Below, in pieces: positions 1 through 64,000 of a stretch of DNA of 64,000 nucleotides (positions within the stretch are counted from its first letter, which is position 1; each line of letters starts with the position of its first letter). The position numbers and the translations under genes are program-made. The stretch is taken from positions 151,631 to 215,630 of the forward strand of contig CAYZGK010000001.1 in NCBI GenBank assembly GCA_964478025.1, read 5' to 3'. The DNA comes from an uncultured Christensenella sp. (GTDB lineage: Bacteria; Bacillota; Clostridia; Christensenellales; UBA3700). Under the pieces are notes generated by a model. That model searched no databases, had not been told where the DNA came from, and worked only from the letters and a program-made list of their open reading frames with translations.

Positions 1-1
1 T

Positions 2-595
2 ACAGATGGAACTAGCGAGTATGTTGACTGTGAAATTGATTTAACATCACTAAATGATGGAAAGGGAAGTAAATATGGATACCAAGCAGGTATTATACAT
101 GAAACAAAATTTGAATATACTTTAGACGAAACAGTTGCAGCTTCAACAAAGGGTGTATTCTATGTTAAAGGAAAGTATAATTCTACAATTTTAAGAGGAA
201 ATGGTAATAATGATACTACAAAGACTTATTACTCATTTACTGAAGCTACAGATTTAACTAGTGCTTCAACAGGTAGTTACTACTTCCGCTTAGATGGTAT
301 GTTCTATCCTGTAACATTAACAGGAACAAATTATTCAGATACATTAACTTACTACACAAGAGAAGTTGCTGTAGTAGATGAAAATACAACTGGCACATTC
401 TACACATTAGATGAAACAAGTTATCAAAAGATTTCAAAATATGGTGCAGGCGCTAAATTTGATGAAAATACTGATTATTATAGATTAACAGTATCAGATC
501 AATTATATGCAAATGTAACTATAGGTACAGGATCTGGAACTTTAGAACAAACTTCTTCAATTATGGTATTTGTTACAGGTAGAGTGGAGGAATAA
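2..595 (+). CDS. 3' end of a large secreted/surface protein whose start lies upstream of the window (partial)
   Basis: Frame 2 is open from nt 2 to TAA 593-595; the ORF track only reports it from an internal Met at 299. Thr/Tyr/Gly-rich with a degenerate ~20-aa aromatic repeat (TGxFY..LD...Y). The stop lies 1 nt before the next start, so it is in the same operon as the giant genes. Confidence 0.6.
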   Translation, partial: TDGTSEYVDCEIDLTSLNDGKGSKYGYQAGIIHETKFEYTLDETVAASTKGVFYVKGKYNSTILRGNGNNDTTKTYYSFTEATDLTSASTGSYYFRLDGMFYPVTLTGTNYSDTLTYYTREVAVVDENTTGTFYTLDETSYQKISKYGAGAKFDENTDYYRLTVSDQLYANVTIGTGSGTLEQTSSIMVFVTGRVEE

Positions 596-596
596 T

Positions 597-3500
597 ATGA
601 GTAAAACTAATAAATCTATAATTATAAGTTTAATGGCTGTAGTTTGTATAATTGCACTTGTTTGTGCTCTTACACAAACTACGCAAAATGTAGCCAATAA
701 TTCAGTTAACGCAGATACAGTTTTATTTACTGACTTTGATGTCGTTGATGGTTATTTATATGGCTCAGATAACAAAATAATTTCCTCTGACGAGGGTGGA
801 AAATATGTATTAGGCAGCGATGGAAAATATCATTTAAGTTATAACTATTATTCAACTAAATATGATTCAAGCTACTCTGTTGTAAAAATTACAACAGGCG
901 CAGAACTTTTATCTTTTATAGATAGCTGTAGTACAACTGCTACGGAAAAAAATGTAGGATTTGTTGTTAATGATATAGACTACAATATGCAAACTTTATA
1001 CTCTGATTCTCGTGGTGGTAAATGGCTTAACAACGGCACTTTCTATGGTATATTAGATGGTAATGGTTATACAATTAATATAACATCGCCACTTGGAAAT
1101 TCTCAATTTTATTTAAATGATGGTTATGCTGATACGGTGGGCAATTTGGGTTCTTTTTCAACTTCTTATGCAATATTGGGAAGTAGATCCTACTATGGAT
1201 ATGGTTATGCAGGTGTAATAACTGGTGTTAACCAAGGAACTATAGCAAACTGTAATTTTGTTTGGAACTCAAATCTTAATATATTATCTGAGTTGTCTAC
1301 AACAGGTGGTTGTTTAATTTATTATGGTTCAACAGACTGGGGTATAAAAATTCAAACAATGGTTGTTGGTCTTGTATGTGGACTTTTATATAATGGAACA
1401 ATTGAAAATTGTACTGTTGATATAGAAGATGGTTTTGCTATTTGTCACCAATATGAACAAAATAACAACTATGGTTATGCAGCTCCAGGACTATGTTTTA
1501 ACTCAGGATTTGTTGGTGGTGTAGTTGGATTTATCGGTGAAAATGGACTTTTAACAAGAACTACACTTATAAATGAGGGTGGTATTCTATGTTTGTCTGA
1601 TGGCTCTGATCAATCAAAGGATGTTACTTCTGGAGGCTCAAGAAAGGCACTTGCTGTTGCCGGCGGCTTGGCCGGAGGTATTAAACCAGCTTGCGATTCA
1701 GCAAGAATACTAAATTGCTCAATAAAGGGCGATGGTACTGTTAAAGCTAATGTGGCTCACGATACTGGTTCAAGAAGAAATGATGGTGGTGGATATGGAT
1801 ATTCAGGTGGCGCAGTGGGAGCTACAATTCTTGTTACTGGTGGAAATGATTATTCTTCAAATCCAGTTAATGATGGACAAATAGATGGTATAGTTTCCTC
1901 TTGGACTGGAGCTCGTTCAAGTTTTAGATTTAATAGTTTGTCTGACGCATTAAGTACAGAATTATCTATAGCTGGTTGTTTATTTGATAATGTAGGTTCA
2001 ACAGATTCTGTAAAAAATATTGTAATTTTGTATGACTACATAGGACTTGTGCAATCTCAAAGTAATGAAAATGGTAAAACTTATACTACTCTAGATACAT
2101 CTGGTAATAATACATCTGGTGCAATTCAATATGGTTCATGGACAGAAGTTTATAAGACAACTACATATGGTAATTTAAATGTTATGTATGATTATTCAAA
2201 GACTGAAGACCCAATTAGAGTAGAAGCAATTTCCGAAGGTTTTTTTGACGGAGATAATTATACAGGAACAGAAAGCATAGATGATGAAATTACATCTACA
2301 TTTAAGAATTTTTCTTTAGACGATACTAAAACGGGCTTAGGTAAGTTTATTTGGTCTGTTCAATATGCATCTGTTGAAAGGGGTGTCGCTGATGGTTCAG
2401 TTGTTATAGCTTCCGATAAAGTAGGCGCACAAATATTTAAACTATCTGGTAATAGAAAAGGTGCTGTTATATATACGTTTGGAGAAAAAGTTGAAGCTTC
2501 TCTTCAAGATACAAATACAGCAACCAATACAGATAATTTTATTACAAATAACGCAAAATATTATAATGGCGCTGCTATTAATGCGCCTAAACTTGTTTTA
2601 ACAAGAAATACTGGTGAGACAGTTGTAATAAATAGTGATGCATATATAATGACAACAAAGTTAACACTTCTTGACGATAATAAAGAAGAAACTGCATATA
2701 CCTATAGTATAACTGATCAAGCAGATACATATATTCCAGGTCTTTACACTTATTCTATTAAGATAAATGTAACTGAAAGAGATGGAACAACTACAACTGA
2801 TTTTATATATTATGATGATACTGCTTGCGTTCTTGCAGAATACGATGAAAATTTCGTTTATCAGTATGCTATATATCAAGGAACAAGTTCTATGTTTACA
2901 GCAACGAATTTAAGTTCTGCTGAAAACTGGGTAAATTCAGATACTATTACCATATCTTATTTAAATAAGGCTGGTGTAATGCAATACTATACATACAAAA
3001 AAGGAAATGGAACAGAATCTATATACAATCAAGTTGATGAAACAGCGACTAATGTAACTTTAACTGTTAATGAATCTGGAAAGTTTACATATAATTTTAA
3101 TGCATATATTGAAAACCCATTATATGTTGAGGATTCAGGTGCGCCAGAATTTTTAAAGATAGGCACGACAAGCGCTCAATGTTTCGTAGATAACGCAGCA
3201 CCAATTATTAAGAGTGTTAAATATTATGAATATGATGAAAGCGCAGCTGATCATAAGGGACCTTCTTTATCTACAAGTGATTTAAATGAATGGTTAACAA
3301 CTGATATACTAATTACTTATGAGGTAAATGATAGTTCAATGTCAGGTATTGATTCGGGTTCTGGTCACACAGATTTTACAGAGGTAACAACATCAAAGTG
3401 GAGTTGTTCATTAAAGCTTGATGGAAAGAACTCTAGTCAAACTGTATACTATACAGATAAAGCTGGAAATACAGTAGAAAAGACATTTAGTGTTAGAATA

Positions 3501-6500
3501 GACACAACAAAAACAGAACTTACAAATGTCTTTGCTTTAAATTACTCAGAGTATTTAGTTTACTATGCAACAATGGAATATTGTCCAGTTTCAGTAAAGA
3601 TTAACTTTATTCCAGTATTTGGTGCTTCAGGAGCTTACTTACAATATTCTTATGAACAAGATGAAAATAATGAAGATATTTGGGTAAATTACGAAAAAGA
3701 AATTAAATCTAATCAAGCAAATACATTCATTCTAGATTTTGAAGTAACAAATGCAACATTTAAAATGAGACTTGTCTCAACTGAGGGTATTTACGCAACA
3801 TCTTATGCAAATGGTGATGGTTACGTAACTAATGGTGCTAGTGATTATGAAGAATCTATAAGATGGACAATTAACGTAGTAATTGCTTATATGAGTATTA
3901 CACTAGATAATATTTATTATGGAGATAAAGCCTTATCTTCAATGACAAGTGATGAACTTGGTAATTTATTTAGTAAGAACTATGATGCAAAGGATGTGTC
4001 AGATATTCCTTTATCTGTTAAAGTTTATAAAGATGGAACAAATGATGAATTAAATTCAACAACTACAATTTTATATTCTGATAAGTATTCGTTCGCATCT
4101 CCAGATATTTTAACTGATTATACAAAGGTAACAGCAGTCTATTCTTCAGCAAACGCTGGTAGTAGACAAATATCTATATCAGTTGAAGGAACGGATGCTT
4201 ATGAGGGTAAATATTTATTCTTCTTTACAGATGGTAGAGAATTTACAGATTTTACTATACTTTTAAAAGAGAGTAAGGTTTATGACCAAATAACAACAAC
4301 TATATCTCCATCTACAATTAATGTAGTAATGGCAAGTTATACAGATCAACTTAAATCATCTTATGTTTATGGAACAGAAATTCCAACAACTATAAAGGTA
4401 GATGGTGAAGCAGGGGATGTAGTTACACTAAAGATTGTTTCAGATGCACAATGTACATATGAAAATGGAAAAATAGTAGCATATCCAAATGTAGGAACAT
4501 ATACAGTTTCCGCTGATTTTATTAAAGATGAAGGAAACTATGTATTAAATGTTACAAGTTCAGATATAGTAATTAGTCAAAAACCAGTTTCTGTATTAAC
4601 AACATTAGATGGAGTTAAAGGATATTCTCCAACGCTAACATATGATGGAGTGTCTCATAAGATAGAGGGAACATATACAGACGTATTTGGTGAAACGAAA
4701 AATGCTACGATAAAATACTATTTAGATACAGATTGTGCTAATTTAGCATCTGAAGATGTTATAAGTGTAATAAATGTATATTATGTTAAATTAACTATTG
4801 ATGATGAAAACTATTCAGTAAGTAATTCTAAAAACCCAATAACATTCTCAATTGTTAAGGGTTATCTATCTTTAGATTTAACAGCACAAACTTATGAATA
4901 TTCAGGATATAGTATCCCATTTGAATTAAAATCAACATCAGGAGTTGAAATAAAGAGTAATGACACATTTGACCCTGCTGTAGATGTATGTAAAATGGAT
5001 GATTTTACTATTTCCTACTACTTAGTTGTAAATAATGTTCCTTCATCTACAAAGCTAGAGAGCATTTATGCTGTAGGAAAATATTTAGTACAAATAGAAA
5101 TTAAGAATAATGATTATTTCTATGATCAATCTTATGCTGATACATATATTGAGATAACAAAAGCTAAAACGAGTATGAGTATTGATGATGTAACTATAAC
5201 TTATGATGGAGAATCACATACTTATGACTATACATTAGGAAATGTATTAGTTAGCGGTATAAGTTCAAAAACTACTGTTGTAGGTGAGTGGGAAGGTATT
5301 ACTCAATACTATACATACAATAATGGAGTTATGAATAGAAGTAGTGATTTAACAGATATTCTTCAAATACAAGTATTTGATGAGGTTACTAGAAAATATG
5401 TAACAGTAAATGAGTTGTCTCCAGCAAACTTTACTGATGCAGGAACTTATATATTCAAAGTTTCATTCCTTGGAGATAATAACTTTGATGCATCTTCAAA
5501 GCAAGTTAATTTAATTATTGAAGAAGCAAGTATGGAAGGCATAACATTTGAAGATGTTAAAACATACTATGGGGGAGCTGATAATTATTACCCATTTATA
5601 ATTGATGATTCAGAAAATTCTTCATTAAAGAAATATTTAGATATGGGTGCAGAACTTATATATAGATATAATGCAGAAGAGTATAAATATGGAACAGAAG
5701 CCTACACAGGAACTTACATAACTGATGAGAGTGGCAAGGAATCATTAGATCAAAAAGGATACTTACAATTATTCTCAGAAGTTAACACATATACTGTTCT
5801 TGCAATAGTTACTCTTGAAAACTATAAGACATTACAACTTACAGCAACATTAACTATTGATAAAACAAAAATTGAAGGCATTATGCCAGTTGAAGTTAAT
5901 AATGTTGAATACGATGGTGCATTCCATCCTGGGCAATTTACAGGCTTTGATTTAGATGATAATGGTAATATGAAGGTTTCATACTTATCTGGTGGAGAAT
6001 CTTCAAAGATTATAGACAAGGTATGGTATAAGGGAGTTGCAGTAGATGTAGAATATGACGATGAGGCTTGTCCATACACAGCAGGCACTCACTTTGGTAA
6101 AATAACATTTACCTCAACTGAGTATGCAACAGAAACTATTCAAGTTAAAGTTGTAATTTCTCAAAAGAAAGTAACAGAGATAGACTTCTCATGGTTATCT
6201 AGTATGATAAATAAAATAAATTCTTCTACAGATTTAAGCAACCTTTATGCTGAGTATGATAAAAATGGAGATACTGATTATGTATCTTTCGAGTACTATA
6301 ACGAAAGTGGAGAAAAAGTTGAACTTGATGAAGATGGTTGTTTGCCAGCAGGTGATTACACAATAAAGATGGTATTTGATGATGCTAACTTCTGCTCTGA
6401 TGTAACAGCAACAATAACAATAGCTCAAGCATCAAACAATGGTTCAACAACTACAACAAATAAAGGTGGAGATTCTAGTGGTGATAGTAGTGGTGGAATT

Positions 6501-6695
6501 GTTGATTTGATTAAAAACAACATTATACTGATAGCCGCCGCAGCCGGAGGAATAGTAGTAATTATAGTAGGAATCGTTGTAGGAGTGAGCGTTTCTAAAA
6601 AGAAAAAGAAAGCAAAAGCTAAGGCAAGAGCGAAAGCAAAAGCTAAAGCTAAAACAAAGAAAAAAGCGTCGAATGATGGAAAGGCAACATTTTAA
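597..6695 (+). CDS. giant surface protein 1 (~2030 aa): N-terminal signal/anchor, GLUG-like beta-helix region, many Ig-like/MBG-like repeats, C-terminal TM helix and K/A-rich tail
   Basis: GGAGG 586-590 then ATG 597; the track start at 570 overlaps the upstream stop and has no RBS. Hydrophobic N-terminus IIISLMAVVCIIALVCAL. GNGYTI and GG[LVI][AV]G repeats (GFVGGVVG, AVAGGLAGG). Repeated Y.G..H / G.Y.V...NY modules. C-terminal IILIAAAAGGIVVIIVGIVVGV followed by KKKKKAKAKARAKAKAKAKTKKK. No LPXTG. Confidence 0.85.
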   Translation: MSKTNKSIIISLMAVVCIIALVCALTQTTQNVANNSVNADTVLFTDFDVVDGYLYGSDNKIISSDEGGKYVLGSDGKYHLSYNYYSTKYDSSYSVVKITTGAELLSFIDSCSTTATEKNVGFVVNDIDYNMQTLYSDSRGGKWLNNGTFYGILDGNGYTINITSPLGNSQFYLNDGYADTVGNLGSFSTSYAILGSRSYYGYGYAGVITGVNQGTIANCNFVWNSNLNILSELSTTGGCLIYYGSTDWGIKIQTMVVGLVCGLLYNGTIENCTVDIEDGFAICHQYEQNNNYGYAAPGLCFNSGFVGGVVGFIGENGLLTRTTLINEGGILCLSDGSDQSKDVTSGGSRKALAVAGGLAGGIKPACDSARILNCSIKGDGTVKANVAHDTGSRRNDGGGYGYSGGAVGATILVTGGNDYSSNPVNDGQIDGIVSSWTGARSSFRFNSLSDALSTELSIAGCLFDNVGSTDSVKNIVILYDYIGLVQSQSNENGKTYTTLDTSGNNTSGAIQYGSWTEVYKTTTYGNLNVMYDYSKTEDPIRVEAISEGFFDGDNYTGTESIDDEITSTFKNFSLDDTKTGLGKFIWSVQYASVERGVADGSVVIASDKVGAQIFKLSGNRKGAVIYTFGEKVEASLQDTNTATNTDNFITNNAKYYNGAAINAPKLVLTRNTGETVVINSDAYIMTTKLTLLDDNKEETAYTYSITDQADTYIPGLYTYSIKINVTERDGTTTTDFIYYDDTACVLAEYDENFVYQYAIYQGTSSMFTATNLSSAENWVNSDTITISYLNKAGVMQYYTYKKGNGTESIYNQVDETATNVTLTVNESGKFTYNFNAYIENPLYVEDSGAPEFLKIGTTSAQCFVDNAAPIIKSVKYYEYDESAADHKGPSLSTSDLNEWLTTDILITYEVNDSSMSGIDSGSGHTDFTEVTTSKWSCSLKLDGKNSSQTVYYTDKAGNTVEKTFSVRIDTTKTELTNVFALNYSEYLVYYATMEYCPVSVKINFIPVFGASGAYLQYSYEQDENNEDIWVNYEKEIKSNQANTFILDFEVTNATFKMRLVSTEGIYATSYANGDGYVTNGASDYEESIRWTINVVIAYMSITLDNIYYGDKALSSMTSDELGNLFSKNYDAKDVSDIPLSVKVYKDGTNDELNSTTTILYSDKYSFASPDILTDYTKVTAVYSSANAGSRQISISVEGTDAYEGKYLFFFTDGREFTDFTILLKESKVYDQITTTISPSTINVVMASYTDQLKSSYVYGTEIPTTIKVDGEAGDVVTLKIVSDAQCTYENGKIVAYPNVGTYTVSADFIKDEGNYVLNVTSSDIVISQKPVSVLTTLDGVKGYSPTLTYDGVSHKIEGTYTDVFGETKNATIKYYLDTDCANLASEDVISVINVYYVKLTIDDENYSVSNSKNPITFSIVKGYLSLDLTAQTYEYSGYSIPFELKSTSGVEIKSNDTFDPAVDVCKMDDFTISYYLVVNNVPSSTKLESIYAVGKYLVQIEIKNNDYFYDQSYADTYIEITKAKTSMSIDDVTITYDGESHTYDYTLGNVLVSGISSKTTVVGEWEGITQYYTYNNGVMNRSSDLTDILQIQVFDEVTRKYVTVNELSPANFTDAGTYIFKVSFLGDNNFDASSKQVNLIIEEASMEGITFEDVKTYYGGADNYYPFIIDDSENSSLKKYLDMGAELIYRYNAEEYKYGTEAYTGTYITDESGKESLDQKGYLQLFSEVNTYTVLAIVTLENYKTLQLTATLTIDKTKIEGIMPVEVNNVEYDGAFHPGQFTGFDLDDNGNMKVSYLSGGESSKIIDKVWYKGVAVDVEYDDEACPYTAGTHFGKITFTSTEYATETIQVKVVISQKKVTEIDFSWLSSMINKINSSTDLSNLYAEYDKNGDTDYVSFEYYNESGEKVELDEDGCLPAGDYTIKMVFDDANFCSDVTATITIAQASNNGSTTTTNKGGDSSGDSSGGIVDLIKNNIILIAAAAGGIVVIIVGIVVGVSVSKKKKKAKAKARAKAKAKAKTKKKASNDGKATF
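6612..6653 (+). repeat. in-frame hexanucleotide repeat GCN-AAR x7 encoding (AK/AR)7 in the cytoplasmic tail of giant protein 1
   Basis: gca aaa gct aag gca aga gcg aaa gca aaa gct aaa gct aaa, read directly in the gene frame. Confidence 0.9.
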
Positions 6696-6710
6696 AGGAG
6701 GTAAGAAAAA

Positions 6711-9700
6711 ATGACAAATAATATTAATAAAAAATATTTAATAATAACATTAATTAGTCTAAGCGTTGTAATAATGCTTATTGCCTCTTTATGTGTTGCA
6801 TTTAATCAAGAGACTGGTGTTATAAGTGTAAATGAAGCATCGGCTGATTCAATAAATTTAACTGCGGGATTTAATGGAGTTGTAGAAAGTGGATATGTTT
6901 CTCCATATGCATCTAAGTCTTCTAACGTGTATGCTATAGGTAGTGCAGATGAATTAACGGCATTTGTTGAAACTGCTTATGCAGGGGCAACGGCTGATAG
7001 TCAAATTTATGGTTACTTAACAGGTAATATATCATACTCAAATGCGACATTTAATAATGCTGTATTTAAATATGCTCATTTAGATGGATGTGGATATACT
7101 ATTACTTACAATTGTGCTACAAAAAATTCAAGTGGTTTAAGTGTGTTTGTGCAAGGTACAAACTTTGAAATGGATGATTCAAAGTATGTTGCACATTACA
7201 AAAGCAATAAAACACCTTTTGGTTATGAAAAGAATGGAAATACAGGTTTCTTTTCAGCAGGTCTATTTGGTTCTATTGGTTATAATTGCGAAATAATAAA
7301 TACTAATTTTAGGTTTGCTGGAAATTGGAAAGCAGATTTTTTAACAAGTGGTAACTATTTAAATAGACCTTTAGCTTTAGGTGTGGTGCTTGGATATGTA
7401 GTAGGTGGAAAAATTGATAATTGTTCTTTAACATTTACAAGTGGAAGCTATATAGAAATAAGTGCTTGTAGTAGTAAAAACGGACATGATACAGACGGAC
7501 TTGCAACTTTAATTATGGGCGGTTTCGCAGCGGTTTGGGATGGATATAAAGAAGATACTTCTATTTCAGATACAATTCTTTCAAATTCCAAAGTTACTAT
7601 GGAAAGTACTTCTTATATAAGGGGATATTCACAAGGTGTAGTAAGTGGTCTATTTCAAAGATTATCTCCGCGTGTGTTTGTAGGCGGTTTTGCAGGAACT
7701 TTATGTAATTCAGCTGAAATGTATAATTTAACAGCAGCAGGCTCTGGTTACTTTATTGCAGATGTTTCTGGTCCTGGTTATAATACAGGTAACGATAGAT
7801 TAGGATTTTCAGGAATTATTGTTGGAACAAATACAACACAAGATCAAGATTTATATTCTATGCATAATCAAGCAAGTGGCTGTACTGCTGGAACTATAGA
7901 TGGTGTTATTTCATCATGGACTGGAAGTGCGTGTGAAGAGGTAGGTTCTGAATATAAATCAAAATATACAAAAACCACAGGACAATATGTATTTGGTGGC
8001 GTAATTGCAGGAGTTTCTACAGCTGGAACAGTTAAAAATGTATATATAACTATAAGTGAAGATGATTTAACATCTCAATGTAGTGATAATTCTCCAACAA
8101 ATATATCTGCTCCTTATGATGGCGGAAATAGTAATAGACCATTTACGACTTCTACTGAGTATCAAGGATATTGTGGTTTATTAATTAGTGGTCTACAAGG
8201 TGATATAGGATCCGGTTTTATTGATAGATACATTTATAGCGAAAGTTCAAGTTCTTTTGAAAAGATAGGTGCATCTACAGAAAACGCTGTTGGTTTAATT
8301 TGGTCAGACGCAACAGAAAATGCTGATGTGTTGCCTTATGGTGATTCTACAAAATTATCAGGATACACGATAGATTCTGGTTATTTTGTTTGGTCTATGT
8401 CTATAACAGGAACTGGAATTTCTGAAGTAAATAAGAACTTATACAATGAAGCTACAAATGTACAAGATGCCATAAATAATTACAAAGTTTATACATCACC
8501 TACAGCAATCGAAAGAGGTAAATCATCAGGTTTAAATTTAACATTAGAGGTAACTTTTGGTAGAGCGGTATATTATGAATTTAATGAAAGTGGTTTTGGA
8601 ACAGCATCATCATTTAGTTTTGGCTCTAAAACTTATGATGCATCAAGCGGTATTACTCCACCATCAGTTGTATTAAAAACATATAATGGGTCATCAAAAG
8701 TTAGTTTAAATTATACAGAAAGTAAGAGTGAAATAAGTAAAGTTAACTCTAATACATTACTTACAGATACTTCTATTTGGACAGTATATGATGCAGGTAA
8801 TTTTGCGGCTTATGGTATTGATCATATAAAGAATGCAGGAGATTATGAACTTACAGTTTATAATGGTGATGCAAATTCAAAGTTTGATTTCTTAAATAAA
8901 AACTTACACTTAGTTGCTTATAGAACAGACAATTCTTACTATAAGGATGAATACAAAGGAACAGCTACAAAATGGCAACCTTTATACACTTATACTATTA
9001 ATCAAAAAGAAGTAACAGGAGCGTGGGCTACTTTAACAAATAATGTAGATAATGAAAGTTATACAACTCCACAAGATTTTACTTATTGTGGACAAAATAT
9101 AAACTTTGCTTATACATATTCATCTGGTTTAGTTGGCAGTGATGTAGGTTATGTAGTTAATAATTATTACACAATAACTTATACAAAAGTTGCAGCTTCT
9201 AGACTATTAAATAATGTAGAGTATTATCAAAAGAATACTGATGGAACATATACATCTATTGGTTATACAACAGATGCAAACTTTCCAACTATTGATGAGT
9301 ATTATAAGAAAAACGAAAATACAACATCTAATATTTCAAATGCTGGAACATATAAGATCGCAGTTAATAGGACGCTATCTAATGAAAACTATAAAATTAG
9401 TGATTCTGTTCAAACAGAATGGACTATTGAGGTTTCTCCAAGAACATTATCTGTTCTATTTAGAAATATGGATGAGTATGAATATAATAAGCAAGAGCAA
9501 CAAGCTACATGGATAGTTGCTACAACCAAAGATTCATCAGCTACTGTTCATTCAAAGTTTAATGATAGTACAACCTTGATTAATGCAAATATCGTTGTAT
9601 ATAATGTATTTGAATCAACAGCTGTAAATGTTACTTATGATTCAAGTAATGATTACGAATCTGTAGGTAATTATTATGTATATATATCACTTGCTTCAGG

Positions 9701-12491
9701 TTCTTCTTCTAAAAACTACTTGCTTCCAAGTGTAGAAGATTCTTCTAACTATACAAGTGAGGAAGGTGAAACAATTAGTAAAGTAGTAAATACAACAGAA
9801 ACTGATGGAGTTATAACTAAAATCACAAGAATAGTTACTATACATAAAGCAGGAACAAGACTTGTAAGAGAATATGCACAAGGATCATTTACTGAAAATG
9901 AACGTGGAACTAAGTATGAAGCTTATGATAATCTAACTTCTCTATATCCAAGTGTTGCAATTGACTTTAAGGGTGAATCACAATCAGGATATTATGAAAG
10001 TGAAATCTATAATGGTTACAACTCGCTTGCTTGTGTATTAAAAGGTGTAACAGAAGAGGATGGAACATTTAATCAAATATATTGTGAATTTGCATTCTAT
10101 CCAGCAACAATAGAGAGTGGGGCATACATGGTTTCAAGCGAAACTACATCATCAGCTATTGTTTCAAAAACAGGTTTGTATGTAGTTGTAATTACATTTA
10201 ATCAAATAGCATATTCTAACTATGCTGAAACAACTTATTATATGGTATATAATGTTAAGAAGTTAACAGCAACAATTACTGTGAACTCAGAAGGCTTAGA
10301 TACTTCAACAACATATACAGGTAAAGATGTTATAGAAAATCTAACAGGTTTTGCCTCTGTATCTGGACTAACAAAGACAGATATCAAGAGAAATTATGGT
10401 GTTTCTTATACATATTATGTAAAGAACAATTCTTATGAAGGTGAAAACTATAAGATGGTTGGCGAAGATAAATACGAGCAAGTCGATTCTATTATTGAAA
10501 GAGGCGAGTATTTAGCAGTAGTTAATAACAATATAAATACAGATAACTATGACATAGTTTATACAAACGATTCTTCATTAACAAAGACTAACGATGGATA
10601 TCCTTATGTTGCATTTGAAGTAAAACCAATGGTTATAACTATAAATGTTACAACAGAACCACAAAAAGTTTATGGTGAAGAATATGTTGGTAAATTAAAC
10701 TTCTCTGTATTATCTGGAGAGATTGTATCTAAAGATGATGCTGAAATTACATTAACATCTGATGGTATCGCAGCTAGTGCTAACGCAGGTCTATATGATA
10801 TAGTAGGTTCAACAACAGGTGCAAATAAAGATAATTATACAATTGTTGTTGAAAATGGAACTGACAAGTTTGTAGTATCAACAAGAGAGCTTGTGTTTGT
10901 TGTTAGCGATTATGAGAAAGTTTATGGAACTGAATTAGATACATCAAGTATAACTTACACTATTAAAGCTGGTTATACAGTTTATGGTGAAGATGATGTT
11001 TATCCGGTAATATCTACTGAGGCTTCTGGTGCAGAAGCGATTGTTGGAACATATTCAGTTACAGCAGAAAGTGCTGGAACAAGTAAAGATAATTATGTAA
11101 TTTCTATCGAAGGAAATGTAATTGTTACAGCAAAGGTATTAACACTATCTTCTATAACACCAGCAGATAACTTGGTTTATAGTGGTAGAGAAAAGAAGGC
11201 TACAGTAGTATTTGATGGAATTGTAAATAACGATGAAGTTAATGCTGTAATTATATATAATGAAACGGCTGAATTATTACCAATTAATGTTGGAGAATAT
11301 ACAGCAAGAGTAACGGGTGTAGATAATGCAAATTATACATATACAGCAAATGCTGAAGCCGATTTAACATTTGAAATTACAAAGAGAGATGTATCTGTAA
11401 TTGTTGAAAATATGACAATGGGATTTGGTGATACAAAAATTGTTCCAAACTCAGGTTTAGGATTTAGTTACTCAACAAACTCATTAGAGTTTGCAACAGA
11501 CGCAAACTTAACTTATGTTTATACAGCACCTTCACTAGATAGTTCAGCATCAGTTGGTTCATATACAGGTGTTGTAATTATGACATTATCTGGCGATGAT
11601 GCAGATAACTATAACTTAACTATAGAGCAAAATGGTAATCTTGAAATTACTATTAAAGATCTTCAATATATGACATTAGCAACAAGTAGTACAACATATA
11701 CTGGAGAGAATTTAATGGAAATGATTAAGCCAGACACTAATGCTGCAACAACAGAATGGTCAATGGCTGTATATAGCACAAATGAGTTTGTATATGGTGA
11801 AACAGCTTCCTTAACTGAGGTTGTTAATGCAGGTACATATTATGTATATATAACAGCAACTGAAGGAAGCGCAGTATTTGAAAGTAATGTTACATTACAA
11901 TTTACAGTAAATAAGGCTGCTTTTGATACAACAAAATTAGATGCAACTGATTTAGAGTTACATTATAACAAAGTTGTAGTTAAGGGAGATTTTGTAAGTT
12001 ATACATTATGTACAGGTTTAGATAGTGAAAACTTAACAGAGGGCGATACTGTTTCAAACTTAACTGCAATGAAATCTTATACAATTTATGTAAAAGTATT
12101 AGAATCAGATAACTATTTAGAATCTAGCGTTATGTCAATTGCCTTTACAACAACATTTGACCCAACAAGTGTAAATTCAGAGTTAGACAAACTTGCAAAG
12201 AGCTTTGGATTTAAAGATATAGCTACATATAAGACTGTAATTGCTAATATTGAAAATGTAAGTGAGAAAGATGAGTCATTAATAGATTCTACTAAGTTAG
12301 AAACAGTTAAGAGCAATTATAAGAAACTTACAAGTTCAGCAAAGAGTGCTGTAACATCTGCAAGAGATGTTGCGTCTAAGACAGCACAAACATCTTTAAA
12401 GGTTAAAGTAGCATCTACATCAGCAATAAGTTTAGCAGTAGCAGGCTTAATGGTTGGATTAAAAAAGAAAAAAGATAAAGTGGTTAAATAG
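6711..12491 (+). CDS. giant surface protein 2 (1926 aa), paralog of protein 1; MBG (YGX/YDG-type) repeats, C-terminal TM and basic tail
   Basis: AGGAGG 6696-6701, ATG 6711. N-terminal anchor LIITLISLSVVIMLIASLCVAF. Shares with protein 1 the segments DGCGYTI, GGFAG-type repeats and IDGVISSWTG. C-terminal half has repeats such as KVYGTELD...VGTYSV...SKDNYVISIEGNVIVTAKVL, the signature of MBG YGX-type domains. Ends ISLAVAGLMVGLKKKKDKVVK. Confidence 0.85.
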   Translation: MTNNINKKYLIITLISLSVVIMLIASLCVAFNQETGVISVNEASADSINLTAGFNGVVESGYVSPYASKSSNVYAIGSADELTAFVETAYAGATADSQIYGYLTGNISYSNATFNNAVFKYAHLDGCGYTITYNCATKNSSGLSVFVQGTNFEMDDSKYVAHYKSNKTPFGYEKNGNTGFFSAGLFGSIGYNCEIINTNFRFAGNWKADFLTSGNYLNRPLALGVVLGYVVGGKIDNCSLTFTSGSYIEISACSSKNGHDTDGLATLIMGGFAAVWDGYKEDTSISDTILSNSKVTMESTSYIRGYSQGVVSGLFQRLSPRVFVGGFAGTLCNSAEMYNLTAAGSGYFIADVSGPGYNTGNDRLGFSGIIVGTNTTQDQDLYSMHNQASGCTAGTIDGVISSWTGSACEEVGSEYKSKYTKTTGQYVFGGVIAGVSTAGTVKNVYITISEDDLTSQCSDNSPTNISAPYDGGNSNRPFTTSTEYQGYCGLLISGLQGDIGSGFIDRYIYSESSSSFEKIGASTENAVGLIWSDATENADVLPYGDSTKLSGYTIDSGYFVWSMSITGTGISEVNKNLYNEATNVQDAINNYKVYTSPTAIERGKSSGLNLTLEVTFGRAVYYEFNESGFGTASSFSFGSKTYDASSGITPPSVVLKTYNGSSKVSLNYTESKSEISKVNSNTLLTDTSIWTVYDAGNFAAYGIDHIKNAGDYELTVYNGDANSKFDFLNKNLHLVAYRTDNSYYKDEYKGTATKWQPLYTYTINQKEVTGAWATLTNNVDNESYTTPQDFTYCGQNINFAYTYSSGLVGSDVGYVVNNYYTITYTKVAASRLLNNVEYYQKNTDGTYTSIGYTTDANFPTIDEYYKKNENTTSNISNAGTYKIAVNRTLSNENYKISDSVQTEWTIEVSPRTLSVLFRNMDEYEYNKQEQQATWIVATTKDSSATVHSKFNDSTTLINANIVVYNVFESTAVNVTYDSSNDYESVGNYYVYISLASGSSSKNYLLPSVEDSSNYTSEEGETISKVVNTTETDGVITKITRIVTIHKAGTRLVREYAQGSFTENERGTKYEAYDNLTSLYPSVAIDFKGESQSGYYESEIYNGYNSLACVLKGVTEEDGTFNQIYCEFAFYPATIESGAYMVSSETTSSAIVSKTGLYVVVITFNQIAYSNYAETTYYMVYNVKKLTATITVNSEGLDTSTTYTGKDVIENLTGFASVSGLTKTDIKRNYGVSYTYYVKNNSYEGENYKMVGEDKYEQVDSIIERGEYLAVVNNNINTDNYDIVYTNDSSLTKTNDGYPYVAFEVKPMVITINVTTEPQKVYGEEYVGKLNFSVLSGEIVSKDDAEITLTSDGIAASANAGLYDIVGSTTGANKDNYTIVVENGTDKFVVSTRELVFVVSDYEKVYGTELDTSSITYTIKAGYTVYGEDDVYPVISTEASGAEAIVGTYSVTAESAGTSKDNYVISIEGNVIVTAKVLTLSSITPADNLVYSGREKKATVVFDGIVNNDEVNAVIIYNETAELLPINVGEYTARVTGVDNANYTYTANAEADLTFEITKRDVSVIVENMTMGFGDTKIVPNSGLGFSYSTNSLEFATDANLTYVYTAPSLDSSASVGSYTGVVIMTLSGDDADNYNLTIEQNGNLEITIKDLQYMTLATSSTTYTGENLMEMIKPDTNAATTEWSMAVYSTNEFVYGETASLTEVVNAGTYYVYITATEGSAVFESNVTLQFTVNKAAFDTTKLDATDLELHYNKVVVKGDFVSYTLCTGLDSENLTEGDTVSNLTAMKSYTIYVKVLESDNYLESSVMSIAFTTTFDPTSVNSELDKLAKSFGFKDIATYKTVIANIENVSEKDESLIDSTKLETVKSNYKKLTSSAKSAVTSARDVASKTAQTSLKVKVASTSAISLAVAGLMVGLKKKKDKVVK

Positions 12492-12507
12492 TAGGAGGTA
12501 ATTAAAT

Positions 12508-13050
12508 ATGAAAAAGAAAAATTTATTATTAGTTATATTAGTGTTGGTTATCTCTTTAGTAGTTGCTCTTTCTGCCTGTCATGAAGAGGAGGTAAATCCA
12601 AATAATACTACAACAAATAATGGTTCTAGTATTTCTGCAACGGATTTCTTTACGGCAGCTGCAAATCTTTCAGATTGCAAAGTAGCAATTACTATTAAAT
12701 CTCAAGATGGAGAAACTATTTATACAAGAGATGCAAATGGTAAAGAATCTGATCCATATGGTTTAGGATTTGGAACATCTACATTCTCAGGAACTGCAAG
12801 TGGATTAACATACACAGAGACTGACTTTACGGATCCAAAAATTGTTGAGGATATTGTAACATCTACAAATACATATAGTGCTACAATTGCTTCTCCTAAA
12901 GATTATTTAGGAATATCTACTGGCGATGTTTCAAACGCTACAATCTCTATGGTAATGGATGAGTCAAAGAGTGTTACAAGTATTGTATTAAAATATACCC
13001 ATACAATAGATGGTTATGCATATAATACAGAAATTAAAATAACAAAATAA
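12508..13050 (+). CDS. small lipoprotein, function unknown
   Basis: AGGAGG 12493-12498 with 9-nt spacing. Signal peptide with lipobox L-S-A-C (MKKKNLLLVILVLVISLVVALSAC). Last gene of the surface-protein operon. Confidence 0.8.
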   Translation: MKKKNLLLVILVLVISLVVALSACHEEEVNPNNTTTNNGSSISATDFFTAAANLSDCKVAITIKSQDGETIYTRDANGKESDPYGLGFGTSTFSGTASGLTYTETDFTDPKIVEDIVTSTNTYSATIASPKDYLGISTGDVSNATISMVMDESKSVTSIVLKYTHTIDGYAYNTEIKITK

Positions 13051-13076
13051 ATAAAAAAGACTTTATAAAAGTAAGT

Positions 13077-13109
13077 GGTATAGGTGGTAAAATCTATACC
13101 ATTTTTTTT
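13077..13109 (+). terminator. rho-independent terminator of the surface-protein operon
   Basis: GGTATAG - 10-nt loop - CTATACC followed by ATTTTTTTT. Confidence 0.7.
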
Positions 13110-13177
13110 AGGTAAAAATAAAAGAAAATTGTTAAAATTAAAAAATCTAGCAGTTAAGGGGAATTTGGGTATGTTGT

Positions 13178-13323
13178 TACAAGTTTTACTAACTTTTTAG
13201 GTGCTTCAAATACAAGTTTTACTAGGTTTTTATTGTCAATATTTACAAGTTTTACTACATTTTTAAACTGTATATTTACAAGTTTTGCTAAATTTGGGTG
13301 TATTGGTTAAATAAGTTTAGTTA
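13178..13323. repeat. five in-phase copies of a 14-bp box at exactly 33-bp spacing
   Basis: TACAAGTTTTACTA at 13178, 13211 and 13244; TACAAGTTTTGCTA at 13277; degenerate AATAAGTTTAGTTA at 13310. Each box is followed by NN-TTTTT/TTTGG. Confidence 0.9.
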
Positions 13324-13327
13324 TTTG

Positions 13328-13336
13328 TGATATACT
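13328..13336 (+). promoter_or_regulatory. extended -10 element (TGaTATACT) 7 nt upstream of ATG 13344; candidate leaderless promoter
   Basis: TG 13328-13329, TATACT 13331-13336, then tttatag, then ATG. No Shine-Dalgarno sequence. Confidence 0.5.
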
Positions 13337-13343
13337 TTTATAG

Positions 13344-14483
13344 ATGGAAAAACGCGTTGTAGTAATAGGTGGTGGAATAAGCGGAATTATAACTTCTCTT
13401 GAACTTAAGAAAAGAGGAGTAGATGTTTGTTTAATTGAGGCAAAAGATAGACTTGGAAAGAAAATATTGGCATCCGGAAATGGAAAGTGCAATATTTTAA
13501 ATAGAAATTTAAACGCTTCGTTTTATAATACGGATTTTGTTAAATATGCCATTGAAAAATATAACTTTGATGTTCTATATAATTATTATTCAAATCTAGG
13601 CATTATGCTTAGAGAAGATGAAGAGGGAAGAGTATATCCTTATTCGGAAAGCTCAAATACAATATTAAATGCTCTTTTAGACCAATTATCCCTATATAAA
13701 GTAGATGTTTTTTTAAATGAAGAAGTTAAATCTATAAAAAAAGAAAACGAAGGATTTATTGTAAAAACAACAAAAAACCAAATTAAAACAGATAAAATAG
13801 TACTATCCACAGGCTCAAATGCATCGTTTGGAATTAATTCTCACTATTTATTAGGCGATTTAGGGCAAAAAACAACTAAACTTAAACAAACACTTGTTCC
13901 ACTTAAAACAAAGGCTATAATTGGCGCTAACGGGGTAAGAGCTAAAGTTAAATTATCTTTATATATAGAAAACGAACTAATATTTAGTGAAGATGGAGAA
14001 GTTTTATTTAAAGAAAGGGCCATATCTGGCATTTTAGCATTTAAAGCTTCTATATATTTATCTAGGTGGATGGTAAAAAATAATAAGGATGAAGTTAATG
14101 CATTTGCTATGCTTGATTTTGTTCCAAATATGAATGTAGATGAATTAAGAGATTATTTAAATAATTCTAAACTTTCAAATCCGCTTTTTGGTGTTGTTCA
14201 TAAAGCTATAGCTCAAAATATTAAAGGAAAGGATATTGCATTTGAATTAAAAAATTATAAGTGTAAAATAGATGGCCTTACAAATCTTGAAAATGCACAA
14301 GTTATGTCAGGTGGCCTTGATGTTAACTTTTTTGATGATAAAACTTATATGTCAAAAACATTAAATAATGTTTATGCATGCGGCGAAGTTTTAGATGTGG
14401 ATGGTCAGTGTGGTGGATATAACTTATCCTTCGCACTTGCATCGTCATTATGTGTTGTAGATAGTATATGCAAATCAAAGTAA
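13344..14483 (+). CDS. HI0933/BaiN-like FAD flavoprotein
   Basis: VVVIGGGISGI dinucleotide-binding motif followed by GKKILASGNGKCNILN, the HI0933-family signature. Confidence 0.8.
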   Translation: MEKRVVVIGGGISGIITSLELKKRGVDVCLIEAKDRLGKKILASGNGKCNILNRNLNASFYNTDFVKYAIEKYNFDVLYNYYSNLGIMLREDEEGRVYPYSESSNTILNALLDQLSLYKVDVFLNEEVKSIKKENEGFIVKTTKNQIKTDKIVLSTGSNASFGINSHYLLGDLGQKTTKLKQTLVPLKTKAIIGANGVRAKVKLSLYIENELIFSEDGEVLFKERAISGILAFKASIYLSRWMVKNNKDEVNAFAMLDFVPNMNVDELRDYLNNSKLSNPLFGVVHKAIAQNIKGKDIAFELKNYKCKIDGLTNLENAQVMSGGLDVNFFDDKTYMSKTLNNVYACGEVLDVDGQCGGYNLSFALASSLCVVDSICKSK

Positions 14484-16051
14484 ATGATATAAAATTACCT
14501 ATAATTCATTCTAAATTAGATATTGAAAAAGTTTTATCTAATACGCTTCGTGTAAAGCCAAGTTCAATTAAAAATTATAAGATTTTAAAAGAATCAGTAG
14601 ATTCAAGAAAAAAAGAAATAAATTATGTTTACTCTCTTGCAGTTGAGATATCTGATGATGAGAAAAAATTAAGTAAAAATCCAAAATATTCAAAATATGT
14701 AGAACAGGACTTTACATTAGATTTTTTACTAAAGTCATACAATAGAAAAAATACTAAATTAAGACCTATTGTTGTAGGCTCTGGCCCTTGTGGAATGTTT
14801 GCTGCGTTAACTCTTGCCAAGGCAGGATTAAAACCTATAATTATAGAAAGAGGAAAATCTGTTGACGAAAGAAAACAAAGCGTAAATGTATTTAATGAAA
14901 AGGGTATTTTAGATAAAGAATGTAATATTCAATTTGGAGAAGGTGGAGCTGGTACTTTTTCTGATGGAAAATTAAATACAGGTACTTCATCTTATCTTAT
15001 AAACACAGTATTAAAAGAGTTTGTGCTTCATGGAGCTCAATCAAATATTTTATATGAAGCAAAGCCACATATTGGTACAGACGTTTTAATAAATGTTGTT
15101 AAAAACATAAGAGAAGATATAGAAAAATTAGGTGGAGAATACCTTTTTAGTACAAAACTTGTTGATATAAAACAAAATGTAGGAAACTTAGAGTCTATTA
15201 TTGTTGAAAGACAAGGAAATAGAGAAGAAATAAAAACTAATTTATGTATACTTGCAATAGGCCATAGTGCAAGAGATACTTTTGAAATGTTATCTAGTAA
15301 GGTTTTAATGGAACAAAAAGCTTTTTCTATTGGTGTTAGAGTTGAACATTTACAAAAGGATATATCACTTGCTCAATATGGAGATAAATATACACTTTTA
15401 AAGCCTGCTTCATATAAACTTGCCTGCCATTTAGATAATAATAGGAGTTGTTACACATTCTGTATGTGCCCAGGCGGCTATGTTGTAGCTGCTACCTCTG
15501 AAGAGGAAATGGTAGTTACAAATGGTATGAGTTTATCTAAAAGAGATGGAATTAATGCAAACTCTGCACTATTAGTTGGGGTAAATCCATCGGATTTTAA
15601 AAGTGATAACGTACTAGCTGGCGTAGAGTTTCAAAGAAAATATGAAAAACTTGCATATAAAATAGGTGGTAATTACAAAGCTCCTTGTCAAAGATATGAA
15701 GATTTAAAAAATAAAAAAATATCTACAAACTTTAATACAATAAAACCTACATATCCATTAGGTGTAGTGGAGGCTGATTTAAGAGAATGCCTTCCAAATT
15801 ATGTAATAGAATCTTTATTAAAAGCCATGCCTATATTTGATAGTAAAATAAAAGGTTTTGCTAATCCAGATACAATATTTACAGGTGTAGAAACAAGATC
15901 TTCAAGCCCTGTTAGGATTATGAGAGATAGAAATTATTCAAGTTCTATAAAAGGTTTAATGCCATGTGGAGAAGGCGCTGGATATGCGGGCGGAATAATG
16001 TCTGCCGCTGTTGATGGTATTAATGCTGCACTTATGATTCTTTCTTCATAG
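14468..16051 (+). CDS. FAD-dependent dehydrogenase of the COG2509 type (uncharacterised)
   Basis: N-terminal IKLPI.H segment, VVGSGPCGMFAAL...ERG Rossmann motif, GEGAGYAGGI near the C-terminus. Overlaps the upstream gene by 16 nt. Confidence 0.8.
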   Translation: MQIKVNDIKLPIIHSKLDIEKVLSNTLRVKPSSIKNYKILKESVDSRKKEINYVYSLAVEISDDEKKLSKNPKYSKYVEQDFTLDFLLKSYNRKNTKLRPIVVGSGPCGMFAALTLAKAGLKPIIIERGKSVDERKQSVNVFNEKGILDKECNIQFGEGGAGTFSDGKLNTGTSSYLINTVLKEFVLHGAQSNILYEAKPHIGTDVLINVVKNIREDIEKLGGEYLFSTKLVDIKQNVGNLESIIVERQGNREEIKTNLCILAIGHSARDTFEMLSSKVLMEQKAFSIGVRVEHLQKDISLAQYGDKYTLLKPASYKLACHLDNNRSCYTFCMCPGGYVVAATSEEEMVVTNGMSLSKRDGINANSALLVGVNPSDFKSDNVLAGVEFQRKYEKLAYKIGGNYKAPCQRYEDLKNKKISTNFNTIKPTYPLGVVEADLRECLPNYVIESLLKAMPIFDSKIKGFANPDTIFTGVETRSSSPVRIMRDRNYSSSIKGLMPCGEGAGYAGGIMSAAVDGINAALMILSS

Positions 16052-16248
16052 TATATTTCTAATTTTCAATTATTAATATGTTTACTTTCGTACCAAAATT
16101 ATCAACTTTTATGGTACGAAAATAAACAATAGATTTTGGATAAAATAGATTGCTTATTTGTTTATGCTCAATTTTTTTGTTAAAAATTAATACCATGTTA
16201 CCCTCTTAATTACCATTTTTGAAATTTATCTTATCATTATGAATGTAA

Positions 16249-16326
16249 TTGATAGGATATATGATATGATAAAATAAAAAAAATTGACGAATGATAGGAT
16301 AAATGATATGATAAATGATAGGATAA
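16249..16326. promoter_or_regulatory. 12-bp tandem repeats (ATGATAGGATAA / ATGATATGATAA) overlapping the promoter of the first COG2865 gene
   Basis: Units at 16249, 16261, 16291, 16303 and 16315. TTGACG 16284-16289, 17-nt spacer, TATGAT 16307-16312 lies inside the repeats. Confidence 0.75.
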
Positions 16327-16347
16327 AACAAAAAGAGAGGTATTAAT

Positions 16348-17688
16348 ATGATTGAGTCAGAAACATTAGAATTAAAGAAATCATTATCGCAATTAAGAGA
16401 AGGTATAATCTCTTTAAGTTCAATGCTTAATAAGAAAAAAGAAGGAACAGTAATATTTGGTATAAATGACGATTCAAGGCTTGTAGGTATTACTATTGGA
16501 AAGAAAACTAAGGCGGATATTACTCATGAGATTCAAAACAATCTAAAGCCATTGCCTTCTACAATTAAAATTGATGAAATTGTTGAAGATAATAAAAATA
16601 TCATTAAAGTATATGTTAAAGGTGAAGATACACCATATTCAGCTTATGGAAGATATTACATAAGAATTAATGATTCGGATATAGTAATGGATTCGAATCA
16701 GCTTCAAAGATTTTTTGGAGAGAAAGAAGATAATTATCTTAAATGGGAACAAACGGAAACTCAATATGGTATAGATGATATAAATGAAGATTTGTTGATT
16801 GATTGTATTCGTACTGCAAACGAAAAAGGGAGATTAGAATATGTTTATAGAAATCCTAAAGAAGCATTGAGTAAATTAGGTTTAATAACTTTTAATGATA
16901 AATTAAATAATGCGGGATTGTTTTTATTTGGTAATAATAAACCTCTAACAATTAAAGAGGCAAATTATCCTACAGATAATAGAACTGAATTTGGAGAAAT
17001 AAAGGAATTTAAAGGGAATATTATTGAGTGTATCAAGGAAGCAGTATCATATATTCAAAACCATATTTCGTTTAAATCTAATATTGTTGGTATTCAACGA
17101 GAAGAGATACCAGAAATTCCAGTAAGGGCGATAAGGGAGATAGTTGTTAACTCATTTGCACATTGTTCTTATGCAAGGGTAGGTGATTATAATCAATATG
17201 TGATTTATAAATCATCAGTTAGGATTTATAATCCAGGTTCAATAATTAAAGGAATAGATCCCATAAACTTTGCCTCTGGGAAGGTGGGCAGTAAAATAAG
17301 AAATCTATTGATTGCTTCGACATTGTTTAAGTATGGATATATTGATGCCTTTGGAACTGGTTTTGATAGAACTTTTACATTGTGTAGTCAAAATGACGTT
17401 GAATATAAGTATATTGAGGATGATTTTGGTTTTACATTTGTATTTGAAAGAAAAAAGGATTTTTTAAATGATAGGATAAATGATAGGATAAATGATAGGA
17501 TAAATGATTTAGATGAACAAATTAAAAAATTAATTATTGAAAATAAGTATATTACTATTTCTGAATTATCTGACATAACTATAAAATCGGTGCCTACAAT
17601 TAATAGACATTTGAATAATCTTTTAAAATCTAAAGTTATAAGAAGAGTTGGCTCAAGAAAAACTGGATATTGGGAAGTCTTAAAGTAA
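16348..17688 (+). CDS. COG2865-type protein 1: AlbA_2/Schlafen-like N-domain + HATPase_c_4-like domain + C-terminal winged HTH
   Basis: GAGAGG RBS 7 nt upstream. N-terminus ESETLELKKS...VIFGI.D.G.VVGI is typical of AlbA_2. Central AIREIVVNSFAHCSY is ATPase-like. C-terminus ISELSDIT.KSVPTINRHLNNLLKSKVIRRVGSRKTGYWEV is a wHTH. Confidence 0.75.
   Translation: MIESETLELKKSLSQLREGIISLSSMLNKKKEGTVIFGINDDSRLVGITIGKKTKADITHEIQNNLKPLPSTIKIDEIVEDNKNIIKVYVKGEDTPYSAYGRYYIRINDSDIVMDSNQLQRFFGEKEDNYLKWEQTETQYGIDDINEDLLIDCIRTANEKGRLEYVYRNPKEALSKLGLITFNDKLNNAGLFLFGNNKPLTIKEANYPTDNRTEFGEIKEFKGNIIECIKEAVSYIQNHISFKSNIVGIQREEIPEIPVRAIREIVVNSFAHCSYARVGDYNQYVIYKSSVRIYNPGSIIKGIDPINFASGKVGSKIRNLLIASTLFKYGYIDAFGTGFDRTFTLCSQNDVEYKYIEDDFGFTFVFERKKDFLNDRINDRINDRINDLDEQIKKLIIENKYITISELSDITIKSVPTINRHLNNLLKSKVIRRVGSRKTGYWEVLK
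17468..17503 (+). repeat. three perfect tandem copies of ATGATAGGATAA inside the COG2865-1 coding sequence (encodes DRIN x3)
   Basis: Read directly. Same 12-mer as in the promoter at 16291 and 16315. Confidence 0.95.
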
Positions 17689-17874
17689 AATGAATTTATA
17701 TCTTTAAATTATTTGTATTGGTTTTATTGACTTTTTTTTCTAATATTACAAAAATTTTTAGAATAAAAGTCAACAACTAGTGCTTTTAACTTTTAGTGTT
17801 AACTAGTATTTTCTTTTGTTGTTATATAAAATGCGCGTATGTTATAATATTTTATATTTATAGGAGATACTACT

Positions 17875-19629
17875 TTGGATAACGAAGAATTAAACCAAAA
17901 TGAGTCAATTGAATTTTCAAAAGATTCTACACCTAGTAAAAAAGTAAGCGTATGGAAGGATGCTAGAAAAAGGGCATCTATAATTTCCGCAATTATTGTT
18001 TTTTGTATAATATTTGCGTTTACTATGGTTCTTTGGTTGTATTTCTTTATCATTAATTATCCAACAGTTACAGTAACTCATAAAAACATTTCAGATTTAA
18101 AAAAGACTTATACGCTTGATTCAACAAATGAGTATATTGCAAATATAAATTATGAAGATTATTTATATGATACAACAACTATTTGGTCTCAAATTAAAGA
18201 TTTGTTTATTCATTCATATAATTTGTCTGAAGAAGGAGTGTTAGAAACAAATAATCCTGTTCAAAATGGTGACATTATAAATAGTTTAATTGAGGACTCT
18301 TCAGGTAGTTTAATTATCTATGTGGATGGAAACTATAAGACAACTCCAATTAAACTTAAAAGTAATGTAACAATTGTTATTAATGAAGAATGCTCTTTAA
18401 TTGGGCCTACTTATCAAGAATGTGTTGAATACAATATTGATGTTGCAAATAAAGGTATTTTATATGCAGAGGGAACTCTAGAAAAGAATGTTTCAAATAT
18501 AAAAATATATGGTCCAGGTTCAATTGTAAGTAATGGAGCAACTTACACAGATGAAGCTGAGGATTCTTCTATCCTGCAACCACTTGAAAAGTTTAATTTA
18601 AAAACAAGAGTACTTCAGGCTCGAAAGAGAATAAGAAAAGCAAAGAAAGTTGGAGATGTAGAAGTATCAAGACCTCATGCTTTATATTTTGCTAATTGTG
18701 AAAATATTGATATAGAATCTGTTCTAATTAAAGATTCTGCAAATTGGACTTGTAAGTTTGTAGATAGTAAAGATATAAGTATAGCAGATAGTGTTATAGA
18801 CAATAACCTTCATGTTGCTAATGCAGATGGATTAGATTTTGTAAGTTGTCAATCAGTAGATGTAAAACATGTATTTGTGGCAACAGCTGATGATGGTTTA
18901 TGTATTAAAGCAAATGGGACTAAAGTTTGTAAAAATATAACATTTAATAGATGTACAGTTATCTCTATGGCAAATTGCTTTAAAATAGGAACAGAAACCA
19001 CACAAGAAATAAAAAATATAGATTGTGTTAATTGTTATTTTGCAATGCCAGAAGGTGTGGTTGGCGGATATGCAGGAATTGCTATAGAATCAGCGGATGG
19101 CTCAAATATTTATGATGTAAATGTGGATAATATTTATATGGAAGGTATTTCAGCAACATTCTTGATTTGGTTAGGATCAAGATTAAATACATATCCAGGC
19201 TCAATTGGTGAAGTAGGAAGTATAAGTAAAATAACTATTTCTAATGTAGTTTCTAATAACATAGAAATGCCAAGTGCAGTAACTGGTTGTATTTATAATG
19301 ATGTAACATATAGAGTAGAAAATGTTACAATAGCTAACTATAAAGCTACATATAGAAATACACAAGAGGAATTAGATGTTGGAGATGTTCAATATGAAGA
19401 AGGAATGAATGGTTATCCTGAAATCACAAGAGTTATTCATTCTTATTTAATATCTCACGAATTAAGTGTTTATAAGGATTTGCCAGTATATGGAGTATTT
19501 GCAAGACACGTATCAGGTATTACATTAAATAATGTAAATATAGAATCTAGGACATGTTCTACATTAAAAAGAGATAATATAAAAGAAGCAGCAGATAGAT
19601 ACGATTTAATTGATGCTGAGGTTAAATAG
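17875..19629 (+). CDS. membrane-anchored right-handed beta-helix protein, GH28/pectin-lyase-fold like
   Basis: AGGAG 17862-17866, TTG start. N-terminal cytoplasmic tail plus TM (IISAIIVFCIIFAFTMVLWLYFFI). NADGLDF, ADDGLCIKA and CFKIGTE resemble GH28 NTDG / GDDC.a.K / G.E blocks. TGtTATAAT extended -10 at 17840-17848. Confidence 0.65.
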   Translation: MDNEELNQNESIEFSKDSTPSKKVSVWKDARKRASIISAIIVFCIIFAFTMVLWLYFFIINYPTVTVTHKNISDLKKTYTLDSTNEYIANINYEDYLYDTTTIWSQIKDLFIHSYNLSEEGVLETNNPVQNGDIINSLIEDSSGSLIIYVDGNYKTTPIKLKSNVTIVINEECSLIGPTYQECVEYNIDVANKGILYAEGTLEKNVSNIKIYGPGSIVSNGATYTDEAEDSSILQPLEKFNLKTRVLQARKRIRKAKKVGDVEVSRPHALYFANCENIDIESVLIKDSANWTCKFVDSKDISIADSVIDNNLHVANADGLDFVSCQSVDVKHVFVATADDGLCIKANGTKVCKNITFNRCTVISMANCFKIGTETTQEIKNIDCVNCYFAMPEGVVGGYAGIAIESADGSNIYDVNVDNIYMEGISATFLIWLGSRLNTYPGSIGEVGSISKITISNVVSNNIEMPSAVTGCIYNDVTYRVENVTIANYKATYRNTQEELDVGDVQYEEGMNGYPEITRVIHSYLISHELSVYKDLPVYGVFARHVSGITLNNVNIESRTCSTLKRDNIKEAADRYDLIDAEVK

Positions 19630-19639
19630 AGAGGTTAAA

Positions 19640-21355
19640 ATGAAAAAATATTCAAAACAAATAGCATTAGCTGTAATTATAGTACTAGCAATTGGAATTA
19701 TAACAATAGCAGTTGTCATGAATTCTATTAATCAAAACTCACAATTCACTCTTGGAGATTATACAGTTGTAAGTGAGGGTAATGGTGTTTCAATTGTTTC
19801 TTATGATGGAGATAATACATCACTTACCATTCCTGCAAAAATTGAAGGTAAAAAGGTTGTTTCAATATCTCAAAAAGCTTTTAATAGTTCAAAAGTTACC
19901 TCTCTTTCTTTTGAAGATAATGCAAGCCTTGAGTTAGATGATTATTGTTTTAGTGGAAATACAACATTAGTATCAGTAACACTTCCATCAAACTTAACAA
20001 GTGTTCCAGCGTACTGTTTTCAAAATTGTACAGCTCTTAGAACTGTTGTTATGCCAGATTCCATTACATATATTGGTTCTTATGCTTTTTATGGATGTAC
20101 CTATTTAGGCAAGGATATAACAACAGATTCAAATGGTGATCAATGGCTTGAACTACCAAAATCATTAAATGAAATCTGTGATAATGCATTCTATGAATGT
20201 GATACTTTAGATTGTATTAAAATACCTACAACTTTAAAGAATATTGGTAATAATGCATTTAGAGGAAGTGCAATTAGAAAAATTGGTGTTTATGATGATG
20301 GCGAAAATTGTATAGAAGTTATAGGCAACTATGCTTTTTATGATACACAATTATATTCAAAATCTGATGATGAATTAAAGTTGGCTAAATTAACTTATAT
20401 TGGAAATTATGCATTTGCTTCTACAAAACTAAATTTCCAATATTTCTATATTTATCCATCAGTTACAGATATTGGAGATTATGCCTTCTCTGGTTCGACA
20501 TCTTTAAAGAAAGTTATATTTGATGAAGACTTATCTACAAGTGTAATTTTAGGAAGCAATATGTTCTTAACATGTACTGCTTTAAACAGTGTAACTCTTC
20601 CAAATAATATGAAATCTTTACCATCTGGAATGTTTATGGGTTGTATTCAACTTTTATCTACAAGTCCACTAATTCTTCCAGAATCATTAGAAACAATTAA
20701 TGATGGTGCATTATCGTTCTTTGCAACATCATCTACATCAACAAAAACATGTAATTATAGAGTATTATTTAATCATACAAAGGGTGATGGAACAGTAGAA
20801 CAAGTTGAATATAATGATTATTTTAGAACAACAACTCTTGATTCTTACTACAATAAAAACGGAGTAAAAACTAATCATTATGTCGTAACTGATTATTATT
20901 CTTCTACAACAACGCCAACAACTTTATATGCTTATGTTGGATTGTATGATGATGATTCATATTATTATCAAGATAGTGCTAAAACAAAGAAGAGTTATGC
21001 ATTTAAATTCTTTACTGCTGCAAATAAGTTAAATACTATAAAGAAAATAAGTGGATATGCATTCGCTGGTTCTCAATTCTCATTATTGTGTTTGCCAGGT
21101 GCTGTTAATGAATTAGGTTCAAGTATCGTATATAAGAGTAAAATAACAACACTATATTTTGATAGCGATAGCGTTTCTAAAACATTTGTTATTGATGAGA
21201 ATGCATTTAATGATTTAAGTTATACAGATTCTGATTCATTTAGATGTTATGTTTTAGGTGGAAGATCTTCTGTTTCTAAACTTGCAGGTTCTTCAATTCA
21301 AACTATATTAGATAATATGGGGGTTTATTTAGACGCTGCCGTAACTCCAGACTAA
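19640..21355 (+). CDS. BspA-type leucine-rich-repeat (LRR_5) surface protein with N-terminal anchor
   Basis: ATG 19640 after GAGAGG. TM IALAVIIVLAIGIITIAVV. Repeated ..I...AF..C..L..V.LP..L..I blocks (ISQKAFNSS, VPAYCFQNCTALRTVVMPDSITYIGSYAFYGC). Confidence 0.8.
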   Translation: MKKYSKQIALAVIIVLAIGIITIAVVMNSINQNSQFTLGDYTVVSEGNGVSIVSYDGDNTSLTIPAKIEGKKVVSISQKAFNSSKVTSLSFEDNASLELDDYCFSGNTTLVSVTLPSNLTSVPAYCFQNCTALRTVVMPDSITYIGSYAFYGCTYLGKDITTDSNGDQWLELPKSLNEICDNAFYECDTLDCIKIPTTLKNIGNNAFRGSAIRKIGVYDDGENCIEVIGNYAFYDTQLYSKSDDELKLAKLTYIGNYAFASTKLNFQYFYIYPSVTDIGDYAFSGSTSLKKVIFDEDLSTSVILGSNMFLTCTALNSVTLPNNMKSLPSGMFMGCIQLLSTSPLILPESLETINDGALSFFATSSTSTKTCNYRVLFNHTKGDGTVEQVEYNDYFRTTTLDSYYNKNGVKTNHYVVTDYYSSTTTPTTLYAYVGLYDDDSYYYQDSAKTKKSYAFKFFTAANKLNTIKKISGYAFAGSQFSLLCLPGAVNELGSSIVYKSKITTLYFDSDSVSKTFVIDENAFNDLSYTDSDSFRCYVLGGRSSVSKLAGSSIQTILDNMGVYLDAAVTPD

Positions 21356-22083
21356 ATAACAAATCCACCATTTACAGAAATTACTTGGCCGTTAATAAAA
21401 CTAGAGTCTTCGGATGCTAGAAATAAAGCGGCCTTTGCTATGTCTATAGGTTCACCTATTCTTGAAGACGGAGTAGAATCAATAAGTTCTTTTATATCCT
21501 CAGTTGATAGGTTTTTATTCATTTGAGTATTAATAAGTCCTGGACTTATGCAATTAACATTAATTCCATTATATCCTACTTCCTTTGCAAGGGCTTTAGT
21601 GAATGCTATAACGCCACCTTTTGATGCAGAATATATACTTTCACATGAAGCTCCAACTTCTCCCCACATAGAAGAGATAGTTATTATTTTTCCAAAGTGA
21701 TTAGAAAGCATATAAGGTAAAACTGCCTTACAAGAATATATTGTTCCAAGTAGGTTAGTGTTTATAATGGAGGAGATGTCATCTATTGATGAGTCTATTA
21801 ATAAATTAGGTTTTGAAATACCAGCAGAAACTATTAATACATCAATTTTTTTGTATTTTGAAATTATAGTAGAAATCATATCATTAACTTCGTTAAAGTT
21901 TGAAATATCTGCTTTAAATATTTCTCCTTGTCCACTGTCTTTAGATATGGTTTCTAAAAGAGATCTTGCCTCATTTAAAGACTTATTATAGTTTATGCAA
22001 ACAAAATAATTATTCTTTGCAAATTCCTTTGCAATAGCCGCTCCAATCCCTCTAGATGCTCCTAAGATTAACGCCGTTTTCAT
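21352..22083 (-). CDS. short-chain dehydrogenase/reductase (FabG-like)
   Basis: MKTALILGASRGIGAAIA (TGxxxGxG), NNAG-like VSAGI, S...YSASK catalytic motif. Start taken at ATG 22083 because the TTG at 22101 lies inside the -10 region. Confidence 0.8.
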   Translation of the reverse strand: MKTALILGASRGIGAAIAKEFAKNNYFVCINYNKSLNEARSLLETISKDSGQGEIFKADISNFNEVNDMISTIISKYKKIDVLIVSAGISKPNLLIDSSIDDISSIINTNLLGTIYSCKAVLPYMLSNHFGKIITISSMWGEVGASCESIYSASKGGVIAFTKALAKEVGYNGINVNCISPGLINTQMNKNLSTEDIKELIDSTPSSRIGEPIDIAKAALFLASEDSSFINGQVISVNGGFVI

Positions 22084-22092
22084 ATTGATATA

Positions 22093-22120
22093 ATTATACA
22101 ATAGTTTTTACTTTGTGCAA
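22093..22120 (-). promoter_or_regulatory. promoter of the SDR gene: TTGCAC-N16-TATAAT, with the -10 ending 9 nt before the ATG
   Basis: Minus strand reads TTGCAC aaagtaaaaactattg TATAAT tatatcaat ATG. No RBS. Confidence 0.55.
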
Positions 22121-22148
22121 GTAATTAAATGCAAAATAAAAGGGCATG

Positions 22149-22157
22149 TGGTATAAT
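22149..22157 (+). promoter_or_regulatory. extended -10 (TGgTATAAT) 7 nt upstream of ATG 22165
   Basis: TG 22149-22150, TATAAT 22152-22157, tcaaacc, ATG. No RBS. Confidence 0.55.
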
Positions 22158-22164
22158 TCAAACC

Positions 22165-23721
22165 ATGAAAGAATTTAAAGAATTAGAAATAGATCCATTA
22201 ATAATAAAGGCACTTCAAGAACAAAATATTGTTGAAATGACTGATATACAAGAAAAAGTTATTCCAGAGGCAATAAGTGGTAAGAATATAGTTGCAAAGG
22301 CTCCTACTGGTACTGGAAAAACTTTAGCTTTTGTTCTACCAATAATGAAAATGGTAGATAGAGAATCAAATAAAGTTCAAGCTTTAGTTATTTGTCCAAC
22401 AAGAGAATTAGTTACACAAATTTGTGATGTTTTTAAGATGTGTACTAAATATTATGAAAGCTTTAGAGTAGCTGGAATTTATGGTGGACAAAATTTTCAA
22501 AGACAACTACTATTCTTGAGAAAAAAACCACAAGTTGTTGTGGGAACTCCAGGAAGATTACTTGATCACTTAGATAGACATACATTAAAACTTAATGAAA
22601 CAAAGTGCTTAGTTCTAGATGAAGGCGATGAAATGTTCGATATGGGATTTAGAGCTGATATTGAAAAATTAATGAAAGCCGTTCCACAAGTAACTACTCA
22701 GCATTTATTATTTTCAGCAACAATTCCAAAACAAATAAAAGAGATCGTAGAGGAAAAGTTTAAAGATCCATTATTTATTGAGACTAAAATCGATGGTGAA
22801 AATATTCCACAAATAAAACAATACTATACAATGGTAGAAGACTCTCAAAGAGTTTCTGCACTTTTATATTTAAAGAGGGTTAATAATTACAATAGATGTA
22901 TCGTTTTTTGTAATACAAAAGCAAGAGCAGATAAACTATATCAAGCACTTGTTAAAGCTCATGCAAATTGTGCCGTTATTCATAGTGATATTAGACAAAA
23001 TGAAAGAAGTAAAATAATGAAATCTTTTAAAAATGGAGAGATAGAAATGCTTGTAGCTACAGATGTGGCTGCTCGTGGTATTGATGTAGAGTCAATAAAT
23101 GTAATATTTAATTTTGACCCACCATCAGATAATGATTTCTATATCCATAGAATAGGAAGAACTGCAAGAGCGAACAAAACTGGGGCAGCATATACTATTA
23201 TTGACTCAACACAAGTTGGATTTGTTCAAGCATACCAAGTTATTACTAATAATGCATTAGAATATATAGATTTGCCAGAGTTTAAAGATAAATTTACGCT
23301 TCCTAAAGATGGTTCTAATAAGTTTCATAAAGTTGAAAAGAATAATGCAACACAAAGATTTTTCTTAAATGTAGGCAAAAAGGATATGTTAGATAAATAT
23401 ACACTAACTAAACTTGTAACATCTAAATGCAAAATAGAAGTTCATGAAATAGTTGATGTTAAAGTAAGTGACACATTCTCATTTGTGGAAGTTGGAAAAG
23501 ATAAAGTAGGAAATATAAAGAAGTTAGCAGGTTTAGTACTTGGAAAAAGAAAAATTGTAATAGAAGAAGCTAAAGGCGAAGAAACTCCTAAAAAGAAACA
23601 AGATAAAACAACAAATGCTAAAAATTTTACAAAGAAGAAAGATAATAAATCTAATAAAACAAATAAAAAGAAATCTTATTCTAAAGAATTTCAAGCTTAT
23701 AAGAACAAATCTAAGATATAG
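22165..23721 (+). CDS. DEAD-box RNA helicase with DbpA-like RNA-binding domain and Lys-rich tail
   Basis: Q motif TDIQ, APTGTGKT, PTRELV, TPGRLLD, DEGD (motif II variant), SAT, ATDVAARGID, HRIGRTARA. Start at MKEFKEL fits the family N-terminus. Confidence 0.9.
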   Translation: MKEFKELEIDPLIIKALQEQNIVEMTDIQEKVIPEAISGKNIVAKAPTGTGKTLAFVLPIMKMVDRESNKVQALVICPTRELVTQICDVFKMCTKYYESFRVAGIYGGQNFQRQLLFLRKKPQVVVGTPGRLLDHLDRHTLKLNETKCLVLDEGDEMFDMGFRADIEKLMKAVPQVTTQHLLFSATIPKQIKEIVEEKFKDPLFIETKIDGENIPQIKQYYTMVEDSQRVSALLYLKRVNNYNRCIVFCNTKARADKLYQALVKAHANCAVIHSDIRQNERSKIMKSFKNGEIEMLVATDVAARGIDVESINVIFNFDPPSDNDFYIHRIGRTARANKTGAAYTIIDSTQVGFVQAYQVITNNALEYIDLPEFKDKFTLPKDGSNKFHKVEKNNATQRFFLNVGKKDMLDKYTLTKLVTSKCKIEVHEIVDVKVSDTFSFVEVGKDKVGNIKKLAGLVLGKRKIVIEEAKGEETPKKKQDKTTNAKNFTKKKDNKSNKTNKKKSYSKEFQAYKNKSKI

Positions 23722-23767
23722 TTTTTTATAAAAGTTTAATTCACGCAAAGGATATTAGTAAGTAATT

Positions 23768-23872
23768 TTAATATGCAAAAAATATTGCATATAAAAACAA
23801 AATTAATATGCAAAAAAAGTTGCATATAAAAATGAATTTAATATGCAAAAAAATATTGCATAATAAATTTTA
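23768..23872. repeat. three 35-bp-spaced units, each containing an 8-6-8 palindrome ATATGCAA-N6-TTGCATAT
   Basis: Units start at 23768, 23803 and 23838 (TTAATATGCAAAAAA.TATTGCATATAAAAA). The third unit has a 7-nt spacer and a 7/8 right arm. Confidence 0.9.
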
Positions 23873-23884
23873 TTGTGTTAATAT
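23856..23884 (+). promoter_or_regulatory. promoter of COG2865-2: TTGCAT-N17-TAATAT with TG extension
   Basis: TTGCAT 23856-23861 is the right arm of the third palindrome; TGtTAATAT 23876-23884. Confidence 0.55.
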
Positions 23885-23907
23885 TAAGAAAAAGCGAGGG
23901 GAAAAAT

Positions 23908-25212
23908 ATGATTAATTTGGGAAAGGAATCAGAATTAGTAGAATTTAAAAAAAGTACAAGTGAATTAAATGAAGCTATAATTTCCATCTCCGCTATGCTT
24001 AATAAAAACGGAAAAGGGAAAGTTTATTTTGGAGTTAAAAATAATGGAGATGCAATAGGGCAACAAGTTTCAGAAAATACACTTAGAGATATATCTCGAA
24101 AAATATATGAAGATATAAATCCAACAATATATCCAAGTATTAATGAAATGAGTGAAAATCCTGGAGTAATAGAAGTTAGTTTTTCAGGGCTAGATAAACC
24201 TTATTCAGCAAAAGGTAAATTTTATATTAGGGTTTTTGATGAGGATAAACAAATAGAAATTAAAGAGTTATTAAATACTATCTATCATAGTGATTCAAGC
24301 AATGCTGTTTGGGAAAAAATTGAAACAAGCGAAACTGAAGATGATATAGATGAAGATTTGTTAAAAGAGTTTGTTGAAAAGGCAAATAAGTGTGGTAGAA
24401 TCAATGAAAAATATTCTAATAAAACTGAAGTTTTAAATAAATTATGTTTAATGACAAATAATCATATAAACAATGCTGGAAGAGTATTATTTTCAAAAAA
24501 TAAACCTTTAACACTAAAATTAGCCGTATTTGCTTCTGATGAAAAGTTGTCTTTTATAGATATAAATAGAGTCGAAGGAAATATTTTTGAATTAAATGAA
24601 AAGGGTCAAAATTATATAAAAGAACATATTAATTATAAGGCGGAAATTAAAGGAAGAGTAAGGGTTGAAACTCCAGAAATTCCGGAAGAAGTAATTAGAG
24701 AGGCTGTGCTTAATAGTCTTTGTCATTCTTCTTTTAGTGAATCAATTAATAATGAGATTTATATTACCCCTTCAAAAGTATCAATTTTTAATCCTGGTGC
24801 TTTTCCTTCAGGTTATGATCCAAAAGATTTTGCATTTAATGGTGTTGAATCGATTTTAAGAAATCCTATTATCTCTCGTGCTTTATATTACTGTAACGAA
24901 ATAGATAGTTGGGCTACTGGATTTAGAAGAATTTTTAAACTTTGTGATTCTAATAATATTAAGATTATGTATCAAAAGAAAAACCAAGGTTTTGAAATTT
25001 CGTTTTATAGATTAAACTCTCAAATCGGTGATATTGAGCAAGAAGTATTAAATCAAATAGCAAATAATCCCAAAATTACAGCTTTAGAATTAGTTGAAAC
25101 TCTAAAAAAATCCCAAAGAACTATTTATAATGTTTTAAAGGAATTAAAAGATAAAGGTATTATTACAAGAGAAGGCTCAAATAGGGATGGGGAATGGAAA
25201 ATTCGAAATTAA
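23908..25212 (+). CDS. COG2865-type protein 2 (paralog of 16348..17688)
   Basis: GAGGGG 23896-23901 then ATG 23908; the GTG at 23875 has no RBS. ESELVEFKKS...VYFGVKNNGDAIG, VIREAVLNSLCHSSF, C-terminal wHTH (ITALELVETLKKSQRTIYNVLKELKDKGIITREG). Confidence 0.75.
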   Translation: MINLGKESELVEFKKSTSELNEAIISISAMLNKNGKGKVYFGVKNNGDAIGQQVSENTLRDISRKIYEDINPTIYPSINEMSENPGVIEVSFSGLDKPYSAKGKFYIRVFDEDKQIEIKELLNTIYHSDSSNAVWEKIETSETEDDIDEDLLKEFVEKANKCGRINEKYSNKTEVLNKLCLMTNNHINNAGRVLFSKNKPLTLKLAVFASDEKLSFIDINRVEGNIFELNEKGQNYIKEHINYKAEIKGRVRVETPEIPEEVIREAVLNSLCHSSFSESINNEIYITPSKVSIFNPGAFPSGYDPKDFAFNGVESILRNPIISRALYYCNEIDSWATGFRRIFKLCDSNNIKIMYQKKNQGFEISFYRLNSQIGDIEQEVLNQIANNPKITALELVETLKKSQRTIYNVLKELKDKGIITREGSNRDGEWKIRN

Positions 25213-25245
25213 TAAATTATAGATAAGGATATTAATTTGCATATA

Positions 25246-25284
25246 AAAACCTAGACATTGAAAATAAGCAAGTCTAGGTTTTTT
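25246..25284. terminator. bidirectional terminator between convergent COG2865-2 and potD
   Basis: AAAACCTAGAC - loop - GTCTAGGTTTT, with an A-run on one side and a T-run on the other. Confidence 0.7.
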
Positions 25285-25319
25285 AAATATAAAATATTTT
25301 GTTTAAGAATGCTATTTAA

Positions 25320-26630
25320 TTATGCGTTTTTAACATTAGTCCACATATCTTGCATCTTTTGTGTTGTTTCGCCAAAATCTCTCATAACAGCACAATTTGC
25401 TAATACTGATTTTGGTTGATATTGAACATAATCTGTAAATACGTTTTTAGAAGCTTCTATAGTTGTAAAGAAATAAGATAAATCACAATACATAAATCTA
25501 TCTGAATCCTCTGAAGTTAATCTAGCAATAGCATCTGCTTCTGATTCATTTTCATTAGCATAAGTAAGGGCTGCATTTGCATAATTAAATGTTTCTTGTG
25601 TTGCTATTGCGGATGTATAACCGATATAGTCCATACTAGCTACTGCTGCCTCATCTGAACACATATAATTTATCCATAAATTAGCAGCCTTTGTATTTAC
25701 GGCATATTTTGGAATTACCCAATAATCACACCAAACGTTCGAACCTTCAGAAGGAACGTAATATGCAAGGCTAGGAGCGGTAGTATTTGCACCTAAAACT
25801 TCTTCAATATGCTCATCACTTAATGTATATACGGCATCTCCTGACCATTGTAATAGTATATCTGATTTTCCTTCAACTACATCAGTCTTTCCATTATCTG
25901 TTTCATAACCATAGAAATTAGGGTATTTCTTTTGAGTTATTAAATTAGCTTGTATTTCGCTTAATTGAGCATCATCAGTATAATTTATTACATCATTAAC
26001 GCTAACTGTTCCTGCAAGCAATTCTGCCTTGTAGGTGTAAATTGCAGCAACAGCAGTTGTGTCTCTTACGCTATCTTTCATTTGAATTTTATATGATGGA
26101 TCCCAAAGAGTTTCCCAACCTTTAGTCTTTATTGTTTCAGTAGATACTTTATCTCTATTATAAACTATACCTAATGTTCCCCACATATAAGCACAAGAAT
26201 ATTCAGTAGAGCTCTTAGCAAACACATCACTTGTTAAATAAGGGGATACATTTTTTCTATAATCTACAATAGCACTTCCATTAACATCTTCACCAAGAGA
26301 TGAATCTAATTTTAAAAGAAGGTCTAAACCTTGCATTTTTTCAACCATATAATCTGATGGGACAATAACATCATAGTCGGCTTTTGACATAGCAATTTTA
26401 GAATACATTTCTTCATTAGTTGGAGTATAAGATACTTCAACAGTAATAGATTCACCTGTAATTTCTTTATAATAAGTTTCAAATGATTCTATTAAATCTT
26501 CATTTAGGTATTCATCAATTGTTAGAATTAACAACTTGTTTTCTCTTTTAGAACAAGATGTTAAAAGGGGAATAATAGAAATTGCAACTAAGCAAACTAT
26601 TGTTAAAATTAAAACTACTTTCTTCTTCAT
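25320..26630 (-). CDS. potD: polyamine ABC transporter substrate-binding lipoprotein (PotD-like, enlarged)
   Basis: AAGGAG RBS, lipobox L-T-S-C. Operon position after potABC. 436 aa against about 350 aa in typical PotD. Confidence 0.75.
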   Translation of the reverse strand: MKKKVVLILTIVCLVAISIIPLLTSCSKRENKLLILTIDEYLNEDLIESFETYYKEITGESITVEVSYTPTNEEMYSKIAMSKADYDVIVPSDYMVEKMQGLDLLLKLDSSLGEDVNGSAIVDYRKNVSPYLTSDVFAKSSTEYSCAYMWGTLGIVYNRDKVSTETIKTKGWETLWDPSYKIQMKDSVRDTTAVAAIYTYKAELLAGTVSVNDVINYTDDAQLSEIQANLITQKKYPNFYGYETDNGKTDVVEGKSDILLQWSGDAVYTLSDEHIEEVLGANTTAPSLAYYVPSEGSNVWCDYWVIPKYAVNTKAANLWINYMCSDEAAVASMDYIGYTSAIATQETFNYANAALTYANENESEADAIARLTSEDSDRFMYCDLSYFFTTIEASKNVFTDYVQYQPKSVLANCAVMRDFGETTQKMQDMWTNVKNA

Positions 26631-26643
26631 TTTAATAAACTCC

Positions 26644-27477
26644 TTATTTGTTTTTAATTTGTTTTTCTGGTTTATTTATAAACATTAATAATCCTAAGAT
26701 TATAAAGAATATGATTGTAAATAGAGCTCTAAACTCTGTAGGTAAAGATTTCTTACCGGCTTGTTTTGCATAGATTAGAGTAGATATTGTATCAAATCCA
26801 TTAATAGTGAATTCTGTAATAACGAAATCATCAATAGATAAAGTGAACGCCATAACAAATCCTACGATAATACCTGACATTATTTCTGGAATAACAACTT
26901 TAGTTATAGCTTGCCAATAATTGCATCCTAAATCTAAAGCTGCCTCATAAATTTTGTTATCTGATTGAGTAAGTCTTGGAGATACGTTTAATATTACATA
27001 TGGAGTACAGAATGTAACGTGTGCTAAGATTACTTCAAATAATTCTAGAGAGTTTCCTGTATTAAAGATTTTACGTAAAACCTGGAATAAAAGCATCATA
27101 GACATAGCTGTTACAATTTCAGAGTTTACCATAGGAATTTGATTTACGTTGTTGTAAGCATTTTTAATTGTTTTCTTTCTAATACTATGAATGCCAATAG
27201 AGGCTGCTGTTCCTAAAATTGTAGCAATAAATGATGAACCAAATGCAATGATTAAAGTGTTTTTTAATGCATCAAAAATAGATGAGGCGTTTCTTCCTGT
27301 AAATAAATCCTTATAGTTATCTAAGGTGAATCCACTCCAGTGAGTGAATGAAATACTTCCTGTAAATGACCATAAGATCATCCAAATAATAGGTAAATAT
27401 AAAAGTACTAGTATTATACCTATGTAAACCCAAGAAATTGTTTTAGAGGTTACTGATTTAACTTTATTCTTATCCAT
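26644..27477 (-). CDS. potC: polyamine ABC transporter permease
   Basis: Six-TM BPD-type permease with an EAA-like loop (YEAALDLGCNYWQAITKVVIP). Confidence 0.8.
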   Translation of the reverse strand: MDKNKVKSVTSKTISWVYIGIILVLLYLPIIWMILWSFTGSISFTHWSGFTLDNYKDLFTGRNASSIFDALKNTLIIAFGSSFIATILGTAASIGIHSIRKKTIKNAYNNVNQIPMVNSEIVTAMSMMLLFQVLRKIFNTGNSLELFEVILAHVTFCTPYVILNVSPRLTQSDNKIYEAALDLGCNYWQAITKVVIPEIMSGIIVGFVMAFTLSIDDFVITEFTINGFDTISTLIYAKQAGKKSLPTEFRALFTIIFFIILGLLMFINKPEKQIKNK

Positions 27478-28277
27478 TACATCATACCTCCTGTGGCGGC
27501 TCCATCTTTATCGTATTTGTTAACAATAATCATAGAAATACCAATAATTACTAAAATTATTAAACTTATAGCACTAGAAATATTAAAACTAATAAATGAT
27601 TCACTATAGATATAATCACCAACCAATATATATGTGTTATTACTCATTATGTTGGCAATGGCAAATGTTGTAATTGAAGGCATAAATACCATAGTAATAC
27701 CAGAAAGTACACCAGGAAGCGATAAAGGAACTGTAACTTTTGTTAACACTTTAAATTCATTTGCTCCTAAATCCCTTGCTCCTTCATATAAGCATTTATC
27801 TATTTTTTCTACAACATTATATATAGGCATAATCATGTATGGTAGGTAGTTATAAATCATTGTGAATATAACTGCATTTTCTCCTAGCTCTATATCCATT
27901 GCTTGGAACACAGCTTTTGTAGCAAGCGTTCTAATTAAGAAATTAATCCACATAGGAAGCATGAAAAGCATTACTATAACATTCTTATGCTTTATATTTG
28001 ATTTATTTAAAATTAAAGCTACAGGATAACCTAAAACTAAACATGCAAGGGAAGTTATAATTCCAATTTTAAAGGATCTTTTTAGCATGTTTAAGTTAGT
28101 AGAACTAAATACAGCTTTAAAATTATCTAATGTAAAGCTTAAAGTTAAAGAACCATCTCTATTTGTTTTAGTAAACGAATATAGAAAAAGAATTACAAGA
28201 GGAAGTATTATAAATACTACCATAAATACGCCATAAGGGATGGATAAGTACTTTCTTGAAAAATGTCTAATTTTCAT
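27477..28277 (-). CDS. potB: polyamine ABC transporter permease
   Basis: Permease with YEGARDLGANEFKVLTKVTVP loop. Start set at ATG 28277 (AGAGG 9 nt upstream); the longer track ORF reaches 28319. Confidence 0.75.
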   Translation of the reverse strand: MKIRHFSRKYLSIPYGVFMVVFIILPLVILFLYSFTKTNRDGSLTLSFTLDNFKAVFSSTNLNMLKRSFKIGIITSLACLVLGYPVALILNKSNIKHKNVIVMLFMLPMWINFLIRTLATKAVFQAMDIELGENAVIFTMIYNYLPYMIMPIYNVVEKIDKCLYEGARDLGANEFKVLTKVTVPLSLPGVLSGITMVFMPSITTFAIANIMSNNTYILVGDYIYSESFISFNISSAISLIILVIIGISMIIVNKYDKDGAATGGMM

Positions 28278-30039
28278 CTTTAACATCCTCTGTAGTTGTC
28301 TCTTGTGTGTTATCTTCAATTATTTCAGAAATAACGTTTTCAGCATCAGATAAAACTGCTTCTTCTTCTTTCATTATTTCAGAAGAAATTTCTTTATGTT
28401 TAAAGTGATATACAATGTTAGATACTTCTTCTTCAGATAATGACATATCTAGTGTTATGAATCTAAAATCATCTTCTTTTATCTTGATTCCGATTCTATC
28501 TCCAACGTCCCAAAGATATTCAGTATCAGCAAATATATGTTTATTGTTATCTGTTCTAATATCTACATAGTAGTTTTTGCCTTTATAAATCATAGATTCA
28601 ACATTACCAGAAAGTGGCGAATCCCATTCATCATCGGTCATATCTATCTTATTGAAGTTAACCATAACATAAGCTTCCTTGCCTATGTAGTCTTCATCTA
28701 TAGATTTTTCTTTAAACATGCTATCTTTGTTAAATGTATATATATCTCCATATAAATCAAGAGTATTTTCAGTTTTAAAAGTAACTGGAAGAATGTTTGT
28801 GTATCTTTCTTTTTCCATTATTTGAATATCAAAAGGATCTACGCTTAAACTTACCTCAGAGCCTACCTTGTATTCTTGGGTATTATGAATTAAGAACTCA
28901 TAACCATTTGCAATACATGAAGCCTCATAATGAACGCCTCTAAACATAGAAGATTTTATAATACCATTTATAAAGCCCTTATCAGGTTCTCCAACCTTCA
29001 AATCTTCTGGTCTAATAACTATTTCAATAGGTTCATTTTTATCAAATCCTGTGTCTACACATTTAACATCTTCGCCGCAGAAGTGAACTAATTTGTCTTT
29101 AAGCATAACACCATCAAATATGTTAGCCTCACCAATAAAGTCAGCAACATATGCAGATTCTGGTTCATTGTATATAGACATAGGTGAACCTTTTTGCATA
29201 ATAACACCATCTCTCATAACAATTATTGTATCTGACATAGTTAAAGCTTCTTCTTGGTCGTGAGTTACATATATAAATGTAATACCTAATTTTTTATGCA
29301 TTTCCTTAAGTTCAAGTTGCATCTCTTGTCTCATTTTTAAATCAAGAGCGCCTAAAGGTTCATCAAGTAGTAGAATCTTAGGTTCATTTATAATAGCTCT
29401 TGCTATAGCAACTCTTTGTTGTTGACCACCAGATAGAGAGTTAACATTTCTTGTTTCATAATCTGAAAGGCCTACAATCTTTAAAGCTTTTTTAACTTTT
29501 TCATCAATAAACTCCTTATAAAGATTAACCTTTTTTAATACAGGAGTTCCTTTTCTTGTTTGAATTAATTTATAATCATAAGAATTTTTAAATTTAACCT
29601 TTTTTGTTAAACCAGTAGCAACGTGGTTACTATCAAAAATCTTTTGATCAACAAGTTTGTCTTTTAACTTTATCTCTTTTGTGTAAGTAGAGCCATCTTT
29701 TGCAGTGAACTCTTCTTCTATTTTCTTTAGCTTTAATCCAAAAGCAACATTCTTATAAACATTAAGATGAGGAAATAGTGCATATTTTTGGAAAACAGTA
29801 TTAACTGGTCTTTTATATGGAGGAAGAGCAGCAATGTCTTTTCCATCTAAAAGAATTTGACCTTGAGTAGGTTGTTCAAATCCTGCAATCATTCTAAGAG
29901 TTGTTGTTTTTCCGCAACCTGATGGACCTAAGATGGTAACAAACTCACCCTTCTTTATATCAAGGTTAATGTTTTTTACAACTGTCTTTGTTCCATAATT
30001 TTTATATAAACCCTTTAATTGAATAATATAATCGCTCAT
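28267..30039 (-). CDS. potA: polyamine ABC transporter ATPase with a ~65-80-aa insertion in the ABC domain and an extra C-terminal module
   Basis: GPSGCGKTT, LSGGQQQRVAIARA, ILLLDEP, THDQEEA. Insertion lies between FGLKLKK and ALKIVGLS. 590 aa. Confidence 0.85.
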   Translation of the reverse strand: MSDYIIQLKGLYKNYGTKTVVKNINLDIKKGEFVTILGPSGCGKTTTLRMIAGFEQPTQGQILLDGKDIAALPPYKRPVNTVFQKYALFPHLNVYKNVAFGLKLKKIEEEFTAKDGSTYTKEIKLKDKLVDQKIFDSNHVATGLTKKVKFKNSYDYKLIQTRKGTPVLKKVNLYKEFIDEKVKKALKIVGLSDYETRNVNSLSGGQQQRVAIARAIINEPKILLLDEPLGALDLKMRQEMQLELKEMHKKLGITFIYVTHDQEEALTMSDTIIVMRDGVIMQKGSPMSIYNEPESAYVADFIGEANIFDGVMLKDKLVHFCGEDVKCVDTGFDKNEPIEIVIRPEDLKVGEPDKGFINGIIKSSMFRGVHYEASCIANGYEFLIHNTQEYKVGSEVSLSVDPFDIQIMEKERYTNILPVTFKTENTLDLYGDIYTFNKDSMFKEKSIDEDYIGKEAYVMVNFNKIDMTDDEWDSPLSGNVESMIYKGKNYYVDIRTDNNKHIFADTEYLWDVGDRIGIKIKEDDFRFITLDMSLSEEEVSNIVYHFKHKEISSEIMKEEEAVLSDAENVISEIIEDNTQETTTEDVKDEN

Positions 30040-30054
30040 TATGACTCTCCTTTA

Positions 30055-30588
30055 TTAAAATGTTGGAGGGCTAGAAACCCAAATCACTTTAGCAATGTTT
30101 TCTGAAGTATTTTCTAAATAGTGAACTTTAGAAGCTTCATAATAAAAAGACATTCCTTTTGAAACCATAATAGATTTCTTGCCAATATGAAGTAAAACTT
30201 GTCCTTCAAGAACATAACCAAACTCCTCACCCTCATGAGGTCTATCCTCATCTAATTTGCAATGAGAGTTAATTGAAACAATAATTGGTTCCATTTCATT
30301 TTTTTGAGCATTTGGAACTAACCAAGTTTGAGTATATTCATCTGTTTCTTTTACAATAAAATCATCATTATTAAAAACAGTTTTTTGATTATCTGCATCT
30401 GAGAAAAATTCTTTTAAATCTGTGCCAAGTGCATTTAACAAGTCCACAAGTGTTGCTATAGAAGGAGATGTTAGATCATTTTCTAGTTGAGAAATGTAGC
30501 CCTTTGTTAACTCGCATCTATCTGCAAGTTCTTCTTGTGTAAAGCCACATTGTAATCTTAAAGATTTTATTTTTGCTCCTAATTCCAT
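30055..30588 (-). CDS. XRE-HTH + cupin transcriptional regulator (PuuR-like), first gene of the pot operon
   Basis: GGAG then ATG 30588. IKSLRLQCGFTQEELADRCELTKGYISQLEN HTH. C-terminal cupin (HEGEEFGYVLEG...). Confidence 0.8.
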   Translation of the reverse strand: MELGAKIKSLRLQCGFTQEELADRCELTKGYISQLENDLTSPSIATLVDLLNALGTDLKEFFSDADNQKTVFNNDDFIVKETDEYTQTWLVPNAQKNEMEPIIVSINSHCKLDEDRPHEGEEFGYVLEGQVLLHIGKKSIMVSKGMSFYYEASKVHYLENTSENIAKVIWVSSPPTF

Positions 30589-30655
30589 AAAAACTCCAAA
30601 CAAGATTTTATTGTTTAGTATTATTAAACTTAAAAAATAGTCAGTAAATTTTGTC

Positions 30656-30670
30656 TAAACTTTAAGTTTA
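30656..30670. promoter_or_regulatory. perfect 7-1-7 palindrome TAAACTT-T-AAGTTTA upstream of the regulator/pot operon (candidate operator)
   Basis: Read directly. A related half-site TTAAACTTAA occurs at about 30624. Confidence 0.4.
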
Positions 30671-30750
30671 AAATTATTAAACGAAAAAATTATATAAAAC
30701 TATATATATTAAGTCAAACAATATTGATATATTTTATGTGAAAAAATTGT

Positions 30751-30786
30751 AAAAAAATAGTCGCCAACTTTTCGAGTTGACGACTA
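30751..30786 (-). terminator. rho-independent terminator of fba
   Basis: Minus strand: TAGTCGTCAACT cgaaa AGTTGGCGACTA TTTTTTT. Confidence 0.8.
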
Positions 30787-30803
30787 AGATATTTTTCTTT
30801 AAA

Positions 30804-31811
30804 TTATTTGTTCATTTTGTTGTAGCAATCTAAGATTTCATCAGCTTTTCCAGCACAACCTAAAACTTCTGTTAACTTATGTTTAACAACAGTCTTAATA
30901 TTTGTTCTAGCATCAGCTAAATATTGTCTTGGATCGAAATGTTCTGGATGCTCAACAAAGTGTTTTCTAATACCAGCTGTGCAACCTAATCTTAAGTCAG
31001 AGTCGATATTAATCTTACATACAGACATTCCTGCTGCTTTTCTTAATTGAGCTTCTGGAATACCAACAGCATCTGGCATCTTTCCACCATTTTCATTAAT
31101 AATCTTTACGAATTCTTGTGGAACTGAAGAAGATCCATGTAAAACGATAGGGAAGTTAGGTAACTTTTCAGATACAGCTTCAAGTACGTCGAATCTTAGT
31201 GGAGGTGGAACTAATACACCATTCTCATCTCTTGTACATTGTTCTGGTTTAAACTTGTAAGCACCATGAGATGTACCAATAGCGATAGCTAATGAGTCAA
31301 CTCCTGTTCTTGTTACGAAATCAATAACTTGTTCTGGCTTTGTATAAGTAGAAACTTCATGAGAAACTTCATCTTCAACACCAGCTAGTGTTCCAAGTTC
31401 TCCCTCAACTGTAATATATGGGTGATTTGTTGTATCATGTGCATAATCTACAACTTTCTTTGTTAATGCAATATTTTCTTCGTATGGAAGCGCAGAACCA
31501 TCAATCATAACTGATGTGAATCCACCATCGATACAAGACTTACATAATTCGAAAGAATCACCATGGTCTAAGTGTAGACAAATAGGTAAACCTGAAACTT
31601 CTACTGCAGCTTCAACCATCTTTCTTAAGTATACAGGATTTGCATAATTTCTAGCACCCTTAGATACTTGAAGGATTAGAGGAGCTTTTTCTTCCATAGC
31701 AGCTTCAACAATACCTTGAATAATTTCCATGTTGTTTACGTTGAAAGCACCAATAGCATAACCATGCTTATATGCTTGATCAAACATTGCTTTTGTGTTC
31801 ATTAATGGCAT
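30804..31811 (-). CDS. fba: class II fructose-1,6-bisphosphate aldolase
   Basis: GGAGG 8 nt upstream of ATG 31811. GAFNVNNMEI, LHLDHG, HGSS motifs. Confidence 0.9.
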   Translation of the reverse strand: MPLMNTKAMFDQAYKHGYAIGAFNVNNMEIIQGIVEAAMEEKAPLILQVSKGARNYANPVYLRKMVEAAVEVSGLPICLHLDHGDSFELCKSCIDGGFTSVMIDGSALPYEENIALTKKVVDYAHDTTNHPYITVEGELGTLAGVEDEVSHEVSTYTKPEQVIDFVTRTGVDSLAIAIGTSHGAYKFKPEQCTRDENGVLVPPPLRFDVLEAVSEKLPNFPIVLHGSSSVPQEFVKIINENGGKMPDAVGIPEAQLRKAAGMSVCKINIDSDLRLGCTAGIRKHFVEHPEHFDPRQYLADARTNIKTVVKHKLTEVLGCAGKADEILDCYNKMNK

Positions 31812-31988
31812 AACCATTACCTCCTAAATTTAATTTCCATTGAAAATATTACCATATTTTATTTTTTTATACAATAAAAATATAAGAATCTATTTTTAGT
31901 TATTTGAAAAAGTAAATTCACTCAAATAAAGAAAGTAAATACTATTACCATTGTTTATGATGACTTAAACGATAAATACTACTATGGT

Positions 31989-32294
31989 ATGAATAAAGGC
32001 ATAAAATTGCATGAAAGTCCTAAAAATGCTATATTGTTTGGTGATGAAACACATGATGGTATTTTGCCAAAAGTTAGTTTAAATGATTATCCATTGGGAA
32101 ATTGTGCAGAGATAGATGCGATAAATAATGCATTAAATGATGGTGCAAAGTTAGAAAATCTTCACGTGACAACATTAGATGTAAATCGAAGAAATATTCG
32201 CATGCATAAAATTGTAGGCAAAAAAGCTTGTGAAAATTGTACAGCCACATTTAAAGGCAAAATAAAAGAAAATAATACTGGATGGGAGGAATAA
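31989..32294 (+). CDS. orphan nucleic-acid deaminase-fold toxin domain (YwqJ-like), N-terminally truncated; possibly a pseudogene
   Basis: Zinc motifs C-A-E (GNCAEIDAIN) and C-x-x-C (ACENC). The frame is open upstream only to 31908 (KVNTITIVYDDLNDKYYYG) with no start or RBS and no trafficking domain. Confidence 0.55.
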   Translation: MNKGIKLHESPKNAILFGDETHDGILPKVSLNDYPLGNCAEIDAINNALNDGAKLENLHVTTLDVNRRNIRMHKIVGKKACENCTATFKGKIKENNTGWEE

Positions 32295-32299
32295 ATATT

Positions 32300-32827
32300 A
32301 TGAATAAAAAAGATTTTAAAAATATATCTATGATAGGAAGACTTGCTTACCAATTAATGTGTGCAGAAAGATACTTTACTCATAAATATCCAAATGAAGA
32401 TTTCTCAGAATTATTTAAACTTCTATGGCCTGTTACAAATGGAATGTATTTTGATACGTTTTCTGGTTATATTGTTGAAATAGAACCATCATGTATGTTT
32501 GAATTCGACTCTTATGAAAAACAAGAATGGATGTATTTAACAAAAGAGCAATATGATACATTTAAACCATTAATTCAAAAATTTGATCAAGAAGACGAAG
32601 ATTTTATGGAAACATTAAAAGATCAAATAGATGTTTATGCGTATAGCGTTGTTCCAAAAGACACTAGTGAGTCTATTGATATTGTTTTTGATACAATAAA
32701 ATTTTTAAAAAGACATAAAATTCCCCTTCCTGATATAAAATTAGTTGAGTTTTCAACAATTGATCAATTTGATGGGTGGGGCGATAATTTTGATGGGACA
32801 AAACTCTCTATAATATTGAATAAGTAG
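32300..32827 (+). CDS. putative cognate immunity protein (family not recognised)
   Basis: GGGAGG 7 nt upstream of ATG 32300, overlapping the toxin stop. Acidic, cytoplasmic, 175 aa. The call rests on position immediately after a toxin domain. Confidence 0.45.
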   Translation: MNKKDFKNISMIGRLAYQLMCAERYFTHKYPNEDFSELFKLLWPVTNGMYFDTFSGYIVEIEPSCMFEFDSYEKQEWMYLTKEQYDTFKPLIQKFDQEDEDFMETLKDQIDVYAYSVVPKDTSESIDIVFDTIKFLKRHKIPLPDIKLVEFSTIDQFDGWGDNFDGTKLSIILNK

Positions 32828-32935
32828 ATGTTTAAAAAATAAAATTAAAATGATGTGCACCTAAAAATTTGAAAAAAGTAAAACGATTTTTTTTGTGCAC
32901 ATTAAACTGGAATTTACTTTTTCAATTGACCAAAT

Positions 32936-33529
32936 CTATTTTTTTAATTGAGAAAGTAGTATCAATATTATTTGAAGTGGAATTCCAATTAAGAATATAA
33001 TCCATGTTTCATATTGGATAGTAATTACATAAATAAGTGCTATTGTAGACCAAATAAATAAAGAAGCTGGATAAATCTCGTACTTTTTCTTTCCCCATTT
33101 TTTGTTAAAGAAAAGCAAAACTAAACAAGTAATAGGAACTGCTGCTAAAAATGCTTGCCATAAGAAAATTGGTTGGTCTTCATATAAAAGGTATACACCA
33201 TAGAAAAATACAACTAGTGCCGCAAGCCAAACAGCAACACAGTATGAAGATACGATTATTATTCTATTTTTTCTTATATCTTTTTGAGATAATTGTTCTT
33301 TTTCTTCCTTTATCTTTATTCCATTTTCGTTTGTAAGCTCATCTAAAGTTACATTATATAAACTTGCTATCTTTTTTAGCGTGGAAATTTCTGGTATAGA
33401 TTCGCCTCTTTCCCATTTAGATATTGCTTTATCTGTGTAATTTAACTGTTTTGCTAGGTCTGACTGGGTAAGGTTGTTTATCTTTCTAAGTTCTAAAATA
33501 TTCTTGGCAATAATTTCTCTAAGTTCCAT
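32936..33529 (-). CDS. membrane-bound XRE-family HTH regulator (HTH + 4 TM)
   Basis: ILELRKINNLTQSDLAKQLNYTDKAISKWERGESIP followed by four hydrophobic helices. Confidence 0.75.
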   Translation of the reverse strand: MELREIIAKNILELRKINNLTQSDLAKQLNYTDKAISKWERGESIPEISTLKKIASLYNVTLDELTNENGIKIKEEKEQLSQKDIRKNRIIIVSSYCVAVWLAALVVFFYGVYLLYEDQPIFLWQAFLAAVPITCLVLLFFNKKWGKKKYEIYPASLFIWSTIALIYVITIQYETWIIFLIGIPLQIILILLSQLKK

Positions 33530-33634
33530 AATATCCTTTTTACGTTTATCGATAATTGCTAGTATTTTCGGTTGTGGTAAACTGCCGGTTTACTTTATTA
33601 AACTACCTTTCTACACATATTATATGCCTTTTTG

Positions 33635-33663
33635 TTGAATAACTTCAAGCCTAAGTCTATAAT
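33635..33663 (+). promoter_or_regulatory. sigma-70-type promoter TTGAAT-N17-TATAAT
   Basis: TTGAAT 33635-33640, TATAAT 33658-33663, then a 30-nt leader with GGAGGG RBS. Confidence 0.6.
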
Positions 33664-33693
33664 GCAGGTTGAAAAAACTCGGAGGGCTTTTAA

Positions 33694-34563
33694 ATGGATT
33701 TATTAAAACATAGTAGAGAAGGACAAGCAAAACTAGAAAAACAAGGCAAATTTGATGTTGCTATTACTCCTTATAGTGATGATGATACAATTCCAGTTGA
33801 TGAAAATTATAGATACTTAACGAAAAATCCTGGATTTTTAATCTCTAGAGGTATTGTAAGAGCGCTATTATTCTTACTTGGTCCACTTGTTACTAAACTA
33901 GTGTTTAATACAAAATACTATGGTCGTGAAAAATTAAAACCATTAAAGGGAAAAGGATTTTTCACAATATCTAATCACTGTTCATTCCTTGATATAGTTT
34001 TAAATATTAGAGCAGTTAATCATAAATCTGTTTATATGACAGTTGCAGAATTTAATAATAAGAAAGGATTCGCAGGAGCTGTTTTAAGAACAGGCGGTAT
34101 TCTTCCTCTTGCTACTAAACCATCTGCTGTTAAAAATATGAAAAATGCTTTCCATACTTTAATTGAGAAAAAGAAAGTAGTTCATTTCTATGCAGAAGCT
34201 GCAATGTGGTTGCATTACAAAAAACCTCGTCCAATGAAGAGAGGTGCTTTCTATTATGCCGTACAAGAGAATTCTCCTGTGGTTCCAATATTTATTAGAT
34301 GGACAGAATCTAAAGGCTTAAGAAAGTTATTTGGAATAAAAGAAGATGCTTCTATTATTATTCTTGATCCAATCTATCCTAAAGAGGGTCTATCTTTAAA
34401 AGAAAATACAATTTATATGCAACAACAAGCTCAAAGAGAGTATACTGAAAACTATAGAGAATTTTTCGGTGTTTCTAAAGAAGAAAAACCATGTATTTAT
34501 GATATAGATCCAGAATATATGGACAGTCTTGATGAAGAAACAAAATACGCTGCTTCTCTATAA
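33694..34563 (+). CDS. lysophospholipid/1-acyl-glycerol-3-phosphate acyltransferase family protein
   Basis: HX4D motif (SNHCSFLD) and a hydrophobic N-terminal segment. Confidence 0.7.
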   Translation: MDLLKHSREGQAKLEKQGKFDVAITPYSDDDTIPVDENYRYLTKNPGFLISRGIVRALLFLLGPLVTKLVFNTKYYGREKLKPLKGKGFFTISNHCSFLDIVLNIRAVNHKSVYMTVAEFNNKKGFAGAVLRTGGILPLATKPSAVKNMKNAFHTLIEKKKVVHFYAEAAMWLHYKKPRPMKRGAFYYAVQENSPVVPIFIRWTESKGLRKLFGIKEDASIIILDPIYPKEGLSLKENTIYMQQQAQREYTENYREFFGVSKEEKPCIYDIDPEYMDSLDEETKYAASL

Positions 34564-34571
34564 GGAGAAAT

Positions 34572-35690
34572 ATGTTAGTAGATCCAAGAGTTGAAAAGTT
34601 AGCACATAACTTGGTTAATTATTCTTGCAGAGTTCAAAAAGGCGAGAATGTTTTTATAGAAGCTACAGGTGTAGACTATCAAATTGTTAATTGCATTGTA
34701 AGAGAAGTAAATAAACTTGGTGCATTTCCATATGTTTCATATAAAGATTCTAGAATAGAAAGAGAAATCTTAATGGGAATGAGCGATGAACTTGCAAAAA
34801 GAATGGCAGATTTTGACGATTATAAAATGAAAAAAATGCAAGCATACATCGGAATAAGAGGTGGAGAAAATGCTTATGAAAAAAGCGATGTTCCACAACA
34901 AAAAATGAAAATTTATTCCTCATTATATGCAACGCCAGTGCATCTTGAGACAAGAGTTAAAAAGACTAAATGGGTTATTTTAAGATATCCTACACAAGGG
35001 ATGAGTTCGCAATCTTCAATGTCAACAGAAGCTTTTGAAGATTATTTCTTTGAAGTATGTAATCTAGATTATTCTAAAATGAGTAAGGCTATGGACTCGC
35101 TTGTTAGTTTAATGAATAAGACAGATAAGGTTAGAATAGTAGCACCAAATACTGATTTAACATTCTCTATTAAAGGAATAGGTGCTGTAAAGTGTGCTGG
35201 TGAGTGTAATATCCCGGATGGTGAAGTTTATACAGCTCCAGTTAAGAATAGCGTTAATGGAAGAATTTCATATAATGTTCCAAGTACTGAAAATGGAATT
35301 AAATTTGAAAATGTATCGCTTCTTTTTAAAGATGGAAAAATTATAGAGGCTACATCTAATCATAATAAAGAAATTAATGAGATTTTTGATACTGATGATG
35401 GCGCACGTTTTGTGGGTGAATTTGCCATAGGGGTAAATCCTTATGTAACAAAGCCTATGGACGATATTTTGTTTGATGAAAAAATCTCTGGTTCTATTCA
35501 CTTTACTCCAGGAGACTGCTACGAAGATGCATACAATGGGAATCAATCATCTGTGCATTGGGATCTGGTACTTGTTCAAACAAAAGAATGGGGCGGTGGA
35601 GAAATATACTTTGATGATGTGCTTATAAGAAAAGATGGTATTTTTGTTTTGGATGAATTAAAGTGTTTAAATCCTGAAAATCTAAAATAA
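34572..35690 (+). CDS. M29-family aminopeptidase (AmpS/PepS-like)
   Basis: N-terminus DPRVEKLAHNLVNYSCRVQKGENV, PDGEVYTAP, HWDLV motifs. Confidence 0.8.
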   Translation: MLVDPRVEKLAHNLVNYSCRVQKGENVFIEATGVDYQIVNCIVREVNKLGAFPYVSYKDSRIEREILMGMSDELAKRMADFDDYKMKKMQAYIGIRGGENAYEKSDVPQQKMKIYSSLYATPVHLETRVKKTKWVILRYPTQGMSSQSSMSTEAFEDYFFEVCNLDYSKMSKAMDSLVSLMNKTDKVRIVAPNTDLTFSIKGIGAVKCAGECNIPDGEVYTAPVKNSVNGRISYNVPSTENGIKFENVSLLFKDGKIIEATSNHNKEINEIFDTDDGARFVGEFAIGVNPYVTKPMDDILFDEKISGSIHFTPGDCYEDAYNGNQSSVHWDLVLVQTKEWGGGEIYFDDVLIRKDGIFVLDELKCLNPENLK

Positions 35691-35715
35691 GAAAATTTTT
35701 ACGAATATAAAAAAA

Positions 35716-35752
35716 ATAGTAGCGCATAAAGATTTGTTCTACTATTTTTTTT
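35716..35752 (+). terminator. rho-independent terminator
   Basis: ATAGTAG - 16-nt loop - CTACTAT followed by TTTTTTT. Confidence 0.6.
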
Positions 35753-35843
35753 AGCGATAGATTTTCGCGGGGACGAATAAAATCTATCTTGTATTATGTA
35801 TTATGTGTTATGTCAACTTAAAGTTTATAAAAGTTATCTTAAC

Positions 35844-35871
35844 TTGACTTTATTATATTAAAATGTAATAC
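35844..35871 (+). promoter_or_regulatory. promoter TTGACT-N16-TAATAC (TG-extended) for the HTH-acyltransferase gene
   Basis: Read directly. Confidence 0.45.
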
Positions 35872-35891
35872 TTTTTGTAAATGGAGTCGAA

Positions 35892-35928
35892 TTCTACTAG
35901 AAATTTTGGACATTCTACTTGAAGTAGA
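35892..35928. promoter_or_regulatory. two candidate operators sharing TTCTACT: TTCTACTAGAA (35892) and the perfect palindrome TCTACTT-G-AAGTAGA (35914-35928)
   Basis: Read directly. 21-bp register. Located between the -10 and the RBS. Confidence 0.45.
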
Positions 35929-35957
35929 GTTGAAAAATATAGCAAAATCGGAGAGTT

Positions 35958-37493
35958 ATGGATTCAGAACAAATAGGTAAGGTTATTTTAGAATTAAGAA
36001 AACAGAATGGTTTTACGCAAGCTCAACTTGCTGAAAAACTTTGTGTTTCAGATAAAGCTGTCTCTAAATGGGAGCTTGGAGCTTCTATTCCAGATATTCA
36101 ACAATTAGAATCAATAACTCAACTTTTTCATATATCCTATGATCTTTTGTTAAGTGGTGATGTTGAAAAAGTAAAACTACTAAATCAGAAAAAAAATAAT
36201 GAAGAACCACAAAAGATAATTAAAAAGAAAGTTTCATCAAAAGAGTGGTATGAAATAGATAATGCGGGTTTAATATATCCCGCTCAAGCGACAGAAGATT
36301 GGAATCTAGTTTTTAGAGTTTCAGCAGTTATGAAAGAAAAGGTTGATGAAGATGTTTTAAATAAGGCTCTTCAAGATATGGTTTATAGATTTCCGACTTT
36401 TATGACATGTTTAAGAAAAGGATTCTTCTGGAATTATTTAGAAAGAATGGAAAGGCTTCCTGTTGTTGAAAAAAGTGATAGACATCCAAATAGACCAATT
36501 AAACTAGATGGTAAACATTATTTATTTAGAGTAATTTTAGATAATAATAGGATTTCTTGTGAGTTTTTCCATACATTAACTGATGGAACAGGTGCTTCTA
36601 TATTTGTTATGAGTTTGCTTGCTAGATACTACGAATTAAAATACGGAAATATAAAGGATTATAAGGATGCTCTAAATGTTTTAGATAGCGTTAATCCTGA
36701 GGAAATTCAAGATAACTTTACATACTACGCTACAAATAATGTTATAAAGGGTAAAAAACAATCTTTTACTAAGGCATATAAAATAAAAGAAAAAAGAATT
36801 AGTAACAATATTGTTACACATCTTGTTGTAAATGCTACAGAACTTAACCTTCTTGCTAAGAAATATGATTGCACGGTAACAATTTTATTAACAGCGATTT
36901 ATACAAAAGCTTTCTTAAAGAGAAGAGTTTTTGATAAAAGTTTTAATCCATTTATTATTCAAATTCCAATTAATTTAAGAAAGAGATTTGAATCAAAAAC
37001 TTTAAGAAATTTTTCATCATACGTAAATGTTGAAATTGATGAACAAGAATTATCTATAGAAGAACTTGTTGAAACAATTAAAAAACAAGTAGAAGTTGGC
37101 GCAGAACTCGATACATTAAAGCAAAACATAAATACTATCGCCTCATATAAGAATAATATTGGTGTAAGAATAGCACCTTTAGGTCTGAAATTATTAATTA
37201 TGAGAATTGCTGCCTCCGTAATAGGAGATATTGGTTGTACTACAGTTTTTTCAAATTTGGGTAAATTAAATGCACCGGATGAATTGAAAAGAATAGTAGA
37301 TAGATTTGAAGTGGTAATGAAAGATGATATTATGGGTGGCGTTTCTATGTCGGCAGTAACTTTTAATAATAAATGCAATATTTCCTTTACAAGATCAATA
37401 GCAAAAAGTTCAATCGAAAGAGACGTGGCACGTGATTTAGTAAATATGGGAATAAGTGTTTATGCAGAGAGTAATTTAGGAGATAAACAATGA
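35958..37493 (+). CDS. XRE-HTH fused to a condensation/alcohol-acetyltransferase-like (HxxxDG) acyltransferase domain
   Basis: GGAGAG RBS. ILELRKQNGFTQAQLAEKLCVSDKAVSKWELGASIP. Lys-rich linker. FFHTLTDGTGASIF catalytic-type motif in a ~410-aa domain. Confidence 0.7.
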   Translation: MDSEQIGKVILELRKQNGFTQAQLAEKLCVSDKAVSKWELGASIPDIQQLESITQLFHISYDLLLSGDVEKVKLLNQKKNNEEPQKIIKKKVSSKEWYEIDNAGLIYPAQATEDWNLVFRVSAVMKEKVDEDVLNKALQDMVYRFPTFMTCLRKGFFWNYLERMERLPVVEKSDRHPNRPIKLDGKHYLFRVILDNNRISCEFFHTLTDGTGASIFVMSLLARYYELKYGNIKDYKDALNVLDSVNPEEIQDNFTYYATNNVIKGKKQSFTKAYKIKEKRISNNIVTHLVVNATELNLLAKKYDCTVTILLTAIYTKAFLKRRVFDKSFNPFIIQIPINLRKRFESKTLRNFSSYVNVEIDEQELSIEELVETIKKQVEVGAELDTLKQNINTIASYKNNIGVRIAPLGLKLLIMRIAASVIGDIGCTTVFSNLGKLNAPDELKRIVDRFEVVMKDDIMGGVSMSAVTFNNKCNISFTRSIAKSSIERDVARDLVNMGISVYAESNLGDKQ

Positions 37494-38173
37494 GATCGTG
37501 TAAATATTGTGGCGTAGAATTAAATGATAATGATATAAATTGTCCACTATGTGGAGCTCACACTTTTGTTGTAAATGCAACTCCTGTTATGCCATCAGGA
37601 GAGTATCCTAATTTCACAAAGAAAACTAGCGTAAAAAAACTTATAAAGAATATTTTTTTAGGAATAATGGCAGTTATACTTATGGCCATGGGAATAGCAT
37701 CAGGACTTTCTAATAATTGGGCATTTCTTGCTGTTACTGGATTTACGGAAATATATTTGTGGTTTGGAATATTACAATATATTTTCTATCCAAAGAGAGT
37801 TTGCGATTTAATAAATGGAGTTTTTTTCTATATAATACTTGCTTTAAATTTGATATTTATGCATTACTATTTTAATGGTCATTTAAATGCGTTAAGAATT
37901 AGTTTAGGTTATATTACCCCTATTATTTTATCTATATTAAACATAACTTTAGTAATGCTCATACTTATTACAGGAAAGTGGCATAAATATGCTTACAAAA
38001 CTTGTAGACTTGCAGTTTTTGAATTTATATGGTTTATAATTATGGCAATCTTAAAAATGCCAATTGTCTCTTCTATTGTATGTGCGTCACTTGGATTTGT
38101 AACGATAGTATGTGCGGTTGTTTTTGGAAGAGAGACTTTATTTAGTGAATTAAAAAAACACTTTAAAATATAA
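37490..38173 (+). CDS. zinc-ribbon + polytopic membrane protein (possibly DUF6320-like)
   Basis: ATGA start/stop overlap with the upstream gene. CKYCG...N10...CPLCG, followed by about 5 TM helices. Confidence 0.7.
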   Translation: MRSCKYCGVELNDNDINCPLCGAHTFVVNATPVMPSGEYPNFTKKTSVKKLIKNIFLGIMAVILMAMGIASGLSNNWAFLAVTGFTEIYLWFGILQYIFYPKRVCDLINGVFFYIILALNLIFMHYYFNGHLNALRISLGYITPIILSILNITLVMLILITGKWHKYAYKTCRLAVFEFIWFIIMAILKMPIVSSIVCASLGFVTIVCAVVFGRETLFSELKKHFKI

Positions 38174-38297
38174 CTTAAAATTCGATAGAATTATCTATAC
38201 ACTAAGAAACTAATTTTACAATTAAACGCAATTTAGTTCTTCATTTGAGTTTTTTTGCTTTTTCAATTGACTAATTTTATTTGCTATTTTATTTTAC

Positions 38298-38326
38298 TTG
38301 CTAATAAAAATACAATTTGTTAAAAT
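38298..38326 (+). promoter_or_regulatory. gap promoter TTGCTA-N17-TAAAAT (TG-extended)
   Basis: Read directly. Confidence 0.5.
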
Positions 38327-38369
38327 ATTTAGGATTAAAAAAATATTTTTTTATGGAGGACATAATATT

Positions 38370-39434
38370 ATGGCAAATGTAAGAGTTGCAATTAATGGTT
38401 TTGGACGTATTGGTCGTCTAGCATTTAGACAAATGTTTGGTGCAGAAGGTTACGAAGTAGTAGCTATTAACGATTTAACAAGCCCAAAAATGTTAGCTCA
38501 TTTATTAAAGTATGACACAATGCAAGGTAACTACGTAGCAATGGGTCATAAAGTAGACTACAAGGATGCTGTATTAGCAGAAGATGGCAAGACAGTTGTA
38601 GTTCCTGGTTCAATCATCGTTGATGGAAAGGAAATCACAATTTACGCAAAAGCAAATGCTGCTGAATTACCTTGGGGTAAATTAGACATCGATGTTGTTC
38701 TAGAATGTACAGGTTTCTATACATCTAAGGCTAAAGCTCAAGCTCATATTGATGCTGGTGCTAAGAAGGTAGTTATTTCTGCTCCTGCAGGTAATGATTT
38801 ACCAACAATCGTTTACAATGTTAACCATGAAACATTAACAGCAAATGATAACATCATTTCTGCTGCTTCTTGTACAACAAACTGTTTAGCTCCAATGGCT
38901 AAAGCTTTAAATGATTTAGCTCCAATCGAAGCTGGTATCATGACAACAGTTCATGCTTATACAGGAGACCAAATGATTCTTGATGGTCCACAAAGAAAGG
39001 GTGATTTAAGAAGATCAAGAGCTGGTGCTCAAAATATCGTTCCTAACTCAACAGGTGCTGCTAAAGCTATCGGTCTAGTTATTCCAGAATTAAATGGTAA
39101 GTTAATCGGTTCAGCTCAAAGAGTTCCAACAGCTACTGGCTCAACAACAATTCTTGTTGCAGTTGTTAACAAGGCTGTTACAAAAGAAGAAATCAATGCT
39201 GCTATGAAGGCTGCTTCAACAGAATCTTTCGGATACAATACAGATGAAATCGTTTCTTCAGATGTTGTTGGTATGAGATATGGTTCATTATTCGATGCTA
39301 CACAAACAATGGTTATCCCAATGAAAGATGGTAAGACTCAAGTTCAAGTAGTTTCTTGGTATGATAATGAAAATTCATATACAAGCCAAATGGTTAGAAC
39401 AATTAAGTACTTCTCAAAATTCTTAAATAAATAA
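38370..39434 (+). CDS. gap: glyceraldehyde-3-phosphate dehydrogenase
   Basis: GGAGG 38355-38359. [28 protein letters not shown]. Confidence 0.95.
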
Positions 39435-39456
39435 GTTTTGATATAAAGTATATTCG

Positions 39457-39491
39457 TAGGCTGTTAAGAAAAATCTTAGCAGCCTATTTTT
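39457..39491 (+). terminator. rho-independent terminator of gap
   Basis: TAGGCTGTTAAG - loop - CTTAGCAGCCTA TTTTT. Confidence 0.8.
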
Positions 39492-39509
39492 ATTGAGTCT
39501 CTTTTATTT

Positions 39510-39553
39510 GAAATTGAAAACTTTTGTGAAAATCGGGAAAAGTTTTCAATTTC
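39510..39553. repeat. perfect 16-bp inverted repeat with 12-nt spacer
   Basis: GAAATTGAAAACTTTT gtgaaaatcggg AAAAGTTTTCAATTTC. Immediately upstream of TGTTAAAAT (an extended -10-like element). Confidence 0.9.
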
Positions 39554-39609
39554 ATGTTAAAATGAATATGTACAAGTAAATAATTGTATAAAAAGTTAAA
39601 AAGGAAATT

Positions 39610-40029
39610 ATGAAAAAAGTTTTTATAAGTACAACAATAATAATATTTATAGTTGCTTTGCTTGTTTTAGTGTTATATGTTTTTGTTCCATATAAATCAT
39701 TTAATGTAAGTGTAGATGGAATAGAAAAAATAACTATAACTAATAGTAATAAAAATGGTGAAAGCATTGAATTAGACAAAACTCAAACAAAGGAAGTCGT
39801 TGGCCTAATAAATGATATAAAGTATTGTAATAAATTAAATGTTATACCTGCTGATGGTTGGTCGTATTCAATCCTAATAAAATATGAAAATGGCAAAACT
39901 ATTAAAATTAGCGATGATGGCAATTACTATATAAATGATGGAATAAGTGAGAAAACAATAAATTTTTGGTGTTACAAAAATGAGACTAAAAATTTAACTG
40001 AATTTCTTCAAAATTTATATAAGCAATAA
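39610..40029 (+). CDS. small membrane-anchored hypothetical protein
   Basis: N-terminal TM (ISTTIIIFIVALLVLVLYVFV), weak AAAGGAAA RBS. No recognisable family. Confidence 0.55.
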   Translation: MKKVFISTTIIIFIVALLVLVLYVFVPYKSFNVSVDGIEKITITNSNKNGESIELDKTQTKEVVGLINDIKYCNKLNVIPADGWSYSILIKYENGKTIKISDDGNYYINDGISEKTINFWCYKNETKNLTEFLQNLYKQ

Positions 40030-40040
40030 TTACGCATTAA

Positions 40041-40634
40041 TTATTGAATAGCGTTAAGTCCGCCTGTAATTAGTTTATTAATATAATTTCCTAAATCTTC
40101 AAGAGAAATTTTTAGCGAATCTGGTGTAAAGAACCATTTAGTATAAAGATCTATTGTTCCAGACATTGTAAATATACAAGTAATTTTGCATTTTAAAATA
40201 TCTTTTTCTTGTAGATTAGGATTGGCTTTTAATTCTTTTTCAACCATAGTTTTTACAAAAGTCTTTTTTATGGTATCAATAAAACCTATATCATTATTAG
40301 ATAATAGTAAAACAGAAAAATTATGATTAGATTCTAAAACATCCGAAATTTCAGAAAGTAGTGTGTAAGGATTTTCTTTTACTTGATTTATAGAATATTT
40401 TTCAAGAACTTCATTTAATTTATCTACAACTTCATTTTGTATATCTGAGATAACATCGTTAATGGTTTTATAATGTAAATAAAAAGTAGCTCTATTAATA
40501 TTTGCTTTTTCTGTAAGTTCAGTAATGCATATTTTTGAAATATCCTTTTTTTCTACCATTAAAGTAAAAAAGGCATTAAAAATAGCGCTCTTAGTTTTGA
40601 TAACTCTTTTGTTTTTTTTCTCTTTGTTTTTCAT
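40041..40634 (-). CDS. TetR/AcrR-family transcriptional regulator
   Basis: N-terminal HTH ITELTEKANINRATFYLHYKTINDV. Confidence 0.8.
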   Translation of the reverse strand: MKNKEKKNKRVIKTKSAIFNAFFTLMVEKKDISKICITELTEKANINRATFYLHYKTINDVISDIQNEVVDKLNEVLEKYSINQVKENPYTLLSEISDVLESNHNFSVLLLSNNDIGFIDTIKKTFVKTMVEKELKANPNLQEKDILKCKITCIFTMSGTIDLYTKWFFTPDSLKISLEDLGNYINKLITGGLNAIQ

Positions 40635-40643
40635 AATGATTTT

Positions 40644-40671
40644 ATTATATAACTTTTAATAGAAAAATCAA
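40644..40671 (-). promoter_or_regulatory. TTGATT-N16-TATAAT with the -10 ending 9 nt before the TetR ATG
   Basis: Minus strand: TTGATT tttctattaaaagtta TATAAT aaaatcatt ATG. No RBS. Confidence 0.5.
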
Positions 40672-40675
40672 CATT

Positions 40676-42223
40676 TTATTCTTTTATGTCGAAAATCTCA
40701 TTGCATAGGTCTTGTGCATATTGAGGTTCATGTGTTACAAGAATAATGGCTCCTTCATACTCTTTAAGAGCTTCAAAAAGGGCTTCTTTTGCGTTTACAT
40801 CAAGATGGTTAGTAGGTTCGTCTAATATTAGTAAGTTAGAGGTTTTTTGCATGATTGAGCAAAGCTTTATTTTAACTTGTTCGCCACCAGATAAATTTCC
40901 TACAGGTTTTGTTGCAAGTTCTCCTTTAAGTCCTACCTTTGCAAGTTCACTACGAATTTCTTTAGCATTCATTCTAGGATACATTTCATTCATAAATGTA
41001 GTTGCACTAATTTGCTTAGACCTAAACTCTAAATCTTGTTCAACATAGTTTATTTTTGTACTTAAATGGTAATCAAAAGTACCAGAAATTGCAGGAAGTT
41101 TATGCATTAATGTTTTTAAAAGTGTTGTTTTACCTAAGCCGTTTGTACCTCTAATCCAAAGTTTAGTATCACTTGCCATAGAGATATTTATAGGCGGTAA
41201 AATTGCTTTCCCATTGTAACCTATTTCTAGATTTTTCACTTCAAGTAAATGCCTTGTTATTACTGAAACATAAGGGAAGTTAAATGAAGGTTTTTCAAAA
41301 TTAACCGGCTTTTGCATAACTTCTATTTTATTTAGCATCTTTTGACGGGAATTAGCCATGCCAGCTGTAGCTGCTCTTGCTTTATTCCTATCAATATATT
41401 CTTGCATTTTCTTTATTTCACGTTGCTGTCTTTCATAATCATCTTGGTATTGTTGAGCTTTTTGCTCGTGTTGAATTAAGTATTCATTATAAGAGCACCA
41501 ATACTTAGTAATTTGAGCGTTTTCAATATTAACAATGATTTTACATGTGTCATTTAAAAATTGTGTATCATGTGAAATAAGAATGAATGTTCCTTTAAAA
41601 GAATTTAAATATTTATTAAGCCAATCTATTTGCTCTAGGTCTAAAAAGTTAGTAGGTTCATCAAGTAGCATTACATCTAATTCTTGTAATAGAAGTTTTG
41701 CAAGCATTAGTTTTGCCCTTTGTCCACCAGACAAATTAGCAATTAAGGTATCATAACCATAATTATGAATTCCAAGACCTGTAGCGACTTTTTTTATTTC
41801 AGACTCTAAATCATAGAAGTTAGCTTCTTGTAATCTTTCTTGTAATTTTGATGTTTTATTAATAAGATTATCTAATTTTTCAGGATCTTCAATTGTGCCC
41901 ATTTCTTCATACATTTTTTCTAAAGAAGAATTTAAATCATATAGGTATTGGAATGAGGTTCTTAAATATTCAATTACAGTTTGAGATCTATCAATATTTG
42001 CGTGTTGATCTAAATATCCCCATCTGATACCATTTAACCATTTAATTTCTCCTTCATCTTGAGACAACTTGCCAGTAATAATATTCATGAATGTAGATTT
42101 TCCAGCACCATTAAGACCAACAACTCCTATGTGCTCACCATTGTTTACAGTAAGGTTAGCGTTTAGAAATAGTTGTTTGTTGTCAAAAACATGTGAAAGG
42201 TTATTAATTACCAAAATACTCAT
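40676..42223 (-). CDS. ABC-F family ATPase (two ABC domains, no TM)
   Basis: GLNGAGKST / LSGGQRAKL / LLDEPTN, then GTNGLGKTT / LSGGEQVKI / ILDEPTN, with a Q/R/K-rich linker. Start at MSILVINNL. Confidence 0.85.
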   Translation of the reverse strand: MSILVINNLSHVFDNKQLFLNANLTVNNGEHIGVVGLNGAGKSTFMNIITGKLSQDEGEIKWLNGIRWGYLDQHANIDRSQTVIEYLRTSFQYLYDLNSSLEKMYEEMGTIEDPEKLDNLINKTSKLQERLQEANFYDLESEIKKVATGLGIHNYGYDTLIANLSGGQRAKLMLAKLLLQELDVMLLDEPTNFLDLEQIDWLNKYLNSFKGTFILISHDTQFLNDTCKIIVNIENAQITKYWCSYNEYLIQHEQKAQQYQDDYERQQREIKKMQEYIDRNKARAATAGMANSRQKMLNKIEVMQKPVNFEKPSFNFPYVSVITRHLLEVKNLEIGYNGKAILPPINISMASDTKLWIRGTNGLGKTTLLKTLMHKLPAISGTFDYHLSTKINYVEQDLEFRSKQISATTFMNEMYPRMNAKEIRSELAKVGLKGELATKPVGNLSGGEQVKIKLCSIMQKTSNLLILDEPTNHLDVNAKEALFEALKEYEGAIILVTHEPQYAQDLCNEIFDIKE

Positions 42224-42230
42224 ATCAAGT

Positions 42231-42260
42231 ATTATATTAAACATTTATCTTTAAGTCTAA
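42231..42260 (-). promoter_or_regulatory. TTAGAC-N18-TATAAT with the -10 ending 7 nt before ATG 42223
   Basis: Minus strand: TTAGAC ...18 nt... TATAAT acttgat ATG. No RBS. Confidence 0.45.
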
Positions 42261-42294
42261 CAATTATTAAGTTATAATATTAACGAGGTGGAAA

Positions 42295-43977
42295 ATGAAG
42301 ACAAGATGGTATAAAGATGCCGTTATTTATCAAATATATCCAAGAAGTTTCTGTGATTCAAACGGAGATGGAATAGGCGATCTAAGAGGCATTATTTCAA
42401 AGTTAGATTATATAAAAAGTTTAGGTGTAGATGCTGTATGGTTATCTCCAATTTATAAGTCTCCAAACGATGATATGGGATATGATATTTCAGATTATAG
42501 AGATATTATGGATGAGTTTGGAACTTTAGATGATTTTAAAGAAATGCTAAAAGGTATGCATGATAGAGGAATAAAGCTAATCATGGACCTTGTAGTTAAT
42601 CATACATCTGATGAGCACTTTTGGTTTAAGGAAGCTAAAAAAGGAAAGGATAACCCTTATAGAGACTATTATATTTGGAGAAAAGGCAGAGGTAAAAATG
42701 GCAAGAAACCGCCAAATAATTGGACTTCAAATTTCGTAGGACCAGGATGGGAATATGATGAGAATTCAAAAGAGTGGTATCTTCATTTATTCTCTAAAAA
42801 ACAACCTGATTTAAACTGGGAAAACCCAAAAGTTAGACAAGAAGTTGCAGATATTTGTAATTATTGGTTTGACATGGGTGTAGACGGCTTTAGATGTGAT
42901 GTCATTACTTATATATCTAAGGAAGATGGCCTTCCAAATGGTAAGATTACAGAATATCCATTAATTGGTATTAGTAAATATTGTATGGGACCAAGATATC
43001 ATGAGTATATGCATGAATTAAATGAAAGGGCATTTTCAAAATATGATACCATGACTGTAGGTGAAGCCGCAGGTATGACATTTAAAGATGCATATAAGAG
43101 TATTGATGAATCTGTTGGAGAACTTGATTCTGTTTTTTCATTTGAACATATAACAGAGCCAGATATGATTTTACAAGTTTTGCCAAAGAAGTTTGATTTA
43201 GTAAAATTTAAAAAGATATTATCAAACTGGCAAACATTGCCAATGACTTCACAACCAACGCTATTTTTAGAGAATCATGATCAACCAAGAAGCTGGCCAA
43301 GATTTGTTAATTATTGTTATGACAATAAAGAAAAGGCAGCAAAAATGCTTTTGGTTGCAATGCAAATGCAAAGAGGAACTCCATATATTTATCAAGGCCA
43401 AGAAATAGGTATGACAAATGTAGACTTTAAATTAGAAGACTACAAAGATATCATGTCCATAAGAGTTTTTGATACTGTAAAGAAATATTTACCTTTTATG
43501 ATGGGATTTGCAAAAAAGGTTATGTTAAAAAGAGCTAGAGATCACGCTAGAACTCCAGTTCAATGGAATGCAAATGAAAATGCTGGATTTGGAAGTGGTA
43601 CACCTTGGATGATGGTTAATCCTAACTACAAGGATGTAAATGTTGAAAATGAAGAAAAAGATCCAAATAGTATTTTAAATTTCTATAAAAAGTTTTTAGC
43701 ATTTAGAAAAGGCAAAGAAATTATAATTTCAGGAACATATGAACCTTACTATGAAAAGAGTAAAGAATTGTTTGTATACAATAGAAAACTTGGTGATAGT
43801 TCTTATTTTGTAATTTGTAACTTTGTTAATAAAAATGTAAATTTTAAACTTCCTGTTGACATGAAGATTAAGTCATCAAAGGTAGCTATTTCAAATTATG
43901 AAGATAATGACAACAAAACCCTTCAAGATTTAACAATAAGACCTTTTGAAGCAATAGTTTTTGAAGTTAAATATTAA
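42295..43977 (+). CDS. GH13 oligo-1,6-glucosidase / alpha-glucosidase
   Basis: WYKDAVIYQIYPRSF, GDLRGI, DLVVNHTS, GFRCDV, GEAA, ENHDQPR. Confidence 0.9.
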   Translation: MKTRWYKDAVIYQIYPRSFCDSNGDGIGDLRGIISKLDYIKSLGVDAVWLSPIYKSPNDDMGYDISDYRDIMDEFGTLDDFKEMLKGMHDRGIKLIMDLVVNHTSDEHFWFKEAKKGKDNPYRDYYIWRKGRGKNGKKPPNNWTSNFVGPGWEYDENSKEWYLHLFSKKQPDLNWENPKVRQEVADICNYWFDMGVDGFRCDVITYISKEDGLPNGKITEYPLIGISKYCMGPRYHEYMHELNERAFSKYDTMTVGEAAGMTFKDAYKSIDESVGELDSVFSFEHITEPDMILQVLPKKFDLVKFKKILSNWQTLPMTSQPTLFLENHDQPRSWPRFVNYCYDNKEKAAKMLLVAMQMQRGTPYIYQGQEIGMTNVDFKLEDYKDIMSIRVFDTVKKYLPFMMGFAKKVMLKRARDHARTPVQWNANENAGFGSGTPWMMVNPNYKDVNVENEEKDPNSILNFYKKFLAFRKGKEIIISGTYEPYYEKSKELFVYNRKLGDSSYFVICNFVNKNVNFKLPVDMKIKSSKVAISNYEDNDNKTLQDLTIRPFEAIVFEVKY

Positions 43978-43990
43978 AAATGTTCTATGT

Positions 43991-44035
43991 ATGTGGCTGC
44001 TTTGAAGTAAAATTCTAAGCAGCCATATTTTTTTA
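43991..44035 (+). terminator. rho-independent terminator
   Basis: ATGTGGCTGCTT - loop - AAGCAGCCATAT TTTTTTT. Confidence 0.8.
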
Positions 44036-44137
44036 TTGTAGATATTTTAACAACTTTGTTGTTAAGAAATAAATTAATTGAGAAAAATTTAATTTAGTAT
44101 ATTTAGATTATAATAATCGTAATTAACTAAATCTGTA

Positions 44138-44166
44138 TTGCATATTGCGATAAAAAATAATATATT
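44138..44166 (+). promoter_or_regulatory. promoter TTGCAT-N17-TATATT upstream of the antitoxin remnant
   Basis: Read directly. Confidence 0.5.
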
Positions 44167-44190
44167 AAGCAATAAAAGTGGGTAAAAATT

Positions 44191-44502
44191 ATGGCAAACA
44201 AAAGTGCAAATATTTCAGTAAGAATAGAGCCTGAAATAAAACAACAAGCAGAAGCTATTTTAACAAAACTTGGACTTCCTGTATCAGTTGTTGTTGACAC
44301 ATTATATAGACAAATTATCATGACTGGAGGTCTACCTTATTCTATTAATGTTCCCAAAATACAGACATTAGAAAACATGTCAAAACAATAGTTTAATGAA
44401 ACGATGGCAAAAGACTAAAATGAGGCAATAAAAAATCAAGGCATTGATGCAAAAACCACATTTTCCAATCTAAAAAAAAGAATTAAACTAATGAATTATT
44501 AA
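44191..44502 (+). pseudogene. RelB/DinJ-family antitoxin interrupted by two in-frame stop codons (intact ORF 44191..44391 keeps only the RHH domain)
   Basis: N-terminus ISVRIEPEIKQQAEAILTKLGLPVSVVV.TLYRQI is RHH-like. The same frame continues past TAG 44389 and TAA 44416 into NEAIKNQGIDAKTTFSNL, which resembles the DinJ C-terminal segment. Confidence 0.6.
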
Positions 44503-44721
44503 GCAAAATTTCACCAAGAGCGACCTTTTTACAATTAAATCAAATAGTCATGTATTTATAAGGTTCAATTTACATCAGTAGTGGCTATAAAATGATTAGT
44601 CATAATTGAAGAGAGTGTTCCAATATTTATAATGGATTTAACTATAAAAAAATGCAAAGTAGATTTAACTTGTGTAATTAACGTTCTTTAATATTTTTTA
44701 TTATATATATAATATTGCATA

Positions 44722-44751
44722 TTGAAAATAACACATATTCAATGGTATAAT
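44722..44751 (+). promoter_or_regulatory. glg operon promoter TTGAAA-N18-TGgTATAAT
   Basis: Read directly. Confidence 0.55.
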
Positions 44752-44784
44752 TTGAGTATATTAAGAGTTTAAGGAGATTGTTGG

Positions 44785-46668
44785 ATGGATACTAATCAAC
44801 CAATTTATTTATTTCACGAAGGAACTAATCATCAGGTCTATAAGTTATTAAGCCCACATCATGTTGTGGAAAATGGTAAAAATGGTTGGATATTTAGAGT
44901 ATGGGCACCACATGCAGTTTCTGTTAGTGTAGTTGGTGATTTTAACTATTGGGATAGAAATGTAAATCCTATGCAGAAAATAAGTGATGGTGTTTGGGAA
45001 GTATTTATTGAAGGTCCAAAAATTTACGATAACTATAAATATAGTATTGAAGCAAGAGATGGAAGAATTTTAACAAAGTCTGATCCATATGCTTTGCATA
45101 CTGAGACAGCACCTCAAAATGCATCTAAATTATATGAATCAACTTATAAATGGGGAGATTCTAAGTGGTTAAAATCTAGAGAAAACTTAAATCCTTATGA
45201 AAGTCCAATGAATATCTATGAACTTCATCTTGGAAGTTGGAGAAGATATCCAGATGGAAATTTTATGAATTATAGAGTAATTGCTGATGATTTGGCAGCT
45301 TATGTAAAAGAAATGGGTTATACCCATGTAGAGATACTTCCAATAACAGAGTATCCTTTTGATGGAAGTTGGGGATATCAAGTGACTGGCATGTATGCAC
45401 CAACATCTAGATATGGTACTCCGGATGATTTTAAATATTTTGTTGATGTTCTTCATAAAAATGGTATTGCAATTATCTTAGACTGGGTAGTTGCTCATTT
45501 CCCAAAGGATGAATATGGTCTATATGAGTTTGATGGAGAAAAAACTTATGAATATCAAGAAGATTGGAAATGTGAACATAAAGAATGGGGAACAAGAGTC
45601 TTTGATTATGGTAAAAATGAAGTAAAATCATTTTTAATATCTTCAGCTAACTTCTGGTTAAAAGAATATCATATCGATGGTATTAGAGTTGATGCAGTAG
45701 CTTCAATGTTATACCTAGATTATGGTAGAAAACCTGGTGAATGGAAGCCAAATTCTAAAGGTGGTAACTATAATTTAGAGGCAATAGAATTTTTCAAAAC
45801 ATTAAATTCTGCAGTTTTATCTGAAAATAAAGGAAAGATAATGATAGCAGAGGAATCAACTGCATTCCCGATGATTACAAAACCTGGTTATGATGGTGGC
45901 CTTGGATTTAATTTTAAGTGGAATATGGGCTGGATGAACGATATGCTTCGTTATGTATCTGCAGATCCTTTCTTTAGAAAAGATATGCATAATAATGTTA
46001 CATTCTCTATTACTTACGCATATAGTGAAAATTATGTTTTACCAATTTCACATGATGAAGTTGTACATGGAAAAGCTTCACTTTTAAATAAAATGCCAGG
46101 TGATTATCAACAAAAGTTTGATGGGGATAGAGCATTTATGGGTTATATGATGGGACATCCTGGAAAGAAGTTATTATTCATGGGATGTGAGTTCGGCCAA
46201 TTTATAGAGTGGGATTATAAAAAACAACTTGATTGGTTCTTACTTGATTATGACAGCCATAGAAGCTTACAAAAATTTGTAAAAGATTTGAATAAATATT
46301 ATTTAACTCATCCTGAAATGTATGAATTAGATACAACATATGATGGTTTTAAATGGATTAGTGCAGATGACAATACTCAAAATATTGTTACATTTAAAAG
46401 ATATGCTAAAAATGGGGATTATACAATAATTGTGGTAAACTTCTCTCCTGTTGCTAGAAAAGGTTACTCAATAGGTGTTCCAGATCTTACAACATATAAT
46501 GTAGTTTTAAATAGTGATGACTCAATTTATGGTGGACTTGGAACTTCTCCAAAGAAATATAAGGCAATAAAGGGAAATATGCATGGGGAAACTCAGATGA
46601 TAAATCTAGAGATTCCAGCTAATAGCGTTATGTATATTAAACCTGCAAAGAAAACAAGTAAAAAATAA
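44785..46668 (+). CDS. glgB: 1,4-alpha-glucan branching enzyme
   Basis: AAGGAG RBS. GH13 blocks DWVVAHF, GIRVDAV, AEEST, SHDEV. Ends KPAKKTSKK. Confidence 0.95.
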   Translation: MDTNQPIYLFHEGTNHQVYKLLSPHHVVENGKNGWIFRVWAPHAVSVSVVGDFNYWDRNVNPMQKISDGVWEVFIEGPKIYDNYKYSIEARDGRILTKSDPYALHTETAPQNASKLYESTYKWGDSKWLKSRENLNPYESPMNIYELHLGSWRRYPDGNFMNYRVIADDLAAYVKEMGYTHVEILPITEYPFDGSWGYQVTGMYAPTSRYGTPDDFKYFVDVLHKNGIAIILDWVVAHFPKDEYGLYEFDGEKTYEYQEDWKCEHKEWGTRVFDYGKNEVKSFLISSANFWLKEYHIDGIRVDAVASMLYLDYGRKPGEWKPNSKGGNYNLEAIEFFKTLNSAVLSENKGKIMIAEESTAFPMITKPGYDGGLGFNFKWNMGWMNDMLRYVSADPFFRKDMHNNVTFSITYAYSENYVLPISHDEVVHGKASLLNKMPGDYQQKFDGDRAFMGYMMGHPGKKLLFMGCEFGQFIEWDYKKQLDWFLLDYDSHRSLQKFVKDLNKYYLTHPEMYELDTTYDGFKWISADDNTQNIVTFKRYAKNGDYTIIVVNFSPVARKGYSIGVPDLTTYNVVLNSDDSIYGGLGTSPKKYKAIKGNMHGETQMINLEIPANSVMYIKPAKKTSKK

Positions 46669-46700
46669 TAAAGGGGAAAAATAAGGAGGAAAAGTAGACA

Positions 46701-47897
46701 ATGTATTCTACGAAAAAAGAATGTATAGCAATGTTGCTTGCAGGAGGTCAAGGTACAAGATTGTATTCATTGACAAGAGATGTAGCTAAACCTGCTGTAT
46801 CGTTTGGTGGAAAATATAGAATTATAGATTTCCCACTATCAAATTGTATCAATTCAAATATTGACACAATAGGTGTTTTAACACAGTATAAGCCATTTGA
46901 TTTGAACCAATATATAGGCAATGGCCAACCTTGGGATTTGGATAGAATGACAGGTGGTGTATTTGTATTACCTCCATATTCAAGAGGCGGCGAATCTGGT
47001 GACTGGTATAAAGGAACAGCAAACGCAATTTATCAAAATATAGAGTTCATAGACAAGTATTCTCCTGAATATGTATTAGTTTTATCAGGCGATCATATCT
47101 ATAAAATGGATTATGCTAAAATGCTTGAATACCATAAGGAAAAGAACTCAGATTGTACAATTGCGGTTTTAAATGTTCCACTAGCTGAAGCTTCACGTTT
47201 TGGTATTATGAACACAAATCCAGATAATTCAGTTTATGAGTTTGAAGAAAAACCAAAACAACCAAAAAGTACAAATGCTTCTATGGGTATTTATATCTTT
47301 AATTATCAAAAACTAAGAAAGTACTTAATTGATGATGAAGCTGATCCAAACTCAAGTAACGACTTTGGTAAGAACATAATTCCTAATATGCTTAAAGATG
47401 GTCAAAAGTTATTTGCATATAATTTTGAAGGTTATTGGAAAGACGTTGGAACTATCTCTTCTCTATGGGAAGCCAATATGGATATAATCGATGAAAATTC
47501 TGGAATTAATTTATCAGATAATTCATGGAAGATATATGCAAGAAATACAGCTGAGCCACCACACTTTGTTGGCAACAATGCAAAGATTGTAAATTCTTTA
47601 GTTACTGAAGGTTGTGAAGTTGAGGGTACAGTTATAAACTCCGTTATATCATCAGGCGTTAAAATTGCTGAAGGTGCCGTTGTTGAAAATTGTAATATTA
47701 TGCCTAATGCTCAAATCTTAGAAGGAGCGGTTGTTAAATATGCAATTATTGGACAAGGTGCTGTTGTAGGCAAGGGCGCTAAGATAGGAGATACTTTAAA
47801 AGAACCAGTAAATGGACAATGGCAAATTGCTGTTGTAGGTCCTTATGCAAAGGTTGCTGAAAACCAAGTAGTACCTGTTGGTGCTATGGTAGATTAA
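46701..47897 (+). CDS. glgC: glucose-1-phosphate adenylyltransferase
   Basis: [25 protein letters not shown]-terminal left-handed beta-helix repeats. Confidence 0.95.
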
Positions 47898-47910
47898 TAG
47901 GAGGTGCAAG

Positions 47911-49029
47911 ATGAATAATAATATGTTTAGCGTAATTTTCGCATCAGATCAAGAAACAAAACTAGATAATTTAGCATTACATAGAACAACAGCATCATTG
48001 CCTTTCTGTGCAAGATATAGATGTATAGACTTTACTTTATCTAATCTAGTAAACAGTAATGTTACCTCAATTGGAATCATAACAAAAAATAACTATTCTT
48101 CGTTGATGGACCATATCCGTATGGGTCGTGACTGGGATTTAAACAGAAAGAATGGTGGTATTGTAGTATTCCCTCCATATGCTTCAAATACAACAAGAAG
48201 CGTATTCAAAGGAAAAATCGAAGCTTTATATGGAATACTAGAGTTTATTGAAAAAGCTCCAGAAGAATATTGTATTGTAACAAATAGTAATATTATCTCA
48301 AATATTGATTTTGAAGATGTTTATAAACAACACATTGCAACAGGTGCAGATATAACTGTACTATCTTATTCAGCAAAGCCAACATCATCAAAAAGATTAT
48401 TGTTAGATTTGGATAAAGACTCTAAAGTTATTGGCTCTAGAATTACTCAAAGAGCAGATGATAACATCTTAGAGGTTGGTGTAAATATCTATTTATTAAA
48501 GAGAGATTTATTAAGAGATTTAGTTGTAGATAACTTTGAAAGAGGATTAATAGATTTTGAAAAGAATATAATTCAACAAAATGTAGATAATTTAAAAATC
48601 TATTCTTATCATATTGATCAACACTGCGCAATAATCGATGATATTAAATCATATTATAAAGAAAGTATGGCAGTACTTGACTTTGATGTTAGAGAATCAC
48701 TATTTGATGGAAAGGGTGGCAAAATCTACACTAAAGTTAAGGATAGTGTTCCAACAAGATATAGAGAAAATGCACTTATTAAAAATTCATTAATAGCCGA
48801 TGGTTGTGATATAAACGGAATTGTTGAAAATTCAATATTATTCAGAGGTGTAGTAGTTGAAGAGGGTGCAGTTATTAAAAATTCAATAATTATGGAAGGT
48901 GGAAAAATTCAAAAGAATGTTTCACTAAACTACATTATTACTGATAAAAATGTTACAGTTACTGAAGATAGAACAATGAGTGGTTCTGAGCTATATCCTG
49001 AAGTAATTGCAAAGAATAAAACTGTTTAA
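47911..49029 (+). CDS. glgD: glucose-1-phosphate adenylyltransferase regulatory subunit
   Basis: GlgC paralog lacking the GGxGxRL loop. Position matches the Bacillus-type glgBCDAP order. Confidence 0.85.
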   Translation: MNNNMFSVIFASDQETKLDNLALHRTTASLPFCARYRCIDFTLSNLVNSNVTSIGIITKNNYSSLMDHIRMGRDWDLNRKNGGIVVFPPYASNTTRSVFKGKIEALYGILEFIEKAPEEYCIVTNSNIISNIDFEDVYKQHIATGADITVLSYSAKPTSSKRLLLDLDKDSKVIGSRITQRADDNILEVGVNIYLLKRDLLRDLVVDNFERGLIDFEKNIIQQNVDNLKIYSYHIDQHCAIIDDIKSYYKESMAVLDFDVRESLFDGKGGKIYTKVKDSVPTRYRENALIKNSLIADGCDINGIVENSILFRGVVVEEGAVIKNSIIMEGGKIQKNVSLNYIITDKNVTVTEDRTMSGSELYPEVIAKNKTV

Positions 49030-49052
49030 TTAAAAAGGAGGATTTACCTTAT

Positions 49053-50570
49053 ATGGCAGAAGCAAAAAAGACAACAAAAAAGAAAACCTTAGTAAAGGAA
49101 GTTAAAGATTGTGTCAATAAAGATTTAACCAATAAAAAGGAAAATAATATGAAAGTATTATTTGTTGCTGGTGAGGCAAATCCTTTTATAAAAACAGGAG
49201 GGCTTGCTGATGTTGCGGGCGCACTTCCTGCTGCACTTGTTGAAAAAGGTGTTGATGCAAGAGTCATGATACCTTTATATCAAGATATTCCACAAGACTA
49301 CAAAAACAATATGAAATATATTGGAAATTGTTATGTTCAATTGTCTTGGAGAAGCCAATACTGCGGTGTATTTACATATAACTATCAAGGAGTTATTTAT
49401 TACTTTATAGATAACGAATTCTATTTTAAAAGACATGGAATTTATGGCCACTATGATGATGGTGAAAGATTCGCTTTCTTCAGTAAAGCTATACTTGAAG
49501 TTTTAAAATTGATAGATTTTGCTCCAGATATTATTCATGCTAATGATTGGCATACAGCGCTTGTTCCAGTATTTTTGGATTGTTTCTATAGAGGAGATGA
49601 GTATTGTAAGAACGCAAAAACAGTTTATACAATTCATAATATAGAATTCCAAGGACAATATGGAGATAACTTAATTGGAGATATCTTAGGGTTAAACAAT
49701 GACCAAGCTATGTTAATTAGATATGGTGATTGTGTTAACTATATGAAAGGTGGTATTGAAAGTGCCTCTAGAGTAACAACAGTTTCTCCATCTTATGCAA
49801 ATGAAATTCTAGACCCATACTATGGATATGGTATGCAAGGTATATTAAATGAAAGAAAGTGGAAATTATCAGGAATTGTTAACGGAATAGATACTGTTAA
49901 AAATGATCCTATGACAGATAAATCTTTATTTGTTAACTATAATTTACAAACATTTGAAAATAAAAAGGCAAATAAAACAGGTCTTCAAGAATTACTTGGA
50001 CTTCCAGTTAATGAAAATGTTCCAATGATAGGAATGGTTGGTAGATTAACTCATCAAAAAGGTATCGATTTAGTTACAGCAGTGCTAGAGAGAATCCTTG
50101 ATATGGATGTTCAATTAATTGTTTTAGGTACAGGAGATTGGAAGTATGAAAACATTTTAAAGGATATGCAAAATAGATATCCTGGAAAACTAAGGTCATT
50201 GATTTGCTTTTCTTCTGACATGGCAAGTAAAATATATGGTGCATCAGATATGTTCCTAATGCCTTCAAAGTTTGAACCATGTGGATTATCTCAAATGATA
50301 GCAATGCGTTACGGCTCAGTTCCAATTGTTAGATTAACAGGAGGACTAAAAGATACAGTAATGGGTTATAACCATGAAACTAAAGAAGGAGAAGGATTTA
50401 CTTTCTTAACATATAATGCATCTGATATGCTATATGCAATAGAAAGAGCAGTAGGATTATATAGAGACTACAAGGAAGATTGGAAGCAAGTTGTTGAAAA
50501 TGGAATGAAGAAAGATTTCAGTTGGTCAACAATAGCTCAACAATATTTAGATTTATACAAAAGTATATAA
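49053..50570 (+). CDS. glgA: glycogen synthase; canonical N-terminus begins at Met33 (49149), and the upstream ATG adds a Lys-rich 32-aa extension
   Basis: MKVLFVAGEANPFIKTGGLADV, plus E...PCGL..M near the C-terminus. GGAGG 49037-49041 lies 11 nt before ATG 49053; a weaker AAGGA precedes 49149. Confidence 0.9.
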   Translation: MAEAKKTTKKKTLVKEVKDCVNKDLTNKKENNMKVLFVAGEANPFIKTGGLADVAGALPAALVEKGVDARVMIPLYQDIPQDYKNNMKYIGNCYVQLSWRSQYCGVFTYNYQGVIYYFIDNEFYFKRHGIYGHYDDGERFAFFSKAILEVLKLIDFAPDIIHANDWHTALVPVFLDCFYRGDEYCKNAKTVYTIHNIEFQGQYGDNLIGDILGLNNDQAMLIRYGDCVNYMKGGIESASRVTTVSPSYANEILDPYYGYGMQGILNERKWKLSGIVNGIDTVKNDPMTDKSLFVNYNLQTFENKKANKTGLQELLGLPVNENVPMIGMVGRLTHQKGIDLVTAVLERILDMDVQLIVLGTGDWKYENILKDMQNRYPGKLRSLICFSSDMASKIYGASDMFLMPSKFEPCGLSQMIAMRYGSVPIVRLTGGLKDTVMGYNHETKEGEGFTFLTYNASDMLYAIERAVGLYRDYKEDWKQVVENGMKKDFSWSTIAQQYLDLYKSI

Positions 50571-50631
50571 TACATTTTTATATTTATAAGGTGGGAAAAA
50601 ATAAATATTAAAAAGGTAGGCAAATAAAAAA

Positions 50632-53124
50632 ATGGAAAAACTTAGCACGAAAGAACTTAAGGAAATCATTGAAGGTAAATGTCAAAGATATTTTGGTAAG
50701 CCATACACTGCTGTTAGTAAGCATCAATTATATAAAGCAGTTTGCTACACAGTAAGAGATATCCTTACAGAAAACAGATTAGAGTTCAAGAGAAAAAGAA
50801 TTCAACAAGAAACTAAGCAAGTATACTATATGTCAATGGAATTCTTAATTGGTAAGTCATTAAAGAACCACTTATTCAATTTAGGAATGACAGAAGAGTT
50901 TGAAACAGTTTGCAAAGAATTAGGAACAACTCTTGAAGAGTTATATGATATAGAGCCAGATGCAGGACTTGGTAATGGTGGCCTTGGAAGATTAGCTGCC
51001 GCATACATGGAGTCATTAACAAATATGAACTATGTAGCATCAGGTTTCTCAATTAAGTATGATTACGGTATTTTTAAACAAAAGATCAATGATGGTTGGC
51101 AATTAGAGCTTGCAGATGACTGGCTTTCAAATGGAGATGTATGGCTTGCTCCACGTGAGGAAGATACATTTAGAGTTAAGTTCGGTGGCCAAGTAAATCA
51201 AAGATGGGAAAATGGTAGATTATATATTGACCAAGTTAATGCATATGAAGTTGATGCAGTTCCTTATGATATGAATGTTTCAGGTTATCATGTGCCTGCA
51301 GTAAATAAGTTAAGACTTTGGACAGCAAAGGCTCCTAATGATTTTGATATGCAATTATTCGCACAAGGTGAATATGTTAAATCTCTAGAGCAAAAGGCTT
51401 TAGCAGAAAGTATTTGTAAAGTTTTATATCCAGCTGACCACCATATTGAAGGTAAGCAATTAAGATTAAAACAACAATATTTCTTTGTTTCTGCTTCAAT
51501 TCAATCAATATTTAAAAAGCATATTAGAGATTATGGTTCGTTAGATTCACTTCCAGAGAAGGTAGCTATTCATATTAATGATACTCATCCAACATTATGT
51601 ATTCCAGAAATGATGAGATTATTATTAGATGAATATGGTTATTCTTGGGAAAAAGCATGGGATATTGTTACAAAAACTGTTGCTTATACAAATCACACAG
51701 TTATGGCAGAAGCTCTTGAAAAATGGCCAGAAGATTTATTTAAATCTTTACTTCCTAGAATTTATCAAATTGTTTGTGAGATTAATCAAAGATTCTGTAA
51801 TGAATTATGGGAATTCTATCCTAATGACTGGGGTAAGGTTTCATATAACTCAATTATGTCAAATGGACAAATTAAGATGGCAAATCTTTGCTTAGCTGCC
51901 TCTCATACTATTAATGGTGTTTCAGCACTTCACTCACAAATTTTAAAGGATAGTGTATTCCATGATTATTACAAGATGCATCCACTTAAGTTTACTAATG
52001 TAACAAATGGTATTACATATAGAAGATGGTTATGTTCAGCAAATAAGGAATTGAGTGATTATATTGAAACTTTAATTGGGCCAAGCTTTAAAGATAATGC
52101 TGATGATTTAAAGAAACTTGTTGAATTCCAATCTAATAAGAAAGTATTAGATAAAATCATGGAAATTAAGAAGAATAATAAATTAGTACTTGCTCAATAT
52201 ATTAAAGAAAACAATGGAATTGATGTAGATCCTAACTCAATATTTGATGTTCAAGTAAAGAGATTACATGAATATAAGAGACAACTTTTAAATGCACTTC
52301 ATATTTTGGACTTATATTATAGATTAAAGGCTAATCCAAACTTAGATATTAATCCAAGAACATTTATATTTGGTGCTAAGGCTGCTCCTTCATATTATAT
52401 GGCAAAACAAATTATTAAATTAATTTGGTGCTTAGGAGAGCAAATCAATAACGACCCAGATGTTAATGGAAAGATTAAGGTTGTATTCCTTGAAAACTAT
52501 AGAGTATCTCTAGCAGAAATAATAATGCCAGCTTCTGATGTTTCTGAGCAAATTTCAATTGCAGGAAAAGAAGCCTCAGGTACAGGTAATATGAAGTTTA
52601 TGATAAATGGTGCTGTTACAATTGGTACTATGGATGGTGCTAATATTGAAATTCATCAAAACGTTGGTGATGAAAATATTTTCATCTTTGGAAAACTTGC
52701 TAGTGAAATTGATGAAATCAATAGAAATGGATATGAACCAACATATTACTATAACAACAACCCAAGAATTAAAGCAGTTATTGATGGCTTACGTTCAGGT
52801 ATTGCTGGTGTTGAGTTTAATGAAATTGCAGACTCATTACTTGGTTCAGATACTTATAAAGTTCTATGTGATTTTGAATCATATTGTGATGCTCAAGAAA
52901 AACTAGATAAAGCATATTCAGATAAGTATCGTTGGGCTAGAATGTCTTTAATGAATACAGCTAACGCAGGATTCTTCTCATCTGATAGAGCAGTTAAAGA
53001 ATATGTTGATAGAATTTGGCATTTAACTCCTGTAGATTTTAACAAGGTAGTTAAAGCAAAGGCTCCAGCTGCTAAAAAAGCTGAAACAAAAAAACCAGTT
53101 GCTAAAAAAACAACTAAGAAATAG
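50632..53124 (+). CDS. glgP: glycogen phosphorylase
   Basis: GLGNGGLGRLAA, EASGTGNMKF (PLP lysine block). Lys/Ala-rich C-terminal tail ending AKKTTKK. Confidence 0.95.
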   Translation: MEKLSTKELKEIIEGKCQRYFGKPYTAVSKHQLYKAVCYTVRDILTENRLEFKRKRIQQETKQVYYMSMEFLIGKSLKNHLFNLGMTEEFETVCKELGTTLEELYDIEPDAGLGNGGLGRLAAAYMESLTNMNYVASGFSIKYDYGIFKQKINDGWQLELADDWLSNGDVWLAPREEDTFRVKFGGQVNQRWENGRLYIDQVNAYEVDAVPYDMNVSGYHVPAVNKLRLWTAKAPNDFDMQLFAQGEYVKSLEQKALAESICKVLYPADHHIEGKQLRLKQQYFFVSASIQSIFKKHIRDYGSLDSLPEKVAIHINDTHPTLCIPEMMRLLLDEYGYSWEKAWDIVTKTVAYTNHTVMAEALEKWPEDLFKSLLPRIYQIVCEINQRFCNELWEFYPNDWGKVSYNSIMSNGQIKMANLCLAASHTINGVSALHSQILKDSVFHDYYKMHPLKFTNVTNGITYRRWLCSANKELSDYIETLIGPSFKDNADDLKKLVEFQSNKKVLDKIMEIKKNNKLVLAQYIKENNGIDVDPNSIFDVQVKRLHEYKRQLLNALHILDLYYRLKANPNLDINPRTFIFGAKAAPSYYMAKQIIKLIWCLGEQINNDPDVNGKIKVVFLENYRVSLAEIIMPASDVSEQISIAGKEASGTGNMKFMINGAVTIGTMDGANIEIHQNVGDENIFIFGKLASEIDEINRNGYEPTYYYNNNPRIKAVIDGLRSGIAGVEFNEIADSLLGSDTYKVLCDFESYCDAQEKLDKAYSDKYRWARMSLMNTANAGFFSSDRAVKEYVDRIWHLTPVDFNKVVKAKAPAAKKAETKKPVAKKTTKK

Positions 53125-53129
53125 TATCT

Positions 53130-54938
53130 ATGGAAATCTACTTTGATAGTAAAGATCCTAGATGTAAGACTCCTTTTGGTGCAGTATCGACTGACGATTC
53201 GTTAGAATTAAACGTCTACTGCAAAGATGGAGTATTCATTAATAAAGCTAAAGTTATTGTTTATAAAGATGGACAAGAGGTTCCTTTTGAGTACCCTCTT
53301 GTCTATTCTTTTACAAAAGATGGAACATCATGTTTTAAGATGATAGAAAACAATTTAGATGTTGGTCTTTATTGGTATAGCTTTGAATTTGATACTGAAG
53401 AGGGAATAGTTAAGAAAGACTTAAATGGTTATGGCTACCAACTTACAGTTTATGATAGAAAATATAAAACACCAGAATTTGCTAAAGGTGGAATAATCTA
53501 TCATATATTTGTAGATAGATTTAATAAGGGTAAAGATGACTCGATTACTTTTAATAAAAACGGAGTGCTTAAAAACTGGAACGAGAAGGTAACATTAAAA
53601 GATCCAGATGGCGTGTATAGAGCTAATGACTTTTATGGTGGTAATTTCCAAGGTATAATAGATAAACTTGATTACTTAAAAGAATTAAATGTTTCTATTA
53701 TTTATTTATCTCCAATATTTAAATCTTCTTCAACTCATAGATATGATACAGGCGATTATTTGCAAGTTGATGAACTACTAGGTTCAGAAAATAAATTTAA
53801 GGAATTAATCGATACAGCCCACGAAAAAGGCATGGAAATAATGCTCGATGGTGTATTTAATCATACGGGCGCAGATAGCCTTTACTTTAATAAATTTAAT
53901 AATTATCCATCAGTTGGTGCATATCAATCTAAACAAAGCCCATACTATAACTGGTATACATTTTATGATTTTCCAGATAATTATCATTGTTGGTGGGGAG
54001 TTACAGTTTGCCCAACTATAAAGCCTGTTCCTAATGGATTTAGAGATTTAATTACAAACCCAATTAATGGAGTTATAAAGAAGTGGACCTCACTTGGTGT
54101 AAAGGGGTGGAGATTAGATGTTGTTGATGAACTTGCAGAAGATTTTGTTAAAGATATAAGAAAGGCAATTAAAAGTTCAAATAAAGATGCATTAATGATT
54201 GGCGAGGTTTGGGAAGATGCTTCTAATAAGATAGCATATGAGTATAGAAGACATTATTTCCAAGGTGAAGAGTTAGATGGCGTTATGAATTATGTTTTTA
54301 AAACAGCAATTCTTGATTATGTAAATAGTGGTGATGCAAAAATCTTTAAAAATAGAGTTGAGGAAATTATTGAAAATTATCCTAAGCAATCTTTAGATTG
54401 CTCAATGAATCTTATTGGAACTCACGATACAATTCGTGCACTTACAGTGCTTTCTGGTGCAGTTGGAAAATTAGAAACAAAAGAAGCTAAAAGAGATTAT
54501 AGATTAAATGAAGAAGAATATAGCTTAGCTTCTAAAAAATTAAAGATAGCCTCTGCTCTTCAATTTATATTGCCAGGTATTCCATCAATTTATTATGGTG
54601 ATGAAATAGGAATGCAAGGATTTGAAGATCCTATGAATAGAGAGCCAATGACGTGGGGGAATATTGATGAGGATATTCATAACCATTATATAAAGCTTGG
54701 TAATATTAGAAATAAATATAAAAATGAAATGGTAGGAGACACTATTATTGAAAATAATGATGGTGTTTTAGTTATAAAAAGAGTTGCTAAAAAGAGCATC
54801 ACTTTAGTTGCAAACACAAGCGGTGAAATGAAATTTTATGAATTAAAAAATGATTCTATAGATTTATTAACTGGCAAGAAATGTTTAAAAGGAAAGTTAG
54901 TGTTAGATAGTAACTTGGTGTATATTTTTGAGGAATAA
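53130..54938 (+). CDS. GH13 alpha-amylase-family enzyme with N-terminal E-set domain (neopullulanase/cyclomaltodextrinase-like)
   Basis: DGVFNHTG, GWRLDVVDE, IGEVWED, GTHDT. Confidence 0.85.
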   Translation: MEIYFDSKDPRCKTPFGAVSTDDSLELNVYCKDGVFINKAKVIVYKDGQEVPFEYPLVYSFTKDGTSCFKMIENNLDVGLYWYSFEFDTEEGIVKKDLNGYGYQLTVYDRKYKTPEFAKGGIIYHIFVDRFNKGKDDSITFNKNGVLKNWNEKVTLKDPDGVYRANDFYGGNFQGIIDKLDYLKELNVSIIYLSPIFKSSSTHRYDTGDYLQVDELLGSENKFKELIDTAHEKGMEIMLDGVFNHTGADSLYFNKFNNYPSVGAYQSKQSPYYNWYTFYDFPDNYHCWWGVTVCPTIKPVPNGFRDLITNPINGVIKKWTSLGVKGWRLDVVDELAEDFVKDIRKAIKSSNKDALMIGEVWEDASNKIAYEYRRHYFQGEELDGVMNYVFKTAILDYVNSGDAKIFKNRVEEIIENYPKQSLDCSMNLIGTHDTIRALTVLSGAVGKLETKEAKRDYRLNEEEYSLASKKLKIASALQFILPGIPSIYYGDEIGMQGFEDPMNREPMTWGNIDEDIHNHYIKLGNIRNKYKNEMVGDTIIENNDGVLVIKRVAKKSITLVANTSGEMKFYELKNDSIDLLTGKKCLKGKLVLDSNLVYIFEE

Positions 54939-55699
54939 TGGAAAATTTAATATTAGGTGATTTTCATTCTCATACAGTTTTTTCTCATGGAAAAGGTACC
55001 ATCGAGGATAATGTAAAGAAGGCTATAGAAAAAGGTTTAAAAGCTATAGCAATAACTGACCATGGTTTTGGTCAAAAGTTCGCTGGAATTACACCTAAAT
55101 CTTTTTTGGAAATGCAAAAAGAAGTTGAAAGATTAAAACCTCTTTATCCTCAAATAAAGATTTTGCTTGGAGTTGAAGCAAATATTGTTAATAAAGATGG
55201 CAAAGTTGATTTAACAAAAGAGCAAGCGGAAATGATGGATATAATTCTTTGTGGTTTCCATATGTCTGCAACAGAATGGAAAATAAAGAGTTTATTTGAT
55301 ATGGTTCCACAAGCAATTTTATGGAAAATGGGAAGTAGATCAACTTGGCAAAGAGAGATTAATACAAAAACTTATTTAAATGTAATAGAAAATTATCCTA
55401 TTGATGTATTAACTCACCCAGGCCATACATTAGATGTGAATTATTTAGATATAGGAAATGCATGCGCAAATAAAGGCACCTATATAGAAATTTCATCAAG
55501 ACATAAAATTCCAACTGAGGAAGCTTTGTTAGAATTATTAAAAACTGATGTTAAATTTATTATTAATTCAGATGCTCATAAAGTAAATGAAATAGGTGAA
55601 TACAACTACGCTGTATCTTTAATGAATAAATACAAGTTGCAAGATAGAGTAGTGAATTATAAGAACATAGATTTTCCATTAAGGTCAAAGAAAAAATGA
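54938..55699 (+). CDS. PHP-domain phosphoesterase
   Basis: DFHSHT..S.G, AITDHG, C-terminal SDAH. Confidence 0.75.
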   Translation: MENLILGDFHSHTVFSHGKGTIEDNVKKAIEKGLKAIAITDHGFGQKFAGITPKSFLEMQKEVERLKPLYPQIKILLGVEANIVNKDGKVDLTKEQAEMMDIILCGFHMSATEWKIKSLFDMVPQAILWKMGSRSTWQREINTKTYLNVIENYPIDVLTHPGHTLDVNYLDIGNACANKGTYIEISSRHKIPTEEALLELLKTDVKFIINSDAHKVNEIGEYNYAVSLMNKYKLQDRVVNYKNIDFPLRSKKK

Positions 55700-56637
55700 A
55701 TTATACAAGAGAAACTATAGAGGAAATATTACAAGAAGTAGAAAAGTTAGATAAAAAAGGGAAACTAGCTTTTTTAGTTGGTGTTACTAAATCTGTAGGT
55801 TCAATTCAGTTATTTAAAAATAATAAGTTTTCTTTAGAGTATGAATTTAAAGATGAAGATGTCGCTTTTAAATGTTATGAAATAATAAAAGAATTATTTG
55901 ATATAGAGCTTGAACTTGGTGTTAATTCAATAGATCAAAAAAGTTACACAATAAATATAAGTGGTGAATTTGCAAATAACATACTAAAAGAAATGAAATT
56001 ATCCCATTATGAAAATGGAGAGTTTATAGTTGAAGATAACTCAGAATATGTTGGTGATATATCTAACATGGAACAAGCAAAAAGTTATATGCAAGGTGTG
56101 TTTGTATCTGTTGGTTCTGTATATTTTCCAAGTGGTATAGAAGAAAAGGGTGGGTACCATGTAGAGCTTGTGTTTACTGAAGAGGATTATGCTCTTGCGG
56201 TAAAGGATATGCTTGATGAGTGCCATATTCATTTATCTTATATAGATAGGGAAAACACATACTCTCTTTATGGAAAAAATTATCAATTAGTTAGTGATAT
56301 GCTCGCCTTTGTTAGAGCTAGTAATATGGTTTTAAAGTTATTTGATGTCAACGTAAGTAGAGAAGCTAATAATAATTTAAATAGAGAAAACAATTTTATT
56401 ACTGCAAACTTAGATAAAACAATTATTGCCTCAACCAAACAAATTCATGCAATAGAAATTTTAGATAAAAAAATTGGATTAGATAATTTAGATGCGACTA
56501 TGGCTAAGGTTTGTAAAGCCCGTATAGAAAATCATGAAGCAAGTTTAAATGAACTTGCAGAAATTGTTGGATTAACAAAAAGTTCTCTAAATAGAATGTT
56601 AAATAAGATAATTAAAAAGTCAGAAGAATTAGAATAA
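55696..56637 (+). CDS. whiA: DNA-binding protein WhiA
   Basis: About 310 aa. Degenerate LAGLIDADG-like core. C-terminal HTH (ASLNELAEIVGLTKSSLNRMLNKI). 4-nt overlap with the PHP gene. Confidence 0.75.
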   Translation: MNYTRETIEEILQEVEKLDKKGKLAFLVGVTKSVGSIQLFKNNKFSLEYEFKDEDVAFKCYEIIKELFDIELELGVNSIDQKSYTINISGEFANNILKEMKLSHYENGEFIVEDNSEYVGDISNMEQAKSYMQGVFVSVGSVYFPSGIEEKGGYHVELVFTEEDYALAVKDMLDECHIHLSYIDRENTYSLYGKNYQLVSDMLAFVRASNMVLKLFDVNVSREANNNLNRENNFITANLDKTIIASTKQIHAIEILDKKIGLDNLDATMAKVCKARIENHEASLNELAEIVGLTKSSLNRMLNKIIKKSEELE

Positions 56638-56643
56638 AACCTA

Positions 56644-56672
56644 TTGACACTATAGGTAAATCATAGTAAAAC
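56644..56672 (+). promoter_or_regulatory. promoter TTGACA-N17-TAAAAC driving the riboswitch-ribU transcript
   Basis: Read directly. Confidence 0.6.
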
Positions 56673-56684
56673 AAGAATATGCAA

Positions 56685-56806
56685 GAAACTTTGGGTGACA
56701 TTAGGTCAACCGGTGGTAAAGTCGAGAAATCGAACGAGTCCAACAGCCCCAACAGCCGATGTGGTTAGATTCCACAACCGCCCGTAAAGTCGGAATGGGA
56801 AAGAGA
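56685..56806 (+). promoter_or_regulatory. FMN riboswitch (RFN element)
   Basis: AACCGGTGGTAAAGTC... and GATGTGGTTAGATTCCACAACCGCCCGTAAAGTCGGAATGGGAAAG match the conserved RFN blocks ACCGGCGGT.AAGCC and GGTGAAATTCC..GCCGACAGT.AAGTCTGGATGGGAGAAG. Downstream gene is a riboflavin ECF S-component. Confidence 0.8.
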
Positions 56807-56862
56807 ATTGTATTTTTATAATATCTTTAGTTGATTGCAAATATAACTTTATAGGAGGCCTT

Positions 56863-57495
56863 ATGAAAAAGGTCGGTTTTTCAACACGTACTATCGCATA
56901 TACTGCGGTAATGACAGCAATGGTTGCAGTTGCTACTATGGTATTAAAAATACAAACTGCAGATAGTTACACAAATTTAGGTGATGCTGTAATATTTTTA
57001 ACGGCAGCATTCTTTGGTCCGATTCCTGCTTTAATTGCAGGTGGAGTGGGCTCATTTTTGGCCGATTTATTAACTTATCCTACAACGATGTGGTTTACAC
57101 TAGTTATAAAGGGAATAGAAGGTTTAATTGCAGGAAGTGTTGTGTATCTAGCAGATAAAACATTTTCTAGAGAGAGCAAAAAATCAACAATTATAAAACT
57201 TGCTATCTATATACTAGGTATGATTCTAGCTGCTATATGGATGGTAGGTGGTTATTATTTAGCAAAGGCTTTTAGTTATGGCACAAAAGAATCAGCATTA
57301 ATTTCTTTACCTAAAAATTGTATTCAAGGCGGAATATCTTTAATAGTTGCAATTGTTTTATATGGACTTTTATACCCAGTTGCTAAAAAAATGGAGTTCA
57401 AGTCAATTAAGGGACATAGTTTAAATAATGAAAGTGATACTATAGATAAACACGAAGATGATTCTAACAATTTAAATGATTTGAGAAAAGACTAA
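56863..57495 (+). CDS. ribU: riboflavin transporter, ECF S-component
   Basis: AGGAGG RBS. Polytopic ~190-aa core preceded by the FMN riboswitch. Acidic C-terminal tail. Confidence 0.75.
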   Translation: MKKVGFSTRTIAYTAVMTAMVAVATMVLKIQTADSYTNLGDAVIFLTAAFFGPIPALIAGGVGSFLADLLTYPTTMWFTLVIKGIEGLIAGSVVYLADKTFSRESKKSTIIKLAIYILGMILAAIWMVGGYYLAKAFSYGTKESALISLPKNCIQGGISLIVAIVLYGLLYPVAKKMEFKSIKGHSLNNESDTIDKHEDDSNNLNDLRKD

Positions 57496-57556
57496 CTATT
57501 TGGTTATAATTCTTCTATTAAAATCTTTTAGATTTTATCAAAAAGTATTAGAATAA

Positions 57557-57590
57557 AATAGATAGCCGAAAATTCTCGACTATTTATTTT
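57557..57590 (+). terminator. probable terminator after ribU (imperfect stem)
   Basis: AATAGATAGCCGA - loop - TCGACTATTTATT then TTT. One mismatch and one G-T pair. Confidence 0.45.
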
Positions 57591-57611
57591 ATGGAATCGT
57601 GAGGAGGAAAT

Positions 57612-60600
57612 ATGGGTGAATTAGTTTTTGGCAAGGAAGTACCTTTTGTACATTTACATTTACATACAGAGTTTTCATTGCTAGATGGTGCTACAAGACT
57701 TATATCAGGACACGATTCTCCACTTTTTGAAGAGTGTATGAAACTTGGTATGCCTGGTGTAGCTATAACAGATCATGGTAACATGATGGGAACTTATCCT
57801 GCGTTTGTTCAATTCAATAACGAATACAAAAAGAGAATGCCAGAAGGCAGGGAGTTTAACATTATATATGGAAACGAAGTATATACGTGCGACGATATGC
57901 ATGTTCAAGATTCCACAAATAGATATGGCTATAACCATTTAATATTACTTGCAAAAACGCAAACAGGTCTTGAAAATTTAATAAAAATAACAACACTTGC
58001 TTATACAGAAGGGTTTTACGTGAAACCAAGAGTTGACTTAGAGTGTATAAGACAACACTCTGAAGGTTTAATTTGTTTATCTGCCTGTATTGCTGGTGTT
58101 ATTCCGCAATATTTAATACAAAATGAGTATGATAAAGCTCTAGCTTATGCTAAAGAATTACAATCGATTTTTGGGAAAGATGATTTTTATATTGAACTTC
58201 AAGATCATGACCTTCCAGAAGAAAAGATGATTTTATCTCAACTTGTAAAAATTGCTAACGAGATTGGTGCAAAAGTTGTAGCAACTAACGACGTCCACTA
58301 TTTGAAAAAAGAGGATTATGATGCTCATGATATAATGCTTCGTATTCAAACAGGTAAACGTGTTGGTGAAGAAATTGGAATGGGATTTAATTCAAACAAT
58401 TGGTATTTGAAAAGCTATGAGGAAATGCTTGATAAATTTAAATGGATTCCAGAAGCTTTAACTAATACTGTTGAAATCATGAATAAGTGTAAGTCCGTAA
58501 AATGGATTGAGCATCAACTAGAAAAATTATATCCAAAATATGATAAGTTCTGTCCAGAAGGTGAAACGCCAGAGACTTATCTTAGAAAATTATGCTTTGA
58601 AGGATTAAAGAGAAGATATGGCGAAAAGTTAAGTGATGTGCATATAGATAGAGCAAACACTGAACTTGGAGTTATCCACAATAAAGGATTTGATTCATAC
58701 TATCTTGTTGTATGGGATTTTATAAACTGGGCAAAAAGTAATGATATTCCAATAGGACCAGGAAGAGGTTCGGGTGTTGGATCTATTGTTGCTTATGCAA
58801 TAGGTATTACAAACGTTGAGCCACTTCAATTTGATTTACTGTTTGAAAGATTCTTAAATCCAGAAAGAAACTCTCCACCAGATTTCGATATAGATATTTG
58901 TACGGAGCGTCGTGGTGAGGTTATAGATTATGTTGTTAAAAAATATGGTAGAGATCATGTTTGCCAAATTTTAACATTAGGAACATTAAAACCAAAAAAT
59001 GCAATTGCTGATGTTGCAAGAGTTTATAATGTACCACTAGAACTTGTTAATAAGACTAAAAAGATGCTTCCTAATGATCCAAAGATGACTTTTAAATCGG
59101 CATTAGGGCTTGCAAAAGATAAGGACGGAAATCCAATTCCTGGTATTCAAGAGTTTATTGATTTATATAATACAAATGATGAAATGCATCAAGTTATTGA
59201 TATGGCAAGAAAACTTGAAGGTATGCCAAAGAATATTTCAATGCATGCAGCAGGTGTAGTTATTTGTGATACTGCAGTTATAAATGCGTGTCCTGAACTT
59301 GTACAAAAGAAAAAGGATAAAGTTGATATAATAACACAATTCCAAAAAGGTGAGACTGAGGAGTTAGGACTGCTAAAAATGGACTTTTTAGGCTTAATCA
59401 CTCTTACTGATATTCACCATGCTATTAAATATGTTTATGAACAAACAGGAGAGAAGATAGATTTTGATAAAATAGGCGTTGGAGATGCCGGAGTTTACGA
59501 AATGATTTCAAATGGTGATACTGACTTTGTATTCCAATTAGATTCAGGCGGTATGAAAGGCTTTATGAAACAATTGCATCCTAATAACATAGAAGATTTA
59601 ATACTTGGTATTTCTATGTATAGACCAGGACCAATGGATTCTATTGAAGCTTATTTGAAAGCTAGAGCAAATCCAGAGAGCGTACATTATTTCCATGATT
59701 GTTTAAGACCTATCTTGGAGCCAACATTTGGATTTTTCGTATATCAAGAACAAGTTATGAATGCTGCTCGTGTAATGGGTGGATACTCTTTAGGTCAAGC
59801 TGACTTACTTCGTCGTGCTATGGGTAAGAAGAAAGTTGAAGTTATGCAAAAGGAAAGAGCTAGATTTGAAGCTGGTGCTGCTAAAAATGGAGTAGATGCG
59901 GATGTTGCAAAGATAACTTTCGATGCAATGGAAAAGTTCGCTACATACGCTTTCAATAAATCCCATGCTGCAGCCTATGCACATGTAACTTACCAAACAG
60001 CTTATTTAAAGAAATATCATTTAACTGAACTTGTCTGTGCTATGTTGAATAATCGTATTACAAAGACAGATAAACTTCTAAAGTATATTAATCTTGCAAA
60101 ACAATATGGAGTAGAAATTTTACCTGCTGATGTAAATAAATCTGGTGCTGTATTTAAGGTAGAAGATGGTAAGGTAAGATTTGGCTTAACAGCTATAAAA
60201 AATATTGGTGGTCCAGTTGCGGATGAAATAGAAAAAGAAGTTAAAGCTAATGGCCCATTTAAGTCATTAACAGATTTCTGTTCAAGACTAGACCCTAAGG
60301 TTGCAAATAAGACAACTATTGAAAATTGTGCTAAAGCTGGTGCGATGGATTGCTTTGGTAAAACAAGATCAACAATTATGGCCAATTATGCTCATGTACT
60401 TGGCGTAGTTGCTTCAGATAAAAAGATAAAAGCATCTGGTCAAATGAGTATGTTTGATTTTATGGATTCTACTGAGGATGAAACAGAAAAACTAATAGAA
60501 ATTCCAGAATACAAAAAGTTAGATATTCTTGCTATGGAAAAGGAAGTTTTAAATACATACCTTTCTGGACACCCACTTGAGGAGTTTAAAACTACACTAG

Positions 60601-61268
60601 AAAAATATCCATTTAACTTAGGAAAAATTTCTTTACTTTTAAATACTTTTGAAGATGATGCTGAAGATGAGGACAGCCAAGTTAATATGCTTGAGTATAA
60701 CGAAGATGAAGTAGATAAAGAGGAAATTGAAAGATTAACAAAAGAATATGACGGAAAGGTTGTTAAAATTGCGGGCCTTTTAGATAATTACCAAAAGAAA
60801 AAAACAAAGACAAATAAGATGATGGGAATTGGAACATTAATGGATTTACATTCTTCTATAGATGTTTTATTCTGTGGTAATGCTTTTGAAAATTATAAAG
60901 ATGTATTGAAAAACGATATAGTTGTAGAAGTATCAGGAAAGTTAAGAGTAAAGGAAGGACAAGCTTCTTTATCTGCTCAAACTATTAAACTTTTAAATTT
61001 AGAAGAGCCTGAGAAAAAAGTAAAAAAGAACACTCAAGCAAGAATTATGTACCTAAAAGGTGATGATAATTCTACTCTTAACAAAATTTTAAAGACAATA
61101 GAAAATATTGTTGGGGAACCAAACGATGAGTGTGTAGATGAAATAAAGGTTCAATATAATAAAAAGATTTATGCATATCCAGATAAAGTTAACATTACAG
61201 ATAGTATTGAAATGATGATGGAAAAACAATTTGGAATGGATGGAGTAAAAATAAGGCCATTAGTATAG
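57612..61268 (+). CDS. dnaE: DNA polymerase III alpha subunit (DnaE type)
   Basis: GAGGAGG RBS. PHP N-terminus HLHLHTEFSLLDG. GRGSGVGS, PDFDIDI, YRPGPM, LLRRAMGKKK. Confidence 0.95.
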   Translation: MGELVFGKEVPFVHLHLHTEFSLLDGATRLISGHDSPLFEECMKLGMPGVAITDHGNMMGTYPAFVQFNNEYKKRMPEGREFNIIYGNEVYTCDDMHVQDSTNRYGYNHLILLAKTQTGLENLIKITTLAYTEGFYVKPRVDLECIRQHSEGLICLSACIAGVIPQYLIQNEYDKALAYAKELQSIFGKDDFYIELQDHDLPEEKMILSQLVKIANEIGAKVVATNDVHYLKKEDYDAHDIMLRIQTGKRVGEEIGMGFNSNNWYLKSYEEMLDKFKWIPEALTNTVEIMNKCKSVKWIEHQLEKLYPKYDKFCPEGETPETYLRKLCFEGLKRRYGEKLSDVHIDRANTELGVIHNKGFDSYYLVVWDFINWAKSNDIPIGPGRGSGVGSIVAYAIGITNVEPLQFDLLFERFLNPERNSPPDFDIDICTERRGEVIDYVVKKYGRDHVCQILTLGTLKPKNAIADVARVYNVPLELVNKTKKMLPNDPKMTFKSALGLAKDKDGNPIPGIQEFIDLYNTNDEMHQVIDMARKLEGMPKNISMHAAGVVICDTAVINACPELVQKKKDKVDIITQFQKGETEELGLLKMDFLGLITLTDIHHAIKYVYEQTGEKIDFDKIGVGDAGVYEMISNGDTDFVFQLDSGGMKGFMKQLHPNNIEDLILGISMYRPGPMDSIEAYLKARANPESVHYFHDCLRPILEPTFGFFVYQEQVMNAARVMGGYSLGQADLLRRAMGKKKVEVMQKERARFEAGAAKNGVDADVAKITFDAMEKFATYAFNKSHAAAYAHVTYQTAYLKKYHLTELVCAMLNNRITKTDKLLKYINLAKQYGVEILPADVNKSGAVFKVEDGKVRFGLTAIKNIGGPVADEIEKEVKANGPFKSLTDFCSRLDPKVANKTTIENCAKAGAMDCFGKTRSTIMANYAHVLGVVASDKKIKASGQMSMFDFMDSTEDETEKLIEIPEYKKLDILAMEKEVLNTYLSGHPLEEFKTTLEKYPFNLGKISLLLNTFEDDAEDEDSQVNMLEYNEDEVDKEEIERLTKEYDGKVVKIAGLLDNYQKKKTKTNKMMGIGTLMDLHSSIDVLFCGNAFENYKDVLKNDIVVEVSGKLRVKEGQASLSAQTIKLLNLEEPEKKVKKNTQARIMYLKGDDNSTLNKILKTIENIVGEPNDECVDEIKVQYNKKIYAYPDKVNITDSIEMMMEKQFGMDGVKIRPLV

Positions 61269-61271
61269 AGT

Positions 61272-62042
61272 ATGATTGAAACAAATGAAATAATAATTAA
61301 TAGTTTATCTCAAAAACCACGTAAAGCTTATGTGTATCTTCCTACGGGATATGAAAGTAGCAAAGATAAAAGATATCCTGTTATTTACATGTTTGATGGT
61401 CATAACTTATTTTCAGATAGTGAAGCAACCTACGGAAGATCATGGAGACTTGCAGATTACTTAGATTATACAGACACGCAAGTTATCGTGGCTGCAGTTG
61501 AATGTAACAATGAAGGAAAAGAAAGATTATCTGAATATTCTCCTATAGATTTTGTGGATTTAGATGGTGATTTAATAAAAGGCAAGGGCGATAAATATAT
61601 GAAGTGGCTTATTAATGATTTTAAAAAGGATATTGATGCTTCATTTAGAACACTTCCAGATAGAAAAAACACTGCAATTGCAGGTTCTTCTATGGGAGGA
61701 TTAATGTCTTTATTTGCTCTTGCTAAATATAACAGTGTTTTTTCAAAGGCAGCTGCCTTATCTCCATCAATTTGGGTAGGCGGAAATGATTTAGAAAACA
61801 CTTTAAAAGATATATTCAAATCAAAAATTTCAAAAGATAGTATTTTGTATATGGATTATGGTTCTAAAGAACTTTCATTTAAGAAAATGGATGATATTTA
61901 TGCAAAAGCTACAGGTATTTTTATAAAGGAAGGAATAAATGTTACTTCAAGGATTGTTCCTAATGGCACACATAGTGAAGAATCATGGGAAAAACAAATT
62001 CCAATTTTTATGCAGGTGTTAGGATTTAAACCAAGGAGCTAG
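61272..62042 (+). CDS. esterase-family alpha/beta hydrolase (PF00756-like)
   Basis: YLPTGY...RYPVIYMFDGHN, nucleophile elbow GSSMGG. Starts 3 nt after the dnaE stop. Confidence 0.7.
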   Translation: MIETNEIIINSLSQKPRKAYVYLPTGYESSKDKRYPVIYMFDGHNLFSDSEATYGRSWRLADYLDYTDTQVIVAAVECNNEGKERLSEYSPIDFVDLDGDLIKGKGDKYMKWLINDFKKDIDASFRTLPDRKNTAIAGSSMGGLMSLFALAKYNSVFSKAAALSPSIWVGGNDLENTLKDIFKSKISKDSILYMDYGSKELSFKKMDDIYAKATGIFIKEGINVTSRIVPNGTHSEESWEKQIPIFMQVLGFKPRS

Positions 62043-62043
62043 C

Positions 62044-62799
62044 ATGCAAGTAGATTATAAAAAAAGGTGGAGCAAATATTTACAAAGAGATATGGAATTT
62101 AAAGTCTATGGAAATAAAGGCAAGCCTTTTTTAATGATTCCTTGCCAATCTGGTAGATTTTACGAGTTTGAAGATATGCATATGCTTGATGTATATGCTC
62201 CATATATTGAAAGAGGAGATATACAAGTTTTTACAATTGATTCAATAGATTCAGAAACACTAGATAATAATGGTAATCCAAGAAAAAGAATAGAAAGACA
62301 TGAAAATTGGATAAATTATTTGGTATATGAAGCTATTCCCGAGTTTCAATTAATAAATAAACTTGCAAATAATGGAAATGAAAATAAGTTTGCAGTGTGT
62401 GGTTTATCTTTAGGTTCACTACATGCAGCAACTCTATATTTTAGATTTCCAGATTTCTTTGATAGACTTTTAGGATTAAGTGGTTTATATTCAAATGAGT
62501 ATTATTTTAAGGATTATCATGATGATTTGACTTATAATAATTCACCGGAACAATTCCTTGCTAATATTAATCCAAACCACTCTTATATTGAAAAATATAA
62601 CAAAGGTAAAATTATATTATGTGTAGGGCAAGGTGATTGGGAAGATGTGCCAAGAGAGTATACAATAAGATTTGCAAATATATTAAAATCAAAGGGAATT
62701 AATGTATGGCTTGATGTTTGGGGGAAAGATGTGAAACATGATTGGTGCTGGTGGTATAAACAAGCGGAGTATTTTATACCAAAACTGCTAGAACCATAA
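62044..62799 (+). CDS. esterase-family alpha/beta hydrolase, second copy
   Basis: AAGGAG RBS, G-L-S-L-G elbow. 1-nt gap from the previous gene. Confidence 0.65.
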   Translation: MQVDYKKRWSKYLQRDMEFKVYGNKGKPFLMIPCQSGRFYEFEDMHMLDVYAPYIERGDIQVFTIDSIDSETLDNNGNPRKRIERHENWINYLVYEAIPEFQLINKLANNGNENKFAVCGLSLGSLHAATLYFRFPDFFDRLLGLSGLYSNEYYFKDYHDDLTYNNSPEQFLANINPNHSYIEKYNKGKIILCVGQGDWEDVPREYTIRFANILKSKGINVWLDVWGKDVKHDWCWWYKQAEYFIPKLLEP

Positions 62800-62808
62800 G
62801 GAGAAAAA

Positions 62809-63996
62809 ATGAAGAATTTTGTGTTTTTATCACCAAACTTTCCTGCAAACTATTGGAATTTTTGCAAAGAATTAAAAAATAATGGAATCAATGTTTTAGG
62901 AATTGGAGATTGTCCATATGATAATCTTACACAAGAATTAAAAACTAATTTAAATGAATATTACTATGTTTCAGATTTAGGGAATTATAATTCGGTTTAT
63001 AGAGCAGTTGCTTTTTTCTGCTTTAAATACGGAAAGATAGACTATCTTGAGAGCAATAATGAGTATTGGCTTGAGCGAGATGCTATGCTTCGTGATGATT
63101 TTAATATTACATCAGGATTTAAATCAAAGGATATGCCAGCTGTAAAATATAAGTCTAAAATGAAGGAAAATTATAAAAAGGCTGGAATTCCTGTTGCTGA
63201 GTATTATCTTGTTGAAAACATTGAAGGCTGTAAAAAGTTTATAAGCACATATGGCTATCCAGTAATTGTAAAGCCAGATAATGGTGTTGGTGCTAATGAT
63301 ACTTATAGAATTGAAAATGATAAAGATTTAGAAAACTTTTTCAAAATAAAACCACAAATTCCTTATATTATGGAAGAGTATATTGATGGAGAAATATGCT
63401 CATATGATGCAATAATAAATAGTGAGGGAATGCCAATTTTTGAAACTGGCAATGTGTCTCCTGTCTCAATTATGGATATAGTAAATGAAAATAGAGATAG
63501 TGTTTTTTATATGCAAGGAAATCCAGAAGCAAGTATTCTTGAAAAGGGTAGAAAGGTGGCAAAAGCATTTAATGTAAGGAGCCGTTTTATTCATTTTGAG
63601 TTTTTCAAATTATTAAAGGATCAAAGAATTGGCAAGAAGGGAGATATTGTGGCTTTAGAGGTTAATATGAGACCATCTGGAGGAGTTTCTCCTGATATGA
63701 TGAATTATGCTAATTCAATAGATGTTTATAAGGTATGGGCGGATATGATTGCCTTTGATAAAACTCAATTAAAGGCAGGAGACAAATATAATTGTATATT
63801 TGTTGGAAGAAGAAATAATAAAAATTATAAGATGTCTATAGATGAAATAAAACAACAATATGCAAGTAATTTAAAGAAAATAGAAAACGTTCCTATAGCC
63901 CTATCTGGTGCAATGGGAAATGTAATGATTCTTGCAAATTTTGAAGATAAAGAAAAAATGAAAAATTTCTATTATAAAATCATTGAAAAAAAATAA
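62809..63996 (+). CDS. ATP-grasp domain protein (carboxylate-amine ligase type), substrate unknown
   Basis: AAGGAG RBS. YGYPVIVKPDNGVGANDTYRI and EVNMRPSGG blocks are typical of the ATP-grasp fold. Confidence 0.7.
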   Translation: MKNFVFLSPNFPANYWNFCKELKNNGINVLGIGDCPYDNLTQELKTNLNEYYYVSDLGNYNSVYRAVAFFCFKYGKIDYLESNNEYWLERDAMLRDDFNITSGFKSKDMPAVKYKSKMKENYKKAGIPVAEYYLVENIEGCKKFISTYGYPVIVKPDNGVGANDTYRIENDKDLENFFKIKPQIPYIMEEYIDGEICSYDAIINSEGMPIFETGNVSPVSIMDIVNENRDSVFYMQGNPEASILEKGRKVAKAFNVRSRFIHFEFFKLLKDQRIGKKGDIVALEVNMRPSGGVSPDMMNYANSIDVYKVWADMIAFDKTQLKAGDKYNCIFVGRRNNKNYKMSIDEIKQQYASNLKKIENVPIALSGAMGNVMILANFEDKEKMKNFYYKIIEKK

Positions 63997-64000
63997 GATT

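Follow-up and report, generated by a model that had tools for sequence, protein, structure and literature searches.

The window analysed here, a stretch of DNA of 64 kb, contains a stand-alone chromosomal gene encoding a protein of 446 residues, with housekeeping or variable genes as neighbours (Table 1). Pfam assigned SLFN_AlbA_2, HATPase_c_4 and a winged HTH in that order (55.4, 36.4 and 26.6 bits, all over the curated cut-offs), which is the AlbA_2, HATPase_c_4 and C-terminal wHTH composition of COG2865-type proteins. The architecture and fold match those of known COG2865/Schlafen-AlbA_2 proteins: Foldseek retrieved PDB 3LMM (DIP2311, uncharacterised; E = 4e-20), the N-domains of eukaryotic SLFN proteins, the SAMD9 tRNase domain and kinase CA domains. 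The likeness to the SLFN and SAMD9 tRNases is one of fold only (E = 1e-3 to 1e-4, TM-score ~0.18 over ~150 residues). Between HATPase_c_4 (residues 286–359) and HTH_24 (386–432), at residues ~374–385, the protein reads N-D-R-I three times. AlphaFold2 gave residues 375–385 a pLDDT below 50 and no secondary structure, and the repeat-encoded linker peptide is predicted to be disordered. The exact protein sequence has no entry on record. The initial annotation had mentioned that regulation of this kind is not known to have been described for AlbA_2/Schlafen-like COG2865 proteins; likewise, our searches of the COG2865, AlbA_2/HATPase_c_4 and tetrapeptide-repeat/wHTH/Fic literature found, for the bacterial proteins, no account of linker repeats, regulation or a cognate DNA site. 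Membership in a known defence system was rejected, as PADLOC returned only partial domain matches to pAgo, SIR2-APAZ and SoFic models. A mobile or phage origin was also rejected: we found no relative in viral contigs, no tRNA in the window, no recombinase beside the gene and no synteny among orthologs. Between 15500 and 18500, no known RNA family matched at E <= 1, save for a chance snoRNA match.

The 12-mer ATGATAGGATAA occurs in perfect form at 16291–16302 and 16315–16326, and again at 17468–17479, 17480–17491 and 17492–17503. A one-mismatch form, ATGATATGATAA, lies at 16261 and 16303, and TTGATAGGATAT at 16249 has two mismatches to ATGATAGGATAA. On the minus strand, 16226–16237 form a full inverted 12-mer with one mismatch (TTATCTTATCAT, the reverse complement of ATGATAAGATAA). 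Allowing at most one mismatch, we counted 8 matches to ATGATAGGATAA in the 64-kb window, all of them at the single AlbA_2/HATPase_c_4/winged-HTH gene and none in the rest of the window. Shuffles gave an expectation of ~1.17 matches (maximum 5), and 0 of 100 attained 8. TRF detected both arrays (16290–16327, 3.2 copies; 17465–17508, 3.7 copies at 100%). Thus, the repeat pattern is real and a chance origin is unlikely, as the initial annotation had judged. The perfect upstream copies that it placed at 16291 and 16315, and the position and frame of its three perfect copies before the wHTH, were found again. Of the one-mismatch copies that it listed at 16249, 16261 and 16303, the latter two hold and the first has a second mismatch; its half-site at 16231 is indeed inverted, and extends to a full unit.

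Table 1. Features of the repeat-bearing locus (positions in the window).
Feature	Position	Strand	Remark
Inverted unit copy	16226..16237	-	Reads TTATCTTATCAT on the + strand; pairs with the distal units as inverted repeats 5' of the core promoter
Distal block, two degenerate units (TTGATAGGATAT, ATGATATGATAA; family D2)	16249..16272	+	
-35-like hexamer TTGACG (predicted)	16284..16289	+	Precedes the proximal array by 1 nt
Proximal promoter array, three head-to-tail 12-mers (AGG, ATG, AGG variants)	16291..16326	+	Proposed operator
Extended -10 TGaTATGAT within unit 2 (predicted)	16304..16312	+	TG precedes the hexamer TATGAT (16307–16312)
CDS, 446 aa	16348..17688	+	Schlafen/AlbA_2, GHKL-like HATPase_c_4, linker predicted to be disordered, C-terminal winged HTH
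In-frame array, three perfect 12-mers, unit identical to the promoter array	17468..17503	+	Encodes (N)DRI-NDRI-NDRI in the interdomain linker
Winged-HTH coding part, residues 386–446	17503..17685	+	Predicted helices 387–398, 404–411, 415–427, then wing
Codon AAT, Asn419, x of the recognition-helix motif T-I-x-R-H	17602..17604	+	Co-varies with promoter-unit positions 7–8

The predicted promoter consists of TTGACG, a 17-nt spacer and TATGAT. It matches the consensus at 10 of 12 positions, a top score that it shares with two other sites in the region, and is the one of the three that lies upstream of the gene start. Consistent with the initial annotation, the repeats overlap this predicted promoter and the -10 falls inside a repeat unit, namely unit 2, the ATG variant, which is nearer to TATAAT than the other units are. 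The proximal array spans the spacer and the -10 as well as the region of the predicted start site, so that the repeated site overlaps the predicted promoter of the putative regulator's own gene in a register that recurs in orthologs. Specifically, a TTGACA/TTGATA-N1-array layout is repeated at the orthologous loci L001, L002, L003, L008, L009, L011, L012, L020, L032 and L038, and many orthologs likewise carry an inverted unit copy directly upstream of the -35. Units 1 and 2 fix the distance from -35 to -10, whatever the number of further copies. Because each unit resembles an extended -10, TGnTA(A/G)(G/A)AT, and the core GTGACA of a second subfamily (see below) resembles a -35, conservation of the promoter array may in part reflect promoter function. 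A weak promoter-like match is also present at 17444–17472.

About 55 orthologous loci, in unrelated genomic contexts, have the same layout, and their promoter and linker arrays carry the matching unit variant (AAG, AGA, AGG, ACA or C5). AGA is found in both arrays at L004, L005, L007, L010, L013 and L015, AGG in the window and at L379, ACA at L377, AAA at L023, and C5 at L008, L013, L072 and L159. Within the gene, the closest match to the promoter unit fell inside the linker window, 10% of the gene, at 25 of 31 protein-ascertained loci, and 23 of these 25 matches were perfect (12/12). The two arrays are 1165–1200 bp apart in all full loci, and a second copy of the putative operator thus lies in transcribed DNA at a conserved distance; this spacing is set by protein length, and its conservation is no independent evidence. 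We counted L126, L038, L024/L025 and, in subfamily 2, L319/L320 as exceptions that speak against an own-operator reading. Two further patterns emerged: (i) ~12 orthologs keep the promoter array and have lost the linker array, and the internal copy is therefore dispensable there; and (ii) distant paralogs and a Fic-type protein have a ATGATAAGATAA linker array without any upstream copy.

The initial annotation had proposed a genome-wide count of the motif, and had raised the possibilities of a generic AT-rich satellite and of unrelated promoters in orthologs. Neither possibility survived. The K-type 24-mer formed 115 stretches in 185,579 species genomes, almost every one of them located at a COG2865- or Fic-type gene or a remnant of one, matches in the window are confined to one gene, and orthologs retain matched promoter and linker arrays. 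Gene and arrays move jointly through unrelated contexts, which argues for a self-contained regulator and not a host factor.

What reads the repeats? In the recognition helix, x of T-I-x-R-H is His or Tyr in 43 of 43 proteins with the promoter unit ATGATA-AG-ATAA (0 Gln/Asn), and Gln or Asn in 12 of 13 with GA, GG, TA or CA units (1 His/Tyr; Fisher p = 2e-11, treating tips as independent of phylogeny). On a tree of the N-terminal 355 residues, a crude NJ tree that recombination may distort, we counted a minimum of 9 changes in unit class and of 8 in residue class, and 55 of 56 tips were concordant. This comparison implies ~8 independent co-transitions of residue 419 and unit class. Four proteins were picked solely because x was Gln or Asn, and all four proved, blind, to have non-AG promoter units. 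The rule still holds at L376, L017 and L021, where the linker array is absent, and at L159, with x = His, a promoter AAG and a linker AGG, the residue tracks the promoter array. In distant paralogs with the same AAG unit, x is Ser or Asp, not His/Tyr. Given the co-variation of helix and unit, the 12-mer is very probably bound by the protein itself. Thus, the idea of the initial annotation that the protein's own wHTH uses the 12-mer as its operator gains strong comparative support from the matched arrays, the tip concordance and the blind predictions.

We therefore favour, with a probability of roughly 0.6, a reading in which the 12-mer is the site of the protein's own wHTH and serves negative autoregulation, the in-frame copies are the same site selected as nucleotides and possibly a second operator, and arrays and helix co-evolve. 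ATGATA-NN-ATAA would be the cognate DNA site of the C-terminal winged HTH, and the proximal array, the distal units and the inverted copy would together form the operator. To judge from the position of the site, operator-bound protein would block RNA polymerase and thereby repress its own gene. The in-frame linker array would be kept by selection on nucleotides and not on the peptide. Its most plausible role would be that of a further operator cluster, ~1.17 kb downstream of the first, which works through looping between a GHKL-dimerised wHTH pair or as a roadblock. Promoter array, linker array and recognition helix would change in concert, with copy-number changes and deletions arising incidentally from slippage and inter-array recombination. 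From sequence comparison we infer physical binding, the sign of regulation and any function of the internal array.

Is the internal array maintained as DNA or as peptide? Codon choice inside the peptide repeats differs from that elsewhere in the same genes: Lys is AAG in 98% vs 22%, Ile is ATA in 100% vs 28%, and Asn is AAT in 100% vs 72%. In a degenerate NDKINDKI scan, other codon spellings appeared, among the matches listed, in unrelated contexts only. A group of Runella-type loci also carries linker arrays. There, identical DNA units are kept in up to 7 lineages while four-fold third positions outside the arrays of these genes are saturated (0.2–0.45 identity), and near-identical units, one base apart, are translated in two frames (KSSG, EKLG). 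Judged by these patterns, the coding arrays are under nucleotide-level constraint and the peptide is structurally unconstrained, because the linker is predicted to be disordered and Runella-type units are read in two frames. None of 56 Runella-type loci has an upstream array copy of the unit, and the distant ATGATAAGATAA paralogs likewise lack a promoter copy; a universal rule that promoter array equals linker array was rejected on these grounds, and the two arrays can therefore exist independently. At L174, the sole 9-mer shared within 400 nt upstream looks like chance.

Several other roles for the arrays were considered and rejected. An internal promoter producing a wHTH-only isoform does not fit, as no in-frame ATG, GTG or TTG is conserved after the array and most deletion remnants are without a start codon. 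The units do not match the X XXY YYZ pattern of programmed frameshifting, and the G-runs needed for a G-quadruplex occur in some subfamilies only. Pairing between 5'UTR and linker RNA was discarded because promoter arrays either precede or overlap the -10 and are direct repeats in subfamily 1.

The M. arginini-type loci (Mycoplasmopsis-type, subfamily 2) show a promoter/linker match with an unrelated unit, GTGACAT, mostly inverted. In their promoter arrays the core GTGACA lies 17 nt upstream of TATAAT, and the linker arrays are reverse complements; at L335–L340 the arrays are in direct orientation. Variable bases co-vary between promoter and linker (ACTAGTGACA/GTCACTAGT, ACAGTGACATTT/AAATGTCACTGT, GTGCCA/TGGCAC, CCTGGACATTT/AAATGTCCAG and TAGAGTGACA/TGTCACTCTA). 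On this sequence evidence, subfamily 2 is an independent replicate of promoter/linker matching.

Alternatively, only the promoter array may be functional, as operator or promoter, and the coding array may be a tolerant disordered linker, kept identical by gene conversion or unequal exchange and without a DNA-level role. We regard this as unlikely. Gene conversion alone could hold both arrays identical, and recombination between the arrays does occur, as deletions and copy-number variation attest; the predicted disorder of the linker, the behaviour of L159, where the helix residue follows the promoter array and not the linker array, and the ~12 lineages that lost the internal array yet keep gene and promoter array all fit this alternative. 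It does not account for the Runella-type loci, which have no promoter donor yet retain DNA-identical linker units despite saturated synonymous sites, nor for the ATGATAAGATAA linker arrays of distant paralogs and of the Fic-type protein; and the subfamily-2 arrays, mostly inverted and just 24–48 nt long, are poor substrates for frequent conversion.

The arrays are unstable. A 99%-identical strain (L158) has 2 internal units vs 3 in the window, with an identical promoter, a copy-number change at 17468–17503 of the kind that the initial annotation had envisaged. Orthologs have 2–6 units in the internal array and 2–7 in the promoter array, which in subfamily 2 reaches 11. The other possibility raised by the initial annotation, deletion junctions between the two blocks, was also borne out: at least 16 of the 115 genome stretches are promoter-array-wHTH remnants, and L142 corresponds to an L033-type locus that has undergone a precise array-to-array deletion, both flanks being 98% identical. 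At L137, the wHTH was lost via a third array. Such recurrent array-to-array deletions are probably a by-product. The view that instability is itself the selected property, either slippage that alters the linker in 4-residue steps or the operator number, or deletion that inactivates a costly Schlafen-like effector, draws on just these polymorphisms, variable unit numbers and remnants, and we consider it improbable. The 12-nt units never alter the frame, copy number does not switch the promoter because its -35/-10 spacing depends on units 1 and 2, and deletion is irreversible and leaves most remnants without a start codon. Furthermore, inverted subfamily-2 arrays cannot delete and their matching is kept regardless, so deletion cannot be the selected function there, and co-variation with a recognition-helix residue is not predicted. 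Thus, of the slippage and recombination suggested by the initial annotation, the events are real and a selected function is improbable.

Slightly less probable still is that another factor reads the repeats, be it RNA polymerase/sigma (tandem extended -10 or -35 elements), a host global regulator or translation (ribosome pausing at the rare codons AUA/AGG/AGA, or feedback via a tRNA that the Schlafen-like domain cuts): the TGnTA(A/G)(G/A)AT in every unit, the 17-nt distance of the subfamily-2 core from TATAAT, the enrichment of rarer synonymous codons in the arrays (AAG, ATA, AGG, TCG, GGG, TTG) and the resemblance of the N-terminal domain to SLFN and SAMD9 tRNases lend themselves to it, but a host factor would not be constant across the varied hosts and contexts, an internal promoter would be without a product as no in-frame start codon is conserved after the array, none of these readers predicts the co-variation of wHTH residue 419, and the subfamily-2 promoter copies lie upstream of the -10, so that the predicted promoter would leave them untranscribed, and are reverse complements of the coding copies, and therefore one RNA- or codon-level reader cannot explain both arrays.

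How general might autoregulation through an embedded site be? More tentatively than the reading favoured for this gene, we propose a 'translated operator' across COG2865 and at least one Fic-type protein that shares the C-terminal module: the wHTH site would be carried as in-frame 12-nt iterons immediately 5' of the wHTH segment, translated into a disordered linker of tetrapeptide repeats, selected as DNA and not as peptide, and bound by the domain encoded downstream, through a cis roadblock, looping or self-titration. It may be the fossil of a fusion between an effector gene and an autoregulated wHTH gene, and may have been copied to the promoter at least 2 times independently. Unit/helix pairs include ATGATAAGATAA with TIHRH, GTGACAT with RTVQR, AAAACGTCGGGG with ERSIERN and ACTACCC with DGIKYH, among others; a plasmid BLAST with four tandem copies of AAAACGTCGGGG gave no match.

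In lac (O1/O2) and gal (OE/OI), a promoter operator and an auxiliary operator in the downstream coding region are bridged by the repressor. The locus described here similarly has its site at the promoter and again in transcribed coding DNA, and looping or a roadblock is plausible; the protein has a GHKL-like domain that could dimerise. In contrast to lac and gal, the intragenic site is in the regulator's own gene, consists of in-frame tandem units that are translated as part of the linker adjoining the DNA-binding domain, and co-evolves with the promoter array. The tubC site of pBtoxis is built of 12-bp units. In TubR-tubC and other iteron systems, an HTH protein binds short direct-repeat blocks upstream of its own gene and represses it (PMC6009700). 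Short tandem direct repeats in blocks over the promoter of an HTH-type protein gene are found here too, with autorepression as the proposed outcome; this gene differs in that it has no TubZ, ParA or replication partner, is chromosomal amid housekeeping genes rather than accompanied, on a plasmid or phage, by a partition motor or replication initiator, and has one block inside the coding sequence. Simple-sequence contingency loci have phase-variable repeats in promoters or ORFs. As in those loci, repeats occur in promoter and ORF and their number differs between near-identical strains. Unlike them, a 12-nt in-frame unit affords no on/off switch by frame, promoter spacing is unaffected by copy number, and the sequence is itself conserved, its changes going along with those of a DNA-reading residue.

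These results provide a predicted cognate DNA site and a predicted specificity-determining residue for a large, widespread and uncharacterised bacterial Schlafen-like family, and one point mutant suffices as a test of the H/Y vs Q/N rule. Coding repeats conserved as nucleotides whose peptide is predicted to be disordered would clearly exemplify a cis-element that sits within an ORF, and would be a caution against calling such repeats 'low-complexity linkers'. Short arrays 1.2 kb apart would also explain why the gene body has repeatedly been lost, with precision, from genomes of gut Bacilli. The many unit/helix pairs may be usable in working out wHTH recognition codes and in designing orthogonal repressors; if the translated-operator reading is true, the COG2865 family would offer a natural and readable series of wHTH helices that co-evolve with their operators.

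The window also contains a paralog (23908–25212, 38% identical) with another recognition helix and other upstream repeats, which include the palindrome ATATGCAA-N6-TTGCATAT. Differing in both helix and repeats, it constitutes a within-window control that favours the own-operator reading.

The 12-mer ATGATA-NN-ATAA clusters at one gene and its promoter. Direct reading confirmed the five perfect copies listed by the initial annotation; the copy at 16249, described there as a one-mismatch variant, differs at two positions, and the inverted half-site is indeed inverted and extends to a full 12-mer. The clustering had been judged unlikely by chance, and we found eight matches with at most one mismatch in 64 kb against 1.17 expected from shuffles, none of which reached eight; no match lies beyond this gene and its promoter in the 64-kb window. 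TRF called the promoter and the coding array separately, and similarity between the two blocks spans 57 nt at 82%. The proposed overlap with a promoter also held: the predicted site, with an upstream TG, scores 10/12, a top score shared with two other sites, of which it alone stands 5′ of the gene start, and its −10 falls inside unit 2 of the array.

Features of the window and of homologous loci from other genomes (L-numbers); 12-mer copies by direct sequence reading
Feature	Position	Strand
Perfect 12-mer ATGATAGGATAA	16291, 16315, 17468, 17480, 17492	+
12-mer copy ATGATATGATAA	16261, 16303	+
Inverted full copy TTATCTTATCAT	16226-16237	-
Degenerate copy TTGATAGGATAT, two mismatches	16249	+
Predicted promoter TTGACG-17-TATGAT	16284-16312	
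COG2865 gene, 446 aa	16348-17688	
33-nt tandem repeat (2.6 copies, 82% matches)	13211-13295	
FAD/pyridine-nucleotide oxidoreductase	13344-16051	
20-nt inverted repeat (90% complementary, 10-nt loop)	16079-16128	
Three 35-nt units 5′ of paralog	23768-23867	
COG2865 paralog, 434 aa	23908-25212	
Oxidoreductase genes	L373:7570-8946; L374:4924-5865	
Inserted genes	L159:581-2747	
Third array	L081:6454-6489	+
Third array	L081:1512-1547 (the array above in reverse-strand numbering)	reverse
Fusion lacking wHTH	L137:3263-3286	
Orphan array	L082:2725-2748	
(NDKI)3 array and wHTH	L140:2183-2218	+
(NDKI)3 array and wHTH	L140:2233-2268 (the array above in reverse-strand numbering)	reverse

The encoded protein combines SLFN_AlbA_2 (residues 3–114), HATPase_c_4 (286–359) and HTH_24 (386–432). 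AlphaFold2, using a 60-sequence alignment (mean pLDDT 79.6), modelled the wHTH confidently after a linker (375–385) that has no predicted secondary structure and a pLDDT under 50. Domain content and fold place the protein in COG2865; 3LMM is the nearest structure, and SLFN and SAMD9 nuclease domains as well as GHKL ATPase folds match more remotely.

A protein-pattern search, one genome per species, returned 42 ortholog loci (58–89% amino acid identity) from gut and rumen Bacilli-type MAGs. Their flanking genes are unrelated from species to species, so gene and arrays travel as one module. Tandem 12-mers stand upstream in nearly all 42, in about 10 as TTGACA, 1 nt, array, unit 2 containing the −10, and many have an inverted copy 5′ of the −35. 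In nearly all orthologs the promoter 12-mer recurs in the linker, where it is translated as (NDKI)n or (NDRI)n; coding repeats beside unrelated promoters, the pattern that the initial annotation had set against its operator reading, are thus not what we observed. The spellings agree between promoter and linker: AAG in most loci, AGA in L004, L005, L007, L010, L013 and L015, AGG in the window, its 99%-identical strain L158 and L379, ACA in L377, AAA in L023, and C at position 5 in L008, L013, L072 and L159. For 25 of 31 protein-ascertained loci, the linker window holds the gene's best match to the promoter unit, at 12/12 in 23 of these; about 12 loci have lost the linker array and kept the promoter array.

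What reads the 12-mer? One residue of the recognition helix, bracketed in K-S-x-P-T-I-[x]-R-H and Asn419 in the window protein, tracks the promoter unit. AG at promoter positions 7–8 goes with His/Tyr in 43 cases and Gln/Asn in none, and GA, GG, TA or CA with His/Tyr in 1 and Gln/Asn in 12 (Fisher p = 2e-11, uncorrected for phylogeny). An NJ tree built from the N-terminal 355 residues, leaving out both wHTH and arrays, requires no fewer than 9 changes of unit class and 8 of residue class; 55 of 56 tips are concordant. When four proteins were picked solely for Q or N at x and their DNA fetched afterwards, all four had non-AG promoter units (GA, CA/TA, GA, GG). It is the promoter array that the residue follows: L159 combines His with AAG in the promoter array and AGG in the linker array, and L376, L017 and L021 obey the rule without a linker array. 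The case for the 12-mer as the wHTH's own site, rather than one serving other readers, rests mainly on this co-variation. An operator of the protein's own wHTH is thus the reading best supported by these comparisons, and the promoter arrays would mediate negative autoregulation.

The same site would also be embedded, in frame, in the linker-coding DNA, which is constrained at the nucleotide level. In peptide-defined repeats from loci found independently of the DNA motif, codon use is sharply unlike the remainder of the same genes: K is AAG in 98% versus 22%, I is ATA in 100% versus 28%, and N is AAT in 100% versus 72%. Structural need on the peptide does not explain this conservation, since the linker is predicted to be disordered.

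The promoter–linker matching is replicated independently in a second subfamily, whose unit is unrelated. The Mycoplasmopsis arginini plasmid homolog (34% identity, linker NVTL-NVTK-DVTS-DVTK) carries four ATGTCAC cores at period 12 in its linker DNA, and four 12-periodic GTGACA(T/A) units ending at an extended −10. Its 61 metagenomic relatives have 2–11 promoter units; in loci of this type TATAAT lies 17 nt downstream of GTGACA. Read as reverse complements, the linker arrays match the promoter units, and the two co-vary at their variable bases (promoter/linker ACTAGTGACA/GTCACTAGT in L311, ACAGTGACATTT/AAATGTCACTGT in L321 and L323-L325, GTGCCA/TGGCAC in L318, CCTGGACATTT/AAATGTCCAG in L331, TAGAGTGACA/TGTCACTCTA in L333); L335-L340 are in direct orientation, L340 with 13 identical nucleotides. 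The best in-gene match lies within the linker window in 7 of 11 loci; L319/L320, L329 and L339 are exceptions to the matching, and L348-L357 have promoter arrays only. Were the arrays a contingency device, matching could serve deletion; inverted arrays cannot yield deletions, so matching in this subfamily is not kept for that.

Alternatively, matching arrays could be due to conversion only, an account that does not generalise, because Runella-type and distant relatives have DNA-conserved linker arrays without upstream copies. Of the full genes in 80 Runella-type loci (Bacteroidota, Proteobacteria, Verrucomicrobiota and others), the majority carry perfect 12-nt arrays at the corresponding position, whose peptide units are TSGK, MSGK, KSSG, EKLG, TVEK, TREK, TTQE, TPVK and others. 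A given peptide unit keeps a single DNA spelling across as many as seven lineages (AAAACGTCGGGG for every TSGK); in the rest of these genes, four-fold-degenerate third positions have reached saturation (identity 0.2–0.45). R is AGG in 88% inside arrays versus 8% outside, S is TCG in 68% versus 14%, and L is TTG in 100% versus 20%; strings one base apart are read in two frames (AAA AGT TCG GGG / GAA AAG TTG GGT). None of 56 array-bearing genes has the unit as an array within 400 nt upstream, the sole shared 9-mer there (L174) looking like chance. Helix class tracks array DNA class, which linkage alone could account for. Distant paralogs (22–30% identity) and a Fic-type protein have ATGATAAGATAA linker arrays without upstream copies and T-I/V-S-R-Y or T-I-D-R-I helices. 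Linker arrays recur family-wide as a DNA element.

Under the operator reading, the internal copy may be an auxiliary operator, acting by looping or roadblock, or the fossil of an operator swallowed by gene fusion. In classical autorepression, lac O2 and gal OI are auxiliary intragenic operators, as in the regulation proposed here. The promoter arrays also resemble those of TubR-tubC, where an HTH protein binds iteron blocks 5′ of its own gene (PMC6009700). In contrast to both systems, the gene of the regulator itself contains the second block here, which is translated and evolves in concert with the first block; we found no description of this arrangement in the literature searched.

Slippage and recombination between the arrays would be side effects, and both the copy-number variation and the deletion junctions suggested initially were found. 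Internal units number two in the 99%-identical strain and three in the window, the promoters being identical. At least 16 of 115 genome stretches with the K-type 24-mer retain the promoter flank, a single array and an uninterrupted wHTH frame but no gene body; L142 and L033 match at 98% on either side of the deletion, with L049/L125 and L117/L032 as older examples. A start codon is missing from most remnants, which therefore look like decay products, not a programmed wHTH-only isoform, which we rejected. L137 lost its wHTH via a third, downstream array: gene body and array are fused to the promoter array's 3′ flank. Such third arrays, carrying this flank, lie about 90 nt 3′ of the stop in L081, L079 and L155. 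Orphan arrays with no COG2865 gene left (L045, L068/L098, L082, L102, L143, L157), often with an inverted copy upstream and some 5′ of unrelated ORFs, are presumably decay end products.

The window holds its own control. The paralog shares the Pfam architecture at 38% identity but is missing precisely the 12-aa DRIN stretch, and it differs in helix (RTIYNVL) and upstream repeats alike; each 35-nt unit contains the palindrome ATATGCAA-N6-TTGCATAT (2 perfect versus 0.13 expected). This paralog appears to be autoregulated, orthogonally to the first gene.

Several observations concern neighbouring sequence. The inverted repeat after the stop of the upstream FAD-dependent gene is likely a terminator hairpin, missed by a simple terminator scan; the 33-nt repeat lies directly 5′ of that gene. 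Oxidoreductase genes also adjoin COG2865 genes in L373 and L374, contexts otherwise unrelated, which may be coincidence. In the 94%-identical relative L159, the FAD and COG2865 genes are separated by an AbiEii-like gene, the gene of a 198-aa partner and a metallophosphatase gene; this spot is a variable insertion site. Distant homologs L160 (M. arginini plasmid) and L163 (Arcobacter plasmid) sit within type I restriction-modification operons directly 5′ of hsdR, where an internal array could modulate read-through into it. In Runella-type L185, L192, L219 and L239, an inverted copy abuts the coding array (e.g., CCCCGACGTTT-ctgaaa-AAACGTCGGGG), which could form a hairpin or a palindromic half-site within the ORF. 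The N-terminal part of L140 is Fic-like by eye, and the PADLOC SoFic model also matches window protein residues 376–438; the array-wHTH module may be common to different effector families.
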